Part shown: positions 1 through 64,000 of the stretch, piece by piece | Layout: every line of letters starts with the position of its first letter | Position numbering within the stretch: the stretch's first letter is position 1 | Source: Cyanidioschyzon merolae | Taxonomy: Eukaryota | Length of the DNA stretch: 64,000 nucleotides | Assembly (NCBI GenBank): GCA_000091205.1 | Contig: AP006497.2 | Strand: one strand, 5' to 3' | The notes under the pieces: model-generated | What the model saw: the letters and a program-made list of their open reading frames with translations, nothing else | What the model was told of the DNA's origin: nothing | Databases searched by the model: none | Position numbers and translations under genes: made by a program

Positions 1-1270
1 TGCCTGTAGGATATATATCGTCTACTGAACAATGCAACTAGAACTGGATTCCTCTTTCGGGTCAGTCGTACCGCAGTTTGCAGATCGTTAGGGAACACTG
101 AACTGAACAAGTATATGCGCTCCGCGCCAAAACCCGATATTCTCAAAGCGTGCTTGCGTTCACTAGCGGAGAACGACCCGTCGACCACCTTACGGAAAGC
201 AAGAGCGACAATAGTAGCTGCCGTAGACGTCCCAAATTCTCCACACTTTGTTTGTAGGGTCCTGAAAACACTAGGATAAAGTCATATAAAAAAGTCCTAG
301 TTCGCGGACAGCATTCTTCGGATGATATCGCAACGACAGCGTTCCTGGAACGTCTCGATCGGTATGAAGCACAGGGACATGGGCTTGTTTTTCCAGTTGA
401 TGAGACTTGCTTGGAACGAACCGAACGGTACATATTTGAATATTTGCGGAGAAGAGTGCCCTTTATATGTTCGATCTAGCTCGAAGAGAATGAGGACGTC
501 ATCTTCTGTTCTATCCGCAGTGGATACGATTCGCAGCCTCGATTTCGCGCACAGAGAACGCTCATACAACAGGATTCGCTTCGTCATATCATTGAAGAAG
601 ATTCCGCGGACGTTTTGCAACGTTCTTCTATCGGACAACATGGCATTTAACCATTCCTGTTGCGATCGAGTTTTTGCCGATTCTATCTGGGTTACTGCTG
701 CTTTTCATTCATCCGCACACTCCGTGCTCCAAGTCTATCCAGAGGATGTTTTCTATCACGAAAAGGCATGATCGCTTTACGGAGCGAGTGTCAGCAGCTT
801 TCAGCACATGGTGACACTGGGGCAGATATCGTCTACCTTCCGCAAATCCGTCCTCCTCGGGGAAGGTACGCACCAAATGGCATAAACAACTGTGTTCATT
901 TTAAAAAATTACGGGATGAGCTAGGATGCACATTTCAGAAGGTCGGGATGAAGAAAAGCCCGTGGAGCGCTTCGGCGCTAGAAAAGCACAGAGAGCTGAC
1001 AGCGCACCAAACGGGACGGAGGGTACGACGTCGAGGAATCCTTGCATGGATGCGTTCAACCAGTTGCAATCAATGCATGGTATTCGGGAACCGACACTTG
1101 AACGCCGCTATCAATGCCAGCTGATGTGTGCGGTGCAGAAGACGCCACCCGAGGCGCTGACGCGATCCAACTTGTATGCCACAGCCCCTCAGTCTCGAAG
1201 TGTACCTGGATACATCGAAACCGATTGCAGTCTCTCGAATAATAAAAGCAAGGAAGCATCGGCGAGAGTA
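1..1270 (+). mobile_element. TnpB/Fanzor-like (IS605/OMEGA-family RuvC + zinc-finger nuclease) element remnant, copy A; 5' end truncated by window edge
   Basis: Nucleotide homology (~75%, with indels) to the reverse complement of ~53465-54800 is traceable by eye over the whole span. Shared blocks include ctccgcgccaaaa..gatattctcaaa, aaaaaagtcctagtt, gcagtggata, gctcatacaacag, cattttaaaa..ggatgcaca.ttcag.aggtcg and aacgccgctatcaa. The encoded peptide carries TnpB hallmarks: an RuvC-I-like SVLSAVDTIRSLDFA, the zinc-finger CNQC and an RuvC-III-like NRHLNAAINAS. Confidence 0.6.
322..1124 (+). pseudogene. Fragmented TnpB/Fanzor-like ORF (two overlapping frames, 322-771 and 660-1124), probably inactive
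   Basis: ORFs 322..771 and 660..1124 overlap in different frames, so a frameshift is present. The RuvC-III motif reads NRHLNAAINAS where RDxNAAxNI is expected, so the catalytic Asp is replaced by His. Relative to copy B a 2-bp (tg) indel places a stop directly after INAS. Confidence 0.5.
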
Positions 1271-1696
1271 TCTATATGTAAATAAGCGTATGAATAGGTG
1301 CCCGCCATGGTTGTGGAACGATCGTCATGCTGCTGATCGCATATGCCACACGCCAAGCCATCCATACCACTTCCTCACAATCGGCGAGGAAGCATGCAAG
1401 AATGTATTTCAAATATATTTTCTAAATGAACTACCAGGAAAGTGACCTTGCCCCATTCAGGTACACAAAGCGTGGCAGATGTTGTTCCAAAGGCAGCAAA
1501 TATCGATCATCATACGCTGTGCATGGCCAGGGGCGCGGTGATCCGCCAGCATACGCTCCTTGGGGCATGCCTTGCAACGCGCGCTGGTGATGAACGAGCT
1601 TCAGCGCCTCTTGTTCGTCGTTTTTTGCTTACGTGCTACGGGGTATACGGTGCCGTGCGCTTGAGGAAGAGGTTAGTTTCTTCATAGTCACACGGT

Positions 1697-3133
1697 ATGG
1701 GAGAGCATCGGGTGAACGTGGCGTTTACGTTGGCACCAGTGCAGCCGCCCTGCTTCTCCAGTTATCTGAATGTGACTCGAGCTTGGAGCGCCGATGCCGC
1801 AAGCCGTGCGACGCGTTTCCGGTATCAGGGTACGTCACCGTACCCGAGACAGCGAACACTGTTTCTGAACTTTTTTCATCGACAGGACATGGTTCCGTGC
1901 GGGTTTGCAGCGCTGCACCCATATCACCGGACCTGCAGGTGGCGCCGATCTTTCATAAAAAGCGCTCGCTCCTGCTGCGCACGAGCGGAAGCTATCGCGC
2001 GCGAACATCCACCAGCATCACATGAACCGCTAGTGCGCTGCAACGGGAAGGCTTCGTGCTTCGGGGCCCGCCGAACACGACCTGGTGTAGCGGGAGCCGC
2101 TGGGGCTCCGCGCTTCCCCGGAGCGCTCAGGGCGCACCCCGTGACCGCGAGTCTCGGCATCGCGCTGGTGCTTTTACTCGCGGCGTTGCACAGTCCGTCT
2201 GTCGCAAGCGCGGCCCCAGTTTTCCACGCCAGCAACCTACAAAGCCTGGGCACTAAGATGCTTCATTCCTTCGCATCGGGTTACGCATCGTCGCTAGCAC
2301 TGGTTTTCTTCTCCGAGCTCGGGGACAAGACTTTCTTCATCACCGCTTTGCTGGCCATGAAGTACCATCGAACGTCGATTTTCATTGGCGCCATTGCGGC
2401 GTTATCCCTGATGACCATGATCTCCGTGGTGCTAGGTCAACTCTTTCACGCGCTTCCACCGCTTGTGACGTCATATATCCCATTCGATGACTGGGCAGCG
2501 TGTGCCCTGCTAATCTTCTTTGGCGTATCAAGCATTCGACAAGGTTTGAAAGCGCGAGCAACACGAGCTGGTCCAGGATCGAAAGCAGAAACACCAACAT
2601 CGCTCGACAGCAGCAGTGCCGGCGCATCCGAGCGATCAGGGACGCTTTCGGATTCGAGGTCTACATCTGCGCAAGCTGAAGAGCTTACGGAAGAGGCAGA
2701 AGCAGCGAAATTCATTCGGGAACGAGAGGAGCGTTTGCTGAGCACCAGAAGCCGCCCGGCCTCTGCAACAAATACGCAGATGAGCGACAAGACGCGCGAG
2801 CATCCCCGTCTGAGCCAGGCAGGTGCCGCGCTAGCCGCCATAGCGATGCCGCTAGCATCACATGCGCAGCTCGCTGCTGTCGTCGAAGCGTTCACGCTCG
2901 TCTTTCTCGCGGAATGGGGTGATCGCAGCATGCTCGCCACGATCGCGCTCTCTGCAGCAAAGAATCCTTTTGGAGTAACGGCCGGGGCGATCAGCGGACA
3001 TCTGGTCGCTTCACTCCTGGCCATTCTTGGCGGAAGTGTTCTCGGGCGATACTTTAGCGAGCGCTTCGTTTCCCTAGTCAGCGGCGGGCTGTTCATCGTC
3101 TTTGCCGTCATGACTTTGCTTGGAGTTTTCTAA
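1697..3133 (+). CDS. GDT1: GDT1/TMEM165 (UPF0016) family Ca2+/Mn2+/H+ transporter
   Basis: Two copies of the family signature E-x-G-D-(K/R)-(T/S) are present: [18 protein letters not shown] and [24 protein letters not shown] long acidic Ser-rich central loop separates two hydrophobic halves. ATG at 1697 checked; the first ~190 aa are not typical for the family, so the real start may lie further downstream. Confidence 0.8.
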
Positions 3134-3832
3134 GCGATGAAAATCGTGGTGCAAGTGGCGAGTATGCGCTGGGCATACGAATCGAGCGGGTCGCAAACAA
3201 AAAAACCGACTCGTTAGTCGCTTCAGGTCGGCAGCTATTTGTTGAAGCTTTTTGTGTAACATGGATGCCGGTATCAAACATGTTGTCGAGTGTAGGGCTT
3301 TTCGCCCGTTTCGAGCTTGCGCTGTGCTATAAGCTAACGTATGCATGGATCAAAATTTTTTATATGGGCGAAATCAGCGATGCATCTGGTCGCTGAGCCC
3401 GTACCATACCTATGTTGCCACTTGAGTGCATTAGGAAAGGTTTCTGCCTACGTCTACGTCAGTCCCATGATGCGACGACGGATGCATTCGCCTGCAGGTG
3501 CTCTCATATCGGCTACTCGGGATGCTCACGCCATGGCGCAGCGAACGTCTTTGAACAAAGCACGGGCACCGTTGCAGCGCATGCTCGTTACCTATAGTGG
3601 AAACCTCACCCCGGTAAACTCGACCTGTTGTTTGCGTGCTGCCGCCAAATCCGAGAGACACGGGAGCGACCTCGCTCACCCCTGTGAAGCATGTATGCAT
3701 CTTGCTATGGAGGAACTTCCCCCGTCCAAACAGAGAATAGAAGCTCCAGTAAACTGCGGTACGGGCAATGCACTTCTCGCCAGGATCAGTCGTCGCGACC
3801 GCCTTTTTCCACGCCAGTCTCCTGAGGTTGTA

Positions 3833-5035
3833 TCATCGGGGAGCAGGGCGGCGGGATGCCTTCCTAGCCAGTCCGTGCTGTTGCGCTTGGAGTGTCCCTA
3901 TTTCTGCGAGATCTGCAGGCGCTTGCCAGTACAAAGGATTGCGCTCCAGAATGCCCCGTAGAATCGGGGATAATATGGAGTGCTTCGCGGCTTGCGCATC
4001 GACTCTTCTTCCGCGCAGCAGCAAGAGACATTTGTTATGAACACCTAATCCGGCCCAGGACGGGCAGTCACCGACCTTGATATGCTCCATGGATGCGGCA
4101 GCATCGGCTCTGTCATCCGCCCAATCTAGATTTGACTGCTTCTGCACCTGTTCTGCTGCGACTTTGTGCCAGGAGCGCATCCACCACCAGGGAGAGGGCA
4201 ACCGCAGCACGCGCTTCCAGGCTGGTACGCTGGGCGGCTCCGCTGGATGGATCTCATAGAGTTCAAATGCACCGCTAGCAAACGGGGTGCGCGATCTTGT
4301 CAGAGGTCGAACGTAAAGCGATAGTCGCAGGGTATTCTCGGACGCAAGTGGACGCGTGGACGGCCAAGCCGTTGCCCGCGAGTCGATGCGCTGTTTCCTA
4401 GACCGTTCAAAACGCGTCGAGTCCGACTCGGGCGTGAGGCTGGCTACCAGCTGCCTCGCGTTACCGCTACTGTCGCCTTGCTCGGCAACCAGTTTGAACG
4501 TGCCACTTGCATCGTGCACAAACGTCAAAACCTGATAAGGGTAGGCCAGCAGGAATGCAGCGCCCTCGCGACACCACTTGACTGCGTGGATGTGGTCGGT
4601 ATCGTCGATACGCTGCAAGTCGTTTCCCGCGGCACCAAGCGTGCGACTTGTTCGCACTGGTCTAAAAGCGAACAGCTTTCGACAGAGAACCGTCTGGGAG
4701 GCAAGCGGTGCCGTTGCACCAGAGCGAGCAGCAGTCACCAAGGGCGACTGTGACGCAGCGAGCACGCGACTCGTTTCGAAACCCTCCACGCGGGCGATCA
4801 AAGCACCCGAGCTCAGGTTGAATAGCTCACCCGAGTACGCCCAGTGAACAGTGCTTTCGTTGTGGTTTGGATGAAAGCGACGTCGCAGAAACGTGTTCCA
4901 GGAGTCTGCTCGTCTACGAGAAAGCGGCAGCGTCTCGCTCTTATGAGGTTCCGTTGGTGCCGTTGCAGACGGTGAGGTTGGGGTTGGTTCAGCGGCTTGC
5001 GCAACGATCAAGCTCGGTTTTAGGCCTTTAGTCAT
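3833..5035 (-). CDS. Hypothetical protein (no recognisable domain); N-terminal poly-Leu region encoded by a (CTG)n run
   Basis: The 431-aa ORF on the track starts at a GTG (5128). The first in-frame ATG is at 5035. No family motif recognised. Long ORFs are common in GC-rich DNA, so this is uncertain. Confidence 0.35.
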   Translation of the reverse strand: MTKGLKPSLIVAQAAEPTPTSPSATAPTEPHKSETLPLSRRRADSWNTFLRRRFHPNHNESTVHWAYSGELFNLSSGALIARVEGFETSRVLAASQSPLVTAARSGATAPLASQTVLCRKLFAFRPVRTSRTLGAAGNDLQRIDDTDHIHAVKWCREGAAFLLAYPYQVLTFVHDASGTFKLVAEQGDSSGNARQLVASLTPESDSTRFERSRKQRIDSRATAWPSTRPLASENTLRLSLYVRPLTRSRTPFASGAFELYEIHPAEPPSVPAWKRVLRLPSPWWWMRSWHKVAAEQVQKQSNLDWADDRADAAASMEHIKVGDCPSWAGLGVHNKCLLLLRGRRVDAQAAKHSILSPILRGILERNPLYWQAPADLAEIGTLQAQQHGLARKASRRPAPR

Positions 5036-5114
5036 GCTAAAGCAAACCCTAAGGTCGCTCAGCGTCCTCGCAGACACGAGCGTTACCGGGTCTGTAGTCG
5101 TCACGCAAGTCCCG

Positions 5115-5157
5115 AGCAGCAGCAGCACCAGCAGCAGCAGCAGCAGAAGTAGTAGTG
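5115..5157. repeat. (CAG/CTG)n trinucleotide microsatellite
   Basis: agcagcagcaccagcagcagcagcagcagaagtagtagt. Confidence 0.9.
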
Positions 5158-7080
5158 CACTTGCGGCTTCGAAGAGGAAGCGTACTCTTTAGGAATTCAT
5201 TCGCGGTGTCGCTGATCGCAGAGCGAGCGCTGGACTATTCACAGATGCTCAAGGCACTGGATGTGCTTGTGAAGGCGACCTCGGTATTCTGCGAGTTTTT
5301 CTAATAGGAACGGTTCTTTCGGACCTTGAGAAACATGCAAGATAATGTACCTGTGTTCGATCCAAACGAAAACCCAATGCGATGACGGTGCATGGGTCTG
5401 GGAAACTCGCGCTTTTCGCTGGTACTTCATTCAACGACACTGTATCCCTGGGTATCGGCTTTGGGATATCGCGCGAGTGGGTGTCATGTTCGAGTAAAGT
5501 AGCGGTACAGGCGAGGACCTATTGCCTTCGCTTTTCAGGGCCGAGCGTGGTCGCGACTCGGTTGCGGCGACTGGGCGAACCGCTGAGAGCCTGTGCCCTC
5601 AGCTCACCTAGGACGCTGGGTTGGAGGCGTCGGACGCCCACTTGCGAGAAACGCACCGGAAACGAGCAAAAAGCCTCCTTCCATCGTAGCGTGTAATCAA
5701 GCCTCTGATGCAGCTCTATGGGAACGTGGTTTGCCGAGCCAGCGCACGTTCGATGAGTCATCGACACAGTGGCCGTGCGGGCACCTGGGCAGGTAGCGCT
5801 CGCGCAGGTCCATGCTTTGTATCCTCTTGCTTTTGAAGCGTATCCTGCTTCGAATGGAACGGTTTCGAAAGTGCAACATATGTGGGCGACTTGAAGTGCA
5901 AATTTTTCCATGAGGAAACAAGCGATATGCTTCAAGATGGTGTTCCAAACGCAGATGCCGCAAGACGCTTTGCAAGCGCGTTCTTCGTGGACATACTGAT
6001 TCGCTGCAGGGCAGGAGTCGCTGCATACTTGCCGTCCCTACAAGCCGGTGAGTACAACTGTTCCCGTTGCTGCTGGTATGGCGGCTGCATACGACCGTTT
6101 TTCACCATACCAAGTTCGTCGACAGCGTTTCACAACGCAAGAGACACGACTCGGGTAAGACTTTTGTTCCAGAGCGCGCGTTCCGGGAGCCGAATGTTCG
6201 GGGAGAGGGCGCCACGAATCCCATGCGGATGTCTGTGGCGTTCCGGCGTTTTTCGATCACGGGTATCGCACTAGTGCATACCCGAGAAATACAAGTCGAG
6301 TCTGGATGATTCGTTGCTGCATTGGTTACACCGCTGGCAACCAGCGGTATCTTTATTGAAGGCCCCTTTCTTACACGAGCGAGACGCTATGCAGATACTC
6401 TTGATTTTTGTCAAAACAAGCTAGGAGGTCGTGTATCGTTGGAATGAACGCATCCCAAGCCACATACCCGTACGACAAGGAAAACTGCGCTGATCAAGCA
6501 TCCGCGTTCAGAGGCATTCGAACGCGACAATGAGAAGGCTCTCGATATGACGCAACCCAGTGGCTGTGTCGCGGGCATCGTGTTCTGCGGCCCGGGGGGC
6601 GCTCAGCGTGGACGGCAGTTGGAACGGACCGCTTCGAGGAATCCGAGCCGTCGCCGACTCGCAACATCGTCGCTACATAAACCCATGTGATCGTTTTTAC
6701 TCCCAAGAACGTGCTGGTTTTTCACGCGAGACGTATCCAAGTTAAGTGACATCACGGGCGGGGCGACAAGTACATGCACCAAAACATCGCTTATGAAGCA
6801 TGCGCTGATCAAGTCCCAGCAGCCGCAGTGAAGATGACAGCAGGGCTCCTGCTCTAGCTCGGCGCGCAACGGGTCGCTGCCAACGCTGCACCTGTGGACA
6901 GCAAACTCGCCAACCGCTACCAGACGTGCATGTTCGAGCACCCATAACCAGCCGCTCGCGGACGACACCTATGCACGGCCTCTAGGGCGTCAAGAAGCTG
7001 GGACGTTTCCGAGGTTGTGATTGTGGAATGCGCCGCCGTGCGCCCGCGAACGGCTCTCTAAAACATTGCAACGCTGGCGT

Positions 7081-8109
7081 CTAGCGCGAGAATGCCAACC
7101 CCATGGCCAGTGAGAATACTGGGTCGTACTTGCCTTTCCCGTCCATGAACGTGCCCGCGGAGGCATGAACCACAAGCCCCCGGGCTCGGAAACCGAGAGA
7201 GTCTATTTTCTCATCAACTTGGCGAGAGAACCGACGCGCCTGCGCCTCTTCGCGTGACTCCCCACCCTTCCTACGGGACCAGTGAAGAAGGCATTCCACA
7301 CCGATTCTTGCATCAGCGCCGTATTCTTCGTCGCTGCGTCTCATTGCACCGAACTGAATGAAAGGGCGCGGGCGTCCTCGCAGCGGACCCAGCAGCGTGA
7401 CACTGCTATCCAGTTCACCGTAGCGGCGATATGCTAAAAGGCTCTCTCCGCCGATAGATAGCGCATTGGGACCTTCCAAACGCCGCACGTAACACGGGGT
7501 CAGCAGCCCGTTCGTACTCACCGCAAGCACCGAGTCGCTGTAGTCAACGAGAGCGCCTTTCACAGCGCGCTCCGAACGCTGCAGGGTTCTCTGCAGCGAG
7601 GTCGCCGCCCGAGCCTCCCCGGCGTGCGCGCTCCTAACCGAAAACGGCGCCATAGCACTCGTACGCATACTGCCCTGGTCCCTGAGTGAAACTGTTCCCG
7701 AACTTCTGGACACGTTTGTAGCTCTGCGCAGCGTACCGTCTATCGAACCCAGTTGCACCTCGTTTAGCGCTGATGCAGGGAGCACCGTGTGCTCATAGCG
7801 CAGTCCACTGGATCGACTCGGTAACGGCACAAGGCTCGCTTGGAATGGATTATCACCTTCTACATCTGCTGTCCACAGAGACCTAATCTCCTGTAAAAAA
7901 GCGTAGGGCATCAGTGTGCGTTGTAGCGTTCTCGCAAGTCGCCGTATCGAGCAGCGAAACGAGCTCCACGAGCGTGCGCCTTTTCGAACGCCGGAGCGCG
8001 CCAATCTGTGGCGATGCGTCGCGCCAGTCGCTCGACAACGTGGAAGAGCGCTCTTGCGCGTGCCTGTGCTGTAGTGCGGGCGCGCTCTACGGCATACTGC
8101 AGAGCACAT
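7081..8109 (-). CDS. Hypothetical protein, Arg-rich N-terminus (possible organellar presequence); no family assigned
   Basis: 342-aa ORF with a true ATG start. The C-terminal half looks protein-like (..LLGPLRGRPRPFIQFGAMRRSDEEYGADARIGVECLLHW..YDPVFSLAMGLAFSR). No diagnostic motif. Confidence 0.4.
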   Translation of the reverse strand: MCSAVCRRARPHYSTGTRKSALPRCRATGATHRHRLARSGVRKGARSWSSFRCSIRRLARTLQRTLMPYAFLQEIRSLWTADVEGDNPFQASLVPLPSRSSGLRYEHTVLPASALNEVQLGSIDGTLRRATNVSRSSGTVSLRDQGSMRTSAMAPFSVRSAHAGEARAATSLQRTLQRSERAVKGALVDYSDSVLAVSTNGLLTPCYVRRLEGPNALSIGGESLLAYRRYGELDSSVTLLGPLRGRPRPFIQFGAMRRSDEEYGADARIGVECLLHWSRRKGGESREEAQARRFSRQVDEKIDSLGFRARGLVVHASAGTFMDGKGKYDPVFSLAMGLAFSR

Positions 8110-9643
8110 CGCCGCGATATGCCAAGAGGCGACGCCGCCCTTGTCGCAAAAGGCACTGGAACGCTATTGGCGTAGTGAGCGGTTTCCGGCTTGGGGCGCA
8201 GCGCTTCGGCCCTGAAAATATGCCAAGCTGCTCTGGGTCTGTCTGATGACTGCAGTGGGTGATGTTGTTGGCGGTACATCCAGTATCACAGCAAGCATTG
8301 ATGACGGATGCGGTACCTGGAGATATCGGTGACGCGGACGCGTGTCTCTCGCTGGTGTGTCCTTGTATGGGCTGGGGAAACGTGGTGACCTTCGGGGATG
8401 AACGGTGACACCAGACCAGATAACTGTCACGAGACGCGCGTCCGGGGAATTCTGGTGAGCTTCATCGCTTCGATACCAGTTGGGACGGGGCTCGCGGGGA
8501 CCGTGCGGAAGTGCTCGCCCTTACGCATGCACCCAACAGAGAAAAGTTGCAGTGAGATGGCGCATCCCTGGCGGATGGTACATGCGCTGGATACGCGCCC
8601 TGCAGCATCGAGTAGCGTGCATGCATGCGTTAGCTCCAGAGATGGCCATGGATACACCTGAAAAGTGGGATCAGACTGGGCGCCGATTCACGATCTGCGG
8701 GACTCGAGCTCCACGAAATGATTTTGTAGGATGCGTAAATTTTACGCAATGGACATATGGATGCGCGCTTTCCATGACGCGCAAGTCTGTCGTGGCAAAG
8801 GTAGGGGGTACGATCCGCCAAGTGCGCTTCGTATCATTATGGACAAATAGGAGATCCGATTTCACCAGCGTCTCTCCCTTGTCGAGATGTGCTGCGTCCC
8901 GGTTGCCGATACTCCGCATCGTAGTCGAATAGATTCCGACCTGTTCCCTATATGCTGCCTGAAATCAAACGCTCACATCGACATCTTTCCACGAACAGCG
9001 TTCCGGAAATACGACGCGTGGAAGTGAAAGCCCGCAAATTTCCTCCGTCAGCAACATGCGTCCGAGACCCTTGAACGATGCATGTCGAGATCCACGGCGA
9101 GCGAGCGACATTGAAGCTGCCGCAGTAGACGTCCCTCGAGAAGCGCAACGATAAGCGCGCTCATGCCCAACACTCTCAAGCGCTATGGTCGCATTCGGCC
9201 GGGTGCATGCCTTGCGTACCGTCATGCGTCTTGCGTGCTTTTGGAATACCCCACTATCCTGAACGCTGAGCGCATGCCTCATGAGCGGGTAGCTCATGCA
9301 CATCGCTGAAGACTGCAACGCTTACCTTATCTTTCGAGAGGTATCACACATCGTGCAGGTACCCGTACCACACAGGCCTGCGGACGAAGCGCGTATCAGC
9401 AGCTGCCGTCAGCTGAGCTAGCCGCATGCGCCAAGTCCACGCGGGAATCTTGACGCCGGCGCTGATGCAGGCCTTTCGGAAATAGGAACTTGCTGCATTT
9501 TAATGTACATAAATGGAAAGGGCGAATCCGTGCACGCGCAGATGCATGCCGTGCGCTGCATCGCGTTTGCCTGCGGCCGCGTACGCTGAACGCATCGCTG
9601 ACACCGCCTTGAAGCACCAGGAACGCGCCTTGCCGAGCTAAGG

Positions 9644-11860
9644 ATGACGTTAAACTTGGAGCGTGTGGTCGCATCGAAAACCCTGCCAACGGTTCTGCGT
9701 TATGCAGCGCTGACAGCAGCAGCTGTATTAGCTTTTGCGATCCGTCTGTTCAGCGTCGTGCGTTACGAGCCTGTGATCCACGAGTTTGATCCCTACTTCA
9801 ACTACCGCGCCACACGTGTTCTTGTCGACAAGGGTCTATACGAGTTCTGGAACTGGTTTGATGATACATCTTGGTACCCACTTGGTCGAGATGTGGGTGG
9901 TACCGTGTACGCTGGTACTATGTACAGCGCCGCCTTGGTCTACTGGGTACTGCAAGCACTTGGTTTCCCCGTCGACGTGCGCTACGTTTGCGTCTTCGTA
10001 TCGCCACTGTGGGCATCGTTCACAACGCTTATTACGTACGCCTTTACAAACGAGTTGACTGAACAAAAGGACTCAATTGCGGGCCTCTTTGCGGCAGTTT
10101 TCGTTGCCATTGTGCCTGGCTACATTTCGCGGTCATCGGCCGGAGGATTCGATAACGAGTGCGTGGCGATTTTCGCGCTGATGAATACCTTCTATCTTTT
10201 CATGAAGGCGGTGAATACCGGTGCGCTGCAGTGGGCGCTTGCGTGTTGTCTCGGCTATCTTTACATGGTAGCATGCTGGGGTGGCTATATCTTCATCATC
10301 AACTTGATTCCAATCTATGTCATCGTCATGATACTAGCTGGGCGGTATTCTCATCGGATCTATGTCGCCTATTCTACTTTTTACATCCTCGGCACGTTGT
10401 TATCCATGCAGATACGCTTCGTTGGCTTTCAAGCCGTGCAATCGGCAGAGCACATGCTCGCTGCTGTCGTCTTCCTGGCGCTGCAAGTTTATTGCCTTGG
10501 GCAATGGATTCGCTCCATTGTCGCCGAACAGGTCTATCACGCATTTGTGCGTTATTTTGTTATAATCGTTGGATCCGCTTTTGCAGGGCTCGGGGTACTG
10601 CTTCTGGCCGCAGGTTACATTCAGCCGTGGACGGGGCGCTTCTACACGCTGCTGGACCCAACGTATGCGAGCAAACATATACCCATCATTGCGTCGGTGA
10701 GTGAACACCAGCCAACGGCATGGTCGTCGTATTTTTTTGATTTGCACTTTCTGACTGTGCTAGCGCCACTCGGTCTCTACTACTGCTTCCAAGAACTGAC
10801 GGATGCAACACTCTTTGCCATCCTGTATTTCGTTTTTGCAGTCTATTTTTCTGGGGTTATGGTTCGACTCATGTTGGTGCTGGCGCCTGCTGCATGCGCA
10901 ATGGGTGCTGTTGGCACAAGCCGTCTCCTGCAGTCCTTTGCTGTGGACTTGAAAGCTGAACTTGCTGAACGCAATTGGATTCCATGGATCAGCGATATGC
11001 AGCAGGCGAGCAATGCGTCGCCTGGCAAAAAGCACACTGCCGGTGCAAGTAGCACCAGCAGCACGAGCGGCAACCGGGGTCGCGTCACGGGCAGCAGTCA
11101 GGGAAACAATCGGGCGAGCGCGCTGCGCTTGGAGGTTTCGTTGGGGATCCTCTTCAGCGCACTCCTTCTCGGAAACGCGTACGTCAAGCACTGCGTCTGG
11201 GCCGCTTCTGAGGCTTATTCTTCTCCGTCCATCGTATTGGCAGGTCAAGGGCCATCTGGCAGGTTCCTCATCGACGATTTCCGAGAAGCCTACTACTGGC
11301 TGGGGTCCAACGCAGCGGCGGACGCAAAAATTGCCTCCTGGTGGGACTACGGCTACCAGATCGCAGGTATGGGTTTCCGCACGACCATTGTGGATAACAA
11401 CACCTGGAACTTTACGCATATTGCAACAGTTGGCAACATGCTCAGTCGACCAGAGAAGCAGGCATACCAAATAGCGCGTATGCTGGACGTTGACTACGTG
11501 CTGGTCATATTTGGCGGCCTGATTGGATACGGTGGCGACGACGTGAACAAGTTTCTTTGGCCGGTACGCATTGGCGGCTCAGTTGATCCAACGCTTCGTG
11601 AGGCGCAGTTCCTCACTCGAAGGGGTGAGTTTCGCCTCGACGAAGAGATGGCTCCAGCGATGCGAGAGTCACTTCTGTTTAAGCTCTGTTACCATCGTTA
11701 CGGTGAAATCAGCAACGGCTATGATCGCGCTCGGGGTTATCGGGTAGCGCATTTGGACGTCAGGTTGGAACTATTCGAAGAGGCATTCACATCCGAGCAT
11801 TGGATCGTACGAATCTATCGAGTGAAACCGCCAAGCAACCGCGGTAATGTAGCATGGTGA
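9644..11860 (+). CDS. STT3: Dolichyl-diphosphooligosaccharide-protein glycosyltransferase catalytic subunit STT3
   Basis: 738 aa with an ATG start. Contains the diagnostic WWDYGYQIAGM (WWDYG) motif and DNNTWNFTHIATVGNML (DK/MI-region), with multi-pass TM topology in the N-terminal half. An internal Ser/Gly/Thr-rich low-complexity insertion (..PGKKHTAGASSTSSTSGNRGRVTGSSQGNN..) is present. Confidence 0.95.
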   Translation: MTLNLERVVASKTLPTVLRYAALTAAAVLAFAIRLFSVVRYEPVIHEFDPYFNYRATRVLVDKGLYEFWNWFDDTSWYPLGRDVGGTVYAGTMYSAALVYWVLQALGFPVDVRYVCVFVSPLWASFTTLITYAFTNELTEQKDSIAGLFAAVFVAIVPGYISRSSAGGFDNECVAIFALMNTFYLFMKAVNTGALQWALACCLGYLYMVACWGGYIFIINLIPIYVIVMILAGRYSHRIYVAYSTFYILGTLLSMQIRFVGFQAVQSAEHMLAAVVFLALQVYCLGQWIRSIVAEQVYHAFVRYFVIIVGSAFAGLGVLLLAAGYIQPWTGRFYTLLDPTYASKHIPIIASVSEHQPTAWSSYFFDLHFLTVLAPLGLYYCFQELTDATLFAILYFVFAVYFSGVMVRLMLVLAPAACAMGAVGTSRLLQSFAVDLKAELAERNWIPWISDMQQASNASPGKKHTAGASSTSSTSGNRGRVTGSSQGNNRASALRLEVSLGILFSALLLGNAYVKHCVWAASEAYSSPSIVLAGQGPSGRFLIDDFREAYYWLGSNAAADAKIASWWDYGYQIAGMGFRTTIVDNNTWNFTHIATVGNMLSRPEKQAYQIARMLDVDYVLVIFGGLIGYGGDDVNKFLWPVRIGGSVDPTLREAQFLTRRGEFRLDEEMAPAMRESLLFKLCYHRYGEISNGYDRARGYRVAHLDVRLELFEEAFTSEHWIVRIYRVKPPSNRGNVAW

Positions 11861-13447
11861 AAGCGGAAGTCGAGGAACCTTGAGGCATATTTGGCTATAC
11901 GATGGATGTCGACCAGCTTGCAGCACGCTGGTACCGCTTCCTGCACAGTTTACCCATGGCTTGCAGCTGAGAACGCTATGCTCGACGCGCTGGAAGCATA
12001 TCTGTGTGTTGTATCGATGGCGATACTCAAGTTCGGAGCGGGCATCGATCCAACGAGCTCGCTGTCCACGACTGCGTCTAGACGAACAAGTTGATCGTTC
12101 AGCATAGCTCGAACAGGGCAGCTGCAGTCCAGCGAGTGCAGCCTAATGACCAAGTTGTCGTCTCATTTTAAACGATACATGCGTACGCATCCAGACGCTG
12201 AACACGCGTCCCCAGAATTGGATACAGTTCCAGTAGTCCAAAAAATCCGGAAGCGAATAGCGACCAGCTATGCAGCTTACGTGGCCCGACAAACGAGCGC
12301 CCAGCCTGCACAAGGACACATGCACCAAGGTCCCCAGAAACAGTCCCCGGTACGAGTTCCTTTGGATAAGCACCGCTATCGCTGAACTCGGCCTGCAATA
12401 CCTTAAGCAACGGGTCAGCTGGTGTGCTGGAAACGCTTCCATCCTTCGATTCATCGATCGGTTCAGCAAAAAGAGCCGTGTCTAGCGACGAAACCGCTTT
12501 TCGCACAACCTGTTCCAATGGTTGAAGCATGTCGCAGGGATATCGCGCTCTAGAGAAGCGCGTCTCTGCTTCATCGCACAGGAACTTGGGAGTAGGGGGT
12601 TGATGCATACCTCACCGCGCACTGAAAAACACACACAAAAAAATAAGAAAAGAAAAATGCGCATAATCGGAGAACGCTGGCCTAAGTACACATTTTGTCC
12701 ATGAAAAAAATCGCACAGGAACGAGGTCACAGGTTCCCAAGCGACAGCCTACACACTAAAACACGTTACATGTATTGTTCCAGCTAGAAGCGCTCTCCCC
12801 GTGCCGTTCGCGAAAACAAATACCAGCGCTAGAAGCGTGCTCGTCACTATGGATAGTTTAAAGCCGGCGTGCTTTGAAGCGCGATACGGCACGTTCCAGA
12901 AAACTCCACGAGCACGGAGCCTTTTATGCAGTGCCGAACGAGAGCCTCGAGGTCTGCTCGCGCTGCTGGGTGCACCGGGAAGGGCCTCACGGGCTTTTCC
13001 AGTCCATAAAAAGCACAGCTCAGCGCTATTCACTCGGGAACTCGAACAACATACCATCGCTTGGCGTACTGTGGCTGTGCTTGCAGTTTCCCAGTCGGTA
13101 CGTTGAAAGCTGATGCGGCTTAAGAGCGTATATTTTGTTCCAGAGGATCTTTGCGTCTCATCAGAGACCTTTGAGAAGCGCAAGCCCCACTCCGAGTCCA
13201 TACCATGGCACCTATGTGCAGCGCCACCACCGCTGCTCCGCTGTCGACGCTCACCCGATGACCAGTCCCGGAACGATACCCAGCGGCGATGGCGTACGTT
13301 GCTTCGTTTCGAAAAGGGTTGGCGAGCCACGTGCGTCGCTTCTTCGTCGCAACACGAAGCCGACCAGTGTGTGTTTAGCATATAGCACTCGGTTTGGAGA
13401 AGCTTGAGGGTGTCTACGCGCCGACCACGCTGACCCAGCAGACGTCC

Positions 13448-16400
13448 ATGGCTTGCAGCGGGAAGCGCTCTGCACGAGACTGCATCGAGCGCTGTGAGAG
13501 CCTCAACTTTCCGAGCTGCTTCAGGCGATCTGGCTTCAGCTTCATTGGTCCCTGGACGGCACATGAGCGTCAGGATGCATCCATTTTCATACCGTGTTGC
13601 CCGATATCGTTTCAGAAACGGAAGTTTGTACGTTTTAGACGAGGTTCCGCGAGCGTCCGGCGTACGCAGCGCGGAGGCGACGTTCGAGCGAGTTCGAGTG
13701 ACCAGAACGGCTCCGTCGCCCGTGACGACGTAGACACGCCACTAGCCCGACGGGGGCATCACCCGGAGACGCAGCCTCCTGACACGACTCAATTCGCTCA
13801 AGCAGGTGCGAACGGCGGGTCAGAGACACCAGCGAAAACGGCGTTTCAACCAGCGCTGGCCCCGAGCCTTGCACACACGTTGGAGCGACGCCTGCCGCAA
13901 CTCCGCAGCACGTTTCTCAGCCTATTCGGATGTATTACAGTGCTATTTATTCGCTTTGCAACGGCCACTGTTTTCCTGGGCATCATGGTGTTGGCCTGGC
14001 TCGGATACTTTGCCGCGAATCAACGGCTGGGTGCGCTCGTTCACAGCGCAGCTTCAACGTCGCTAGGACGCTCCATTAAAGTCGGGAGACTGAAGCGGCT
14101 CGTATTGCCACTCGGTGTTGCCGCTGGAAAACTCGAGATGGCCCCGGATGCCTCCAAACCCTGTGGTTCACTCGGTGCGGTGCAAGTACGACTAGCCATC
14201 GAGCCGCGTCGCTGGATAACCCTTCGTACTGGACGAGTACGTTTCGATGTGCAGTTCCGGCGGGTTGCCCTGGAACTACACCAGCATCAGCCGGGCGAAT
14301 GGGACCTCGGATGGTCAGTCACGCCAGGCAAACGCACCGACGATGCCTCCAGCGACGTCAACACCGCCGATGCACTGCCCAGCGGGCAACGAGCCCGCAG
14401 TGTCCCAACACAGGAGTTACCAGCGAACGGTGCCGAGCAAGCGCTGCCTCCGGCGTTAGCGGAAGCGACGCTACCCGTGGCGCTTCGTGTGGTAGAGTTC
14501 AAACGCTCAAGCGTCGCATTGGACGTGCTAGGGACAGGTGACTCGGCCTTTGGCCGAGGAATTTATGTGTTCCGGGGGATTCACGGGCGCCTGGTGTTTG
14601 CCCAGGGCATGAACGCGCTCACGGGCAAGCTGTCGTTCGAAACTGAGCACCGGGGAGCGGGATCCTGCGAGCTCGCCCTCGACTTGCAGCGCAATATTCA
14701 TCGTATCAGCGTACAGACTAGAGCGCTGCCGGCGAAAACTGTGGTAGCGCTGCTGAACCTGCCCTTCGAAAGCGATACAGGTCGAGTGCACGGCCAGGTC
14801 GCGTTGGTGCTGCGACCCGATGCCAAGGCTCCCGAACTGACCGGAACCGGTAGATTGCAGCAGGTAGCACTGCGACTCGCCCCTGACGCGCCAAGTTTCA
14901 CGGGCATATCGGGTCGCCTCCGCTTCGATGAATCGATGGTGATCTTCGAGGGCCCAACCGGTTTCTTCGGGCAGCTACCCATAACCGTCGTCGGGTCCAT
15001 CGACTTGTCCAAAGACTACAATCTGATTGGTTTCGTGCGTCGGGTAGCGATCAGCGACGTGCTCAAGACGTTTCGAGTGGAGTCTCCGATTCCTGTCCAT
15101 GGGAGCGTCAAGGCAGAGGTTCGCATGCATGGCCCACTGGAGAGTCCGCTTCTCACTGGAGCTGCGATTTCAGTCGGAGCTCCCTGGAGAGCGGATCGAA
15201 TTCATCTGCGAAATGCCCGGGCAGACTTCCAGCTTGATACGCGTTCAATGGAACTGCAGATTGCCGCAATGGAAGCGACGCTTCAGGATGGCGGTCAACT
15301 TAGCGGCCATGGTGTACTGAAACTGGCTGCGAACGGTGCTGTGACCGCCTCGTCAATTCGGGATACCGAAGCAAACGAGTCATCGTCTCCGGTTGCAGTG
15401 AACGATTCCAGAGCAGAGCGAGATCCTGCAACACAGGAGCCGTCTGTTCAGCTGGCGCTGAACCTTCGCGGTGCCCACGCTGGCCCCTTGTTGGCGAGGT
15501 ATCTCCATGAACCCGGCAAGCAGGGCACCGTTATGGACCCTATTGGCCGCCTGTCTGCGGAGCTGACGGTTTCAGGTCCGTTGAGCGAGGCGGAACTCAA
15601 CTTGCGGTGGCGTCTGGTGGGCACTGCGCCACCAGAGGCATCGCAGACGGTTGCGTCTTGCGGGGCGGAAGCACCCACACCGAATGCGAAGCTCTATGGA
15701 GCGGCCTCCGGAACGCTCCGGATGCCCCTGGTTGCTCGACATACCAATGCGAATATCGATATCAATACAGGTACCGGTGCTCGTGCGTTAGCTCCAGTTC
15801 CAGCTCCTCCTCGTACTGCTGTAACTGGGAATACCAGTACGGATCCGGAGCCTCAGCGCCTTCGTTTCACCCTAGACGCCTATGGTATCGACCTGCGTCG
15901 TCTAGCATGGCGACCGGAATGGACGACTGCTCCCAAGGCACTGCTGGACACGCGTCTTTCCGCGGATGTAACGCTGCAACAACCGAAGCGCTCTACAGCC
16001 GACGCCGCACAACGCCAACAGGCTCCTTGCGTAGAAGCGTTTCTCGACGTGAGACGCTTGCAGCTGAACGAGTTCGGCTATACGCGTCGTCTTGCGGGAA
16101 AACTGCGCTTTCATCCAGACGAGGGTGTGCAGTTCCAGGCGCTTCCGCATGAGCACAGCTCAGCGCAACGCAGCGCTGCTTCGACTCTGCAGCCAGGAAG
16201 CGACGAACTCCAAAAGCTACCTGTTTTCCTCAGCGTTCAACTGGACCCGAGTTTCCGACGTGATCTGGCGGTGCATCTTCGTCGTGATCGTTTCCGTCTT
16301 GATGTTTCGTACCAGGAAAACAGCCGCTTCGAAGCATGTCTCGAAAATATGCCCATCGAAGAGTTGCTCGGCCCCGATTACGGGGCTGGTGGCCTCGTTG

Positions 16401-16924
16401 AAGCCACCTTGTCCGTTGACCTGCAACAGGAGCGTGGCACGGGCTCGTTTGCCCTCCGTGATGCGTATTTTCGTCAGTTTCGTTGCCGGGCGTTCGCCGG
16501 TGAGCTCTTCTGGCTCGATAAGACCGTGTTTCTGCAGAACAGCGTGATCCAGCAAGCGCGTTCCGAATACCACATTGAGGGCGTCTACTCGTCCAGCAAT
16601 GTTGCCGTGGGGTCAGCTGCGTCAACGCTGCCCAGTTGGCAGACCAAGATCGTGATTCCTCGCGGGGATATCGCGGAGCTCGCCTGTCTCGCCCAGGCGG
16701 TGAACGGGCAACTGGACCCAACGATCCTCTCGTATTGGGAAATTCCCCCGCATCTCTCTCTGGAGGAGCAGATTCTCTGGTTTGCAGACTATCTCTGTCA
16801 GAGCGCTGATGTGTCTCCCGACGATTTTCTCAATGACGATCGCACACTGCCGCGAAGGGCAGAGCCCGGGAGCAGCGCTTCCCCTGCTGGCGACGCAAGC
16901 GCCGGGTGCCGTCATCTCAGCTGA
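13448..16924 (+). CDS. TamB/TIC236-like (AsmA/DUF490 family) giant membrane protein, N-terminal part (frame 2)
   Basis: The track ORF starts at TTG 13394; the first ATG is at 13448. An N-terminal TM anchor (LFGCITVLFIRFATATVFLGIMVLAWLGYF) is followed by a TamB-like start (SLGRSIKVGRLKRLVLPLGVAAGKLEMAP) and long beta-rich repetitive segments. The reading frame ends at 16924 but the protein continues in another frame from ~16782-16950. Confidence 0.7.
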   Translation: MACSGKRSARDCIERCESLNFPSCFRRSGFSFIGPWTAHERQDASIFIPCCPISFQKRKFVRFRRGSASVRRTQRGGDVRASSSDQNGSVARDDVDTPLARRGHHPETQPPDTTQFAQAGANGGSETPAKTAFQPALAPSLAHTLERRLPQLRSTFLSLFGCITVLFIRFATATVFLGIMVLAWLGYFAANQRLGALVHSAASTSLGRSIKVGRLKRLVLPLGVAAGKLEMAPDASKPCGSLGAVQVRLAIEPRRWITLRTGRVRFDVQFRRVALELHQHQPGEWDLGWSVTPGKRTDDASSDVNTADALPSGQRARSVPTQELPANGAEQALPPALAEATLPVALRVVEFKRSSVALDVLGTGDSAFGRGIYVFRGIHGRLVFAQGMNALTGKLSFETEHRGAGSCELALDLQRNIHRISVQTRALPAKTVVALLNLPFESDTGRVHGQVALVLRPDAKAPELTGTGRLQQVALRLAPDAPSFTGISGRLRFDESMVIFEGPTGFFGQLPITVVGSIDLSKDYNLIGFVRRVAISDVLKTFRVESPIPVHGSVKAEVRMHGPLESPLLTGAAISVGAPWRADRIHLRNARADFQLDTRSMELQIAAMEATLQDGGQLSGHGVLKLAANGAVTASSIRDTEANESSSPVAVNDSRAERDPATQEPSVQLALNLRGAHAGPLLARYLHEPGKQGTVMDPIGRLSAELTVSGPLSEAELNLRWRLVGTAPPEASQTVASCGAEAPTPNAKLYGAASGTLRMPLVARHTNANIDINTGTGARALAPVPAPPRTAVTGNTSTDPEPQRLRFTLDAYGIDLRRLAWRPEWTTAPKALLDTRLSADVTLQQPKRSTADAAQRQQAPCVEAFLDVRRLQLNEFGYTRRLAGKLRFHPDEGVQFQALPHEHSSAQRSAASTLQPGSDELQKLPVFLSVQLDPSFRRDLAVHLRRDRFRLDVSYQENSRFEACLENMPIEELLGPDYGAGGLVEATLSVDLQQERGTGSFALRDAYFRQFRCRAFAGELFWLDKTVFLQNSVIQQARSEYHIEGVYSSSNVAVGSAASTLPSWQTKIVIPRGDIAELACLAQAVNGQLDPTILSYWEIPPHLSLEEQILWFADYLCQSADVSPDDFLNDDRTLPRRAEPGSSASPAGDASAGCRHLS

Positions 16925-19382
16925 CGGCAGGCGAGCACAGCGGAAACGACCTCTGAAGCCACCGAGTCTCGCTGACTTGCGCGGAAGCTATCGGGGCACC
17001 ATCTCCATGAGCAGCGGTGCAGAGCGACTGGCCTTTGACCTCAACGGCGAACAGTGGGCCATCGGGCCGCACGAACTCGGTACGATGTGTGCTCGCGGGG
17101 GCATCCATCGAGGAATCATTAACCTGGAACAGTTATCGTTTCAGGTGGCGTCTTCGTCGGGGGCTATGGTCCATCTCAGTGGCACTGCCGACCCAGCGGG
17201 AGCCTTACACGCGAACCTACATCTAGCCAAAGTTCCGCTGCACCTGCTCTCTGACTACGGACTGGCACCGGTTCGTCTCACCGGAGTGCTGCACTCGTCA
17301 GCAGAGTTAGCCGGCACGGTTCGGGATCCGACACTCCATGTGAAAGGTCTCTGGCAGGAAGCATCGCTGAATGGTCTTCGGTTGCGGGACCCGCAGGCCG
17401 AGCTGCGCTGTGACCTCGGACGCTGTCGTGTCCGCGCTACCGCAGCTGTTCCAGTTCAGCAGCGCAACTGGGGTCCGGTGCGCCCCAGTTGGCGCTTCTG
17501 GAAACGCCCTAGGCCCAGTGTCGCGCAACAACGCTGGCTGGACGGCAGCGAAACCTCTACAGCGAAACCGGGAGCATCCCGAGCGGCTTCTTCAGATGCT
17601 GCTGCTGCTGCTGCTGCAATGACGCTTCACGGGAGTATGCCTTTGAGCGGCGTTCGTCTTGAGGGGTCGCTTCCGATTCGACTCGCTCATGTGCTGGAGC
17701 GTCTCTTGGACCCGCGGATACCTCTGACAGAACGCTTTACCACGTTCTCGTTGCACGACCTGCTCGTAGCGACAGACGCGAGCGAGTCGATGCAGATTGA
17801 TGTGCAGGTGAAACGCAGTGGTGCTGCGCTTGTCGCAGCTTTTCTTCCTCAGGTGCCCGTTGCAGGCGGCAGCGCTGACCTGCGGATTCGTTTACGCGGA
17901 GCGCCGCTTCAGCCCCAGGTTACCGCTCGATGTAGTCTATCGGATGTGCGAATCGCCCCGCCGGACCTGGAAACACCCATTGAGAGCGTGTATGGCGAGG
18001 TCGAGCTTCGCGACTGGATGCTGCACGTCCACTCGATGACTGGCCTCGTCCAGGGTCGTGTGTGGTCGCTCAAAGGCGTTCTTCCTGTATGGACGCCAAT
18101 GACGAACTGGGACGCCAGTCCCAGCGACGCGGAGAACGTACGAGAACCCGAACCGCTTACGTTGCAGCTGGAGAACCTGCCAGTGCATCTGCGGGATCGC
18201 TATCACGGCAGGGCAACGGGTCAGGTCACCGTTCATGGCACAGCGCTGCAACCGGTACTGCGGGGCTCGCTGACCCTCCACGATGGCTCGATCATGTTAT
18301 TGCCGGGATCCTCGAATCGAAATACCCAGCGAATAACGAATGCAAACAGTAGTAGTAGTGGTAGCATTAGTAGTAGTAGTAGTGGTGGTGGTGGTGGTGG
18401 TGGTGGTGGCGGTGTTGGTAACAGCACTACTACTACTACCAGCAGCAGTAGCAACAGCAGCAGTACTAGTACGAGTAATGGTAACGGCAGTAGCAACAAT
18501 ACGACGCCGCTGCGCCCGGATAACGAACTCGACATGCGCACCTACGAGTCGGATGAGAGTTTTATGAATCCTTTTCTGGAGCTCGTCGAGCAAGGTTTCC
18601 CAGACATTGTCTTTGAAGAGTTTCGATTGCGTTTGGGGTCGCGAACGCGGGTCGTTTTCCCGCTGGTGCTCAGCCTGCATCTGCAAGGAGACGTCGACCT
18701 GAACGGACCGCTCAGTGACTTGCGACCGAGCGGCTCGTTTCGCATTCTCGACGGGTCCCTCAATTTGCTTACCAACCGCTTGTACCTCATTCGATCGGTT
18801 CCCAACTCGGTGAGTTTCAGTCCGGATGCTGAGCAGGGCGCGCCGCTGGACCCCCTGCTACACGTCTCGTTATCCGATCGTCGCAAGTATACAGTTCGTC
18901 TGCGAAACGTACGGGCAAGCAAATGGGAGAGCGCACTTGAGGTGCTGGACGCCCAGGGTGTTCCCCTGGAACGGAGTCAACTGGTAGCGATGCTCAATGA
19001 GCGTCTCGGGAACGTTTCTGCAAACCTGCAACTGCGAAATGGTGGCTCCTTGGCGCTTCGATCCCTGCTGAACACGTATACCGTCGGGGGCTCGCTTGGA
19101 CGTGGTGGTGGTACGCTCTGGCGCCTCAGTCCGAACGTGACGGCACGACCCGAGAGCACAGCGCTGCCCGGCACCGGCTTGCTGTCAGAGCAACTCGGAG
19201 TGTATGGTGAACTTGAGAGTGGTCGCTTTGTTTTGTCATTTTCGCGCGATATGCAAGGTTTGGGGATCACGTCGATCTCCTATCGACCGTGGGAGCGTTT
19301 CAAGATGGAGTACGAGAAGCGGGAGACCGGCGAGCAGCACCTGGAAGCGAAGATCTACCTCAGAGGCGCCAGTGATGATTAG
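16782..19382 (+). CDS. TamB/TIC236-like protein, C-terminal part with DUF490-like domain (frame 0); continuation of the 13448-16924 ORF
   Basis: This frame opens with TTG and has no credible ATG start. The C-terminal region matches TamB DUF490 (..DLNGPLSDLRPSGSFRILDGSLNLLTNRLYLIRSVPNSVSFSPDAEQGAPLDPLLHVSLSDRRKYTVRLRNV..EVLDAQGVPLERSQLVAMLNERLG..). The two ORFs together give about 2040 aa, the expected size for plastid TIC236/TamB. Confidence 0.7.
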   Translation: MQTISVRALMCLPTIFSMTIAHCREGQSPGAALPLLATQAPGAVISADGRRAQRKRPLKPPSLADLRGSYRGTISMSSGAERLAFDLNGEQWAIGPHELGTMCARGGIHRGIINLEQLSFQVASSSGAMVHLSGTADPAGALHANLHLAKVPLHLLSDYGLAPVRLTGVLHSSAELAGTVRDPTLHVKGLWQEASLNGLRLRDPQAELRCDLGRCRVRATAAVPVQQRNWGPVRPSWRFWKRPRPSVAQQRWLDGSETSTAKPGASRAASSDAAAAAAAMTLHGSMPLSGVRLEGSLPIRLAHVLERLLDPRIPLTERFTTFSLHDLLVATDASESMQIDVQVKRSGAALVAAFLPQVPVAGGSADLRIRLRGAPLQPQVTARCSLSDVRIAPPDLETPIESVYGEVELRDWMLHVHSMTGLVQGRVWSLKGVLPVWTPMTNWDASPSDAENVREPEPLTLQLENLPVHLRDRYHGRATGQVTVHGTALQPVLRGSLTLHDGSIMLLPGSSNRNTQRITNANSSSSGSISSSSSGGGGGGGGGGVGNSTTTTTSSSSNSSSTSTSNGNGSSNNTTPLRPDNELDMRTYESDESFMNPFLELVEQGFPDIVFEEFRLRLGSRTRVVFPLVLSLHLQGDVDLNGPLSDLRPSGSFRILDGSLNLLTNRLYLIRSVPNSVSFSPDAEQGAPLDPLLHVSLSDRRKYTVRLRNVRASKWESALEVLDAQGVPLERSQLVAMLNERLGNVSANLQLRNGGSLALRSLLNTYTVGGSLGRGGGTLWRLSPNVTARPESTALPGTGLLSEQLGVYGELESGRFVLSFSRDMQGLGITSISYRPWERFKMEYEKRETGEQHLEAKIYLRGASDD
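18340..18520. repeat. Compound trinucleotide repeat block ((AGT)n,(GGT)n,(ACT)n,(AGC)n) coding an in-frame Ser/Gly/Thr/Asn low-complexity tract
   Basis: agtagtagtagtggtagcattagtagtagtagtagtggtggtggtggtggtggtggtggcggt...actactactaccagcagcagtagcaacagcagcagt lies inside the TamB-like ORF and codes SSSGSISSSSSGGGGGGGGGGVGNSTTTTTSSSSNSSSTSTSNGNGSSNN. Confidence 0.9.
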
Positions 19383-20097
19383 AGGCACTGGCTGGGGCCG
19401 AGCACCGCCACCCGCGCCAGCACCGCACTGGTTTGGTTTCATTACGAGCGCACGAAGATTGTCGAGTGTTTCTTTCCAGTGCAGGCGGTCTCGGGACGTA
19501 AGCGCCAACCATATCAGAGTCGTGAGCAGTGCCTTGCTGGCAACTTTGGCTGGAAGACGAGCGGCAGAAATGCCGGCTTTTGCGGGCAAAGCAAGCAGTT
19601 CTGGTGTATTCAAAGACGGTGCCTGGAGCAGGTACATGCTCTAGTGATGGTCTAAACTCGTTTCAGATGAACATGGAACACTGAACGTTTCGCTCTGTTC
19701 CAGCCTGGAGCATTTGTTTCGGAATGTGTTGGTATGAATAGCATGGCATTCGAGCTGGAATCAGACTGGCTTGATTCTTCACATGTAGGTATAGGATTTT
19801 GCGGGGTCGTTCATTCGGGGTGACCCCTTCGATGCTTTGCCTATGGTACGCGTTACGTCACCAGAATCATGACAATTGGTGACACTTCCAAACAGAAATT
19901 CGTGAAATAAGCACTATGATCATTCATTGCATACGTATAGGTTCACGATTGAACCCGTTTCTTGATACGGACCATGATCAAAATATGCATGCTTCAAGCT
20001 TTCGACCTCTACGTTTCAAAGCTACTCGCAGGTGCAGCAACGCAGGCCGCCGAACTGCCGAGAAGCGGCAACTCGGCGTCGTTCCAGGACAGTTTTT

Positions 20098-20928
20098 TCA
20101 AAACCTCATGCCGAACGTTCCCTGACCTTGTCGCGTCGCATCAAGAAATTCGAAGGAAGGAACAGTCACGCCTGGTTCGTGGCCAGCGACGGAACCGCAT
20201 TCGACAACAGCAGCGTGATAGCACTCGCGTGTCACGCTCCCCAGAGCTTCCGTCGGTACAGATTGCATGGAAACGAGCCTTGGAAACGGACTTGAGTCAT
20301 CGCAGTGATCGCTTTCTCTGGGGAATCCGTCATCGTTTTGCAGGAAGCGTGCGTAGATGGATCGAAGTCTCTCTACTTGTTCTCGTAAGGCGATGCTGCT
20401 TCCGGTGCTTATTTCATCATGGACCACAGCATCGTACTCAACACATGCTTCGTTGAATAGAGCAGCATGCGCTGGTATCTGCTGCGGACATGGTACTCGA
20501 CGAATGAGCATCGCTCCAGAGAAGCAACCCCTGAACGTTGGGTATGGCGTCAGGCGCAGAGACGCAGCAGAGCGCATGGACGGGAGTCGTCGGTGCCCAA
20601 CGACGTCATGTACGGAGCGGTGAAGTAGGTGTTCGCAGGCCACACAGAGTCGTTCTTGGAGAAGCATCTCTGGCGGACACGTATCTCTAAGCACCTGAAC
20701 AAATCCAAGCGTCAACGCGACGACGGGCGCACCCAAGCTCTGAACCCAAAACATGAAAGCGCCAGTCGAAACGTAGATCACAACGAACGTCGACGCATTC
20801 AATACGTCGCCACCAGCCAGAAAAGTAAAAGCATACGAACTTGAATGTTGGTATGAACATCTTTCGCTACTGCAGAGAACGGAGCTGGATGAAAAAAGAG
20901 AGGCATCTGGAATGAACGCTCGCGACAA
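20098..20928 (-). CDS. Hypothetical ORF (weak)
   Basis: The track start is TTG and the first ATG lies about 60 codons in. No motif recognised. Listed only because this ~2 kb stretch has no other candidate. Confidence 0.2.
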   Translation of the reverse strand: MSRAFIPDASLFSSSSVLCSSERCSYQHSSSYAFTFLAGGDVLNASTFVVIYVSTGAFMFWVQSLGAPVVALTLGFVQVLRDTCPPEMLLQERLCVACEHLLHRSVHDVVGHRRLPSMRSAASLRLTPYPTFRGCFSGAMLIRRVPCPQQIPAHAALFNEACVEYDAVVHDEISTGSSIALREQVERLRSIYARFLQNDDGFPRESDHCDDSSPFPRLVSMQSVPTEALGSVTRECYHAAVVECGSVAGHEPGVTVPSFEFLDATRQGQGTFGMRF

Positions 20929-21148
20929 GAGAAGGGTACCAGAAGCAGTCGCAGACCCCAGCGCCCAAATCTGGTGTTGATGACAATGGAAGGAGACACA
21001 AAGCTTCGTATGGACGCCCGAGTCAGCATAGTGGGATCATTGTACTCTATGCTGACGCAGGTAGAGTTGGAATGACATGCTTTGACCTGCGTCCGTGTAC
21101 ACGTGGCTGCTTAGGTGCATCCGTACGTCGGTGCGACATGGTGTAACG

Positions 21149-21172
21149 CACACACACACACACACACACACC
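21149..21172. repeat. (CA)12 dinucleotide microsatellite
   Basis: cacacacacacacacacacacaca in intergenic DNA. Confidence 0.9.
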
Positions 21173-21499
21173 ACAAGGCGATAACGACCCAGTGCTTGGC
21201 GACTTGTCTTATGCGCCATGCATCTGACATGCCCTAATCTCTTCGAGTCTGCGTCGGTGCGTACACTGCCGCATGAGGAACAGTCGCATTCGCCTAGACA
21301 CTCGCAATGTCATCGTTGCGACACTTGCGCCGCGTTTCGGATCACGTCCTGATCAGAGAAGCGTTGGATGCAGTAACGAAAACGCTGGACTCAACAGCAC
21401 CTGTTAGCTGCTCATGTTCATAGCCAACTCGAATGCACCAGGTTCAGTAGCGTACGCTTCGATACCTGCATCGCAAGCCATGCACATACACACTTGTCT

Positions 21500-22234
21500 T
21501 CAGACAGAATGGTCATGCGCCCTATGAAGTGCCTCCCGTAGCCCAGCAATCACACGCCCAGCATCCGGCCCTGCACCGAATACAGCAGAGCCAGACACCA
21601 GAACATTGCATCCTGCCTGAGCAGCTGCGTCTGCGGTTGTCAGGCCGATGCCACCATCCGCTTGAATATCAAGGAGCGGATATCGTTCGCGAAGAAACCG
21701 CACCTTGGGTAGACATTCAGGCATGAAGCTTTGCCCACCGTGTCCAGGCTCAACGGTCATAATCAGAACCATATCAACTGCGGCTGCGTCTACCAGCGGA
21801 AGCACAGCCTCAACTGGGGTACTCGGGCGAAGGGCCACGGCTGGTCGCGCCCGTAACGCTCGAACACGCTCGCAGAGTGCCAGCGCCATGCGCAGACCGT
21901 CTTCTCCAAACACCTCGTAGTGGAAGGTGCAGCCCAGGTTTGGAGCTGGGCCCTGGTTATCGCCGTTGACGCGGGCGAACTGCTCGATCCAGAACACCGG
22001 CGCGGTGGTCATAAAGTGGCAGTCCAGAAACACTTGTTGGCCGACGGCTCGTCGGAGACCCTGGAAGACAACAGGCCCGAGTGTCAAGTTGTCGACAAAG
22101 TGCCCGTCCATGACGTCCACGTGCAACCAGTCGGCCCCGGCGTCGAGCACGCGTTTCGCCTCAGCTCCGAGGTTGCCAAAGTCACAAGAGAGCAACGACG
22201 GTGCAACGATGGTCGCTAGAGGTTTAGACTGCAT
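21500..22234 (-). CDS. RPE: Ribulose-phosphate 3-epimerase (cytosolic type)
   Basis: The conserved RPE N-terminus begins at ATG 22234 (MQSKPLATIVAPSLLSCDFGNLGAEAKRVLDAGADWLHVDVMDGHFVDNLTLGP). Also present are ..DCHFMTT.. and ..IMTVEPGHGGQSF..DIQADGGIG..VLVSGSAVF. The track start at 22315 is a GTG, not a real start. Confidence 0.9.
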   Translation of the reverse strand: MQSKPLATIVAPSLLSCDFGNLGAEAKRVLDAGADWLHVDVMDGHFVDNLTLGPVVFQGLRRAVGQQVFLDCHFMTTAPVFWIEQFARVNGDNQGPAPNLGCTFHYEVFGEDGLRMALALCERVRALRARPAVALRPSTPVEAVLPLVDAAAVDMVLIMTVEPGHGGQSFMPECLPKVRFLRERYPLLDIQADGGIGLTTADAAAQAGCNVLVSGSAVFGAGPDAGRVIAGLREALHRAHDHSV

Positions 22235-24590
22235 CTTCTCGTTGACTGCAAAAGGGAGGCAGCACCAGTGCTTTCGCTGCTCGGGCTCTGCTGGTCGAGA
22301 GGAAACGCGACTCACACACGGTTTCTGGGCCTCTGCAGTGCAGCCTCGTCTCCGGAAACGGTACGCTGATGCGACCGGGCAACCGAGTCGAGCGAGGCGG
22401 CGTTCGCGTCTGCGGTAGCTCCAGCAACGGCAAAAGCAGCAACCTCAGGAACGAGGATGCAAGCAACGTTGCGTATGTTGAGGCCGTCTACAGATTGGAT
22501 TTTTGCACGATACTTGTTCACAGTCGGACTGATGCGTGGCGGGTTTCAGGTGCCGCACGACTTGGGTGTTGGCATATGCTTCGGGGAATCTCAGCAGCAT
22601 CGAAACAACGTGCGTGTTTCAGTTCCTGGGGAAACTTAACAGCGCTGATAGAAAAGCACTGCTGGCGACGGAGTGTTGCGGTATTCGCCCTCCTGGTGTC
22701 GAGGTCGGCAAATGCCGCACCATAGTGTTGTGCGAAGCGACTGCATGCTCGACGAAAGCGTTGCGTATCGTCGGATGCTGAGAACGGCATGCGGCTGCCA
22801 AGTCAGCGGTGTGTCGCTGTTGCGGCCGGTGTCGTGCGCTTGGGGTTGGCATCCCGGCTTTTGGACGACATCTGCACCAGTTGAGCGGATACACTGAAAG
22901 ACCGGTCGCACGCTGGTTTTGTTTGCAAGTGCAACGAGCGTGGTGTCGGTGGAGCGTTATGCGCTCCTATCTCGATGCAGGGGCTCCTTCTTCAGAAAAG
23001 CGCTAAGCAGCATAAAAAACTGAGTGAACGAAGCGATCACTGGAGGCCCTAGCACACCTTTCCAGCTTTGGACGCTTTACGAGGGGCTTTTCTTATCGAC
23101 ATGTGCAGCAGCTCCCTTGCGGACGATAAACAGAACGACTTGGCGGAACGGCGACAGATTCATGTTCACGAAAGCGGAAACGTACCGCCCCTGCATCAAG
23201 TTCTCCAGATCCGCACTGCGAGGTTCCGCTGCCTCTGATGCATACCAGTACAACAAATCATCCGGTGCTTGTCTTGAAGGATGTTCGGGGACGTGTCAGA
23301 TGAAGGCACTGCAACCATGGCAGTCACTGGAGCGACATACGACGATGCCGTACTCTTCGAGACGATCCCTGCAACCGTACATGATGCAGCGTAGCGTCAC
23401 CATGGGATAAGCGTGCGTACCTTTGTCCGGTCGAAATAGGACTCTTGGCAAGGCGGCCTGCTCTTTCTGGTGGAGAATTCGATGCCAACTGGCATGCCAA
23501 GTACACAAATGGAAGTCATCGAGTCCCTAACCAACAATTTTTCATCCTAGAGCAAGAATCATGTATTCTTTTCTGATAAGAACGAAGAGTTTTACTCGCT
23601 TTCCACGCTCGTATGCTTTCTCGTTGAAAGACATGTACCGCAGCGATCGAGTGGCACAGCTAGACATGCTACAACGCACCGTTTCGTCTGGACCGTGCTT
23701 GACGCCCTTGCATCGTCATCACGACAGCGACATACTCGCTCCGGCAGCAAATAGTCCGACTTGCGAGCGGCGCTTATTTTTGTACAGAGAAGTCGTGCGC
23801 CGCAAGGACATGATCTACAATGACAATCACGATTTTCACTTGTGCTGCTGAAGACGCGTTGCCGCCTCGGACAGAGGCCGTGGAGGTCGCACCGCCTCCG
23901 CTCATTGCCCGTGAGTGGCTCTCGTTGATCCGGTTGCAACGCGCTGTCAGCGGGGAACGATTGCCACCTGGCGGGTGCACGCCCCTTCCCTCCGAGGCAG
24001 ACGTAAATAGTACGAATGCGGGAGAGCCTCTGACATGGCGCTCGAGGTCCCAGACGAACGGGCGAAACGCACGATGGCTGCACCACCACCGCAGATCGGT
24101 GAGTCGCTCTGCGCTCATTTTTGATCCAGTGTCTGTTGGATAGAACGCTTGCGGTGGTGGTCAACAGGCTGCAAAGTTTCGTTGCCGGGTCCGAAACGGG
24201 ACTGTATGAGGTACTTTTGGGATACGCGTGGAATCCAATGCAAGTGTCTTCAAGTGCATGTTCAAATGCTTGTCCCTAGACACATCCAGACATGCCTAGA
24301 GGGATGCACTGATCTCCATACGAATACGCATCGACTCATGTGCACAATTTTTCATGGATATTCATGGAGGCCTGAGCTTGGACACGCGTCCACAAATCCA
24401 AAGATCGTCGTATACACAGGTACTCACGGGAACACGCGACATGTGCGATCAGAAGATTGCACCATCGCTTCACAATGGAACGCAATGGTATCCTGGGCAG
24501 TAATATCGAAGTAAAGAACAAACGTATCGTGCACCAATTGCGCAGAGAAATCGTTTCCTTTTTAAAGATACAGTGTTTCGGCCTTGCTGA

Positions 24591-25571
24591 TTACCGACGA
24601 TGAATCGGAAGCAGTGCCTGGTTCCAGGCAAGAGTCCAGTGGTCGCTATCCTGGTCATTGATTGCTTGTTCGGAAGTATTCCGAATTGGAGCAAAATGCT
24701 TACACCGAATACGAAACGCTTCCCGCGAAGCTTCGCTCCATGCAATGCTGGTGGAAGCTCCACAAAGCACGAGACACGAACGTATGTCCCTAGCGGCCTT
24801 CAAGTCTCGATGCGGAAAGTGCTCGTGTGCCTGTGTTCCGATGCAATTCCACCTTAGTAAGGCATTGACGTGCGTATGCCTCACCAGGTGACATTCGGTC
24901 AGGTTATTCTCGTGCGTCAGCGCAAGCGACTGTCCCTGTTTGACGCACCTCTTCTCTAACTGTTTCAGAGCATATTGCTGCTCGTCATGCGCGAATGTCG
25001 TCTGGAATTCATCGATGGCATTCGTACAGAGTCGATTCTCGCATTCGAGGTACGATCTCGTTAACGGTGCCAGTCTACGACGTATTCGCACCACAGCACG
25101 CCCGGCGTCATTGACGACAACCACCAAAGGATGCGACTTGCCGATTGTTTCCTTTTCCAACACACTGAAAAAGTACGCGAATGAACGCTGCTTGCTCTTT
25201 TGCGACAGCGACCGTTGGCGCGCACAGCGCTGTCTCATAGGCTCCTGCCAAGGAGCTTCCGCCCGGGTCACGAGAACGCTCGTGTTCACTCTGAACGCAG
25301 CGTAGAATCCACGACATACGTACTGACTTTCTCTGTGGCAGCAAGCTGGTGGCAGGTACAACGCCCACGCGGTGCGCTTCGTGACGCGCTCGACACTGAC
25401 CCGTCTCTGGTGTTGGCTTTTACGGTTGGTTTTGATGCTTTCTGGCATCAGCGCTGTTGATCTTCCGATCATAAGCTCGACATGGTAACGCTTCCAGGTA
25501 TTCTGGGATACGCTTGAGCGCAAGTCGCGGATGCGACGATCAGGCAGTATGCTATGTTCTGTACTGAGCAT
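24591..25571 (-). CDS. Hypothetical protein (Cys/His-containing, no assigned family)
   Basis: 326-aa ORF with a true ATG. No diagnostic motif. Confidence 0.3.
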   Translation of the reverse strand: MLSTEHSILPDRRIRDLRSSVSQNTWKRYHVELMIGRSTALMPESIKTNRKSQHQRRVSVERVTKRTAWALYLPPACCHRESQYVCRGFYAAFRVNTSVLVTRAEAPWQEPMRQRCARQRSLSQKSKQRSFAYFFSVLEKETIGKSHPLVVVVNDAGRAVVRIRRRLAPLTRSYLECENRLCTNAIDEFQTTFAHDEQQYALKQLEKRCVKQGQSLALTHENNLTECHLVRHTHVNALLRWNCIGTQAHEHFPHRDLKAARDIRSCLVLCGASTSIAWSEASREAFRIRCKHFAPIRNTSEQAINDQDSDHWTLAWNQALLPIHRR

Positions 25572-26043
25572 CAGTTGTGTTGGCCTATGAATGGTTCATC
25601 GAAAAGTTGCCGAGAGAGACATGGACAGCTGGCATCTCAGCGTCCCGAACTCGTTCGAACAGTTGCTTGACGAGGTGCGTCGAGTTGACTGAAGCTGGGC
25701 GAGCCTTTCTTCGACTAGGGAGCTACATGCACCCTGATTACATCCTGCGTCTTTCGGTGCCGCGGATGCGAACGATTCGTTTATGGATCCGCAAGCGTAA
25801 AGCAGACGTTTTCAAACATAAAAGATGCGTTCGACGATACCGAACCAGGATGAATAGCCCAGAACAGAGGGCAGCTTCATGACGATTTTGACTAGGTGTG
25901 CCTCGGCCACATCCTTGCGTCGTGGTAGGTGACATGCTCTGGGTGCCGCAGCAAAGTCTATGCGAAGGACAAACCATGAAGATCACTTGGACGAAGGATG
26001 ACGTGATGAACGATCCCGTCTATTTTGCGATTTTCGAGGCGTC

Positions 26044-26063
26044 CACACACACACACACACACA
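26044..26063. repeat. (CA)10 microsatellite
   Basis: cacacacacacacacacaca. Confidence 0.9.
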
Positions 26064-27357
26064 ATGGAATCGCCCGCGTGGCAGCTGTTGTTGATATCTT
26101 CGCTCGTCCCGGCTTTACGAAGAGCGGCTTGACCCGCTTCGAGTACCAGTATACCTGTGTAACCATTTTTCTCTGATGTCGTCTCATCGAGTGAGCCAAA
26201 GACTCGTCATGCCCGTTACATGGATCCGCATTTGAGTACGAAATCGATAGTGGATTGTTGAGCGCTCGACAGTCCCGCATGGAATCATGTTCTCTCCTGT
26301 GTCCATCCGTGTCGCTTCAATGCCGTTCGTATCAGCAGTACGGAAACTTCGCATCCTATGGCTCCTTCCGTCGTGTTTCGTAACGCACATCTGGAGTGGA
26401 ATGGATTGACGAGAAGACCGTCGTACAGCTAGTGTCTGAAAAGTTCTGTTGTGGGTGCATGATGCCTGGGACAAAGAAGACGACGAGAAGAGGCCGGCAT
26501 CCAGCTGCAGATGGTAGAGTAACGGACTTGGACGAGTCAAGCACCTCTGACACGCTAGCACTGCCATCATCGACTCTCTCAGTAAGCTTTCTCCAATCTA
26601 CCGATGTCAATGCATCTGTGAAATATCTGCGAGAGACACCAACAAAACAAAAAGAGCGTACTGGTCCAGACATCGCAGAATTCCCTGCCCGGAGGCTAAC
26701 AATCCAGCCGAACGCATGTCTCTCGATGGAGGCCAGCACTCGCGCTCTCCCAATGCTCTGCAGGTGCACGCACCGTGGAGCGCAAGTGTGTAGGAGTGTT
26801 TGGTGCCTCTTACAGACCGCAGTCACGAAATCCGTATCGCTCTATTCACTAGACCCTCGTATGTGCCCGAGCGATATTCCATCGACTTGCTACTGGTCCG
26901 GGGCCGCCCGCTTATTCCATCACCAAGACATACCGAGGTGAACCTGCGACGCCCACAACGAAGCCTGTTCCCTCGGACGATAATGTCGCACCACGAATGC
27001 GGTAACGCTTTTGACAGTTTGGGTATTTAGCAAACACGCAGCTCGAGCTGTACCGAGCGTCAATCTTCTCTATCCCAGAAGACATTGACCGAATCAGAGA
27101 CCGATATCGAGATGGCAAAGCGCGACCCACACCCATACACTTACACATCCGCCTGAAGCGAGATGAGGAGCGGTTCCTTGCGCACTCACCACTCCGGGAC
27201 CGTACAATGTCTATACGCTAAACATGACAACGCTGCACAGCAGAATATCTGTTGACCCTTGTGGTTATCTCTCGGACTTGGCCACAGCGTACGTCTCATG
27301 GAAGCGCGTTCTCGCTGGACCAAATGCTCGAATGGCTCTTCGTCAATCGGTGCACGC

Positions 27358-27667
27358 GAACGCCTCACATCAGCACGAATAGAGCCTAGGTACGTCATGA
27401 AACGAACGCCTAAAGCCCTGAACGCCTCACATCAGCACGAATAGAGCCTAGGTACGTCATGAAACGAACGCCTAAAGCCCTGAACGCCTCACATCAGCAC
27501 GAATAGAGCCTAGGTACGTCATGAAACGAACGCCTAAAGCCCTGAACGCCTCACATCAGCACGAATAGAGCCTAGGTACGTCATGAAACGAACGCCTAAA
27601 GCCCTGAACGCCTCACATCAGCACGAATAGAGCCTAGGTACGTCATGAAACGAACGCCTAAAGCCCT
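27358..27667. repeat. Tandem repeat, 62-bp unit x 5.0, near-identical copies
   Basis: The unit gaacgcctcacatcagcacgaatagagcctaggtacgtcatgaaacgaacgcctaaagccct is repeated head-to-tail, starting at 27358, 27420, 27482, 27544 and 27606. It overlaps the stop codon and 3' end of the 27658-28650 ORF. Confidence 0.95.
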
Positions 27668-28650
27668 GTGGCTTTCGACGTGCCCTCTCGTTGGGTATTT
27701 CGGCCGCGATTCCATTCCCCGTCAAGGTCGTAGAGACGCAACTCCAGCGCTCTGTTTCGTCTTTGCAATGTTTCCACCTCGTCAGAGAGGTGAAGTGACT
27801 TGAGCTTGAGGGCTTCGTAGGCCTCTCGCGTCGCATCCAAGGCTGTCTCAAGCTCTAGAACTCGCTTTCGGAGCGACTGCACTTGGTACTCAAGTCGCTC
27901 TCGTTCCGACTCTGCATTGGCGGCTGCGACTTTGGTCTCGACCAGCAAGCGCTCATAATCTTCTAAAGACGAAGGTTCCACACGTAAAAGTTCAGCGATA
28001 GACAGGCGCTCGACTTGTTCGGTATCCCAGTTCCCGGTTGATGACGTGGCTGGCGTCGGGCGTTGGCGTGACTCGTCGACACGGTCGTGCTGCAGCGTGT
28101 CCCCAGAAGTCCCGATACTGAGGTGTTCAGAACAAGTCACCAGCGACTTTGCCGGAGAGCACGCTTGTTCCGCGACGCGCCTCCGACTTGATGCTTCACG
28201 CGTTTCACCGGGGACAGCTTCCAGCGGCTCTTTTGAGGTGCGGCTCGATGAGCAAGTGTCAGCTGATGCGCAGCCTCTGTCCGTGCCGCCACGCGCTGCC
28301 AAGGCGGCTGTCGTGACTTGCACTCCAGGCAGCGATTCGTCTGTACATTCGTTGCTGAGAGCGTTTGAATTGAGGCCCGTCGCGTGTTCACCTCGCGTTG
28401 CGTCTCGACCGGTGGGGCAGCGCGCACTGGACGCGTCGCTTCCAGCGCTCGTCGACATGGGTAGGCAAGCGACTTTTGCCTTTTCTAAAACCAAAACCGG
28501 TACCGACCAACGGTGCACCCTGGTGCTGGCTAGTGTGTCTCTCGTCGGCTTGAGCAGCACGTTCACACACCGTCTCCACTGTGAGGCACAACGAAGCGCT
28601 TTTCCACGCGTCAACTCTCTGAAACGTCCAGGTAACGCGCACCGATGCAT
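27658..28650 (-). CDS. Hypothetical coiled-coil protein
   Basis: ATG start. The C-terminal ~110 aa show a strong heptad coiled-coil pattern (..RLEYQVQSLRKRVLELETALDATREAYEALKLKSLHLSDEVETLQRRNRALELRLYDL..). The N-terminal half is Ser/Ala/Thr-rich. Confidence 0.45.
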   Translation of the reverse strand: MHRCALPGRFRELTRGKALRCASQWRRCVNVLLKPTRDTLASTRVHRWSVPVLVLEKAKVACLPMSTSAGSDASSARCPTGRDATRGEHATGLNSNALSNECTDESLPGVQVTTAALAARGGTDRGCASADTCSSSRTSKEPLEAVPGETREASSRRRVAEQACSPAKSLVTCSEHLSIGTSGDTLQHDRVDESRQRPTPATSSTGNWDTEQVERLSIAELLRVEPSSLEDYERLLVETKVAAANAESERERLEYQVQSLRKRVLELETALDATREAYEALKLKSLHLSDEVETLQRRNRALELRLYDLDGEWNRGRNTQREGTSKATGL

Positions 28651-29293
28651 CGCATTAGAAACGCTTTCATACCTGAACAGGTACAGCCAAGAGCATTCTG
28701 ACTGTTGGACTAGCGTACACTCATTTCATCGTAAATAGGAAAAAGATCGACAATGACTATTCACAAGTATACACTAAAGCACTGGTACTGTCCCTATTGT
28801 CATCAACATCGGCCTTTGCTCGCCTTTTCTATGACTGCTTCCAGTTCGGATCTCTTATCTCCGGCTTCAAGTACGTCAGTTTCTCAAGTGCCTCCAGATA
28901 CGTTCTCAGCAGTCCACGGATGTTGATGGGAGCGTTCAAGTCCCGATTTTGGAGCTTTCGGATGGTGTCAACATTATTTATGTTCTGGTGCAAGTTGCGA
29001 TCTACGCTTCGCTGGATATAGATAGAGCTTCTCTATGGAGAACCTCGGTACACCCTTCGCTGCAGGAACACTGGGCCATGGTCAAGTCTTTGAACATCTC
29101 GACAACGTGTTGCCTCTTCCTGGGTCTGCCCCGTTGCACGTGGATGCTTGCTTCATCGCCCAGCACATGCCCTTGACCGGTACATAGGGCTTCCATTAAT
29201 GCCCCACTTCGTATCGATACTTGGTGCAGTCCACACCGGTGACGGGACTCCTTCTGGGCGATTTGCCAGGCGAGTACGCTTGAAGCTGCACAC

Positions 29294-29680
29294 GCAAGCG
29301 TACGCCGTTCTACTCGATAGATGATAAGCGGATTCCGATGTCTTCCATGATGAAACAGCAAGCGTACGCCGTTCTACTCGATAGATGAGAAACGGATTCC
29401 GATGTCTTCCATGATGAAACAGCAAGCGCGCGCCGTTCTACTCGATCGATGATAAGCGGATTCCGATGTCTTCCATGATGAAACAGCAAGCGTACGCCGT
29501 TCTACTCGATCGATGATAAGCGGATTCCGATGTCTTCCATGATGAAACAGCAAGCGCGCGCCGTTCTACTCGATCGATGATAAGCGGATTCCGATGTCTT
29601 CCATGATGAAACAGCAAGCGCGCGCCGTTCTACTCGATCGATGATAAGCGGATTCCGATGTCTTCCATGATGAAACAAGC
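29294..29680. repeat. Tandem minisatellite, 64-bp unit x ~6
   Basis: Unit gcaagcg[ta/cg]cgccgttctactcgat[a/c]gatgataagcggattccgatgtcttccatgatgaaaca, starting at 29294, 29358, 29422, 29486, 29550 and 29614. The short minus-strand ORFs here (MLFHHGRHRNP...) are created by the repeat. Confidence 0.95.
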
Positions 29681-31572
29681 ACCGGATGAAACATCCACGC
29701 TCGAGAACATGCTTAGATCTTTCGATCCATCTACGCTCCCTTCTTGCAAAGTGGCAGTGAACGCTCCCTTGCATCGATCGCTACGTGAATTCAAGTCCGA
29801 GTCCATGACCGGGTTCCATGTAAACAGAAGAGACGCGAGGTACTCGAAGTGTATGTATTGAACGGAATCATGCTGTGGTGGAAAGCCGTTTCGTCGATGT
29901 CTACGTAGAAAGGAGGATTTCTCTTTCTAACGGGATGGATGATTTCAAGTGGCAGGGTCAGTGAATGTTCTGCAGGCGCTTATGAAGAGGTTTCGATATC
30001 GAACGTCGAGCTTGTTTTCTTCGGCAGAACGGCGGCGCGCGTTGCTGCACCTGCATTCAGACTTGAAACACGAAGGTCAAAAAATGGAAGCATGCTCACT
30101 TCGATCATGTTCTATATCAAGAAAACGGGAAGACTCGGAACTTGCACATTTGCATTGTATCATCATGTCGGATAGTTCACGAATCTCTGTTCGAGGGTGT
30201 CTGGTACCAGATTGATTCCGGTGACGTTTCCACTTGGTGCGGCAAATCGTCGACAGAGCCACTAGGTTCCGGTCGATACCCCTTCAAACTGTGTATGAAT
30301 CCGCAAGCCGTTCCTGCGACACATGAAACGTCCAGACTGTACAGCTGGAAATAGTTTGGAAAGAAGCTCGAGTCCAGGAACACATCGTGCACTACAGTGT
30401 TCCATTTTAATATGAAACGGATGTTGAGGGTCGAAACGGGAAAATCAAAGCGTTCCGGTGACGTCAAACGCTTCGAATCGTGTTTGGGTATGTTCGTATC
30501 GTCATGTTTAGAGCAGTACGGCAGATCAGGCGTCTCGTTCGCCTTGAACGAAACCATTGGCAAGATACGCTTCATGGGTGGACATGGCGCGGTGCTACCA
30601 TTGTTCACGTGTCCCGCTATTGCCTAGCACTGTCATCCCTTCGATGATAATCTGGTAGAATGCAGACTACTCAACAGGGAATCATAAACGCTTGCGCTGG
30701 GGTCGGTGGCACTGCTTTCGTCGCTTCACGCCAGCTCTGAACGAAGGCTTCACCCCGTCCAGATTCTTGCGCCGATTTCTTTGAAGGCGATCCTGTCTCT
30801 GAAAGAGTCGAACTTCGTACTGGGACCGGTTCCAAGGCTTTTGTATCGGTGCTGCACCTATAGGTGCTCGAACGGAGAATCATCTATCGTCAGGGGCGTA
30901 CACCTTGAGCGCCTGCATGGAACGGCACAGGCGGGTCCGTCTTGCATCACCGACGAATGCCGAGCGTGTTTGTGCCGAATCCAGTATTTTCGTATCATCG
31001 GTGTAGAGGCTACTACAAAGAACAAGTCGAAAAACGGATGGAATCAGTGTCCGTAGATATTTAAGGGTGTATGCGGCTCGTCATGCAGAGCGCTTTTGAT
31101 ACAGACAGGCAGTCATGCCGGCATCAACGCCGGCGACGAATGCTCTTCGCTAGAAATACCCAGCTGGTTCCTGCTCTGCAAACAATTTTAGGACTATACA
31201 CGGCATCCGCTGAGCAGGAGTCCTCGCCTATCCCATGTGGTGTTGCGATGCATGGTCGCCTTATCGCCACTGGTTAGCGCCAGCGACGAGCGCAGAGACG
31301 CTTTCGAGTGTATGGCGAGAGGCATCTGCCGGCATTTAAGGCTCACGCGGGCGCTGTTAGTGAGCGATAAGTACAAATCGTATACTACATGGTTCACCAC
31401 GAGACGCCTTCACAATCGGGTACAGAGAGCGCTGCAGACAGCGCAAGTTGCCATGTTCACCAGCTGCTGCACTTTCTACCTCATCCGCGAGAGTCTCGGG
31501 CTGTTTCCACACCACGAGAAGCAGCAAAAGAGGCGATGCAACAACGGATCCTGGACGTGCGCCTGCTTGTCT

Positions 31573-32886
31573 CTACTCGTTGTTGTTGCTGCTGTTGCTG
31601 CTCTCCATTCGAAGTCGTCTAAGGAGCATGGGTAGACGACGGGCGCGCACGCCCCGCATCACCTTATCCAGCCGTTCGAGCGCACTGCGCATCTCCAGGA
31701 GACGTTGTCGCTCTGCTGTTTCTGGTGTAGTATGATGGGCCAGCCAGAAACTAATCCTCGTGACCGCCTGTACGCGACTGCCTCGTCCCTCTGGACCGCT
31801 TCGCGCTGGCGACCGGGGACTCGTCTCCGACTCGGTCTCACACTGCGTCAGCTCCGACAGCGACGGCTCTTCCATGGTACCCAGCACCGGCGTCAAGCCG
31901 TGCAACTCCGGCGAGACGCTGCCCTGTGATGCAGGTGTAAAAAGCTCCACCCGTGCCGCATCGAAAGCGAACTCCAAAGCGTCTCGAATCAGAGAAACAA
32001 AGCGCGTCCTGAGCTCGGGATCGGGTCCTCGACCGTTCAAATAGGCGACGTCAGGGTTTTCAGTCTCTGACTCTGAATCCTCATTCCAGAGCTCTACTCG
32101 CGCAACCACATAGCCATCCACGATGTGGACCGTTTCCGGGATAATCCTAAAGCGATTGATCCCAATCACGTCAATGAGACTGCGTCCATCGCCAAGTCGT
32201 TCACAGTCCGTGACTTGGAGAACCGTGCCTACGGTGGCCATGAACGGATGCCCACCCGCTGCCCGTATAACGTTGAGCCCAGCGGGTGGTTGTCGGAATA
32301 CGGCTACGAAGCCGAACTGCCTTGAACTGGCCATGACTCGACGCAGCATCAAACGGTATCGAGGTTCGAAAATGTGCAGTTGGATTCTCTGATAAGGAAA
32401 CACCGCCTCATCCAGCAGAAAAAGCGGCAACCAGCGGATTCTTTGGTTCACAGTCACAGCTGGGCCGCTCGTCACAGGCACTGTTGTCTCGGTGGTACCG
32501 CTGCTCCTGCTGCTGTTCCCACTGTTACTGGCAGGCTGCGTCTCCACCGGGGGCGTTCCGTCTGGTGCTACTGCTGCTGTTGCTGCAGGTGCGTCAAACT
32601 GGTGTGTGCACTCTCGTTCTTCTTCAATAGCACGCTGACGGTACACATCGGGAAATAGCTCCTCGCATACCTTCGCAACTGCTACCGTAACAGGGTGCTT
32701 TTCAGAGTCTACGTACAGCACTGTCCGGCATATTGGACAGTACGATGCGTGGTCCAGTGCTCGAGCTAGGCAACTGCGGCAGAACGTATGTCCACAAGGT
32801 GTTGTCAGCGGTTCGTATAAAAGACGCATGCACAAAGGACAATCAAGACCATACCGCTCAAAGTTTTGTTCATCGACAGTCTCCAT
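31573..32886 (-). CDS. LON substrate-binding (N-terminal) domain + RING finger protein (LONRF-like E3 ligase)
   Basis: C3HC4 RING: CPLCMRLLYEPLTTPCGHTFCRSCLARALDHASYCPICR. LON N-domain: LPLFLLDEAVFPYQRIQLHIFEPRYRLMLRRV..GFVAV. The track start 32904 is TTG, so the start was re-anchored on the ATG at 32886 (METVDEQ..). Confidence 0.8.
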   Translation of the reverse strand: METVDEQNFERYGLDCPLCMRLLYEPLTTPCGHTFCRSCLARALDHASYCPICRTVLYVDSEKHPVTVAVAKVCEELFPDVYRQRAIEEERECTHQFDAPAATAAVAPDGTPPVETQPASNSGNSSRSSGTTETTVPVTSGPAVTVNQRIRWLPLFLLDEAVFPYQRIQLHIFEPRYRLMLRRVMASSRQFGFVAVFRQPPAGLNVIRAAGGHPFMATVGTVLQVTDCERLGDGRSLIDVIGINRFRIIPETVHIVDGYVVARVELWNEDSESETENPDVAYLNGRGPDPELRTRFVSLIRDALEFAFDAARVELFTPASQGSVSPELHGLTPVLGTMEEPSLSELTQCETESETSPRSPARSGPEGRGSRVQAVTRISFWLAHHTTPETAERQRLLEMRSALERLDKVMRGVRARRLPMLLRRLRMESSNSSNNNE

Positions 32887-34203
32887 GAACGTGAACACGC
32901 GCAACGTTGCGCTGCAGACAAGTTGCGATGAACGCAGGGTGCTGCGGAGGCGCTACGCACGAGCTGCTTGCTCGTGGATACGTTATGGAGTTTGTTTGGA
33001 AAAAGCACGCTTCCTACGGGGGCACATCTTTGATGTGCTGGAAGCTCGACAGAGTCTTTAGATGATCAAGGGTGCGGTGTTGGCGGTTGTTTGGACTAGA
33101 TTCAGGTCCGTCGGGGGCAGCTGTACCCGCACCGAACACCGCTTGAATCCATCGAATCGGACGTTTGGTTCAAGCAATAAAAAGTTTCGTTGAATGCCTG
33201 CGTACAACTGGTGCGTTGGTGCTGCACAGTCTTTGCGTAGGGCAGGCCCGCTCATTGAAGCACAGTGCAGATGGGTGCACGAGACCGCCAACTGTGATAG
33301 AGTGTTTTCAAAAGAGTACGGGTTGTTGTGGCGCAGCTTCGAGTTGGAACAAACATGCTCTCCATGTACGCCGTTGGGAGTCGTGCTCGCAATCCCAGTC
33401 TGGTTGCGTCGGCTTTTAAGCTAAAATCTAGCTGCAAAACACTCTGCAACGAGCATATTCTGATCCGCACTGCACATATAAGGCTGTTCCGCCTTTGCTA
33501 TGCGAAAAAGTCTGGTACGGAGCAAACTTCATCTACAGAATCCAAGCTATGCAACTTCATGATCAACGAAGACTGCAGTACGGCAGACGATCACTCTGGC
33601 GAGGGTCAAAGATGTGCACCTGGACCCCAACGCGCAGTGCGGAGCACTTCATTCATGATTCCTATAACTGTCTCCTCTTGCTGAAATCATGAACGCTTTC
33701 GGATGCTCTCTCCGCTGAGTAAGCAGTTTATTTCGCGCATGCCGTGGGCTTTCCCCCGGGGAAATGCCGTATCCCTCTCCCACACAGGCGATGCCAACTG
33801 CTCAGAAACCTGTTTAAAAACCTATGTTTTGGGTGTCCGCTCTAAGCACCATCACTGAATACCTTGCGAGAAACGCAGAGCACGCCGCCATCTGCGAACT
33901 TCGAGCGAAAGAGTACACTGCGTGCCGGCTGTTTCGACAAGCGCAACTTGTATCTGACGCATGCGGAGCTGTACCGCGCTTGTTCGTCGATATGCCACAG
34001 TTATTGGATTTGCATATAAAATTACAAGCGATCGTAACTCGTCATCCAGTCAATAGCACGCTACCCGTCCAAGACGGATGAACAACGAACCGAAGATAGC
34101 CGCATTTGATGTCCACCAGGTCATGACGTCGACGCGCTTCGACTTTCTTATAACCAGTGCCAGCTGTGCAATGCTCTCTTCTTCCTGATTGCATAGAGTC
34201 CGT

Positions 34204-34848
34204 CTAGAGCGGTTGCAAAAGATGCGTCTCCACTGTCGTCAATACGAGAATCGTCGCAAAGAATAGGAAAAAGAAGAGCGCCGTTTCGAGTGACCAGCGG
34301 TGCAGACGCGTGAGGAGCCACCAGCTGTGCGCCAACCAGTGACGTGAACGACGCTCGAGCTGGCGTTGCAGTAGAGCGCTGCCCAGCGCACTTACCTCCA
34401 GCGTCAAGAACACGACGGGTGGAGAAAGACTAGACGCTTTAAGCGGTAAACTCGAGTCCAGGTCGTGCAGTTGGGCCCAGGCACCGAAGCCGCAGAGCAC
34501 CGCAGCTAAGCCGAGCACGATTTCCCACGATACTACGGCATATCCGCAGCTCCAGAGCCAGAGTCTTCGACGGAGTTTCGTTTCCACACTCGGAGTGCCA
34601 GCTGTGTTCGCACCAACAGGGGCACGAGTCGGCTGGGTTTCAGCCTCCTGCCGAACACGTCCCGAAAGCCGCAAATGGGCGTCACCGGGCGCACCTTGTT
34701 GGTCTCTACGAGCTGCCTCCTCTACTTCCTCTGGCGCTGAACCACTTGCCACAGCTAAACGTTTCCTTCGGTTCGCGAGGATCCGTTCTCGCCGCCTTGC
34801 TGCCTGTTCCGTGAGCGAGCGGTCACTACCAACCTCGCTTGCCTCCAT
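34204..34848 (-). CDS. Hypothetical small membrane protein (basic N-terminus, 3-4 predicted TM helices)
   Basis: The track start is GTG; the first ATG is at 34848 (MEASEVGSDRSLTEQAARRRERILANRRKRL..). Hydrophobic segments follow (VVSWEIVLGLAAVLCGFGAW, VVFLTLEVSALG, ALFFFLFFATILVLT). Head-to-head with Rpn10. Confidence 0.4.
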   Translation of the reverse strand: MEASEVGSDRSLTEQAARRRERILANRRKRLAVASGSAPEEVEEAARRDQQGAPGDAHLRLSGRVRQEAETQPTRAPVGANTAGTPSVETKLRRRLWLWSCGYAVVSWEIVLGLAAVLCGFGAWAQLHDLDSSLPLKASSLSPPVVFLTLEVSALGSALLQRQLERRSRHWLAHSWWLLTRLHRWSLETALFFFLFFATILVLTTVETHLLQPL

Positions 34849-35144
34849 CCGCTCTTCTCTCACTAAAGAGTACCGTAAAAACCAAAGTCAAACAGTGTCC
34901 AAAACGGCAGGACACTAGTTTCTATCAAGAATATCCCCAGTGTGCTGTCAGCAGCGGTTGATGAGGCGGCTTCGGAGCACCCGCCTCGCAAAAAGGCTAC
35001 CTCCTAGGCGAGACCTGCATTTGTGAACGCTCAAGCGCGCTGCCCAGCTCGTCGAACGGCGCCTCTACAACACAAACCGGCCTTTGGGGTTTCCCAGTTC
35101 AGCGTTGTGACCAGTGCTGAACCGTACCCAGTCTTACGGATAAC

Positions 35145-36401
35145 ATGGTGCTTGAGGCGACGATGATCTGCATTGACAACTCTGAATGGATGCGTAACGG
35201 GGATGTTGCGCCCAGTCGCATGGATGCGCAGCTCGACGCTGTGAACCTGCTGTGTAACGTCAAGCTAGACGAGAACCCCGAGAACACTGTCGGCCTCCTG
35301 ACCTTGGCAGGTCTACCCGGTGGTGGTGCACTTTGGACAGCGAATCACAGTGCGAGCGCTGCTGCAGAAGGTCGTCCACGTTGGCTTGGAACCGGCGCGG
35401 TTTGCCGGGTTCTCATCACGCAGACGCGCGATCCCGGAAGGGTTCTCTCTGCAATGCACCAGGTAATCGTGGAGGGTGAAGTGGACTTTATAGGTGGTCT
35501 TCAGAAGGCGCAACTGGCGCTGAAGCACCGCCAGAACCGAAATCAGCGCCAGAGGATCATTTGCTTCATCGCAAGCCCCGTTGCTGCAACCGCGGAAGAG
35601 CTGGTCCAGCTCGGGCGCAACCTGAAGAAGAATAACGTGGCGGTGGATGTGGTACTTTTTGGAAGCGAATGGAGTGAGAATGAGGAGAAAATGAAGGGGT
35701 TTATTCAGAGTGTGAACGTGGACGATAATTCGCACCTGATCACGGTACCGCCGGGTACAGCGCTCTTAGCGGAGGCACTGATGACGACGCCGCTCATGCA
35801 GAGTGAGCAGGCACTCATGGCTGGTGCTGCAGGCTCGGACGCTCGTTTAAGTGGGACTGGTATCGGCGCCTTTTCTGGCGGAGCAGCTGATATAGGCGGC
35901 TTTGGCTTCGATCCGAGCGCGGACCCCGAGCTTGCGCTAGCGCTCCAAATGTCACTGGAGGAAGAACGTAATCGGCAAGCAGCAGCTGCAGCGGGAGCAG
36001 GATCAGGAGCAGATGCTGTCGAGAACAATGCTCCGGGATCATCTTCGATGACAATGGAGGTCGTGAACGATCGTTCACAGGCTGCTGCTGTGGATTCTCG
36101 AACGAGTCTCCAGAGCCGTTCGGAGGCTGGCAGCATTGGCCATCGACCTGATTCCTCCGCTGCCGCAACAGCGGATTCCGAAGTGGCCGAGAGCTCCGAT
36201 CTTGGTAATGCGAACAGTGACATCGTCAATGACGAGGACGAACAAATGGATGAAGAACTTCGTCTCGCCATAGAGCTCTCCAAGCAAGAGGCATCCACCG
36301 GTGGACGCCAGCCGCGATCGAGCTCTGGCCAGGCACTGGCCCCCGAGGACCAGTCTCCGGATGACTCAAAGAAGAAATCTGAGCCTCGTGGTAGCACTTG
36401 A
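35145..36401 (+). CDS. RPN10: 26S proteasome regulatory subunit Rpn10/PSMD4 (VWA domain + two UIMs)
   Basis: The N-terminal VWA matches Rpn10 (MVLEATMICIDNSEWMRNGDVAPSRMDAQLDAVNLLCNVKLDENPENTVGLLTLAG). The two UIMs are DPELALALQMSLEEE and DEELRLAIELSKQE. ATG start verified. Confidence 0.9.
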   Translation: MVLEATMICIDNSEWMRNGDVAPSRMDAQLDAVNLLCNVKLDENPENTVGLLTLAGLPGGGALWTANHSASAAAEGRPRWLGTGAVCRVLITQTRDPGRVLSAMHQVIVEGEVDFIGGLQKAQLALKHRQNRNQRQRIICFIASPVAATAEELVQLGRNLKKNNVAVDVVLFGSEWSENEEKMKGFIQSVNVDDNSHLITVPPGTALLAEALMTTPLMQSEQALMAGAAGSDARLSGTGIGAFSGGAADIGGFGFDPSADPELALALQMSLEEERNRQAAAAAGAGSGADAVENNAPGSSSMTMEVVNDRSQAAAVDSRTSLQSRSEAGSIGHRPDSSAAATADSEVAESSDLGNANSDIVNDEDEQMDEELRLAIELSKQEASTGGRQPRSSSGQALAPEDQSPDDSKKKSEPRGST

Positions 36402-36526
36402 ACTTGACAGCATAGGAAAATGCGTCCCTGATGGTGCTTCATCGGCTTCCTGTGTTGAAGACAGTGTCCCCGGGTTTTGCACCTTGCGCACGACGATGAC
36501 CCGGTGGTGGCGCCTTGAGGCTAACG

Positions 36527-37549
36527 TTACCGCCGCCGCCGCTGCTGCCGACGACGACGTCGACGTTGCCGCGGCTTTCGTATACGTGCATCAAAGTCGT
36601 TAAACAGTGGCCCTGCGGCAGCAGCAGCAGCAGCAGCAGTAGCAGCGGCACTGGTGATGACTGCGGTATGCAGTCTACGAACGCAGCCGTACATGAATCG
36701 GCGCCCATAAGGTGGCACCTCTACTCTCGACGCCAGCTTGAACAAGCGCTCGGCGAGTTGCTGACGATGCTCTGGTTGAGACAAGTACACGAGCTGGTCT
36801 CGTTGATTTGGTACTGCAGCTGGGGCACGTACCAGCGGTTCCCACAGTCTCTCAAAGGCGCGTCGCATAAGTACTTTGCGGTTGCGCTGCTGCGTGGCGC
36901 TAGCGCGCTCCATCGGCGCAAGATATAGACGTAAGAATGGTTGTACGGCGATATCAACCGGGTGCGTTGAATCAGTGTCCAGGGTAAGTGATTCAAGGCC
37001 GCCCGGCGCTTGACAGAGCACCAGTTCGAGCCACTTGTCGCAGACGTGCAACGCCATCCCGAGTGCTGCGGGTGCCGCTTCGAGATCCAGGTCCGCGCTT
37101 GTCCCTACCAGTGGTTCGAATACGACACGTTCCACAATGCCGGTGAGACGTCGCCAGTGGTCCACCTGATCCACACATAAAGAGGTTGCGGCGCTGAGCG
37201 ACCTGTTTAGCAACGCATAGTACTTGTCCAGCCGTAAATGGTCAATTTCTATCCAGTATCGACAAATTGTCTCCCACATGACCTCAAAATAGAGCCAGTT
37301 GTCCACCGCGAGCCCCAACCACGAACAGAGTCTTTCGAGGGTCCAGTTGATCGCGGACGGTGTGTCGGCGAACCAGAGTGTGTAGTAGAGCGCTCGCCAG
37401 ACCCTTCGCATACCTTTCGGAGAGAGTGGTGCTGGTTCACGTTGGCACAACATCCGCTCTACTTTACGAAGTGCTCGGTTCCGCACTTGCGCATCGGAAG
37501 ATGCCAGTTGCCGCGCGAGCGCTGTCTCTGCAGTTCCTGCGACCGCCAT
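36527..37549 (-). CDS. RRP1: Nop52/RRP1 family nucleolar rRNA-processing protein
   Basis: Matches the Nop52 signature block (LASSDAQVRNRALRKV..VWRALYYTLWFADTPSAIN..YFEVMWETICRYWIEIDHLRLDKYYALLN). Ends in a poly-Arg nuclear-type basic tail (RKPRQRRRRRRQQRRRR). ATG start. Confidence 0.8.
   Translation of the reverse strand: MAVAGTAETALARQLASSDAQVRNRALRKVERMLCQREPAPLSPKGMRRVWRALYYTLWFADTPSAINWTLERLCSWLGLAVDNWLYFEVMWETICRYWIEIDHLRLDKYYALLNRSLSAATSLCVDQVDHWRRLTGIVERVVFEPLVGTSADLDLEAAPAALGMALHVCDKWLELVLCQAPGGLESLTLDTDSTHPVDIAVQPFLRLYLAPMERASATQQRNRKVLMRRAFERLWEPLVRAPAAVPNQRDQLVYLSQPEHRQQLAERLFKLASRVEVPPYGRRFMYGCVRRLHTAVITSAAATAAAAAAAAGPLFNDFDARIRKPRQRRRRRRQQRRRR
36601..36645. repeat. (CAG)n trinucleotide run
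   Basis: gcagcagcagcagcagcagtagcagc, between the Rpn10 and Nop52 genes. Confidence 0.85.
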
Positions 37550-37834
37550 AGTGCTGAACAGCGTTGCAGCGTCCGCTGGGAAGAGACCGGGATTCGAGTC
37601 TCGCGTTACGCACCCGCTCCGGAACTATTCAAGAATATCTCGAGAGCTTGGTGGCTAGTTGCCCGATCCAAACGGCTCAGTTGGTCCAAGTGAAGCGCAG
37701 AAACAACCAGGGTTTCGAGTAAACCAGCACCGTGTCGTTTGGCGGCGGTGTCGCTGGCGTCGCCGCGTTCTCAAGAAGCCGGTTGTTGTCTCGCGGCTCG
37801 TTGGGTTCGTGCCACACCAGCACCAGTTGCCGGG

Positions 37835-38815
37835 GCTGGGGCGTCATCCAGACTCGTGGATGACTTGCGGGTTTACCAGGTGGCTACGATAGCCAAAAGC
37901 TGTTCACTATGCTATTCGGGAACGCTCAGCTAAAACGGTTGCTGCAGGTGTTCCACGAGATGGAACGCTTTGGCGCGGCTGGGGCGTCATCCATACTCGT
38001 GGATGACTTCCGGGTTTACCAGGTGGCTACGATAGCCAAAAGCTGTTGACTTTGCTATTCGGGAACGCTCAGCTAAAACGGTTGCTGCAGGTGTTCCACG
38101 AGCTGGAACGCTTTGGCGCGGCTGGGGCGTCATCCAGACTCGTGGATGACTTCCGGGTTTACCAGGTGGCTACGATAGCCAAAAGCTGTTCACTACGCTA
38201 TTCGGGAACGCTCAGCTAAAACGGTTGCTGCAGGTGTTCCACGAGCTGGAACGCTTTGGCGCGGCTGGGGCGTCATCCAGACTCGTGGATGACTTCCGGG
38301 TTTACCAGGTGGCTACGATAGCCAAAAGCTGTTCACTACGCTATTCGGGAACGCTCAGCTAAAACGGTTGCTGCAGGTGTTCCACGAGCTGGAACGCTTT
38401 GGCGCGGCTGGGGCGTCATCCAGACTCGTGGATGATTTCCGGGTTTACCAGGTGGCTACGATAGCCAAAAGCTGTTGACTTTGCTATTCGGGAACGCTCA
38501 GCTAAAACGGTTGCTGCAGGTGTTCCACGAGATGGAACGCTTTGGCGCGGCTGGGGCGTCATCCAGACTCGTGGATGACTTCCGGGTTTACCAGGTGGCT
38601 ACGATAGCCAAAAGCTGTTCACTATGCTATTCGGGAACGCTCAGCTAAAACGGTTGCTGCAGGTGTTCCACGAGCTGGAACGCTTTGGCGCGGCTGGGGC
38701 GTCATCCAGACTCGTGGATGACTTCCGGGTTTACCAGGTGGCTACGATAGCCAAAAGCTGTTCACTATGCCATTCGGGAACGCTCAGCTAAAACGGTTGC
38801 TGCAGGTGTTCCAGG
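37835..38815. repeat. Satellite-like tandem array, 143-bp unit x ~6.9, >97% identity between copies
   Basis: Unit gctggggcgtcatccagactcgtggatgacttccgggtttaccaggtggctacgatagccaaaagctgttcactatgctattcgggaacgctcagctaaaacggttgctgcaggtgttccacgagctggaacgctttggcgcg. Copies start at 37835, 37978, 38121, 38264, 38407, 38550 and 38693. Each unit has a perfect 8-bp inverted repeat (gtcatcca/tggatgac) around a 6-nt spacer. Confidence 0.95.
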
Positions 38816-40605
38816 CGATGCGGCTCGTGAGCGTTCACGGCGGCGGCTGAGCGGCTTGGACCTTCGTTTCGTCCAGCAGTGTCGTTCAATTGGATTTGTT
38901 TGCGCAGTTCAGAGAGCAGTGATGTCAAAGCGAGTCTCATTTCCCGAAAAGCATTGCGATCCGCATTGATGCGGAAGAGTGTTTTGCCACTTGCAGAGCC
39001 TTTTTCTAGCCAGCACCAACCGGCGCTGTGCTCGCAAAGCTGTTGCAGCTGTTGACGAGCATCCTCGTAGCTTTGAGGAGCACTATCGTGTTGTTGACAC
39101 AGAAAAGCGGTCAACTGGTCAAGTTCTACAGATCGGCGAGGTCTACCCAATACGCATGGCGTCTGAAAGAAGCTGTAAACGAGGTCTGCTGCGTGTATGA
39201 GCCGGCGAATATTGAGGCACGTTTCCTCATGACGCCGACTGGATTCTATGCAGTCCCGCTCTGCCGCTCGATCGCGAATGCGTTGAATGAGCTCCGCTGG
39301 TAAGCACCCGTCGATTTCGAGTGTAGCAGAGAGGGCGTCATTCGTGGACCGCAATACAGCGTTGTCTCTTTGCATTCGTTGATCACGTGAATCGACAGTG
39401 GAAACCTGGGAGAAAGACGCTGGGTGCGACTTGCCGGACGCCGACGACTCTGTGACAGGCGATGCGTAACCGACAAGTTCAGGGCTCTGCATGGACGCGC
39501 AACCGTCTACGTCCATTTCTCGACGGAAACTGGCCCCGGGTCGTGGCGCCGACGCAACCGGCGCCTGTGGGGCGCGCTTCCACGGGGTATGCTCTCCGAC
39601 CAACTCGTCTGCCGGAGAAAAATCATCATTCGTCCGCTTTCGCTTTGCGAATGGTTGTGGTGGCGTTGGTGGTACTGTATCGTGGCTCATGTCCTGGGAA
39701 TTGCATCCATCCGCGAAGCGTCGCTTCCGATGAGCGTGTTGCTGTGGCGAATAGGCTGTAGCGTTCGAATCGCCTTCGAGGATCGGCTTCCCGCACGAAG
39801 GCACATCCAGCGGTTGTGATGCGCTTCGGCGCATTGCTTCATCTGAACAAGCAGGTGCGGGCCGTTCCATGGCCTCGAGACGCTCACGAAGCAGCGCGCG
39901 ACGCTTCATAATGCCATAGGCGTCACCGAAGCGGGTAACTTGGACCGAATCCGCTGAGGATTCCGTTCGCATTGAGGAGAACTGCTCCCGCAGCTCAATG
40001 CACAAGTCGGTTTCGCCAGGTCCGAAACGGTGAATCATAAATACCTCTGGAACTAGCCCCAGTAACTGATCCAGTCGCTGCCTTGTGAGCTCCCGCCGAC
40101 ACTTCCACTGAACCACAGCTTGAACTTGCTCGAATGTAGGTCGTGCTTGGCGAGCCCGGAGCAGTAAGCGTGCACTCTCAATGCCATCCATGATTTCGAG
40201 CAACGGCACCCAGTCTTTTTCTGTTACTTTGGTCCTGCATCCAGTGACGGGCGCACTCCAGTGCTCCTGATCCTCGTTGCAAGACCTCGGAGCAGCAATC
40301 GTGTCGTCGTTGCGCACTCCAGTTGTTGAACCATCGAAGGCGAAAACGCTGGACCCAACAGCCTCGGAACAGTTTCGTTCGGAAACTCCAGAAGCAGCGC
40401 TCAGAGCACGACTTGTGGTTTCTGCTCTATCAGCGGCATCCGAAGCCTCCAGTGTCGTCAAGCTCGCAGACCGCTGAGCGGTGTGTGGCTCCTCAGGCCA
40501 GCCCCTGGGGCTCGTTTGCAAATCCCCGTGCTCAGTTTCCTTTCCATTGCGGAATAGAGCATGAACACGCCTCTGCTTCACATTCGAAAAGTAGTTTGAG
40601 ATCAT
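38788..40605 (-). CDS. CDT1: CDT1-like DNA replication licensing factor (divergent)
   Basis: 605 aa with an ATG start. The central block LLLRARQARPTFEQVQAVVQWKCRRELTRQRLDQLLGLVPEVFMIHRF parallels the metazoan CDT1 core (..[41 protein letters not shown]). The N-terminus is Ser/Ala-rich and disordered. The 3' end of the ORF runs into the last partial 143-bp repeat copy. Confidence 0.5.
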   Translation of the reverse strand: MISNYFSNVKQRRVHALFRNGKETEHGDLQTSPRGWPEEPHTAQRSASLTTLEASDAADRAETTSRALSAASGVSERNCSEAVGSSVFAFDGSTTGVRNDDTIAAPRSCNEDQEHWSAPVTGCRTKVTEKDWVPLLEIMDGIESARLLLRARQARPTFEQVQAVVQWKCRRELTRQRLDQLLGLVPEVFMIHRFGPGETDLCIELREQFSSMRTESSADSVQVTRFGDAYGIMKRRALLRERLEAMERPAPACSDEAMRRSASQPLDVPSCGKPILEGDSNATAYSPQQHAHRKRRFADGCNSQDMSHDTVPPTPPQPFAKRKRTNDDFSPADELVGEHTPWKRAPQAPVASAPRPGASFRREMDVDGCASMQSPELVGYASPVTESSASGKSHPASFSQVSTVDSRDQRMQRDNAVLRSTNDALSATLEIDGCLPAELIQRIRDRAAERDCIESSRRHEETCLNIRRLIHAADLVYSFFQTPCVLGRPRRSVELDQLTAFLCQQHDSAPQSYEDARQQLQQLCEHSAGWCWLEKGSASGKTLFRINADRNAFREMRLALTSLLSELRKQIQLNDTAGRNEGPSRSAAAVNAHEPHRLEHLQQPF

Positions 40606-41729
40606 GGATCGCGCTTACATACGCTCGTGTCCAGAGCAGCCCACACAGAACATGGAATATATCCCCGAGGATGATGAGGCCGTATTCCCGCCCGACCATC
40701 GATGCAGATGCGCGTAACGCCGGAAGCGCCTGTCCCAAAATTTGGCGCGAATCGCGCATGGACCCGTTTGCCGGTGCTACGTGCTGCTTTCGGATTTGCC
40801 TCTCTACTTTACTTGTTCTGTTTAACGGAGCGTTGACAAAGACCAAGCAGCTTGGATTGTGTGCTTGATATAAGCGATTGGAGGAGCATCCATGTCTCGA
40901 CATACCTCCAGGTTTTATGTCGTTTGCTTGTTCTCGTTTTTTTGTGCACGTTCTGGCGTGCGCCCGGTACCCGCAAGGAGCGACCCTGGTACCACGTACA
41001 ACAACGACGTGAATGGGACACGTAGACAGAATGCGTGTGGGATACCAGAGAGAGCGCCGGCTCTAGTTTGTTGATCTATTGACAGTCAAGCATAGGGCAC
41101 GGGGAACGAGTTCCAACTGGGAAGGAGGCTATGCTATCGCCATCTCGTTATGCATTAGGTGGATGATGACGCAGGGTAGCGTGAAGCGCGATGACCATTG
41201 ATTGATCCGACAGTGATTTCCTTAGAAACAATAAATAATGGTACACCATGATCTTGCGCTATTTGTTCATCAGAATCGTTACGAGTGTATACAGAGGGCG
41301 CCCCTGTCCTGCTGGATTGCTCAACGTACCGTGGCAGTGCCTTGCTCCATGCGGGAATCCAGTGCCCGCGGTTCTGGTACCTAATTAACTTTCATTGAAC
41401 CTCTTCAGCGCTTGAAGACAATCCCAGCGCTGAGTACCTAACGATTCCCTTGAGTGCTCAATTGATACGAAACCGCGGGACGTCCAAGGAGCAAATGCCA
41501 TTTCCGTACGTTGATCGATGCGTTCAGGTCTCGATACCGAAGGAGTCTGCGTGTATTGTTGTCGGCAGAATCGTACCGTAGCAAGTCTGTCGCACTCGAC
41601 TGCCGTGGTATCTGGCGTTCAGTCTGCTTACCGCGTGTCATCTCGTGCGTGCGGCTCTGTTCCAGATTCTTCTTCTCTACCCCAACAAGCGTACACTCGT
41701 GCTCGTAATTCTGGTTCGTCGCTCTGAAT

Positions 41730-42110
41730 CTATCGATGAACATCGTACAGTACGGATTCGTGCTTGCGTTGTAGACCCATCGTCGCAGATGCAGGAGTGC
41801 AGCCATTCCGCATCACAGCACAGTGAGCGCCATTGGCTACCAGCGAACGAGGTGACATGTCGATCATTTCCTCTCCCGACTCATTGAACACGTTGGTGAA
41901 CGCAGGCTTCTTGTCTCCGTCCGCTTGAGATAGAAAGACGGCGACTGCGGCTACGCGCTTCGAACGGAGATCCACGCTGACAACAAAGACTGTATGATCA
42001 TCTACCGTGAAATGCTGAAAAGGAGTCTCATCGCTCGAATCGGGCCGAGGTTCCATTACGAAATCGATATCGCATGAGTCTCTATATTGTCGTCGCAAAC
42101 TGCTTTCCAT
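41730..42110 (-). CDS. Hypothetical small protein (126 aa), only ORF in a ~2.6 kb gene-poor stretch
   Basis: ATG start. The composition is protein-like (..TPFQHFTVDDHTVFVVSVDLRSKRVAAVAVFLSQADGDKKPAFTNVFNESGEEMIDMSP..). No family assigned. Confidence 0.3.
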   Translation of the reverse strand: MESSLRRQYRDSCDIDFVMEPRPDSSDETPFQHFTVDDHTVFVVSVDLRSKRVAAVAVFLSQADGDKKPAFTNVFNESGEEMIDMSPRSLVANGAHCAVMRNGCTPASATMGLQRKHESVLYDVHR

Positions 42111-43574
42111 TTTTGCCCGTGAACGAGGAACATTATACGATCTTCGCGAATGCTTTCTCGAACTTTTCGTATGCTTCAGAATTGGCCGCTGCGATGGGCT
42201 CTTTCGTCTTCTCGTTTACTTGGCGGGATGCCATGGATCTAGTAGCTACACTCCAGACCTCTTTCATTCCTGGGGATTCAGCATCGCTGGGTGAACGGTT
42301 GCACTGAAGCTTTCCTTTTCTATGCGCGTGTATCCACTATTCCCTGTGTTACTTTTCGTCGTCTTCGTCGTGAGTGGCGCTCACGGACTGTTGCGCGCCT
42401 TGCCGCTCCCTTTTGCGCACGAACAGAAGAGCAACACAGTATTTCAATGCTGGTGAAGGTAGAGAGCGACGTATTCAAGAACGGTGTCACAGATGCAAAC
42501 GACGCTTCTTTTGGTCCATTCCCGCAAAACCTTCGTTTGACAACAACGAAGACGCCATCGACTGCCTTTAATCGTGAACGATAGGTTTCCACGAATAGCA
42601 ATTGAAGGGAAATCGCAGCTGCGTCGTCATGACCCGCTTTTAAGGGATGTTATGCAACGTGCCCTGACAGCAGTGCAGAAGAATGTCGAAAGCAGAAGCC
42701 TTACGGTGCTTCCACGATGGATGAGGCGTTGAAGGATCCAGTCCGTGTGGCAGTTTGTACGGGATCGCGCGATAGAATCGCCGCTACGACTCGGGTTGTC
42801 GTCATTCTCGCTCGTCCCTTATTGACGAACAGCTGTTGCTACTCTTTGAGCACACATGTGAAGGTCTTCCATTTTCCCAAATGCTCTGCATCGAATGAGA
42901 CGAGCATCTTTTCATCCTCGATTAGGCGTTCGCACTTCGTTAGGAAATCGATCGTGTTCTATTCAGCGCTCCACAGTCTCGCATTGAAGGGTGCTTTTAG
43001 TTTCGATCATTCGTACCTCTTCAATCCCGTTCATATCAACGGCACGGAATATTCACGATCTAGGCTTCTTTGACAGACTTTCTTAGAGGATTTATGGAGA
43101 GGACCGGATTGACGAGGAGACACTCTTTTGTAGAAAGAGTTCGATAAGTTCTGTTTCTGGTGCTCGACGTTCAGAATAGGGAAGAAGAGAACGGTGGTTT
43201 ATCCATCTTATGACAATAAAACGACTGAATTGAAATAGTCCCACTGTTTTATTCGCCAGTGTGCACTGACTGCATCAAGTCTCTCCGCGAAGTCTCTCCA
43301 GTGCGCGAGAGACATTCCTTTCTACTGAATGCCAGGGAGAAAGACCAACAAAAACAAATCATGTATTCTGGCGCAAGTATTAAAGCATTCACCAGTCTAG
43401 GCATGACGCGGTTACATGCCCTGTAGGCGACAACGGCGGCTGCACTCCGTGTGCCGCAATCCAGTCGATGTGCCTCGCGACGTCTTTTCGAAGCGCCAGA
43501 CGGAAAGCGCATCGTTCCATGCGCATGTGCAGTACTCAAGGCAAATGTAGCTCTCCAGAGGGACCAAAATTCTT

Positions 43575-44669
43575 CTAGACATGTTCACGGCAGACTCGCG
43601 ATGATGCATTCGCAAAGGTCTCCGGATACGCTCGAGCTAGACGACACAAGACCGACGCTGCGCCAAGGTTTGCCCGTAGAAACGCTCGATCCACATCATG
43701 CTCGCCCTCGACTACACCATACAGATCTGCCTGCCAATCCTCTACGCAACGTCCTGCAAGAACCGCCTCCTCTGTGCTAATCCTTCCCTGCTGTATGTTA
43801 AGGCCGATGATTGCCGACTTGCTCAAGCATGCTATAGAATGAAGCGCGACTAAGGACCATAGGTCAAGTTGATCAAGATACTCTTGCATCCTTTGTAAAG
43901 CGAAATCACTTTGAATACCCGCAGTCACGAGCTCCGCGGTGACCTTAATCGGAACGCCGAGCACCTGCGAAGCGTTCTCACGTAAAGGACGCCATAGCCG
44001 TTCCTGTCTCGCGAGCAAACTTGCATGAGCGTGTTCCAGAAAACAAAGTGAATCGGCGCCAAAATGCTCCAAAATCTCTCGTACGTACAGGGCTCGGCAA
44101 GAGTCATCCACAGACAGACTCTTTGCCAGCAGCCGTGTCAGCGGCATTAATGCGGGACGTAAACGCTCGGACTGCCGATCCCATTCATAGAGCAGTGCAA
44201 GGGCCAATGGGAGCGTTGGAGCCAATAACGGCTGTTGTGGACTCAAGCATAAGGTTTTGCCGTCCACCTTCAGGCAGTATACGTGCTCCGCAGGTCTTCC
44301 GATTTCTGATGAAATCAACGCAGCAACTTCAACTTTCTTCCAAAAACGCGGCGGTCCCACTCCTGACCAGTTCGTTCGCAGCGTCCGCTCAACGTTGAGC
44401 CCGCGGGTATCCGAAGCAATCTGCTGGAGCAGTTGAGGGCGCTGCTCCTGTCCAGTTTGCTGCTTAACAGAGTCGTGCACATTTTTCGTTGAAAAGCTGA
44501 TCGCTGGCGTGTACACAGACAAGGTCGCGCGAGCGCTACCGGTTTTTGTGCAACTTGTGTGGCTCGAAAGGAGCCAATCGTCGCCAAGACGTGTTCCTAG
44601 CAAACAGTGGAACCTAACGGGCACCACGTGCTGTTTCAGCCCTTTCAGACAGCCCCGAATACGATTCAT
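43575..44669 (-). CDS. ATP12: ATP synthase mitochondrial F1 complex assembly factor 2 (ATP12/ATPAF2)
   Basis: Matches the ATP12 pattern: PPRFWKKVEVAALISSEIG..YCLKVDGKTLCLSPQQPLLAPTLPLALALLYEWDRQSERLRPALMPLTRLLAKSLSVDD (KRFYK..V.LDGR.LKTP..L.VP...LA.AIA.EW..Q...I.P..MPLT.L). ATG start. Confidence 0.75.
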   Translation of the reverse strand: MNRIRGCLKGLKQHVVPVRFHCLLGTRLGDDWLLSSHTSCTKTGSARATLSVYTPAISFSTKNVHDSVKQQTGQEQRPQLLQQIASDTRGLNVERTLRTNWSGVGPPRFWKKVEVAALISSEIGRPAEHVYCLKVDGKTLCLSPQQPLLAPTLPLALALLYEWDRQSERLRPALMPLTRLLAKSLSVDDSCRALYVREILEHFGADSLCFLEHAHASLLARQERLWRPLRENASQVLGVPIKVTAELVTAGIQSDFALQRMQEYLDQLDLWSLVALHSIACLSKSAIIGLNIQQGRISTEEAVLAGRCVEDWQADLYGVVEGEHDVDRAFLRANLGAASVLCRLARAYPETFANASSRVCREHV

Positions 44670-44918
44670 AGCTGCTGCACGCTCCCTGGGTGCTCCTTTT
44701 TAGAGCATCTCTCCAACGGGAAGCGTCCAACGCTGCATACAGTCGTTTCTAGCACGTCTGCACAACTGGCTGCGTTCCAGCGAATGGCCACTCGGCCGGG
44801 GCAGGGGTCCCGAGCTCTGCCAGCACCAGGTTTTGCCACTCGTGAGAATGTTTGCGCATATAGTTCCGGTGGACCAGAAGCACGCCTTGGAGTTCACTTT
44901 GTAGAGTCTGTTAAATAA

Positions 44919-45686
44919 ATGCCGCAAGAAATGCTTGTCCGTTATCGCAGCGGGAAAGAGACGTTCGAGGTGGCAACGCACCCGGGAGCCGTGACCAAGT
45001 ATCGCGAGGGCACGCTCAAGTCTCTCGATGAAGTTCTGGTAAGTGATGTGGTTTTCACGGACTATCACAAGAGACTGCGTGCCTCTGAGCTTGAGCTAAA
45101 GTCAGTTTTTGGTGAAAACTATAATAAGGAAGAGGTTCTTGATAAAATCCTAAGAAAAGGCGACTTTCAGCTGTCTGCCGCAGAGCGGCGTCAGAAGCTC
45201 GAGCAGAAACGCAACGAGATTATCGAGTACGTTCACAAAAACTTTGTGGATCCGAAGACCCATCTGCCAATCCCAAGAATGAGGATTGAGCAGGCACTAG
45301 AGACCGTGCGTCCGAGAATAGATATGGATCAAAGCGCTGACCGACAAGTAGCTCTGATGATGAGCAAGCTCAGCGCTTGTATGCCAATGAAGAAACATCA
45401 AGTAGAAGGGACATTACGTGTGCCGCACGGTGTACTAGGAGCCTCCAACGCAGTTATTCGATCGTACTGCACGGTTGCCCGGGAGCATTACACGAGTGAA
45501 GGCGCTGTTCTCGAAATCATGATATCCCCGGGCGATTACGATGCATTCATCAAGGCCCTGAACAATGCTTCTAAGGGCAATTTTCATTTGGATATTGCTG
45601 GCGCGGCAGCTAGCGCTGCGGCTAGCACTGAGGAGAAGCCTGGGAAGAAAACGAAACCGAAAGGCACCAAGGGTCGGCACGGATGA
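44919..45686 (+). CDS. SBDS: Ribosome maturation protein SBDS/Sdo1
   Basis: 255 aa, close to the size of human SBDS (250 aa). Collinear with SBDS in the FYSH domain (TFEVATHPGAVTKYREGTLKSLDEVLVSDVVF, against [32 protein letters not shown]). Also collinear in the central domain (DPKTHLPIPRMRIEQALET against NPETKRPYTVILIERAMKD) and in the C-terminal domain. ATG start verified. Confidence 0.85.
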   Translation: MPQEMLVRYRSGKETFEVATHPGAVTKYREGTLKSLDEVLVSDVVFTDYHKRLRASELELKSVFGENYNKEEVLDKILRKGDFQLSAAERRQKLEQKRNEIIEYVHKNFVDPKTHLPIPRMRIEQALETVRPRIDMDQSADRQVALMMSKLSACMPMKKHQVEGTLRVPHGVLGASNAVIRSYCTVAREHYTSEGAVLEIMISPGDYDAFIKALNNASKGNFHLDIAGAAASAAASTEEKPGKKTKPKGTKGRHG

Positions 45687-46266
45687 CCAGCATACGTAAG
45701 ACGTGTTGCACCCACGAGTCTGGCGCGCACTGGGCACGAGACCTCCAGTTAGGTGCTGCGAAGCCATACACCGCGTCCGCTGGAGCCGCCTATGCTCCAC
45801 AGGGGATGCAATTCGGAACCCCAGCATATGTACGCAATGGAGCGAGCGAAAGCATCAAGAACAGTGCACGTGATGCGCAGCAGAATACCTGGGATTTTAT
45901 CGGAATGTGTCTTCGTGCAATGATAGAAGCTCTCGAGTCCTCTGTACGGTGCCGTGGGACTTGGTTTCATGGTACGCCGCTCTGCACGGATAAATGCTGC
46001 CTAATCCATCGAGAGATTCGCGATGCTCTGCCTGGAAACAGGATGGTGATGCGTTTTGTATTGATCTTTGGGACGGGCCTCTAGCGCATTCAGGACACGC
46101 TGCTTTTCACGGCAGTCAAGGGCAAGATTGCTGGGCTGGGCTGCTCTGGGCTGAGCTCGGCTGTCTCACGCTGCACTAACTTTGAGCAATATCGGAATCG
46201 CGAACAATTCGAACGTGTCCTGGGGCCTAACTTGAAAAAAATGCAACATGTCCCGAGCACCGCGTC

Positions 46267-47316
46267 CTATGCAGAGGCCGTTGGTTTTTCTTGTGCGGCA
46301 CCATTTTGGTGAAATATCGAAGGTATCGATATCCAAGCTCGGTGGTGAGCCTGCATTTCCCGCGCGACAGTGAATGCCTCTGTCGGTGATGGTCGACGTA
46401 GACGCAACGTCACCGCTGGGGACAGATTCTCGTGCATGTGCGTCCTCAGCAGAGCGTCACGTATAAGGGTGCGGGGTGCACGATACCATCGAGCGAGCGC
46501 ATCCACTGGGACGCCCAGTGCGAACCCCAGCAGGATACACTGATTAAGGAGCACTGTGTTGAGGACACCGAGCTTTTGGTAACGGCGAGCGCTGGTCTGT
46601 ACATGCTCGGGTGCTATGCGGCATGCATTGCCCCAGCCGAAGCGTCGAAGCGCTCGATGTCCCAGTGCAACGTCGTCAAGAAGTGGCCAGTCGGCGGGGA
46701 ACCCCTCGAGATCCTGAAATGTCTGCTTCCTGAGAAAAATACCCTGATCACCATAGGGCGCTCGGAAAAGACGTGAACGCAAGTTCGCGCCCCAGGCTAC
46801 CAAGCGCAGTACCCAGGAACTCTCTGTAAACTCCAGCGAGAAGGCGCCGAGTGCCGGATGACGCATCCTCGCCTTAGACTCGCCACTGGTGTTGGTCTGA
46901 ATCAAACCGAGCGTCCGGGCAATAACCTGTGGATATTGGAACGGCAGCGTGGTATCCGCGTGCAGAAAGAGCAGGATATCGCCCTGTGCTAGTCGTGCAC
47001 CCCAGTTCTGCTGGTTTGCGCGACACGTGCGCTGTGTGCTTGGAAGATGAACGATTCGGAAGTTCTTGTAGGCCGAGCGCTGAGCCAATCGCTTCGCCCT
47101 CGAGCAAGTGTCATCTACCGAGCCGCCGTCTACGAGCAAGACCTCGTGCAACACGAGGCTCTGCTCGCAGCTCGGACGCAGCGACTCGACTGCTGCTCTC
47201 TGCCGTACGGCCCTATCATAAACACTCTCAATGGCTCTAGCAATGACTTGAGCTTCGTTCAAGGCGGGGATGATCACGGAGAGGCGGAGCGGCTGGTACG
47301 TTGGCGACTGCGACAT
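46267..47316 (-). CDS. Family-2 glycosyltransferase (bacterial-type GT2, TIGR04283-like)
   Basis: GT2 motifs LSVIIPALNEA, LLVDGGSVDDT and FLHADTTLP, plus the downstream PYGDQGIFLRKQTFQDLEGFP block. The track start 47589 is GTG; the first ATG is at 47316, immediately before the GT2 domain (MSQSPTYQPLRLSVIIP..). Confidence 0.75.
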   Translation of the reverse strand: MSQSPTYQPLRLSVIIPALNEAQVIARAIESVYDRAVRQRAAVESLRPSCEQSLVLHEVLLVDGGSVDDTCSRAKRLAQRSAYKNFRIVHLPSTQRTCRANQQNWGARLAQGDILLFLHADTTLPFQYPQVIARTLGLIQTNTSGESKARMRHPALGAFSLEFTESSWVLRLVAWGANLRSRLFRAPYGDQGIFLRKQTFQDLEGFPADWPLLDDVALGHRALRRFGWGNACRIAPEHVQTSARRYQKLGVLNTVLLNQCILLGFALGVPVDALARWYRAPRTLIRDALLRTHMHENLSPAVTLRLRRPSPTEAFTVAREMQAHHRAWISIPSIFHQNGAAQEKPTASA

Positions 47317-47451
47317 CCTCGAGTGCCCAGCTGAGCAAGGCGTAGGTTGCCGCCCCGTGCGCTGCCCACTGGATGGGTCTCGTCGCTGCACAGACGCTGA
47401 GTGCCGGTGCGGACGGCACTGTTTCGGGTACCTGTGACCGTTCGAGTCAGG

Positions 47452-48477
47452 ATGAATAACCAGTGCGCTTATGTCTGCTTCATGAACAGCGCCTTTCGAC
47501 GAACGAGCGCGTCGAACTCGACGGGCTTTGCTTTGATGCTCGCGGGACGTCTCCGGTGTTGGAGTGCGCACCGACCTCGCACGCTTCACCAGGTTGCACT
47601 GCGGACGAGTCGGTTATGCGGAGCGGGTAGAGCTCCAGCGTACGGCGAGTCTGTTCGAAACCGACTGCGAACGCTGCGTTGTCGGAGTCACGCAAACTTG
47701 GCAGTACCGTCGTTGCGAGCGTATCGGAACACGTTATTCGTACCGGCGCTAGTTGCCGAGGACGGCTGTCTCGCAAGCGTCGAGGAGCAACTAGGCAGCT
47801 GCTTGTCGCAGCTAGACGAATGGTTACGCACTTATCAGGACTATGAAGTGGCCACCCTTCGGATCAACGTCGCCCCGAACCACGACACGCAGCTGCTCCA
47901 GCGCCTTGAGCGTGCCTGGGCAGAAAAGCAGCTCCAATCGCCAGCGGTAACGTGGCTCGAAGCGCGGCCTCTAGTTCCCGCTCGAGACGTGCTTATAGAG
48001 GCCGTGCTGGGGCTGCGGGAGCCGGCTGCAGAGCACTCGCTCCAGACTGTGGCAACCGAGCAGGCGGCCCAGGCGGTGGGCCCCTACGTCCAAGCTGTGC
48101 GGTTCCCGCGTGCCGCTACGCTCTATGTGAGTGGCTGTATTGGACTGCGTCCACCGCCGGCAAACGATCTCGCGGGTCCCGATGTCGAAAGCCAGACCAA
48201 ACAGGCGCTAGCCAATATGAAAGCAATCCTCCGGGCAGGAGGCAGTGATGTTGTCAACATTCTGAAAGTGATGATCCTGCTAGAGGATTTGAGCGACTTT
48301 GCCGTTGTGAATCGGCTGTACGAGGACTGGCTGCGGCAAGGTGGATGCCATGGTAGTCGTCTTCCAGCCCGAAGCACATTTGCGGTGAAGGCGCTGCCCA
48401 AGGGCGCAAAAGTTGAAATTGAGTGCATCGCAGCGATCCAGTCGATGGGATCAGAGATCTCTCCATCGAGCTGCTGA
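47452..48477 (+). CDS. RidA/YjgF/TdcF-family (reactive intermediate deaminase) protein with N-terminal extension
   Basis: The C-terminal ~130 aa form a canonical RidA domain (AAQAVGPYVQAVRFPRAATLYVSGCIGLRPP..QTKQALANMKAILRAGGSDVVNILKVMILLEDLSDFAVVNRLYEDWL..PARSTFAVKALPKGAKVEIECIA). Upstream is a degenerate second RidA-like half and an Arg/Ser-rich presequence-like N-terminus. The track start 47401 is GTG; the first ATG is at 47452. Confidence 0.75.
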   Translation: MNNQCAYVCFMNSAFRRTSASNSTGFALMLAGRLRCWSAHRPRTLHQVALRTSRLCGAGRAPAYGESVRNRLRTLRCRSHANLAVPSLRAYRNTLFVPALVAEDGCLASVEEQLGSCLSQLDEWLRTYQDYEVATLRINVAPNHDTQLLQRLERAWAEKQLQSPAVTWLEARPLVPARDVLIEAVLGLREPAAEHSLQTVATEQAAQAVGPYVQAVRFPRAATLYVSGCIGLRPPPANDLAGPDVESQTKQALANMKAILRAGGSDVVNILKVMILLEDLSDFAVVNRLYEDWLRQGGCHGSRLPARSTFAVKALPKGAKVEIECIAAIQSMGSEISPSSC

Positions 48478-49884
48478 ATGAAGGGGCAGCGATCGATGCG
48501 AAAAGTCGGTTACGGATGTCATGCTGGATCCTCTGAGGCGTTTGTTTCGAATAGATCGCCAAAGAGACTCGGTTTTAGAAAATGGCCTGCACGGTGACCT
48601 CGGGAACGTTTTCTCGAATAGGTGACGACCCAGGTTTCCTGGTGCCCAAATAGGAGTTTGGATCGAGCTTACGATCCATAGCAGGTATCAGCGCACAGCA
48701 GGAGGCACATTCCGCAAAGCAGTCTAGTAAAATGCTTTATGAGCGTTGAACCTGAACGGGGTTGCTTTCACGAGTACTTGGTTCGTTGCCGGAACAGAGC
48801 GGGCGACAGAAAGCAGGCGGATTCCAGGCGTGTGATTTTCGGTAATGCGCCGCCGCTCGGCACTTGAGCGCTGCGCGCTTGGATGTTCGCGCTTTGCCGC
48901 AAACGAGCACATGTATGGATATCCCGGAGCTTCTGAGATCCTATTCGAGAAACATCCAGTACTTTGAGTCAGACCCTGTCCAGTGGATGAGATCAAGCTC
49001 TGAGAACCGCTCGCAGAACGGCACGTGCGACTCGTGCAGCCGCGTGAACGTCTCGAGGAGAGCCCTCGCGTACTTCATGGCTCATTCCAGGCTCATATAT
49101 CCGATCAAATTCGTGAATGCTGGACATCGGGATCCAATCAATGGTGCTGCACGATGTTCATCATCTATCGTGTCCAGATCAGAATGCATCCTGTATGCGG
49201 AACTGCGTCATTGGATAAGTGCCGACGTCAGCTGGCGGCCTACTCGGATGCTCGATGCACATGATAGCCGCTCTGGTGTGTTTCGATTGTGAATACAAGA
49301 ACGCTTCGCAGTGGCTGTGGTGTGCAACTCCAGGCACCATGCGCTCAAGCTGCCCTTGTGTACGACGTGTGTCCAATCTAGCGCTCCGTCAGGCACGTGC
49401 AACTCCGAGGGTGAACAAAGCAGGCGCGAAGGCAAAGACAAGGGGACTGCTGCATCGAGCAGCCGAGGCTTTACCAAACACGCACACTCATGCAACGTTT
49501 GAGGACGCTCGCGAACAATAGGCCTCTATCAAAGTTAACAACCGGAACAGCTCATTGCTGGTCTCCGCAGTGTACCAGCGACAGGTTCGAGCACCGGCAC
49601 CCGATACGGGTCTCACTGATCCATGGTGTCGATGCAGAGCGCTGGGCCTCGCTTCCAAGCACGTGCCGCAAGCGAGACGTACAGGGAACCCCAGCGGAAC
49701 CCGCGTCGCCACGAGGGGACAACCAGTCTAAGCTTCTTCTCTTGTGTAGCGAGATTACAAGTCCCGAAGCTCTTCCAGGATAACTGCGAAGCTAAAATGC
49801 CTCCAGTTTTCCAACCCGGGTGCAAACCTTGTCACACAGCGTAACCGATGAAGCTACACGGCATACACCTTAGCGTCACACGTT

Positions 49885-50874
49885 ATGCCTTCGAAACCCG
49901 AAGCGTATACCTTCCGTTACCGTCCAGAGAGGAATCGTCACGTTGACTCCAACACCGGAGAGAATGCGCTTGCTGGAAGTCGCCGTCGGCGGCGGCGGCG
50001 TCTCCAGATCAACAGCGTCGAATTATGGAAAAGTTCTCGTTGCACCGCAAAGCTCACAGGTATGCTTCGTTCCGTGAGTTACGGTACTCTACGCCAAACA
50101 GTGCGACGTTTTCGAGGAAACTTTCTGAGGCGTTGCTCTAGTGCGCCTGAGTCCAAACCGGGACGTCCCTCGGAGCCAACGCATACGACAACAGGCAGTT
50201 CGTGGCGCCAGGGTCCGGTAACCTGGCGCTCGTTGGCCATTACGACGGGTGTGGGTGCCGGCATCGGGTTCCTTTACTGGCAACAGAAAGAGCGAAAAGC
50301 GAAGGAACTGGAGCGGAGTGTTACTGCTCAGGTTAGTAGTGGGAAGCCAGCCATCGGCGGGCCCTTCCAGCTGGTCGACGCTCGCACTCGACAGACGGTA
50401 ACGGACGCTGACTTTCGGGGCCGTCTACCACTGTTCTATTTCGGGTTCACGCACTGTCCTGACGTGTGTCCGGATGAGTTGACAAAAATCAGTAAAGCGC
50501 TCGCGCTGTTGGATCAGCGTCTCGGACACGACCGTGTTTCGGCGACAATAGCACCGGTGTTCATCTCAGTGGACCCCGAACGAGACACACCTGACGTTGT
50601 GAACGAATTTCTTCGTAACGAGGAGTTTGATGAGCGCTTCGTCGGCCTGACCGGGAGCGTTGAGCAGTGCGCCGCAGCAGCCCGGGCGTTTCACGTCTAT
50701 TACATGAAGACCGACGAAAGCGAGGAGGATTACCTCGTGGACCATAGCATCATAACGTACCTAATGGGTCCCGATGGTGACTTGCTCGACTATTTCGGGA
50801 AGAATATCAGTGCAGAGGAAATGGCGCAGCGAATCGAAGGCCATTGGAAGCGAATGCGTCTGAGCCTGGCCTAG
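49885..50874 (+). CDS. SCO1: SCO1/SenC cytochrome c oxidase copper chaperone
   Basis: Thioredoxin-fold SCO signature: GGPFQLVDARTRQTVTDADFRGRLPLFYFGFTHCPDVCPDEL (CxxxC) with the conserved His in DHSIITYLMGPDG. The N-terminal basic presequence and TM segment suggest a mitochondrial location. ATG start. Confidence 0.9.
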   Translation: MPSKPEAYTFRYRPERNRHVDSNTGENALAGSRRRRRRRLQINSVELWKSSRCTAKLTGMLRSVSYGTLRQTVRRFRGNFLRRCSSAPESKPGRPSEPTHTTTGSSWRQGPVTWRSLAITTGVGAGIGFLYWQQKERKAKELERSVTAQVSSGKPAIGGPFQLVDARTRQTVTDADFRGRLPLFYFGFTHCPDVCPDELTKISKALALLDQRLGHDRVSATIAPVFISVDPERDTPDVVNEFLRNEEFDERFVGLTGSVEQCAAAARAFHVYYMKTDESEEDYLVDHSIITYLMGPDGDLLDYFGKNISAEEMAQRIEGHWKRMRLSLA

Positions 50875-50984
50875 AGACCATTCAACAGGACTGGAATAGT
50901 CGAGTCTGTGCAGCCGCTCTATTCCGGAGATGTTAGCACCGAAACCAAAGCGCAGACACGTTCAAAGATGGTGCTCCGTCTCTC

Positions 50985-51010
50985 TCTGCTGCTGCTGCTG
51001 CTGCTGCATT
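50985..51010. repeat. (CTG)n trinucleotide run
   Basis: ctgctgctgctgctgctgctgc, downstream of SCO1. Confidence 0.85.
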
Positions 51011-52156
51011 CATCTCGAGGACCGCTCGAGGGAAGCGGGATCGATCCAACTGGCGTGTTGGATTGGTGCAGCAGTGCGTATAGCGTACGCGTTATGGAAT
51101 CGGCATGGATTCAGACTGACACAGTGACTGACCGACACGCACTGATATACAAGCACGTACGTACGAATGCACACATAGGGGCCATCCGGTTGTCTTCGAA
51201 CGGGTCCATAGCAGTCGTCTCATGATAGATAGTCAAAGCAACTGCGCAACAGATGCATGTCCACGTCAACTTAATACGCTGTTGCGCTTCCAGACAGCTT
51301 TTAGTTGAAGAAGCAGGCATCCACATGGGGGTATCGCTTTCTTGAGTAGAATTCGTTTCATTCCTAGGATGCGGAGTGTGCTGAAACGGAACTGTTCGGA
51401 AAGGGTACAAAAATTGCACTGTACAGAGGCAATTGGGCCGGCAAGGAATCCAAGCGATTTGCACAGCACTTGTTCCAAGGCGCTCTCTCCCATATAGCCA
51501 GCATATGGTCTATACAAACAATTATCAGTCTGGAGCATCCTTCAGCCTCGGCGATTTCGTTGGAAACGAAGGATGCGCGGTCCATGATCCGTGCGTGGCG
51601 AATGTCAAGTTGCGGACTTGCCGACGAACTTGGACGCTGGCGGTAAATGGCATTAGTGCCGCCAAAGCGGCGCTTGCTCCAACTGAACCAGCCTTGGTTT
51701 TTTAAAGGATATTTCTCTTGTCCACAATCCATGTTTATCCAAAGATGTGGTACTACAAGTCCATCTGAGAGGAATCTGGTTGACGCCGGCGTCGACGCTT
51801 CCTGGCTCGACTTCTCCGAACTGCGGAGCACGCAACAGTCAAAGCTGATCCGGGGTCAACATGGCTCTGTCGATGACCGCCTAGCGAAGGTCTCAAAGGC
51901 TTCAACAGAGCGGCACGCGAGGCAAGTGGTTCGGGCGGCGACCATCTGCTGCGGCCGTCCAAGGCAGCGAATCGTAGGAAAGTGTCGTCCATAGATTGCA
52001 AATCCTTCAGATCGCCGTGCTTCTACAAGGAACTGCTGGCGAATCGCAGCTGCGGGCGCTGCCTCTGACCGCATGTCGCTCTACTGCGTGTCCACAAAAC
52101 AACGTCTCTCCATCTCAATCCGAAAACAAGCCACTACTCTGGATGTTCTCCGGTGG

Positions 52157-53446
52157 CTAGCCACGCATTGCCATGGAGCCTTGGTAAATTTTCAAAAGGT
52201 CCTCAACATCCCTGGGGCTTCCGCAAATGAACGGCTCTCGCTGATGGACATCTCGCGGAACAATATCCAGAATTCTTTGCTTTCCCGTGGTCGCTATACC
52301 GCCGGCCTGCTCCATGAGATACGCCATAGGTGCGCACTCGTACAGAAGACGCAACTTGCCGTTCGGGTTCTTCTTATCACCAGGGTATCCAAAAACGCCG
52401 CCGTAAATCAGCGTGCGATGGACATCGCCAACGAGAGATCCTATGTAGCGCGAAGAATAGCCCTTTTTCTTCATCGATCGAATATATTCTTGAAGAACAG
52501 GGTCCCAGTTATCCGAGTTTGCCTCGTTGAAGGAGTAGATCTTGCCACGCTCCGGAACACGAACATCTGGGTGCGTCAAAACAAACTCGCCAATCGCTGG
52601 GTCCAGAGAAAAACCCTGCACTCCGTGACCAATAGACAGCATGAAAATCACCGATGAGGAGTAGAGAATGTAGCCCGCTGCCACCAGATTCGCACCCGGT
52701 TGCAGCGTCTGCACGAGGCACTGCATTTGTCGCTGACTTATATCCGCGTCCTCGGGTCCCGTCAGACAGTGCTCGCCGCTGCGCATTACACCAAAAATCG
52801 TACCCGTGGCGATCGCTGCATCCAAATTCGAGGATCCGTCCAACGGGTCAAACGCAGCAATAAAGTCACCTGTATACGCCTCTTCCATGAGCGACACTGG
52901 CTCGTTTTCCTCTTCCGAAGCCAAGACACCTAGTTTCCCTGTTGAGCGTAGCGCGTTCTTGAGCACCTCGTTCGTCAACACGTCCAGCTTTTTCTGCTCC
53001 TCGCCCTGCACGTTGACCGAGCCCTGAAGGCCAGTCAAGTTGCTCACGCCCGCTCGGGCGACCAGTGAGGCAATCTGCTTGCCAGCTGTCGCTGTGGCTG
53101 TTATCAAAGGAGCCAAATCAGCGGTCTCTGGATGCTGCCTCTCCTGTTGGAGAACCCACTGTCCGAGTGTCATGGGTAGGTCTAAAGCTGCGCGCAGTCT
53201 CACTGCACCAAAGCGACGTTGATGCCTTGTTTCCAGCGGCAAGACCGACACCGATACCCTTCCCCATATGTTTGTTGAGCGCAGCTTAGGAGCCCCAAGG
53301 CTAACGAAAGCGTGCGGTGCTTGCTTCGCCATGAATATCGTTGCTGGCTCCTTGAGGTCAGCAAGGAGATGAGTGCTGCAAACGTCGGGCGTCGCAGCGG
53401 CGGGCACGGCCGCAATCGTCGACGGCGGCTCGATCGGCTGCCGCAT
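52157..53446 (-). CDS. FBP: Fructose-1,6-bisphosphatase, plastid-type with redox-regulatory Cys insertion
   Basis: FBPase blocks are present (..LTGLQGSVNVQGEEQKKLDVLTNEV.., ..GKLRLLYECAPMAYLMEQAGG..). The insertion EHCLTGPEDADISQRQMQCLVQTLQPGANL sits where chloroplast FBPases carry their thioredoxin-regulated Cys loop. An ~90-aa Ser/Ala/Arg-rich N-terminal extension is consistent with a transit peptide. The ATG at 53446 was verified; an alternative start (MAKQAPHAF..) is possible. Confidence 0.9.
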   Translation of the reverse strand: MRQPIEPPSTIAAVPAAATPDVCSTHLLADLKEPATIFMAKQAPHAFVSLGAPKLRSTNIWGRVSVSVLPLETRHQRRFGAVRLRAALDLPMTLGQWVLQQERQHPETADLAPLITATATAGKQIASLVARAGVSNLTGLQGSVNVQGEEQKKLDVLTNEVLKNALRSTGKLGVLASEEENEPVSLMEEAYTGDFIAAFDPLDGSSNLDAAIATGTIFGVMRSGEHCLTGPEDADISQRQMQCLVQTLQPGANLVAAGYILYSSSVIFMLSIGHGVQGFSLDPAIGEFVLTHPDVRVPERGKIYSFNEANSDNWDPVLQEYIRSMKKKGYSSRYIGSLVGDVHRTLIYGGVFGYPGDKKNPNGKLRLLYECAPMAYLMEQAGGIATTGKQRILDIVPRDVHQREPFICGSPRDVEDLLKIYQGSMAMRG

Positions 53447-53464
53447 CTGCGATTCGCCCCGTGC

Positions 53465-54800
53465 AGCGAACTAGCTTCTGTTCTTTCGAGGGGGTACACT
53501 ACGACCCATCGGCAGATGCCTCCTCCAGGCCTTTTTCGACCGGCTCCTGCTATTCAGTTCATCTGCTCCGTGTAGACATCGATATTGAGAGGGTGCCTTA
53601 CAAAGGTAGAGGGCGTCAGCTCCGCGGGTCTCGTCTTCAGCACCGCACATCTGCTGATGTTGATAGCGGCGTTGAAGTCTCGGTTCAAGAATTCCAAGCG
53701 ATTATAGCATCTGGTGGAACTGATCAACGTAGGGGTTGCAAGAACTCGTGCCCTATGTGCCATTTGCTGCTCTTTCAGCTCTCTGAGGTTTTCAATCACC
53801 GAAGCGCTCCGCTGGATTTTGTCTTTCTCGACCTCCTGAAGTGTGCATCCCAGTTCATACCTTATTTTAAAATGAAAGCACTTGTTCATTTCCTTAGGTA
53901 AGGGCATTCCCGGGGCGAGAGGGACTTGCAGAAGAAAGACGAAACGTGCTCCAGCGTTACCGTGTGCTGAGCGCTTCAGCGATTCGCCCAGTGGAACGAT
54001 CGTTACGCCTCACGAACGGAAAGACTCCTTCAATGGCGTCGAGCCACGGTGTGTACGTAGTAATGAAATGCAACGCTACCTCGATAGAATTGGAAAAAGC
54101 TCGAACGCAAGGGGGATTTGTGAAACGCCACGTTGCCTATTGGAAGAACGTCTCCAGACATCAGTGTAAAAGCCTTCGATGGTTCGACGAAGTGTTTCGT
54201 GCTGTTGTATGAGCCTTCTGTACGAGCGAAATTTAATCCGCCACACATATCCACTGCTGCTAGAATAGAGAAGTTCGTCGTTCTCATCGAGTTCGATCGT
54301 ACGCATGGCAGGCTCCCTTTCCGCGAATACCCATATAGGCCCCGTTCTGTTCGCCCGAAGCAAGTCCCATCGACTGGAAAACAAACCGACGTCACTGTGC
54401 CTCGTATCGATGGTGACTTTCCAGGAACGCTTTCGTTGCGATTTCGGTGGATGATGGGTGTGAATAAACTAGGACTTTTTTTGTTACTGGATCGCAATGG
54501 TTCCAGGACCAGACGAAGAGGCGATTGAGAAACAGAGACGCTGCTCGCGGCTACTATTGTCGCACATGCATTCCGAACGGGATCAACGGGTCGTTTTTCT
54601 ATCATTGATAACAGTGAGTGTTTGAGAATATCGATTTTGGCGCGGAGTGTGTATCATTCGTTCTTTCAGGGCTCCTCAAAGATCAGAGCCCTGTGGTATG
54701 ACTGACCTGAACGGGGAATGCAGTACTCTTCGCACTGCTCTGGAAGGAATCCATCCGACATGCAAGTTGTCTACCATCTATAAGATACATTGCATACTGA
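53465..54800 (-). mobile_element. TnpB/Fanzor-like element remnant, copy B (inverted relative to copy A at 1-1270)
   Basis: The reverse complement aligns with window positions ~1-1270 at about 75% identity, through the coding part and ~100 bp beyond its stop. The encoded peptide retains RuvC-I-like SILAAVDMCGGLNFART and RuvC-III NRDFNAAINIS (Asp kept), but the zinc-finger CxxC is degraded (RCYNRLEF). The far boundary (>54800) is uncertain because copy A is cut by the window edge. Confidence 0.6.
53554..54605 (-). pseudogene. Fragmented TnpB/Fanzor-like ORF (54030-54605 and 53554-53907 in different frames)
   Basis: The two ORF pieces are separated by a frame change near 53907-54030. This is the same relative position as the frame change in copy A (about 660-771). 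The zinc-finger cysteines are lost. Confidence 0.5.
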
Positions 54801-55762
54801 TGCCGATCTCATGCTATAAACCGCAGCGAGGACCGTACAAAATAGCGTTGAAAGACTTTGAGTCCGATCATATTCCGTTTCCAGAGTCGTAGGAAGATAA
54901 ATACGGTGTCCATTGCTGTGCATTGCACCGAGTATCTCGCTTCCATGAAACGAATCAGAGTGAGCTGCAACTCCTACGTGTCGCCTGCTTGCTTGCTTGC
55001 TTGTTTGCGAGCCAATACGTATGTGCCACAGTGGAATGGTGCACCTTCGTGGCCACCTATGCATCGTATGACGTTCCGCAGCTAACGTGTATGCATCGCT
55101 GCAGACGCTTCGCGATGTCGAGCGACGGGATCGTACGGTGAAGGGATACCGGAGCATCCAGGGATGCAGCTCGCCCTCTCTACGACATATGGACGCGTTT
55201 CACGCACGCTGGAGGTCAACGTGCTTGAGTGACACTGTTTCTGGTTGATCCCTGCAGGCAGCGCAGCAGGAGGCTCAGCGTTTCTAGATCTAAACCAGGT
55301 CGAGTGCGAGCGGCACGATTAGAGAGCAGACCCTCCGTGGTGTGCGATACTCGCGTTCCGACGACTTGTGCTGCATAACGCTCCTCGAATACGTTCTCAG
55401 GTTACATCTTTAGTTTCGGTCCAGGTTGTACCAGCATTCGCCAAACTGTTGAAACTCGAAACTGATCTTTCGAAATCGCTGCGCTCGCCCGCATCGAGTC
55501 ACTTTCAGCCGGCCGAAACTTCACGACGGAGACCTAGTATTCTTCAGGGAGCCTCAATGCACCCACATTGTCATACGTTATTCACTTAACTGGCTAGAGT
55601 GACTATGGAAGAGCTGGTTCTGCAATGTCGGAAAACGCTTCCACAAAACGACGACTGGAGTCACGGCGACACCGCAGCATTCCAGCAAGCTGCTGCATCC
55701 CAGGGCATTGCGGAGAGGTGCACGTCGTGGATCCTTTGCGTACACGTCGGGTACTGCACGTC

Positions 55763-58072
55763 ATGTTCGCCACTGATTCGAAGGAGAATTCTAGGTTGAT
55801 TGTGAAAGGATTTGCTTCCTACATCTCCGAGGAGCGTCTACGAGCACACTTCTCAAGACTTGGTGATGTTACGGACGTGCGGGTTTCCCGGACGGCGAGC
55901 GGGCGCTCGCGGGAGTTTGGATTCGTCGGTTATCGAACACCTGCGGAGGCAGCAGCAGCCAAGGCATTTTTTGACCAAACGTTCCTAGATACTCGTCGCA
56001 TAACTGTAGAGTATGCACTTCCTCCGCGATCACCGGCGCTAGCCGAGAGGAAACGTTTTCATGCGGAGGTTTCTGTGGACAGGCGGCAAGCAGCAGCCAC
56101 CGCCCGTGCTGGCGAAAGAAGACCCCCAACGCTGACTGCAGCGGAGAACGAGCACCGCGGTGCAGAGGTGCACTCTACGAGTGACCACGCTGTCGAAACC
56201 GCTGGCAAAACCGGAACACTCGAGGGGGTACCTCGAGATCAGACAAGAACGAGTCAGACTTCGCTGTGGCATGCCGCACACGCGACCTGGGGTCAAGAAA
56301 CGAGCGAGTCGGAGCCACGTAAGGTGCACAGGCGACCGGAAACGACTCCGTCGCGTGGTCGTCAAGCTGCTGACGAGGGCAGCGCTGTCTTGCTCGCGGA
56401 CTCGCCTGATGATCAAGCGCTCTCGCGTACCGTTTCCCAAACGGAACCGCCGACCAGTGCGGTATCCGCCTCGTCTGCATCTTCAGGAGCAGAGCAGGTG
56501 TCTTCCCGTGCGGAATCGATGGCGTCCGCTTCTAAGGAATGGAAGTTGTGTCGGTCTAGTCGCATCTTTATTCGAAATCTGGGGTTTAACGTAACTTTCG
56601 AAGACCTGGAGAAGTTGCTTGAACCTTTCGGGGAACTCGAAGATGTCCATCTGGTTCGGGATCGGGAAAGCGGCCAGTCGCGCGGCTTTGGGTTTGCACG
56701 CTTCAAGACCGTAACCTCTGCGCAACAGGCAATGGACGCCTTGGACGGGTCAGTGTACCAGGGACGCCTTTTGCACATCATGCCATCCGAGGCAGACCGG
56801 TACGAACTGGATCAGAGGTCGTCTCTGGAAACCGAAGGCAAACGCAGAAGCTTTAGCGTGGAGCGCAAACGGCAGCGTCGTCGAGAAGCCGGCACCACAA
56901 AGGACACCATTTCGTGGAATCCGTTCTTCCTGGGAACTGATGGCGTTTTAGAGACGACCGCCGAGCGCTTTCAGATGTCCAAAGCGCGCTTTCTCGGTAC
57001 CGATGCGCTAGAAGGGGGGATTTCAGCCGCCGTGCGGCTCGCTGTTGCCGAGTCGAGTCTGCTGTACGAGGTTCGCGAGGCGCTCGCCGAAAGCGGAATC
57101 AACGTGCAAGCTTTGCTCGATGAACAAACTCGGCAGCGAAGGGCTTTAGATCGGAAACAGCTCTCCCGAACAACGATTATCCTGAAAAACCTTCCGGCGA
57201 GAACAACGTCTGCAGACCTAGGACCAAAGCTCGGTCGCTACGGTCAACTTGGACGATTGGTGGTCGCTCCCGGGGGCCTTATAGCATTCGCCGAGTTTCT
57301 CGACGAAAACCAGGCCAAGGCAGCATTTCGGGGGCTCGCTTACACGCGTTACGCTGATCTGCCGCTCTATCTCGAGTGGGCACCTCGCGGCATCTGGGCC
57401 GACCCAACACCTCCCAATGGAGACGATATCGCCGAAGCATCGCCCAAAGCTTATGCTTCTGTTGACGACTCTGGATCAGGTTCCGAAGAACCGCCTCCGA
57501 ATTGGTCCCAAACTTCGCTTCTGATTCGTAATTTGAGCCTTGACACGACAAGTGGCATGCTAGTCGAGCATCTCGAGTCCTTGGGCGTGCGACCTCGAAT
57601 CGTGCGCATACCGCTGGATGAGGAGACCCCCAGTATGGATTCCCGGAGTCCAAACATTCCATCGAAATACGCTTTCGCGGAATTTGCAACTTGCAAAGAG
57701 GCCTGGCGCGCTCTTCATATCCTGGATGGATCGGCGCTGCGGGGCCACAGACTCTCCGCTGCGCCCAGCGAAAAGCACGTCACGAGTCGAGTGGCGGCCT
57801 CGGAGACCGCGGTTGTCCCCGAGGCTGGCAACGAAACCAAACTTATCATCAAAAACATTGCTTTTGAAGCGAGCAAACGGGAGCTACATCAGCTATTCAG
57901 TTCCTTCGGCCATGTGAAGTCGCTTCGACTACCAAAGAAAGTCGATGGCAGTGGACGAGGATTCTGCTTTGTGGAGTACGCAACGCCTCAAGAAACAGCC
58001 CGGGCCACAGCACTCGTCCAGGGCACTCATTTCTATGGAAGGAAACTCGTAGTCGAATACTCCCATCTTTGA
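55763..58072 (+). CDS. MRD1: Multiple RNA-binding domain protein MRD1/RBM19 (pre-rRNA processing, several RRMs)
   Basis: Several RRMs with RNP1-like motifs (SREFGFVGY, SRGFGFARF, GRGFCFVEY). The canonical MRD1 N-terminus SRLIVKGFASYISEERLRAHF follows the ATG at 55763. An upstream in-frame ATG at 55625 would add 46 non-conserved residues. The last RRM reads KLIIKNIAFEASKRELHQLFSSFGHVKSLRLPKKVDGSGRGFCFVEYATPQE. Confidence 0.85.
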   Translation: MFATDSKENSRLIVKGFASYISEERLRAHFSRLGDVTDVRVSRTASGRSREFGFVGYRTPAEAAAAKAFFDQTFLDTRRITVEYALPPRSPALAERKRFHAEVSVDRRQAAATARAGERRPPTLTAAENEHRGAEVHSTSDHAVETAGKTGTLEGVPRDQTRTSQTSLWHAAHATWGQETSESEPRKVHRRPETTPSRGRQAADEGSAVLLADSPDDQALSRTVSQTEPPTSAVSASSASSGAEQVSSRAESMASASKEWKLCRSSRIFIRNLGFNVTFEDLEKLLEPFGELEDVHLVRDRESGQSRGFGFARFKTVTSAQQAMDALDGSVYQGRLLHIMPSEADRYELDQRSSLETEGKRRSFSVERKRQRRREAGTTKDTISWNPFFLGTDGVLETTAERFQMSKARFLGTDALEGGISAAVRLAVAESSLLYEVREALAESGINVQALLDEQTRQRRALDRKQLSRTTIILKNLPARTTSADLGPKLGRYGQLGRLVVAPGGLIAFAEFLDENQAKAAFRGLAYTRYADLPLYLEWAPRGIWADPTPPNGDDIAEASPKAYASVDDSGSGSEEPPPNWSQTSLLIRNLSLDTTSGMLVEHLESLGVRPRIVRIPLDEETPSMDSRSPNIPSKYAFAEFATCKEAWRALHILDGSALRGHRLSAAPSEKHVTSRVAASETAVVPEAGNETKLIIKNIAFEASKRELHQLFSSFGHVKSLRLPKKVDGSGRGFCFVEYATPQETARATALVQGTHFYGRKLVVEYSHL

Positions 58073-58972
58073 AAGAAACCATCCCACAAAACAAAATGAC
58101 GACTTTGGCAGCGGGAGCGACTCGTTGGCAAGGATGCGCACTTGTTCCGCGTGTTTGCCGCTCGATGCCGGGCCTTTGCACACAAGCGGCGCCTCGGGCT
58201 GAGGCCGTGACCGCCGCACCACCACGATGGGACTCCATCTCTAGTCCAGACGATCCTAGGCGTGGTCTGCGCTCCCTTTGGCTGGTGTGATAATGTGCAT
58301 TCAATGTCCAGTAGATGAGGATTATCGCAGAGAGACGTGAAACACGCTCCAGTTCGCTGGCCATGCATTTCAGCGGCAGTCTCGACAGCGCCGCTGGAGC
58401 GCCCGACAAGACCCTAATCTTCATGATAGCGGTAGGCACAGATGATACGGGTAGTATTCGCAGCGTTCTTGGCTTGTCTGCGGATACCCCAGAAGTGCAC
58501 GAGCGACTCGGACGCACAACAGGGACACGCAGTCCAAAATGCATGTCCAAGCCTGTTTCCTGCAGCGACGCAGACGCTCCCAGCAACAGCATCGTCGTTG
58601 TGTGCGATCCGCGACTCCAAAACCGAGAACCGCTGCTGGAGTTCACTTTTCGGCCATTTGCCTGTGATATGGTGCTGGTCCGGTACCCGACGTCAGTTCT
58701 GAATCGTGGTGAGCACTGCGTTTCCAGCTTTGAGGCGAGTACCAGGAAACAGGCTCGGCGCCAGCACAGGCGTTTACCTTGCCTGCTCTTTCTGGTACTG
58801 TTCAGTATCCGACTTGTGCCAGTTCCTACAAAGTCAGCGTGTAAACACTGAAGAACGAAGAACGAACGTGCTGCTGGTGCTCGTGTCGCCAGAGAGTCCA
58901 GAAGACCTGCCGAGTCGCCCACGTCAGCTGGTGCCTGCTGGTGCCCGCTGTCCAGACGACCAGGGGCGCGCG

Positions 58973-59245
58973 CTACGAGTCTCCCGGTTCGGCAGCGTTG
59001 ACCTCCTCTATGGTGTCTATCCAGTCCGAGTAGACATCCACCGGCTCGCTCAAGCTGTTTATAGCGCACTGATAACTGGCCCCGCACACGCCACACTCTA
59101 AACGCCCGCGCATGGGCACCGTGCTTCGGTCCAGGAGCACCTCCACGGCTTTCGGTTGGTTGCAGAACGGACAGTCGAACCGCTTGTCCAGCTTTGGCTG
59201 AACTCGCTTCACTACTGGTTTCGATGACTTTTTGCGCTTACCCAT
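58973..59245 (-). CDS. ELOF1: Transcription elongation factor 1 homolog (ELOF1/Elf1), zinc-ribbon
   Basis: 90 aa: MGKRKKSSKPVVKRVQPKLDKRFDCPFCNQPKAVEVLLDRSTVPMRGRLECGVCGASYQCAINSLSEPVDVYSDWIDTIEEVN. This is near-collinear with human ELOF1 (..FTCPFCNHEKSCDV..CTVC..YLSEPVDVYSDWIDACE). ATG verified. A longer spurious 399-aa ORF overlaps it in another frame. Confidence 0.9.
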   Translation of the reverse strand: MGKRKKSSKPVVKRVQPKLDKRFDCPFCNQPKAVEVLLDRSTVPMRGRLECGVCGASYQCAINSLSEPVDVYSDWIDTIEEVNAAEPGDS

Positions 59246-60069
59246 GGAGTGGTCCAGCGGACATCCACGTCAGCGACCAGCACCTGCGACACAGCAGCGC
59301 TCGTACGGTCAACGTGGTGCGGCACGACGCACCAGGCAGCCGCGAGAGGTACGGCGTCATTCGCGTGCGAAACTGTTGCGAGGCTGCTCCACATGAGCGT
59401 CTACAGGGCGCACCATACAACAGATGACGGAACACGCAAATATATTCGGAAGCGATCGTTTTGGGTCCTGAGGAACCGCCCAACCTCTCTGCATCAAGTC
59501 CTTGTCGAGGTAAGCGTGCTGTTCTATCGACAAAATCCGGCGATTGTCCAACTGTATCGACTCTGTTGCAGGGCCTGCGCGGCCTATCGGCACTGCCGCC
59601 CCCTGGTGATGCGTCCACGGAGGTAGCGTCCAGCATGCAAGGTTATTTCGGTCTGTAGCTTTCCGCGGCAACGATCCCACTCGGTGACTACAGTCGTCGA
59701 ATGGCGACACCTTCCCTGCTTCACGTGCGAGGCGCACTCCAGAGCATAACACCCGCATTCCTCCATAGCGTTGCCCGCTGCGAACGTTTGGCGTTCCGGG
59801 GATTACGCTGACCCTCGCAGCGTATCGATCCCCTGGGGTCGATTCATTCGGAGCTGCGCAGCAGTCCTCGAGTTCAACGCGCTGCCTGGAAAAGCTCAGT
59901 ACGGTGGTAGCGGATCAAGTTGCTATTGACGCCGGCGCACGGCACCCGGAGAGCATGAACCAGTCATCCATCCTGTTCTGTCGTAGCTGACGAACCCAGA
60001 TAACGGCGATTTGATGCTCGTAGTCGACGCTTGAAAGGTTGCATCCTCCGCAATGAAGAGCGCCGTCTA

Positions 60070-60885
60070 ATGCCCGGTGCAGGGCGCGATGCATCACATC
60101 CAGGGACAACGAGTTCTGCTTCGAGCCGCCTCTCTCATGCGGGTTGCGCAACGGAGGGATCCCGCCAGGCCCCATGTACCTCGAGTGCTGCTCACCGTGT
60201 GATGGGCGACCACCTGGAGGCGTTCGGTCGTCGAGCTCTTCAGGCTTTTTGCACCCCGGCAGCGTTCTGGACGAGCCACCGCAGTCAGACGCGGCGTTGC
60301 GAGCGACCGCGCCCACAACGTTGCCTTCGACGGTGCCAGAGGCGCGAGCAGCAGTGGTGCCGTGTTTCCCCGGGAAGGTGTCTCCGGCTCGAGTTGGCTC
60401 AGAGGGAAACCGTAGAAAAACGGAATGAATCGTCTTTAGCACGTGTTGTATTCCGATATTTTGATCAGTGGAACAAGCGGGAAATCGCGGGTATCATTCC
60501 GCTCTTTGCTCCGGACGTGTTCTATGAGGACGCGCTTTATCCCAGAGCGCTTCACGGGCGAGAAGCGCTTGCTGAGCACCTCACTAAAGTAGCTCGTGTC
60601 TTACCACCTCAACTAGAGTTTGTAATCGATGACGTTTGCGAGGATCTCGAACGCGGCAAATGTGCCGTTCGGTTCCACCTCGAAGATCGTCGTACGGGGA
60701 AGCAGGTTCCCTTTTCGCGCGGGACTTCGTTTTTCACCGCAAAAAGAGCTCCGGACGCTCCTGAAGGCTGGTTGCTGACCTCGGGATGGGATCTGCCGGA
60801 ACCCCTCATCAAGGCAGGGAACGTTCTGCTCGCCATGGCTGGTATTGCTGCGCGTATTCTCGGGCTCTTTCGGCGGAGAACCTGA
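60070..60885 (+). CDS. SnoaL-like / NTF2-fold protein with long N-terminal extension
   Basis: The C-terminal ~150 aa read as an NTF2-like SnoaL domain (VVFRYFDQWNKREIAGIIPLFAPDVFYEDALYPRALHGREALAEHLTKVARVLPPQLEFVIDDVCEDLERGKCAVRFHLEDRRTGKQVPFSRGTSFFT). The track start 60031 is TTG; the first ATG is at 60070. About 125 aa of Ser/Arg/Ala/Cys-rich sequence precede the domain, with no internal Met. Confidence 0.55.
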   Translation: MPGAGRDASHPGTTSSASSRLSHAGCATEGSRQAPCTSSAAHRVMGDHLEAFGRRALQAFCTPAAFWTSHRSQTRRCERPRPQRCLRRCQRREQQWCRVSPGRCLRLELAQRETVEKRNESSLARVVFRYFDQWNKREIAGIIPLFAPDVFYEDALYPRALHGREALAEHLTKVARVLPPQLEFVIDDVCEDLERGKCAVRFHLEDRRTGKQVPFSRGTSFFTAKRAPDAPEGWLLTSGWDLPEPLIKAGNVLLAMAGIAARILGLFRRRT

Positions 60886-61760
60886 GACACGAGAGCTGGG
60901 TACTGCCAAGGCAGGGAACGTGCCGCTCGCCATGGCTGGGAATGCTGTGCATGAGTTTGAGCTTTTGTCAGGTAGAGGACCTGATGCATGTTGGCAAGAT
61001 ACTGCGCTTCTGCACAGATCTCAGGGCGTGCGCCTCTGCTTGTTAGAAGTTGTCTACGCAGCCGTGTTATCCCTGAACACAGGACGCAGCATCTCAGAGG
61101 CCGCAAGTATGTGCTTGAACGTGGTGCCGGCTTGGCATGCGGCTCCTCGAAATGTTTTTTCTTCGGTATGAAGGGTGCGGCTCCTGGGTGCAACGAGAAA
61201 TTTCTTTTACATACAGCTCGCGAAGCCTGATCACGCTGCACATGATCCCGAGGTACCCTGAGCACCGAGCCTTGTCTTCTTTTCTCACGCCATGTGCATG
61301 CTGCTGTTCCGTCTTGTGCACGCTTCACGAAAGCAGCGGGTCCCAGAGTCGCAACCCCCTCGCTATCCGCCGAAGCAGCAGCGCTGAACCTGCCGCAACC
61401 TGCATGATACAGATCCCATACGAAAGCTCGTTTCATACAGTTTCTGATGCGCCGCCTCTCGATCGAGCAGCGCGAAATGAGAGGTACCTGCCACTAACGC
61501 CACCACCGCTGATCCAGCAACCCGTCTGTCGTAAAGAAACCCTCTTCCAGGCACCGTGTATGCCGTAGTAACGGAGCGTGCGCGCGCGCTGTGAACACGC
61601 CCATCGCGCCGTCGAGATGCAGACGCACCAGCGCGATGGCGCGCAATCGCGGAGTACGCCCCAGCGGTGCCGCATAGAGTGAATCACGAGTCCGTTGATA
61701 AACGTCACTTTTTGCGACTGGTGGTACTGGTGTCTCGAGCCAGCAAAGTGTGACTGAAAC

Positions 61761-62759
61761 ATGAACCTTACGCTTCTGAAACGCATCATCTATACCCTAG
61801 TTTACAGACCGCTTGGTTTTCTCTATCTTTTCTTTGGTGTGTTTTACGGGCGGTTTGTGCTTCCGAAACAACCTGCGTTGACGTTACTGCGGCCGTACGT
61901 TGACGACCGGACGGTCGTCGTCGTGACCGGCTGCAACGTTGGCATCGGCTATGAGGTCGCGCTTGCGCTTTCAAAGGCTGGTGCGACAGTGTTTATTTGC
62001 TGTCGCACGGAAGAAAAATGTAGTGAGACTATCAGGCGGATCAAGCAGCAAGGGGGGCGCGGGCAGCTCAAGCCTATCAAACTTGAGCTGTCCTCGTTCG
62101 CATCCGTCCGCGCTGCTGCCGATGCGATTAACGCGCAAACAGCCTACATTGATTTTCTTGTGTTAAACTCGGGTGTGATGAACATTCCGAAGCTGGAATT
62201 TTCGGCCGACGGCTACGAGATGCACTTTGCGGTGAACCACCTCGGACACTACCTCCTAACCAGACGCCTGGTTGCTAAAGTGCGAAAAGGCATCGTCGTT
62301 GTTAGCTCTGATGGACATATCATGGGCGCTACTGATGCGATTGATGATATAAACTGGGATCGACGTGGACGGGAGAACTATGACGGCATGGTCGCGTATG
62401 CGGACACGAAAATGGCGAATGTTTTGTTTGCTGCTGAATGCAATCGGCGGTACCCTTCGATCCGCACTGTTGCGGTACACCCCGGCGCAGTACTGACCGA
62501 GCTCATTCGATATTCCGTGAAACCGGAGGCACAGACGCGTCTTCGCCAAATTCTCAAGTATATTTTTCGAACACCTGCGGAGGGAGCACTCGTCGTGGTG
62601 GCAGCGCTTGTGGCTACCGCCGTGCCTTGCGCCGGAAAGCGTGCGCCTCTTTTCTACCGCGACGGCCGGCCGAGCTGGGCAGTTGCGGAAAACGATGTTG
62701 CTGCAGCGCAGCATCTCTGGGACGAGAGCGAGCGCATCGTCCGCAACTACCTCACCTAG
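61761..62759 (+). CDS. Short-chain dehydrogenase/reductase (classical SDR; RDH/WWOX-like), N-terminal membrane anchor
   Basis: Cofactor motif VVVTGCNVGIGYEVALALSKAGATVFICCRT (TGxxxGIG), the active-site YADTKMANVLF (YxxxK) and NSGV. The N-terminal TM segment is MNLTLLKRIIYTLVYRPLGFLYLFFGVFYG. ATG start verified. Confidence 0.85.
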   Translation: MNLTLLKRIIYTLVYRPLGFLYLFFGVFYGRFVLPKQPALTLLRPYVDDRTVVVVTGCNVGIGYEVALALSKAGATVFICCRTEEKCSETIRRIKQQGGRGQLKPIKLELSSFASVRAAADAINAQTAYIDFLVLNSGVMNIPKLEFSADGYEMHFAVNHLGHYLLTRRLVAKVRKGIVVVSSDGHIMGATDAIDDINWDRRGRENYDGMVAYADTKMANVLFAAECNRRYPSIRTVAVHPGAVLTELIRYSVKPEAQTRLRQILKYIFRTPAEGALVVVAALVATAVPCAGKRAPLFYRDGRPSWAVAENDVAAAQHLWDESERIVRNYLT

Positions 62760-62874
62760 ATTTGAATAGAAGCAACTTGTGCGGGAATATTTTTAGCATG
62801 ACAAGAAAAAAGGGATATTCAAGGCGTTGGAGCGGAATCTCGGCCTGTTTTGATGGAAGATCCGTAACAAGACC

Positions 62875-62897
62875 GTCGTCGTCGTCGTCGTCGTCGA
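62875..62897. repeat. (CGT)7 trinucleotide microsatellite
   Basis: cgtcgtcgtcgtcgtcgtcg, about 115 bp downstream of the SDR stop. Confidence 0.85.
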
Positions 62898-63102
62898 ATG
62901 CGAGCAAGGTCCGCAATTGTCATGGATGAAAACCTGCTCGACCATTTTTCCTGCTCGTGCCGTAAACTAAAAAAATCGAGAGTGCTCTGGATCGTGCGTT
63001 TCCAGGACGATTCCGCAACCTTCACAAGGCACGTGGCGTCGCCGATGTGGATCGTGCCCTGCACGGCCAACGGCATACGTGGTCTCCGAGATGCTCCGAA
63101 TA

Positions 63103-63612
63103 TTAAAAGAGGTTGCACAGACCGAAAACGCATCCCCAAGCGAGGCCCATGCCAGCACCCCAACCCATGCCCCGAACACATGCGTTGCAAATGCCCTGAG
63201 AGACCTCTGATCGAGAATGCGACGGTGGTACCTGGCCAGTCGCCGTTTGATCGTCGTACTGGTATCGTGTGGGCTGCGCGGCCTCGCCTGCCCTGTTGCC
63301 CGGATAAATGGGTGCACCAGTTGGTCGGTAGACTGGAGGCAGAGGCGCGTACGGTGTGCTTTCTGTATAGTAGTAGTAAGCCCCAGGTGGCGGCTGAACG
63401 CCGGGCTTTCCGTCAAACTTTGCTGGCTCAGGCTCGGCGGCTTCTTCAGCATAAGCACCTTTAACCTCCTTTTGGGCCGAGAAACTCTGGGCCGGTTGCA
63501 CCGCAAAGTCCGGGCGTGTTACAGGAGCGCTCGTTGTATCTGGAGCGCTCCCAGCAGCAACCGCAGCATAGCTTGTCGCCGGCCTGTCGGGGTGGTAGTA
63601 GTAGTATGACAT
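63103..63612 (-). CDS. CYSTM-like small protein (Pro/Tyr-rich N-terminus, Cys-rich C-terminal TM)
   Basis: The N-terminus is Tyr/Pro-rich (SYYYYHPDRP..PPPGAYYYYTESTPYAPLPPVYRPTGAPIYPG). The C-terminus is a Cys-rich hydrophobic tail (GICNACVRGMGWGAGMGLAWGCVFGLCNLF). The track start is GTG; the first ATG is 7 codons in (MSYYYY..). Confidence 0.5.
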   Translation of the reverse strand: MSYYYYHPDRPATSYAAVAAGSAPDTTSAPVTRPDFAVQPAQSFSAQKEVKGAYAEEAAEPEPAKFDGKPGVQPPPGAYYYYTESTPYAPLPPVYRPTGAPIYPGNRAGEAAQPTRYQYDDQTATGQVPPSHSRSEVSQGICNACVRGMGWGAGMGLAWGCVFGLCNLF

Positions 63613-64000
63613 AGACCTATTTGAGTCTGACACGGTTGAAAATATCTAGCTCTTTCTCGTGCACGCTAGTTTGAGCGCTGTGTGGCGTCTGGAACTGTTG
63701 CGCCCAGCTCAAGGAAACGCACAAGTGTTACAGTCGGATTCGTTGGCACAGTTCGACTATAAGAAGCCCAGCTGTAGGCGGAGGTTTCCTTCGCTGAGGC
63801 GTTCACGCACTGAACGAGTGTCAACGTTCAGCGCGCAAACTTTTCCTAGGGCTATTTTTTCTCAAACACGCGAAGCTTCGATGGCGCCAGAATGTCGACG
63901 CTAGCCAACCGCGTATCTGTATCGTCAACGTGCTTGTTCCGCTTACGTCTTCGCGTTGAAAGAGCATTCGACATAAAACGAAGATTCGACGACGGAATTC

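Follow-up and report, generated by a model that had tools for sequence, protein, structure and literature searches.

A decayed DNA transposon of Cyanidioschyzon merolae that probably once also bore a Fanzor gene

Results

Organization of copy A

The window, that is, the whole stretch of 64,000 nucleotides from Cyanidioschyzon merolae analysed here, begins with a frameshifted IS630/Tc1-mariner (Pfam DDE_3) transposase pseudogene at 27 to about 870, which is followed by a Fanzor-derived part at 918 to about 1270, both on the plus strand. The FBPase encoded in the window is 100% identical to that of C. merolae 10D. Positions 1 to about 1280 probably represent one copy (copy A) of an old, non-functional transposon family of this alga, with its 5' end cut by the window edge. 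The open reading frames at 322-771 and 660-1124 are present as described in the earlier note, where they were taken for overlapping halves of one protein, but they stem from two genes, the DDE transposase and the 3' end of a Fanzor gene.

The transposase reading starts with the N-terminal helix-turn-helix (HTH) remnant EQC..SGQSYRSL (frame 3, 27-80) within a part (1-114) recognised by homology to copy B (see below), which runs from the first base of copy A to 54764 in copy B. The reconstructed consensus of this stretch matches the IS630 profile from position 57 on. Since copy B and the related locus L003 can be aligned about 60-100 bp further upstream than the first base of copy A, the true 5' end of copy A lies off the window. 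The DNA-binding region (second HTH or winged helix; 115-279, frame 1, stop at 277-279) aligns to the intact transposase P0179 and to our consensus transposase, whose HTH_33 match in this region is marginal. The linker and the first catalytic Asp follow in frame 3 (288-479, stop at 477-479), where LVFPVDETC at 384-410 (Asp codon 399-401) matches the 'vfvDEt' start of the DDE_3 and IS630 profiles. The rest of the DDE core and the transposase C-terminus are read in frame 1 (445-870, in-frame stop at 769-771) and include SVLSAVDTIRSLDF at 505-546, the second Asp in LLSDNMAFNHS (625-657, codon 634-636), the Glu in LQVYPEDVF (727-753, codon 742-744) and the C-terminal stretch MVTLGQISSTF (808-840). 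This part was recognised with the IS630 model and P0179, and the DDE_3 alignment in copy B spans its equivalent.

Positions 871-917 form the junction, with the end of the transposase frame and the putative deletion breakpoint; homology to the DNA consensus of CMe-1A, the Fanzor1 family of this genome, starts at 916. The Fanzor1 3' remnant proper (918-1124, frame 3, stop at 1122-1124) corresponds to CMe-1 residues 612 to about 680, as indicated by tblastn with CMe-1, the Fanzor1 HMM and the CMe-1A DNA, and contains RGILAWMRS (1032-1058), SCNQC (1062-1076) and NRHLNAAINAS (1089-1121), all in frame 3. Comparison with copy B, L003 and CMe-1 traced the rest of the Fanzor1 C-terminus through 1125-1280 over frames 2, 3 and 2. 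A 2-bp insertion at 1125-1126 shifts the homologous reading to frame 2 for CAVQKTPPEALTRSN (1127-1171), which is followed by QPLSLEVY in frame 3 again (1182-1205) and then by KSKEASARV in frame 2 (1244-1270), the counterpart of RSKKTGRRL near the CMe-1 stop. Weak homology among the copies may extend to about 1335.

Nothing in copy A still works, because the transposase is spread over two frames with three stops and the Fanzor stub has no RuvC-I or RuvC-II, an Asp-to-His change in RuvC-III and the 2-bp frameshift. The earlier note had likewise regarded this copy as inactive, naming the Asp-to-His change and the 2-bp indel among its lesions. Both were confirmed, as copy B, L003 and the CMe-1 consensus all read NRDFNAAINI and the homologous reading resumes in frame 2 past the insertion. 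The lesions are even more numerous than listed there, with the three in-frame stops and at least two frameshifts in the transposase part, whose reading is split over frames 1 and 3.

Homology of the transposase part

Copy A by itself is weak evidence, and the assignment leans on copy B and on homology to external sequences. A six-frame Pfam scan of both copies with stops masked gave a sole match, a marginal one to DDE_3 in copy B, and the stitched copy A alone had no match in Pfam. The IS630 model NF033545 matched the stitched copy A (E=2.4e-5), the stitched copy B (E=1.4e-14) and the three-copy consensus (E=1.3e-25), and DDE_3 (gathering threshold 28.6 bits) gave 39.7 bits for the stitched copy B and 68.6 bits (E=6.9e-19) for the three-copy consensus. 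In this consensus the catalytic triad is found in order (SVDETCF, LLLDNVAFHH and NAIEGVF); in copy A its residues are split between frames 3 and 1. The consensus transposase is 37% identical to P0179 (E=1e-40), and P0179 also detects copy A by tblastn (E=3.5e-11). To judge from these homologies, the first two thirds of copy A are an IS630/Tc1-mariner DDE transposase pseudogene.

As in IS630/Tc1-mariner DDE transposases in general (PF13358, DDE_3; NF033545), the profile matches span the HTH region and the whole catalytic core, and the D, D and E are recoverable in the typical layout 'vDEt', 'llDNa.fH' and 'PpYsP..NpIE'. Unlike these systems, the window copies have no intact open reading frame and no detectable terminal inverted repeats (TIRs) or TA duplication, and a foreign gene fragment follows the transposase. 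A repeat search and local alignment against shuffles revealed no TIRs above chance in copy B or L003, and no target-site duplications were recognisable in the window copies and L003, so that the transposase is the sole ground for placing them in the Tc1/mariner superfamily.

The Fanzor-derived tail

In tblastn with CMe-1, the tail of copy A matched residues 612-707 (42% identity, E=7.7e-12) and that of copy B gave E=1.3e-26. The tail consensus is 62% identical in amino acids to CMe-1 residues 611-728 (copies A and B, 42-50%), and the tail of copy A is 72% identical to CMe-1A in DNA (E=1.3e-31). The Fanzor1 family HMM gave 31.2 bits for copy B and 11.7 bits for copy A at positions 548-590, with no signal upstream of 1011 in copy A. 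The tails also match the proteins P0023, P0024 and P0025, of which the latter two are members of the published CMe-1 family; Pfam on these three gave nothing relevant. The CMe-1 family profile found only Fanzor1 structures in the PDB (9cf0, E=6.9e-19; 8gkh, E=5.9e-12), the matches were collinear through RuvC-I, II and III, and in the 59-member family alignment the D, E and D show a conservation of 90% or more. Taken singly, the 117-aa tail ORF of copy B, P0024 and P0028 had no meaningful match among PDB sequences, and the family profile alone reached the Fanzor1 structures.

Among the catalytic motifs, RuvC-III is present, as NRDFNAAINIS (53685-53653) in copy B and as NRHLNAAINAS, with His for the catalytic Asp, in copy A, where the earlier note had correctly seen a RuvC-III remnant. 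The RuvC-I Asp (GxDxG / DPG) is absent from the copies, whose Fanzor homology starts at CMe-1 residue 611/612; the 'GADPG' motif lies about 180 residues upstream of this point. The RuvC-II Glu ('vDEfrTS') is absent as well. The breakpoint lies just past VDEF, with this Glu at or beyond it; instead of the VDEFR of the family the copies show C(V/F)HFK, and their significant Fanzor alignment starts only at (H)ELGC. A C4 zinc finger between RuvC-II and RuvC-III is likewise missing from the copies. SCNQC occurs in copy A alone; at the aligned position copy B has TRCYN, L003 has SGNKR and CMe-1 has SDGKK. The family consensus of this segment is RGLLWC.ST (RGLLALVSTT in CMe-1). PF07282 stayed below threshold in the tails: its best match (E=0.16) aligned 19 residues of copy B with the last 19 profile positions, and copy A gave none; sub-threshold matches to it occur in 13 of the 59 full-length family members.

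The earlier note had read the whole 1.27 kb as one TnpB/Fanzor-like protein with RuvC-I, a zinc finger and RuvC-III, broken by a frameshift. This reading is refuted by the profile results, and we regard it as almost certainly wrong. What stands of it is the Fanzor-derived tail with its real RuvC-III, and since DDE transposases and RuvC nucleases both have RNase H-like folds, a short motif resemblance is plausible. The TnpB architecture does not stand, because the IS630/DDE_3 profiles and an intact DDE transposase align to positions 27-870, and Fanzor1 homology is not seen before 916-918 (residue 611/612 of the 734-aa CMe-1), without any Fanzor HMM signal before 1011. The letters proposed as RuvC-I at 505-546 are there but fall within the DDE_3 match, the proposed CxxC zinc finger SCNQC exists yet is conserved in no relative, and the comparison with TnpB and OrfB_Zn_ribbon profiles gave no match at threshold. 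Compared with bacterial TnpB of IS200/IS605 and IS607 (PF07282, PF01385), the window element has in common the RuvC-III motif RDxNAAxNI; unlike them it has no TnpA partner (Y1 or serine), no RuvC-I or II and no zinc ribbon, its host is eukaryotic and its carrier transposon is of the DDE type.

Copy B and further copies

A second copy exists as the earlier note had claimed: copy A is 70% identical over 1189 bp (E=1.9e-136) to a segment at about 53572-54740 on the minus strand. Copy B extends over 53524-54860 (minus strand) and has the same composite layout, a transposase pseudogene at about 54710-53930 and then a Fanzor tail at 53859-53524. Its transposase reading shifts frame several times and Gly replaces the second catalytic Asp (PIGNVAFHKS), and its tail holds an open ORF of 117 codons (53554-53907) with the intact RuvC-III motif. 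An orthologue of copy B at locus L007 is 99.5% identical, with 13 substitutions in 2.6 kb. Five copies (A, B and three metagenome copies) have a common breakpoint and about 60-75% mutual identity; CMe-1A homology starts at consensus nucleotide 76/77 of the 3' 509-bp fragment in copy A (916), copy B (53858) and L003 (6016).

The open ORF of copy B raises the idea that the stub was retained for a function, either as a domesticated small protein or as a guide-RNA or right-end module acting in cis or in trans for intact CMe-1 Fanzor1 proteins encoded elsewhere in the genome. In metagenomes the ORF is found in eight variants, each 117 aa long and with 90% identity or more; among four copies, conservation of the tail (70-76%) slightly exceeds that of the transposase part (68-70%); and the guide RNA overlaps the gene 3' end in Fanzor and TnpB systems. 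However, these metagenome variants come from orthologous loci in strains that are almost identical (99.5% DNA identity), so the open ORF says nothing on selection. Moreover, the tail of copy A has a stop, the 2-bp frameshift and the D-to-H change, the tail of another copy (L008) is conserved less than its transposase part (59-61%), the stub is without two of the three catalytic residues, and Rfam gave no family at the gathering threshold over the whole window. Retention for a function is therefore very improbable in our judgement, and the window copies are likely too decayed for expression.

Intact relatives with both genes

A search for loci of relatives, with the three-sequence transposase alignment as query, showed that in 63 of the 80 loci fetched, relatives of the copy A/B transposase are followed by a full Fanzor1 gene in the same orientation. 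In L005 and L006, an intact transposase is followed after a 27-bp gap by a Fanzor1 scoring 689 bits. An intact element of 2,981 bp, which encodes a transposase of 297 aa and a Fanzor1 of 587 aa, recurs unchanged in three different flanks (L015, L017 and L018); in L015 its TIRs are 33 bp long (30/33 matching), and both termini carry TA. To judge from environmental data, one copy in the comparison set seems to have moved recently. Behind such a transposase, L033 and L011 carry Fanzors with 42-43% identity to CMe-1 over nearly full length, the best values among the fetched loci. The intact relatives are only 30-61% identical in the transposase, and their Fanzors are at most 43% identical to CMe-1.

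Discussion

The first 1.27 kb of the window are best read as a decayed Tc1/mariner-IS630-type transposon that formerly also bore a Fanzor gene, namely as an ordinary transposon fossil without a Fanzor nuclease gene. DDE transposases bind the terminal inverted repeats of their element and move it into TA sites. Fanzor1 is a eukaryotic TnpB homologue, an RNA-guided RuvC nuclease that cuts DNA with a guide RNA encoded at the 3' end of its gene, and by analogy with TnpB it has been suggested to help retain the transposon. The window copies are probably internally deleted, long-dead derivatives of a two-gene transposon that would have combined these functions.

The parent would have been a cut-and-paste transposon of the Tc1/mariner-IS630 type whose two genes lay on one strand. 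The first would have encoded an HTH and DDE (Pfam DDE_3) transposase of about 290 aa, and the second, following after a few tens to hundreds of bp, a Fanzor1 of about 600-730 aa. The breakpoint is common to the copies and was probably produced by a single internal deletion, reaching from just past the transposase stop codon to just past the 'VDEF' of RuvC-II in Fanzor. Such a deletion would have removed about 610 Fanzor codons and left the last 115-120 or so, with RuvC-III and the C-terminal tail. The deleted form, which kept its transposase gene, would then have spread to several loci, two in the window and at least three on related metagenome contigs, before all copies decayed neutrally, with frameshifts and stops, to their present mutual identity of about 60-75%. 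Since no full two-gene copy with a Fanzor of the CMe-1 lineage was found, the immediate parent is inferred, not observed.

On the other hand, the composite may be a chimera, in which independent IS630-like and CMe-1-type Fanzor elements were joined by nested insertion, truncation or template switching and then amplified, so that an intact two-gene ancestor never existed in C. merolae. Fanzor elements are often chimeric (Bao and Jurka, 2013), the tail is far closer to CMe-1 (62% in amino acids, 72% in nucleotides) than to the transposase-linked Fanzors that we fetched (38-40%), and another IS630-like remnant lies directly downstream of the tail in L003, where transposon remnants cluster. However, with Fanzor1 behind this transposase on the same strand in 63 of 80 loci, it is unlikely that chance brought the two together in this order and orientation, and the transposase-linked Fanzors of L033 and L011 match CMe-1 over nearly full length. 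Moreover, copy B and L003 have no 5' fragment of a Fanzor gene upstream of the transposase, and the breakpoint falls immediately past the transposase stop, as expected if the intergenic region and the 5' part of a second gene were lost. We thus consider a chimera unlikely and prefer the internal deletion.

The two-gene architecture of mariner and Fanzor1 has already been described (Bao and Jurka, 2013), and 'Fanzor1c-Mariner/Tc1' associations have been reported (Jiang et al., 2023). The inferred parent shares with PUl-1/PUl-2 of Pythium ultimum (Bao and Jurka, 2013) the order and orientation of a DDE_3-type 'Mariner' transposase, a short spacer (94 bp in PUl-1) and Fanzor1. PUl-1 was reported with TIRs and TA duplications, and TIRs are also present in the intact relative L015, where TA stands at either terminus. 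The sequence identity is low: the PUl-1 transposase is 24% identical to the reconstructed transposase (E=6e-13) and 27% to P0179 (E=3e-20), and its host is an oomycete whereas ours is a red alga. Unlike PUl-1, the window copies have lost about 610 Fanzor codons, are pseudogenes and show no recognisable TIR or target-site duplication.

Contrary to the earlier note, which called eukaryotic copies sparsely described, the Fanzor1 family of C. merolae itself was published in 2013 as CMe-1A, with about 150 copies, a 3169-bp consensus, a 734-aa Fanzor1, no TIRs and class unknown (Bao and Jurka, 2013). The window copies lie in the same genome, and both they and CMe-1A are without the canonical C4 zinc finger at this position. 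CMe-1A consists only of Fanzor1 and a 5' non-coding region of about 900 bp, whereas the window element has a DDE transposase upstream of the last sixth of a Fanzor. The 5' region of CMe-1A (910 bp) had no match in the window, so the composite contains no TE-N2_CMe or CMe-1A 5' sequence. Moreover, the divergence of the window copies is well above that of CMe-1A copies (about 80% identity to the consensus reported), so that the window element is a separate and older lineage.

Bao and Jurka (2013) left CMe-1 unclassified, as it has no TIRs and no transposase. It is possible, though the odds are slightly against it, that the composite copies are fossils of an origin in which CMe-1 began as cargo of a two-gene transposon of the Tc1/mariner-IS630 type and went on spreading after it had lost the transposase. 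If this were true, CMe-1 would gain a superfamily assignment, and the transposase-only and Fanzor-only derivatives of one parent would make a natural before-and-after pair, in which the part of each gene in persistence could be asked. The value of the finding is modest: the fossil ties the unclassified CMe-1 family of C. merolae to a mariner/IS630-type carrier, and in the comparison set one clade of DDE_3 transposases travels tightly with Fanzor1. Both points extend the associations published in 2013 and 2023 and open no new question.

Finally, Pfam gave no matches for the DDE-like remnants of a second family and for a 326-aa ORF at 24.6-25.6 kb in the window. For annotation, we recommend masking 1 to about 1280 and 53524-54860 as remnants of decayed DNA transposons; they should not be reported as Fanzor/TnpB nuclease genes or genome-editing candidates.

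Repeat copies and host genome

The intron-poor algal genome of the earlier note is that of Cyanidioschyzon merolae or a near-identical strain, because the fructose-1,6-bisphosphatase encoded at 52157-53446 (minus strand) shows 100% identity to the C. merolae 10D protein over 391 residues. Copy A of the element lies at 1 to about 1280 on the plus strand and copy B at 53524-54860 on the minus strand. The claimed second copy was recovered on the minus strand at about 53572-54740 with 70% identity across 1189 bp (E=1.9e-136), and a more sensitive search carried the alignment to window position 1, so the repeat is real and far above chance. In copy A, the ORFs 322-771 and 660-1124 are present as listed before, and the motifs then read as RuvC-I (SVLSAVDTIRSLDF, 505-546), a zinc finger (SCNQC, 1062-1076) and RuvC-III (NRHLNAAINAS, 1089-1121, directly followed by a stop) were all located.

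A transposase pseudogene joined to a Fanzor1 tail

The first 870 bp derive from a transposase. A six-frame Pfam scan of copies A and B gave DDE_3 as the sole, marginal match and no match to TnpB families. After stitching over obvious frameshifts, copy B matched the NCBIfam IS630-family transposase model (E=1.4e-14) and DDE_3 (39.7 bits, above the gathering threshold of 28.6), and copy A matched the IS630 model (E=2.4e-5). Metagenome contig L003 carries a third copy, and in the majority consensus of the three a transposase of about 287 aa becomes readable again, with an HTH region, the motifs SVDETCF, LLLDNVAFHH and PPYTPWFNAIEGVF, and stronger scores (IS630, E=1.3e-25; DDE_3, E=6.9e-19, 68.6 bits). 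This consensus shows 37% identity (E=1e-40) to P0179, an intact DDE_3 transposase of 295 aa, and is homologous to the published 'Mariner' transposase of the Pythium ultimum element PUl-1 (E=6e-13). Copy A keeps all three DDE catalytic residues (399-401, 634-636 and 742-744), but its reading alternates between frame 3 and frame 1 and is broken by three stops (277-279, 477-479 and 769-771). The supposed RuvC-I motif sits within this DDE domain, past the first catalytic Asp and ahead of the second.

The last ~350 bp are of different origin. Three database proteins matched the stitched copy B protein, all in its C-terminal ~100 residues only, and two of them (P0024 and P0025) bear the motifs GADPG, IDEFRTS and NRDFNAAIN. 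An exhaustive HMMER search with P0024 matched 1014 representatives, many of 600-700 aa; in an alignment of 59 of them, conservation reaches 90% or more at the D, E and D positions. The profile of these 59 had exactly two matches in the PDB, the Fanzor 1 proteins of Parasitella (E=6.9e-19) and Spizellomyces (E=5.9e-12), both collinear across RuvC-I, II and III. Matches to Pfam PF07282 stayed below threshold and were confined to 13 of the 59 members. P0024 and P0025 belong to CMe-1, a Fanzor1 family reported from C. merolae with about 150 copies, a 3169-bp consensus, a 734-aa protein, no TIRs and an unknown class (Bao & Jurka 2013). The tail is true Fanzor1 sequence, because the published CMe-1 protein aligns to 918-1205 of copy A (residues 612-707, 42% identity, E=7.7e-12) and to 53859-53524 of copy B (residues 611-723, 50% identity, E=1.3e-26). 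Thus, NRHLNAAINAS is a genuine remnant of RuvC-III in which His replaces the catalytic Asp. The reported 2-bp indel is a real insertion just after it, which moves the remaining C-terminus into frame 2. SCNQC is no relic of a zinc finger: at its position, copy B has TRCYN, L003 has SGNKR and CMe-1 has SDGKK.

In copies A (916) and B (53858) and in L003 (6016), homology to the CMe-1A consensus DNA sets in at the identical nucleotide, directly beyond the codons of the RuvC-II 'VDEF' motif and some tens of bp downstream of the transposase stop. This composite layout is common to five copies at different loci (A, B and the metagenome copies L003, L004 and L008), whose mutual identity is 66-70% over the transposase portion and 59-76% over the tail. 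Such star-like divergence is consistent with a single ancient burst of an element that already had the deletion, its copies decaying neutrally thereafter.

Intact two-gene relatives and origin of the composite

A Fanzor1 match was found at 63 of the 80 metagenome loci encoding relatives of the composite transposase, always downstream on the same strand and usually 40-300 bp off; only 7 of 63 loci with enough downstream sequence were without one. At two loci (L005 and L006), P0179 is followed after 27 bp by a same-strand Fanzor1 ORF (689 bits against the family profile). A complete mariner/IS630-type element of 2,981 bp (JGI metagenome contig L015, 1040-4020; also L017, L018 and L019) has 33-bp TIRs (30/33 matching), TA at both termini, and genes for a transposase of 297 aa and a Fanzor1 of 587 aa separated by a 57-bp spacer. 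It is probably mobile, recently or currently, in an uncultured organism, because copies with 100% identity occur in three or more different flanking contexts, and it could supply an intact Fanzor1 from an element whose ends are known. The best CMe-1 matches among the loci fetched are the Fanzors located 3' of such a transposase on L033 and L011 (42-43% identity over nearly the full CMe-1 length). The arrangement is the one previously published for the Mariner and Fanzor1 elements PUl-1 and PUl-2 of Pythium, summarised in the literature as a 'Fanzor1c-Mariner/Tc1' association.

We infer a two-gene mariner/IS630-type transposon carrying a CMe-1-lineage Fanzor1 as the direct ancestor in the Cyanidioschyzon lineage too; copies A and B would be internally deleted, long-dead derivatives of it. 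A chimeric junction could instead have brought the transposase and the tail together at the shared breakpoint; we consider this unlikely, and a deletion is the preferred reading. Independent internal deletions of the Fanzor 5' part are suggested in other lineages by two loci where the transposase is directly followed by a mid-gene Fanzor1 segment: L077 (2189-3290; HMM positions 430-530, gap -28 bp) and L087 (4001-4556; HMM positions 350-384, gap 25 bp).

As judged from their sequence, the composite copies have no present function. Their transposase is disrupted, their Fanzor stub is without RuvC-I and RuvC-II, and copy A, rightly regarded as inactive before, also lacks the RuvC-III Asp. An open 117-codon ORF in copy B recurs in metagenomes only because the contigs represent the same locus in 99.5% identical strains. 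Neither TIRs nor a target-site duplication were detectable for the window copies or L003, the 5' end of copy A being off the window, and Rfam gave no family match anywhere in the 64-kb window. C. merolae Fanzor1 and Fanzor1 within mariner-type transposons are both already published, and the composite is a new, degenerate example of a known element type; its sole point of interest, a modest one, is the link that it makes between CMe-1, a family without a class, and a carrier of mariner type.

Other transposon debris and CMe-1A elements

An open 326-codon ORF at 24591-25571 (minus strand) is a more diverged Fanzor1 remnant, with IDEFQTT (RuvC-II) and HRDLKAARDI (degenerate RuvC-III), a score of 60.9 bits over positions 433-587 of the Fanzor1 family HMM, and 34% identity to CMe-1 residues 497-685 (E=8e-18); it had no Pfam match and no detected transposase remnant adjoining. 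A short Fanzor1 fragment lies at 41471-41912 (minus strand; 15.3 bits, HMM positions 513-593; CMe-1 543-586, 41% identity). The stretch 28850-30150 (minus strand) probably represents a second family built like the composite copies; this is a motif-level observation only, because its DDE part had no Pfam match. This DDE-like remnant (PPFYVDIDETAFHH) matches sequence downstream of the L003 composite, contains six tandem copies of a 64-bp unit (29294-29677, 96% matches), and is followed after ~300 bp by an RuvC-III-like motif (NRDLNAPINIRG, 28957-28913). The second DDE-like family has left one more remnant at 20134-20529 (plus strand; FVASDGTAF ... GAYFIMDHSIV), which had no Pfam match and by tblastn (E=2.4e-5) matched the read-through tail of P0023, the third of the proteins that match the Fanzor tail. 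Old DNA-transposon debris is therefore unusually abundant in the 64-kb window for such a compact genome.

Outside the window, an inverted repeat (TGCCGCCA ... TGGCGGCA) and then a T-run lie within the ~59 bp that follow the stop codon of CMe-1, in the CMe-1A consensus 3' end (Bao & Jurka supplementary file 2) and at about 1050-1090 of contig L001; the composite copies retain at most a weak remnant. This feature may serve as a terminator, or may belong to a guide RNA or to the right end. L001 carries two tandem CMe-1A Fanzor1 copies (55-1047 and 2996-4423; 88% mutual identity, repeat period ~3.4 kb), the second of which reads through 441 codons.

Follow-up and report, generated by a model that had tools for sequence, protein, structure and literature searches.

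The window, the whole 64,000-nt stretch of DNA that was analyzed, belongs to chromosome 15 of Cyanidioschyzon merolae 10D, and eight of its open reading frames (ORFs) are exact C. merolae 10D proteins, which bears out the suggestion that the genome is rhodophyte-like. Position 1 of the window would correspond to chr15:576,001 and its end to chr15:640,000. The ORF listing of the window contains two plus-strand frames that both open with TTG, ORF1 (positions 13394 to 16924, 1,176 amino acids) and ORF2 (positions 16782 to 19382, 866 amino acids), the reading frame of ORF2 being shifted by +1 from that of ORF1 (16782 − 13394 = 3 × 1129 + 1). These are exactly the coordinates given in the original prediction, and the peptide strings quoted there are present in the translations. 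Judged by length and homology, ORFs this long in DNA of 55 to 60% GC, with 465 homologues at E values of ≤1e-3, lie far beyond chance. Read from the ATG at 13448, ORF1 is exactly BAM81577.1/XP_005537613.1, a 1,158-amino-acid protein labelled “hypothetical protein, conserved” in the C. merolae 10D reference proteome, and it is probably CMO228C. A scan for sigma-70 promoters and terminators near the junction of the two ORFs returned one antisense chance match, which is irrelevant to a eukaryote.

The two ORFs had been proposed to form a single TamB/TIC236 gene of ~2,040 amino acids. When one G is deleted from the GGG run at 16904 to 16906, within the interval of about 16850 to 16950 in which a frame switch was expected, ORF1 and ORF2 fuse into a 5,934-nt ORF with a product of 1,977 amino acids. 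This corrected product is 100% identical (1,977/1,977 amino acids) to GenBank AYA72647.1, “putative TamB/Tic236 [C. merolae 10D]” (UniRef100_A0A385NFP1), and the orthologous gene of Cyanidiococcus is uninterrupted; the proposal of one gene is thus borne out, although its length was overestimated, as the earlier figure had included the overlap and codons upstream of the ATG. It is very probable that the locus is one intact nuclear gene (CMO228C on chromosome 15) encoding a TamB/Tic236-type protein, and that its split into two frames is an artefact of the reference, which reads GGG for GG. AYA72647.1 and the window represent the same locus, but the window, as part of the reference genome, carries one surplus G, and its annotation ends at amino acid 1158, without the TamB domain. 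That ORF1 and ORF2 are instead two independent adjacent genes is highly improbable: while ORF1 is the sole protein present in the reference annotation (BAM81577.1), no ATG-started version of ORF2 is on record, orthologues and homologues of 1,500 to 2,400 amino acids are collinear with both parts, and an N-terminal anchor together with a C-terminal DUF490 domain makes up one architecture. Coordinates of the gene and its features are collected in Table 1.

Table 1. Features of the Tic236 locus, in window coordinates; amino acids (aa) refer to the corrected 1,977-aa product
Feature	Position	Strand	Basis or remark
Full TamB/Tic236 coding sequence as in the window	13448..19382	+	5,935 nt = 1,977 codons + stop + 1 surplus G
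N-terminal extension, aa 1-153, R/S/A-rich; putative plastid transit peptide	13448..13906	+	Composition
Membrane anchor, only transmembrane-like stretch, aa 154-191	13907..14020	+	Hydropathy
Conserved post-anchor motif SLGRSIKVGRLKRLVLPLGVAAGKLEMAP; R208 conserved family-wide	14060..14146	+	Alignment A1
Overlap of ORF1 and ORF2, both artefactual ORFs	16782..16924	+	143 nt; false stop of ORF1 at 16922-16924
GGG run that should be GG	16904..16906	+	Surplus G gives an apparent +1 frame break
Modelled C-terminal 808 aa, almost all-beta TamB-like fold	16956..19379	+	AF2
PF04357 TamB (DUF490) match	18147..18884	+	Profile positions 28-209 of 381
Low-complexity S/G/N/T insertion within TamB domain, aa 1641-1686	18369..18506	+	Partly AGT/GTG trinucleotide repeats
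Best-conserved C-terminal TamB part, with helix RSQLVAMLNERLG and terminal beta strands	18507..19379	+	86% identical to Cyanidiococcus

The corrected product has the layout that the original prediction ascribed to it. A single N-terminal transmembrane anchor was expected, and by simple hydropathy (Kyte-Doolittle, 19-residue windows) a value of ≥1.6 is reached only at amino acids 154 to 191 of 1,977, the sole hydrophobic stretch of the protein. In most homologues the anchor lies at about amino acids 20 to 50 and a conserved arginine at about 65, compared with 154 to 191 and 208 in C. merolae; the placement of the anchor relative to this arginine is common to most of them. R208 is nearly invariant among the 40 full-length homologues of alignment A1, in which conserved positions extend from R208 to P1895. 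The R/S/A-rich extension of ~150 amino acids that precedes the anchor is missing from most homologues, which are presumably bacterial. At the other end of the protein, the expected DUF490 domain was recovered with the PF04357 profile, both on ORF2 (amino acids 456 to 701, E = 4.1e-17, 63 bits versus a cut-off of 22.4) and on the full-length protein (amino acids 1567 to 1812, E = 5.4e-17). The S/G/N/T insertion in this domain is disordered in the AF2 model (pLDDT < 50, model residues 452 to 535), and its length differs in relatives by 21 nt and 3 nt, in frame; the part that follows (amino acids 1686 to 1977) gave the 86% identity to Cyanidiococcus in tblastn. Over its 808 amino acids, the model has a mean pLDDT of 73.4, with helices at residues 673 to 689 and 697 to 706 and strands that run to the end; its almost all-beta fold matches TamB structures and agrees with the long beta-rich body that had been anticipated.

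Profile and predicted fold together establish membership in the TamB family. The exhaustive HMMER search yielded the 465 homologues (E ≤ 1e-3), mostly of 1,500 to 2,400 amino acids and matched at their C-terminal parts, and those that carry a name are called TamB. A quicker homologue search had retrieved only a Cyanidiococcus fragment with ORF2, low-complexity words crowding its list, and nothing with the C-terminal 291 amino acids, which we attribute to the limits of that search method because the exhaustive search then produced this large set. Against the PDB, single-sequence phmmer found no TamB; the family profile had E. coli TamB as its sole match (3e-7), and Foldseek with the C-terminal 808-amino-acid model returned only TamB chains at E ≤ 1e-3 (9xdc_B, 9.3e-7, and 9xdd_B, 6.8e-6), with the TamB beta-taco structure 5vtg at a probability of 1.00. 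The protein thus combines a PF04357 match above the gathering threshold, a single anchor, a body of the beta-taco type in the modelled C-terminal 808 amino acids and collinear full-length homology. With NCBIfam NF047952 (autotransporter assembly complex protein TamB), it scored 16.7 bits versus an equivalog cut-off of 825 bits; on sequence grounds, it is a distant member of the TamB family and not a proteobacterial TamB equivalog.

Several independent sequences lack the frame break of the reference. Contigs L002 and L003 come from two different JGI metagenomes and are 98.8 to 99.2% identical to the window at the DNA level. In both of them, GCGCCGGTGCC stands in place of the GCGCCGGGTGCC of the window. 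They are short of exactly one G at 16904, and their remaining indels, of 18, 21 and 3 nt, are all multiples of three. All cluster members that span the junction (10/10) read GDASAG-AVISADGRR, in frame throughout, and the Cyanidiococcus orthologue is unbroken across it. The same G deletion, at chr15:592,904 in CMO228C/Tic236, was confirmed at ~190x coverage in two resequenced descendants of 10D (Sato et al., PMC7291098); if the window spans chr15:576,001-640,000, this published position falls on window position 16904. The frame break is therefore a documented indel of the reference sequence and not a pseudogene, a recoding site or an intron. Among the three explanations originally offered, a genuine frameshift or recoding, a sequencing or assembly indel and a tiny intron, the evidence singles out the sequencing or assembly indel, as one surplus G supported by PMC7291098 and by the two independent contigs.

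Programmed +1 ribosomal frameshifting, by which ORF1 and ORF2 would be joined during translation, could draw on the position of ORF2 in the +1 frame and on the 143-nt overlap. A true recoding site would be conserved, however, and this one lies in a poorly conserved linker, with no frame break at the site in the near-identical metagenome contigs, the resequenced strains or Cyanidiococcus, which leaves recoding hardly credible. We regard as equally implausible a very short intron, for instance, a 25-nt GT...AG segment at 16906 to 16930, whose removal (25 nt = 3n + 1) would also join the frames. The residues that splicing would remove, AVISADGR, are present in AYA72647.1 and in nine metagenome proteins, and the DNA of the relatives differs by exactly one G. 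Known C. merolae introns are also far longer than 25 nt.

A further alternative is that the extra G was truly present in the culture or clone from which the 2004/2007 sequence was obtained, so that its Tic236 was a truncated pseudogene, whereas the gene stayed intact in other descendants of 10D. In favour of this, the reference was Sanger finished and described as 100% complete, and the original strain is unobtainable for checking (PMC7291098). Yet the G is missing from both resequenced 10D descendants (PMC7291098) and from environmental relatives, and it is improbable that each of the two lineages reverted precisely. Moreover, the two resequenced strains share 81 indels against the reference (PMC7291098), the pattern expected of reference errors; the 5.9 kb hold no other disabling change, the single 1-nt difference being all that separates them from a perfect 1,977-codon ORF; and loss of the Arabidopsis orthologue (emb2410) is embryo-lethal (PMC6683743). 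We therefore consider such an allele unlikely. Slightly less likely still is the stronger form, in which that culture genuinely carried the surplus G as its allele and a laboratory lineage lived with a Tic236 devoid of its whole C-terminal half, including DUF490; if this was the case, the envelope bridge would be dispensable in C. merolae under laboratory conditions. By the marks of a pseudogene, genuine disabling mutations together with relaxed constraint, this gene does not qualify as one, and the 1-nt difference is absent from the resequenced strains. Since the 10D stock originally sequenced is extinct (PMC7291098), the reference indel could formally stem either from a true mutation in the DNA or clones that were sequenced or from an error of base calling or assembly.

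In size class (about 2,000 to 2,200 amino acids), the C. merolae protein resembles plant TIC236 (Arabidopsis TIC236/EMB2410, maize DEK5 and rice SSG4). Its layout also resembles the one described for DEK5 (PMC6683743), in which a transit peptide at the N terminus precedes a single transmembrane domain, a very long body and, at the C terminus, a TamB/DUF490 domain; in C. merolae, the transit peptide is putative. Pairwise identity to unnamed homologues of 2,000 to 2,400 amino acids is only about 22 to 30%, and the low-complexity S/G/N/T insertion within the TamB domain may set the C. merolae protein apart from plant TIC236. With bacterial TamB (E. coli; PDB 9xdc, 9xdd, 23sp and 5vtg) and the AsmA-like or repeating beta-groove bridge proteins, it shares PF04357, the fold and the single N-terminal anchor; it is, however, ~700 amino acids longer than E. 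coli TamB (1,259 amino acids), and its N-terminal extension measures about 140 to 150 amino acids.

For the TIC236/DEK5 family, functions have been described in plants (PMC8931380 and PMC6683743): Arabidopsis TIC236 resides in the inner envelope, and its C-terminal domain binds the POTRA domains of Toc75 (PMC8931380). Bacterial TamB has been linked to lipid transport (PMC13119328 and PMC8593681). The role of plant TIC236 is debated, as a map of the Chlamydomonas TOC-TIC complex contains no Tic236 density (10.1101/2022.11.20.517165). Carried over by homology to C. merolae, the family mechanism would start with the N-terminal extension, which may direct import of the protein into the plastid, and the single hydrophobic helix would then anchor it in the inner envelope membrane. 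The long beta-groove rod would span the intermembrane space, and the DUF490 domain could contact an Omp85-type protein of the outer envelope, Toc75 or Oep80. In this way, C. merolae Tic236 might link the protein import machineries of the inner and outer envelopes, let lipids pass along its hydrophobic groove in the manner of bacterial TamB, or both.

The presence and integrity of this gene had been held to be of interest in themselves, but the gene is intact and, as cited in PMC7291098, was described by Chen et al. in 2018, who reported the G deletion. Gene and error are both already known, as AYA72647.1 gives the corrected sequence and PMC7291098 the erratum, and the significance of the locus is limited to annotation, with no new biology. 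BAM81577.1/XP_005537613.1 owes its truncation to a 1-nt error in the reference: because the reference has GGG instead of GG, a false stop arises at 16922 to 16924, and the C-terminal 40% that bears DUF490 falls outside the annotated protein. As this part appears to be absent from the annotation, surveys of reference proteomes could wrongly score red algae as being without a complete TamB/Tic236.

In the 64-kb window, the original prediction had placed two plus-strand ORFs and read them as halves of one TamB/Tic236 gene broken by a change of reading frame. Both ORFs are present at these coordinates in the ORF list (ORF1 and ORF2; see the table), overlapping by 143 nt, with ORF2 in the +1 frame relative to ORF1. 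Three-frame translation of 16701-16970 showed coding-like sequence that exits one frame and resumes in the other: the ORF1 frame terminates in ...PAGDASAGCRHLS*, with ...GAVISADGRRAQRKRPLKPPSLADLRG in the ORF2 frame. The profile check suggested for this gene was positive, since PF04357 (TamB, formerly DUF490) matches ORF2 at aa 456-701 (E = 4.1e-17; 63 bits versus a gathering score of 22.4); the Pfam scan gave no match in ORF1. In a word-index search the nearest protein was a 1012-aa "hypothetical protein" from a red alga, Cyanidiococcus yangmingshanensis; it matches ORF1 aa 501-1142 (58% identity), and its alignment continues unbroken into ORF2 aa 59-399 (64% identity). Because this orthologue runs uninterrupted across the junction, the two ORFs are parts of one gene, as predicted. 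Between the conserved blocks the window holds 136 nt (16820-16955), i.e., 45 codons plus one nucleotide, and the counterpart in Cyanidiococcus is a poorly conserved 48-aa linker.

Open reading frames and genes discussed, in window coordinates
Feature	Coordinates	Strand	Details
ORF1	13394-16924	plus	1176 aa
ORF2	16782-19382	plus	866 aa
Antisense ORF	19236-19637	minus	133 aa; no Pfam match
Ribulose-phosphate 3-epimerase	21500-22315	minus	PF00834, E = 8e-56
Fructose-1,6-bisphosphatase ORF	52157-53446	minus	429 aa from first ATG

The reference annotation reflects the break. Eight ATG-started ORFs of the window are identical to proteins of C. merolae strain 10D (including GDT1-family BAM81572.1, STT3 BAM81575.1, CMO230C, RPN10, CMO238C, and Mrd1p), and ORF1, when started at its first ATG (13448), matches BAM81577.1/XP_005537613.1 exactly, a "hypothetical protein, conserved" of 1158 aa. 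For ORF2 started at ATG 16809 or 16833 (its two longest ATG-started forms), no 10D reference protein is on record; the C-terminal part therefore seems to lack annotation, and the reference proteome seems to be entirely without the DUF490 domain. The 90% cluster of BAM81577.1 also holds metagenome proteins of 1887 to 1976 aa and AYA72647.1, a 1977-aa "putative TamB/Tic236 [C. merolae strain 10D]".

From the ATG at 13448 to the stop at 19382, the gene measures 5935 nt (3n+1). If the GGG run at 16904-16906 is shortened by one G, the result is a 5934-nt ORF whose translation is identical to AYA72647.1 at 1977/1977 residues. Around the frame-break site, 10 of 10 cluster members spanning it read GDASAG-AVISADGRR, and GDASAGCRHLS* is confined to the reference annotation. 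At the DNA level, window 13000-19600 was compared with two contigs from different JGI metagenomes, L002 (sample 3300050370) and L003 (sample 3300051093), retrieved via the proteins P0003 and P0008. Identity to this segment of the window is 98.8% and 99.2%; both contigs have GCGCCGGTGCC, whereas the window has GCGCCGGGTGCC. The other indels within the gene, at 15792 (+18 nt), 18379 (-21 nt), and 18408 (-3 nt), all have lengths divisible by three.

The error is on published record. Resequencing of two strain 10D descendants at ~190x coverage (Sato, Moriyama and Mori-Moriyama, Microbiol Resour Announc 2020, PMC7291098) confirmed the deletion of a G at chr15:592,904 within CMO228C/Tic236 that had been reported by Chen et al. 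(2018, Nature 564:125; reference 7 of that paper). In addition, 81 indels relative to the published sequence were common to both strains, a pattern that marks reference errors. Assuming, as we infer, that the window spans chr15:576,001-640,000 (9 x 64,000), position 592,904 corresponds to window 16904, where the G run begins. The split is thus an already known and documented error of one base in the reference, and the gene itself has been both described and deposited with the correction. Recoding would demand a conserved site that is present in the real genome, and the frame break is absent at this position from the near-identical contigs, the resequenced strains, and Cyanidiococcus. Excising a 25-nt GT..AG stretch (16906-16930) as an intron would also bring the frames together, but the residues it encodes are present in the deposited protein and in nine metagenome proteins, and the DNA of relatives differs from the window by exactly one G. 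A pseudogene is unlikely, as the 5.9 kb hold no further lesion. That the extra G was a real allele of the DNA originally sequenced, from a 10D stock that is no longer available (PMC7291098), is very improbable.

Some length variation was also seen elsewhere in the gene. Environmental Cyanidioschyzon contigs differ from the reference by in-frame length changes at 15792 and 18348-18419, the -21-nt and -3-nt differences falling within AGT/GTG trinucleotide repeats that encode an S/G-rich insertion of the TamB domain. One JGI metagenome version of the protein, P0015 (1550 aa), ends in ...ESKYPANNECKQ. This tail is encoded in another frame (window ORF 18062-18352), so the contig of P0015 has a separate frameshift, either in the repeat region or upstream of it.

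The predicted single membrane anchor was borne out in the corrected protein, whose only hydrophobic stretch (aa 154-191) follows an R/S/A-rich N-terminal extension of ~150 aa. After the anchor comes the motif SLGRSIKVGRL..., with Arg208 nearly invariant in a 40-sequence full-length alignment. Most homologues have the anchor at aa about 20-50 and the conserved Arg at about 65; in the C. merolae protein and a subset of 2000- to 2250-aa proteins both are displaced by 100 to 190 residues, which would fit a putative added plastid-targeting sequence. With the C-terminal 808 aa as query, an exhaustive HMMER search returned 465 homologues at E ≤ 1e-3 (291 at E ≤ 1e-10), mostly proteins of 1500 to 2400 aa matched in their C-terminal parts, the few named ones being a "TamB C-terminal domain-containing protein" (Cyanidium caldarium) and a "TamB, inner membrane protein subunit of TAM complex". 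Among PDB sequences, the profile of the full-length alignment matched E. coli TamB alone (23sp_B, 3e-7; 9xdc_B, 4e-7). The AlphaFold2 model of the 808 aa (mean pLDDT 73.4, pTM 0.59) is nearly all beta strands, with the S/G/N/T low-complexity insertion as a disordered loop. Foldseek against the PDB at E ≤ 1e-3 retrieved only TamB of the TamAB cryo-EM structures (9xdc_B, 9.3e-7; 9xdd_B, 6.8e-6); next came the TamB963-1138 beta-taco crystal structure (5vtg; probability 1.00, 3.5 A over 126 columns). At 16.7 versus 825 bits, the protein falls short of the NCBIfam TamB equivalog threshold; it is a distant family member rather than a proteobacterial TamB equivalog.

Plant TIC236 is an integral inner-envelope protein whose C-terminal domain lies in the intermembrane space, bound to the POTRA domains of TOC75; TOC75 and TIC236 are homologous to TamA and TamB (PMC8931380). 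Bacterial TamB forms a bridge whose hydrophobic groove moves phospholipids to the outer membrane, DUF490 being the part that docks on TamA (PMC13119328; PMC8593681, PMC13507460). With all sequence and fold marks of the TIC236/TamB architecture present, the C. merolae protein may, judging by its family, act as a TIC236/TamB-like envelope bridge. The role of Tic236 in import is debated because it was unseen in the Chlamydomonas TOC-TIC map (10.1101/2022.11.20.517165).

The gene neighbours GDT1, STT3, and ribulose-phosphate 3-epimerase, and the order of this region is the same in Cyanidiococcus. There, the orthologue (VWRR01000004.1, 8666-14276) shows four reading-frame changes (tblastn frames 2>3>1>2>3, near 9250, 9450-9514, 10040, and 13025), none of which coincides with the C. 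merolae site; these are probably assembly indels too. Its annotation consists of just two separate proteins, of 1012 and 380 aa, and leaves out the N-terminal part. Both metagenome contigs carry a gene call for the antisense ORF (L002, 8785-9186; L003, 8536-8937), which overlaps the Tic236 gene at its 3' end; this call is probably spurious. No tRNA genes or Rfam families were found in the 64-kb window. Finally, metagenome gene callers report the long form of fructose-1,6-bisphosphatase, whereas the NCBI 10D entry BAM81591.1 has 391 aa; this difference in annotated start may alter the predicted targeting sequence.

Follow-up and report, generated by a model that had tools for sequence, protein, structure and literature searches.

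A tandem array of near-identical 143-bp units lies in the spacer between two genes of Cyanidioschyzon merolae, and it raises the question of whether such a structure is the visible edge of a satellite family, an element that serves one of its neighbours, or a duplication confined to one place. The first-pass annotation of this DNA, a window of 64,000 nucleotides to which all coordinates refer, had left room for each of these answers. They are considered below in the light of the genes on either side, the content of the unit, and the corresponding sequences of other strains and related algae.

The array and its chromosomal setting

The host locus is on chromosome 15 (902,900 bp) of C. merolae 10D, and the products of four ORFs in the window are identical to 10D proteins. 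The array lies between the stop codon of CMO238C and CMO237C, a gene for a Nop52 protein, and both genes are on the minus strand. The name CMO237C was given to the Nop52 gene by its presumed number in the gene series. The features of the locus are the following:

35145-36401, plus strand: RPN10, identical to the 10D protein
36527..37549, minus strand: CMO237C, Nop52/RRP1 family (Pfam Nop52, E=1.5e-31; exact match to BAM81584)
37550..37826, minus strand: unique spacer from the array to the Nop52 ATG, carrying the putative Nop52 transcript start at about 37670-37680 (from contig ends)
37827..38813, minus strand (sense as CMO238C): 143-bp minisatellite, 6.9 copies (Tandem Repeats Finder, repeat finder and unit-by-unit comparison)
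38788..40605, minus strand: CMO238C, an ORF of 605 aa (from the ORF list; exact match to the C. merolae 10D protein BAM81585)
43575-44669, minus strand: ATP12-family assembly factor, identical to the 10D protein

A CDT1-like identity for the CMO238C product is plausible but unproven, and it rests on sub-threshold profile matches: in CMO238C and its two orthologues (3/3), Pfam CDT1 and CDT1_C are matched in the expected order and below the curated cut-offs. A PDB profile search with the alignment of these three proteins returned no sequence match. In a literature search, CMO237C and CMO238C were mentioned in no paper, and the array is not described in the 2007 complete-genome paper, the 2020 resequencing note (PMC7291098) or the 2024 dispersed-repeat paper.

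Tandem Repeats Finder places the array at 37827-38813 (987 bp), with 6.9 copies, 97% matches, 0% indels and a score of 1876. The existence of the array is thus confirmed, and the limits first given for it, 37835-38815, differ from these by at most 8 nt. The start-to-start distance between copies is exactly 143 throughout according to a gap-free repeat finder. On the plus strand, the units start at 37827, 37970, 38113, 38256, 38399, 38542 and 38685; the last of them is partial, keeping to the consensus over 129 nt before unique sequence begins. Head-to-tail copies of a unit within the range of roughly 10-200 bp are characteristic of a minisatellite. With 37827 taken as the first position of the register, units 3 and 4 show no difference at all, and pairwise differences among the six full units amount to 0-7 sites, with a mean of 3.8 (2.66%). 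The diagnostic variants listed in the first-pass annotation (tcactatgc / tgactttgc / tcactacgc and cacgagctgg / cacgagatgg) were recovered exactly in this comparison. The suggestion of a link to nucleosome length, on the other hand, finds no support here, because a nucleosome core with its linker is longer than 143 bp.

Contrary to what had been proposed, the array leaves part of the spacer free, as the 277 nt next to the Nop52 ATG are unique sequence. At its other end, the reported overlap of the last partial copy with the CDT1-like ORF holds, as the array reaches 38813 and includes the CMO238C stop codon at 38788-38790. Placing the array on the promoter side of Nop52 was imprecise: it constitutes the 3' flank of CMO238C, which has the same orientation, and stops about 150 nt short of the putative Nop52 transcript start.

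CMO228C has been located at 592,904 on chromosome 15 (PMC7291098). CMO238C is ten gene numbers further on, and the array is therefore roughly 600 kb into the 903-kb chromosome, hundreds of kb from either telomere and not subtelomeric. Its GC content is 55.7%, compared with a window mean of 55.1%. The lowest GC content of any 500 bp in the window, 44%, is found away from the array, and there is no A+T-rich stretch nearby. Both the position and the composition of the array speak against a centromeric or subtelomeric reading.

A low-stringency blastn search of the window with a dimer of the unit produced chance matches of 11-17 nt only and no other copy. Among 241 million metagenome records, an exact 22-mer of the invariant unit core was present in two contigs, both representing this locus; one is 119.8 kb long, the other ends inside the array, and they come from two samples with C. 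merolae-like algae. Neither prokaryotic genomes nor viral contigs gave a match when scanned with unit cores. Based on the window and the metagenome contigs, it is strongly suggested that the array is confined to a single locus. Within the 64 kb and these contigs it occupies one site, as a minisatellite does, whereas a satellite family would show many-kb arrays, a high copy number and several sites; the array has 987 bp, 6.9 copies and no second site. The view of it as the edge of a larger satellite family finds no backing, since there is no other copy in the window or, outside this locus, in the C. merolae-like metagenome contigs. By the reasoning of the first-pass annotation itself, in which a unit with no other occurrence and no conserved structure amounts to a private local duplication, the array counts as one.

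A gene 3' end in every unit

Each unit consists of the last seven codons and the TAG stop of CMO238C together with 119 nt of downstream sequence. The elements that recur within the units are the following:

38788..38813, minus strand: overlap of the array with the CMO238C coding sequence, made up of the EHLQQPF codons, TAG and 2 nt of the preceding codon (six-frame translation against the ORF end)
37872..38733, minus strand: seven sense-strand GUAAA, one per unit, candidate poly(A) signals (motif scan)
38733, 38590, 38447, 38304, 38161, 38018 and 37875, minus strand: the U of UAAA in the successive motifs
37843..38722, no strand assigned: 22-nt palindrome GTCATCCA-N6-TGGATGAC, seven times, starting at 37843, 37986, 38129, 38272, 38415, 38558 and 38701 (pattern search)

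The 26 nt of the overlap are present again in every unit. In a six-frame translation of the array, ...VEHLQQPF* occurs once per unit, and the C-terminus of the CMO238C ORF reads ...RLEHLQQPF. The repeats are not those of a tandemly repeated protein, as the unit length is not a multiple of 3 (143 = 3 x 47 + 2) and every unit has stops in all six frames.

In C. merolae, 93% of primary poly(A) sites have UAAA as their signal (PMC8831791; also PMC6413133). Cleavage takes place 3-35 nt downstream of it, 17 nt on average, and 63% of the genes have at least two poly(A) sites (PMC8831791). The unit has the composition of a C. merolae polyadenylation module, with a sense-strand UAAA downstream of a stop codon, and the first UAAA is 54 nt past the TAG of CMO238C. 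The motif scan found no sense-strand UAAA in the spacer of 1,238 nt between the CMO238C stop and the Nop52 ATG other than the seven of the units, and none in its 277-nt unique part. The background frequency of UAAA is 1.68 per kb per strand, so that one per 143 nt is not improbable by chance. Because the gene needs a signal and the motif of the unit is the only candidate in the spacer, we infer that this UAAA is used as the poly(A) signal of CMO238C. The supplement of PMC8831791 lists neither CMO238C nor CMO237C.

The palindrome is present in 7/7 units, six times perfect and once with a terminal mismatch, which bears out the 8-bp inverted repeat that had been noted for each unit. When the unit is shuffled with its dinucleotides preserved, 1.3% of the shuffles contain a perfect stem of at least 8 bp (P=0.013 per unit). 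Read in the sense direction, the palindrome occupies the stretch 7-28 nt past UAAA, within the predicted cleavage zone, and the pattern search detected it nowhere else in the 64-kb window. The unit contains two more hairpins of 6 bp, TGGCTA-CGA-TAGCCA and GTTCCA-CGAGC-TGGAAC. Being somewhat unlikely by chance, the 8-bp palindrome could mark a protein-binding or structural element.

The folding of the unit is modestly better than that of shuffles, with z = -2.0 for the sense strand and -2.4 for the plus strand. A search of 37000-39500 against Rfam with E up to 10 gave no match to the array, and a search of the whole window at gathering scores gave nothing in it. ARAGORN predicted no tRNA in the array, and no canonical C box (RUGAUGA) was seen by eye on either strand of the unit. 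A scan for promoters and terminators of the bacterial type is uninformative for a eukaryotic locus.

The junctions and boundaries of the array were also compared with the surrounding DNA. The 14-nt segment at each internal unit junction (CGAGCTGGAACGCT) has no significant match to either flank, and alignments for older degenerate copies or for microhomology at the array boundaries were no better than those of shuffles.

Some of the contigs that cover the locus resemble RNA rather than genomic DNA. Illumina adapter sequence flanks contig L009 on both sides, and the contig begins near window position 37680; one of its ends is about 131 nt before the Nop52 ATG, the other about 30 nt before that of RPN10. 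These ends are read as transcript 5' ends because fixed, adapter-bearing fragment ends are unlike genomic DNA. Contigs L005 and L006 start at 37670. At the other gene, several independent contigs have their start 23 or 54-61 nt ahead of the CMO238C ATG, where clearly genomic contigs (24-120 kb) run through. Contig L019 extends from CMO238C through a collapsed array to 37684, 4 nt from the start of L009, and contigs L001-L004 and L008 connect CMO238C to Nop52. Judging by these ends, L019 is probably a CMO238C transcript contig and the other RNA-like contigs are probably transcripts as well. Sense transcription thus seems to cover the array, and some of the RNA seems to continue past all seven signals. 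Such contigs may reflect weak signals, nascent read-through that was captured, or transcripts that start inside the array.

Strains and relatives

Exact-protein look-ups in JGI, ENA and Logan assemblies provided more than 20 contigs, and their flanks match the window at 99.3-100% identity. An alga resembling C. merolae 10D lives at Lemonade Creek in Yellowstone, for which JGI metagenomes and metatranscriptomes are available (PMC11662350). The array is present in all contigs that cross the locus, with 1.9 copies and, in one contig, 2.9 copies. These numbers are lower bounds, because short-read assemblies collapse such an array (1.9-2.9 copies in all contigs of this kind versus 6.9 in the finished reference) and because one Logan contig ends exactly 31 nt past the junction of the gene-proximal copy with the repeat, which is the branching signature of a k=31 graph.

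The order of the units differs between strains. The unit next to CMO238C is of the G79/T83/T84 type, like 10D units 2 and 5, in all environmental contigs that extend into the gene, whereas in 10D it is of the T84/C87 type. A unit of the type of 10D unit 7 is internal in contig L011, and a T-to-C change within the palindrome stem is found in the Nop52-proximal copy of most environmental contigs. The array is therefore still rearranging between 10D and the environmental C. merolae-like strains, and its copy number is probably changing over time. The variants T38, G79/T83/T84, A134, T84 and C87 recur across strains. In addition, the difference between units, 2.66%, is about fivefold the divergence of the flanks between 10D and the environmental strains, 0.3-0.6%. 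Together, the shared variants and this excess indicate that an array with several unit types predates the strain split.

These comparisons also bear on how the copies have been kept alike. Adjacent identical units, mosaic combinations of variants and the strain-dependent unit order agree with the unequal exchange or conversion that the first-pass annotation had invoked. Its view that homogenisation was recent stands in part: the identity of units 3 and 4 implies at least one recent duplication or conversion, whereas the array as a whole, with variants common to several strains and units that differ much more than the flanks, is older.

Apart from C. merolae-like sequences (99% identity), a search with the CMO238C protein retrieved just two orthologues, both distant (37-38%), one of them from Cyanidiococcus yangmingshanensis. 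The gene order of the CDT1-like gene, Nop52 and the convergent RPN10 is kept in C. yangmingshanensis and in the second lineage. In these two relatives, the spacer between the CDT1-like gene and Nop52 is 365 and 265 bp long and contains no tandem repeat; the 10D spacer without six of its units (858 bp) is 380 bp. With the array lacking in the relatives and the remaining 380 bp within the ancestral range, the array is an amplification specific to the C. merolae lineage. The first UAAA past the orthologous stop is at 67 and 71 nt in the relatives, compared with 54 nt in C. merolae. The C-terminal residues of the relatives' orthologues are unrelated to EHLQQPF. Their 3' flanks contain no perfect hairpin of at least 6 bp, and the palindrome is accordingly not a conserved element.

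Origin of the array and other minisatellites

Considering this evidence, the array is probably a locus-specific minisatellite of C. merolae that came about when the 3' end of CMO238C was amplified in tandem. It is best read not as a member of a satellite family but as an ordinary minisatellite, or 3'-flank variable number tandem repeat (VNTR), whose origin is the tail of a gene. The amplified segment of 143 bp would have comprised seven codons, the TAG, a 3' UTR of 54 nt, the sole UAAA, the palindrome and about 55 nt beyond. As the gene-proximal copy retains the end of the ORF and the stop, the CMO238C protein would remain unchanged; a duplication of 143 bp would be tolerated here for that reason, while inside the coding region it would shift the frame. 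Sense transcripts of the array would represent the 3' region of CMO238C or read-through from it, and the extra units would be redundant downstream copies of a 3'-end processing module, such that a transcript escaping the first signal would meet an identical one every 143 nt. Between CMO238C and the Nop52 promoter, the amplification would have added 858 bp. Turnover by unequal sister-chromatid exchange, replication slippage or gene conversion would explain both the mosaic variants and the differences between strains. Most likely the array is selectively neutral, although neutrality is assumed here.

A functional interpretation of the same module would be that seven poly(A) modules have been selected as a fail-safe terminator, which would produce a 143-nt ladder of 3' ends and shield the Nop52 promoter. 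It draws on the presence in each unit of the only UAAA of the spacer in an identical context, on the position of the array directly upstream of the co-oriented Nop52, with a transcript start about 150 nt beyond, on the retention of the array in all C. merolae-like strains seen, and on the use of more than one poly(A) site by 63% of C. merolae genes (PMC8831791). Nevertheless, selection of this kind is unlikely. The relatives manage with one module in a spacer of 265-365 bp, RNA-like contigs still span the whole C. merolae spacer, and the unit order varies freely among strains, as neutral turnover predicts. Moreover, a 62-bp array at the end of CMO232C, described below, is without a sense-strand UAAA, and reiterated signals are thus not general to these arrays. 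A role of the array as an upstream regulatory element of Nop52, with the seven palindromes binding a dimeric transcription factor and tuning this ribosome-biogenesis gene, is very unlikely. While the 8-bp inverted repeat with its 6-nt spacer is found in every unit at P about 0.013, and the array is 150-1130 nt upstream of the putative Nop52 start, no matching factor is known and the unit clearly comes from the tail of the gene upstream. The palindrome is also found nowhere else in the 64-kb window and is missing from the orthologous spacers of the relatives, and the T-to-C change in its stem affects the very copy that is closest to Nop52 in most environmental contigs.

Two further explanations are highly improbable, and to the same degree. 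An outpost of a genome-wide satellite family, whether centromeric, subtelomeric or dispersed, would account for the homogeneous tandem appearance of the array, which is all that recommends it. The 6.9 copies have no counterpart elsewhere in the window, and in the two metagenomes with C. merolae-like genomes the unit is confined to this locus. The array has the GC content of its surroundings (55.7%) and is about 600 kb into the 903-kb chromosome. The centromeres of C. merolae have been described as short, A+T-rich and free of repeats. A cluster of small non-coding RNA genes, for instance snoRNAs, with one gene per unit, would have parallels in the tandem snoRNA clusters of other eukaryotes and would fit the modest folding of the unit (z = -2.0 for the sense and -2.4 for the plus strand). 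Yet there is neither an Rfam match at E up to 10 or at gathering thresholds nor a C box visible by eye, the unit carries the coding end and the stop of CMO238C, and nothing comparable exists at the orthologous site of the relatives.

A minisatellite derived from a gene tail shares some features with several known systems. Variable repeats in 3' UTRs or gene flanks, such as the 40-bp VNTR in the 3' UTR of human SLC6A3/DAT1, are likewise locus-specific, head-to-tail and non-coding, lie past the stop and have units of tens to about 150 bp, and their variant units also occur in a mosaic order that is rearranged between individuals or strains. The C. merolae unit differs in including the coding end, the stop and the probable poly(A) signal, hence a whole 3'-end module, and its host genome is among the most repeat-poor eukaryotic genomes known. 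As with the tandem alternative poly(A) sites of C. merolae (PMC8831791), several UAAA follow one stop in series; ordinary sites of that type are unrelated in sequence, while the seven candidate sites of the array are near-identical and spaced at exactly 143 nt. Satellite DNA is similar in its tandem arrangement, high unit identity and unit length. In contrast to satellite arrays of tens of kb to Mb, the C. merolae array measures about 1 kb, occupies a single euchromatic locus between two housekeeping genes, has average GC content and is derived from the 3' end of a gene.

The practical value of the array is modest. It is a ready-made polymorphic marker to distinguish C. merolae 10D from environmental 10D-like strains. 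It also represents a natural experiment, in that one gene has been given seven near-identical modules of stop codon, 3' UTR and candidate poly(A) signal. As homologous recombination is routine in C. merolae, the array could be used to measure cleavage efficiency per site and read-through into a downstream gene.

The array is not isolated, and the statement that repeats are otherwise sparse does not hold for the window, in which Tandem Repeats Finder detects two further minisatellites:

27358-27668: 62-bp minisatellite, 5 copies, 100% identical
29294-29677: 64-bp minisatellite, 6 copies

Both resemble the 143-bp array in lying between genes, in the high homogeneity of their copies and in differing between 10D and the environmental strains. 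The array of 62-bp units likewise starts at the 3' end of a minus-strand gene, in the last three codons and the stop of CMO232C. It differs from the 143-bp array in that its copies are 100% identical, that no sense-strand UAAA was seen by eye, and that it is single-copy in the environmental strains, including a k=141 genomic contig able to retain two copies. The identical copies and the single-copy state in the environmental strains imply that it is much younger than the 143-bp array. Its origin by slippage between two GAACGCCT 8-mers was considered and rejected, since these are 45 nt apart and not 62.

In Cyanidiococcus, an L-PSP-family gene is followed, 29 nt after its stop, by a 96-bp array of three copies. 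A stop codon is overlapped or abutted by 3 of 4 arrays (143-bp, 62-bp and 96-bp) in about 87 kb from three lineages. For random placement within spacers, a rough hand estimate for three such placements, made on a tiny sample, is p ~1e-4 to 1e-3. It is conceivable, although doubtful on present numbers, that minisatellites of the Cyanidiophyceae arise preferentially at gene 3' ends, with CMO238C having acquired a seven-step ladder of poly(A) modules in this way. If so, the preference would point to a mechanism acting in termination zones, for example replication-transcription conflict or template switching, and the identical modules of CMO238C would give rise to periodic alternative 3' ends. An association with stop codons, if genome-wide, would inform the origin of tandem duplications in a very compact and repeat-poor eukaryotic genome. 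The remaining array of the window, with its 64-bp unit, has 3.0 copies in the k=141 environmental contig.

Further tandem arrays and a possible bias to gene 3′ ends

Besides the 143-bp array, whose unit includes the CMO238C stop codon, three further minisatellites were seen, two of them in the window and one on a contig of Cyanidiococcus yangmingshanensis (L013, JANCYV010000004.1):

Window 27358-27668: 62-bp tandem array, 5.0 copies, 100% identical to one another
Window 27658-28650, minus strand: CMO232C
Window 29294-29677: 64-bp tandem array, 6.0 copies, 96% matches
L013 2766-3053: 96-bp tandem array, 3.0 copies, 98% matches
L013 3082-4095, minus strand: L-PSP-family gene

The 62-bp array has its start inside CMO232C, in the three final codons and the TAG stop. 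Its unit is single-copy in the environmental C. merolae-like strains (contigs L024, which is genomic, and L025); the expansion is therefore very recent and confined to the 10D lineage. The 96-bp array likewise lies on the downstream side of its neighboring gene, 29 nt from the L-PSP-family stop. A stop codon is adjoined by three of the four minisatellites (the 143-, 62- and 96-bp arrays), and gene 3′ ends may be favored by such repeats, a possible bias behind this count. The 64-bp array occupies part of the 2.9-kb spacer that separates CMO232C from a LON/RING-finger gene, and 3.0 copies of its unit are found on L024. The unit contains ATGATGA-like motifs and lacks CUGA, and the array has no match in Rfam.

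Internal junctions of the 143-bp array

A short segment is restricted to the internal unit junctions of the 143-bp array:

Window 37956-37969 and every later unit junction: 14-nt segment CGAGCTGGAACGCT

No match to this segment was found in either flank of the array. Together with the GTTCCA that precedes it, the segment forms a 6-bp palindrome, and the GGAACGCT within it repeats an 8-mer located 43 nt upstream in the unit. The segment might be a templated insertion dating from the founding event of the array.

Genes flanking the 143-bp array

The first residues of CMO238C (window 40576-40605), M-[IL]-[ST]-[NQ]-Y-F-x-N-V-K-x-[KR]-R-V, are near-invariant in three orthologues (CMO238C, P0052 and P0053), among which overall identity is only 38%. 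This motif may be similar to the N-terminal PIP-box degron of animal Cdt1; if so, the CDT1 assignment of CMO238C would be strengthened.

Between the array and Nop52, JGI gene calling placed an ORF that overlaps the first unit:

Window 37677-37847, minus strand: 56-aa ORF

It has no Pfam match and is probably spurious.

The Logan contig L009 ends near window 37680 and 35115, and the Illumina adapter sequence found at each of these ends indicates that it is RNA-derived. These ends place the predicted transcript starts of Nop52 and RPN10 about 131 and 30 nt upstream of their respective ATGs. Since the two genes are convergent, with stop codons 125 bp apart, their 3′ ends probably overlap.
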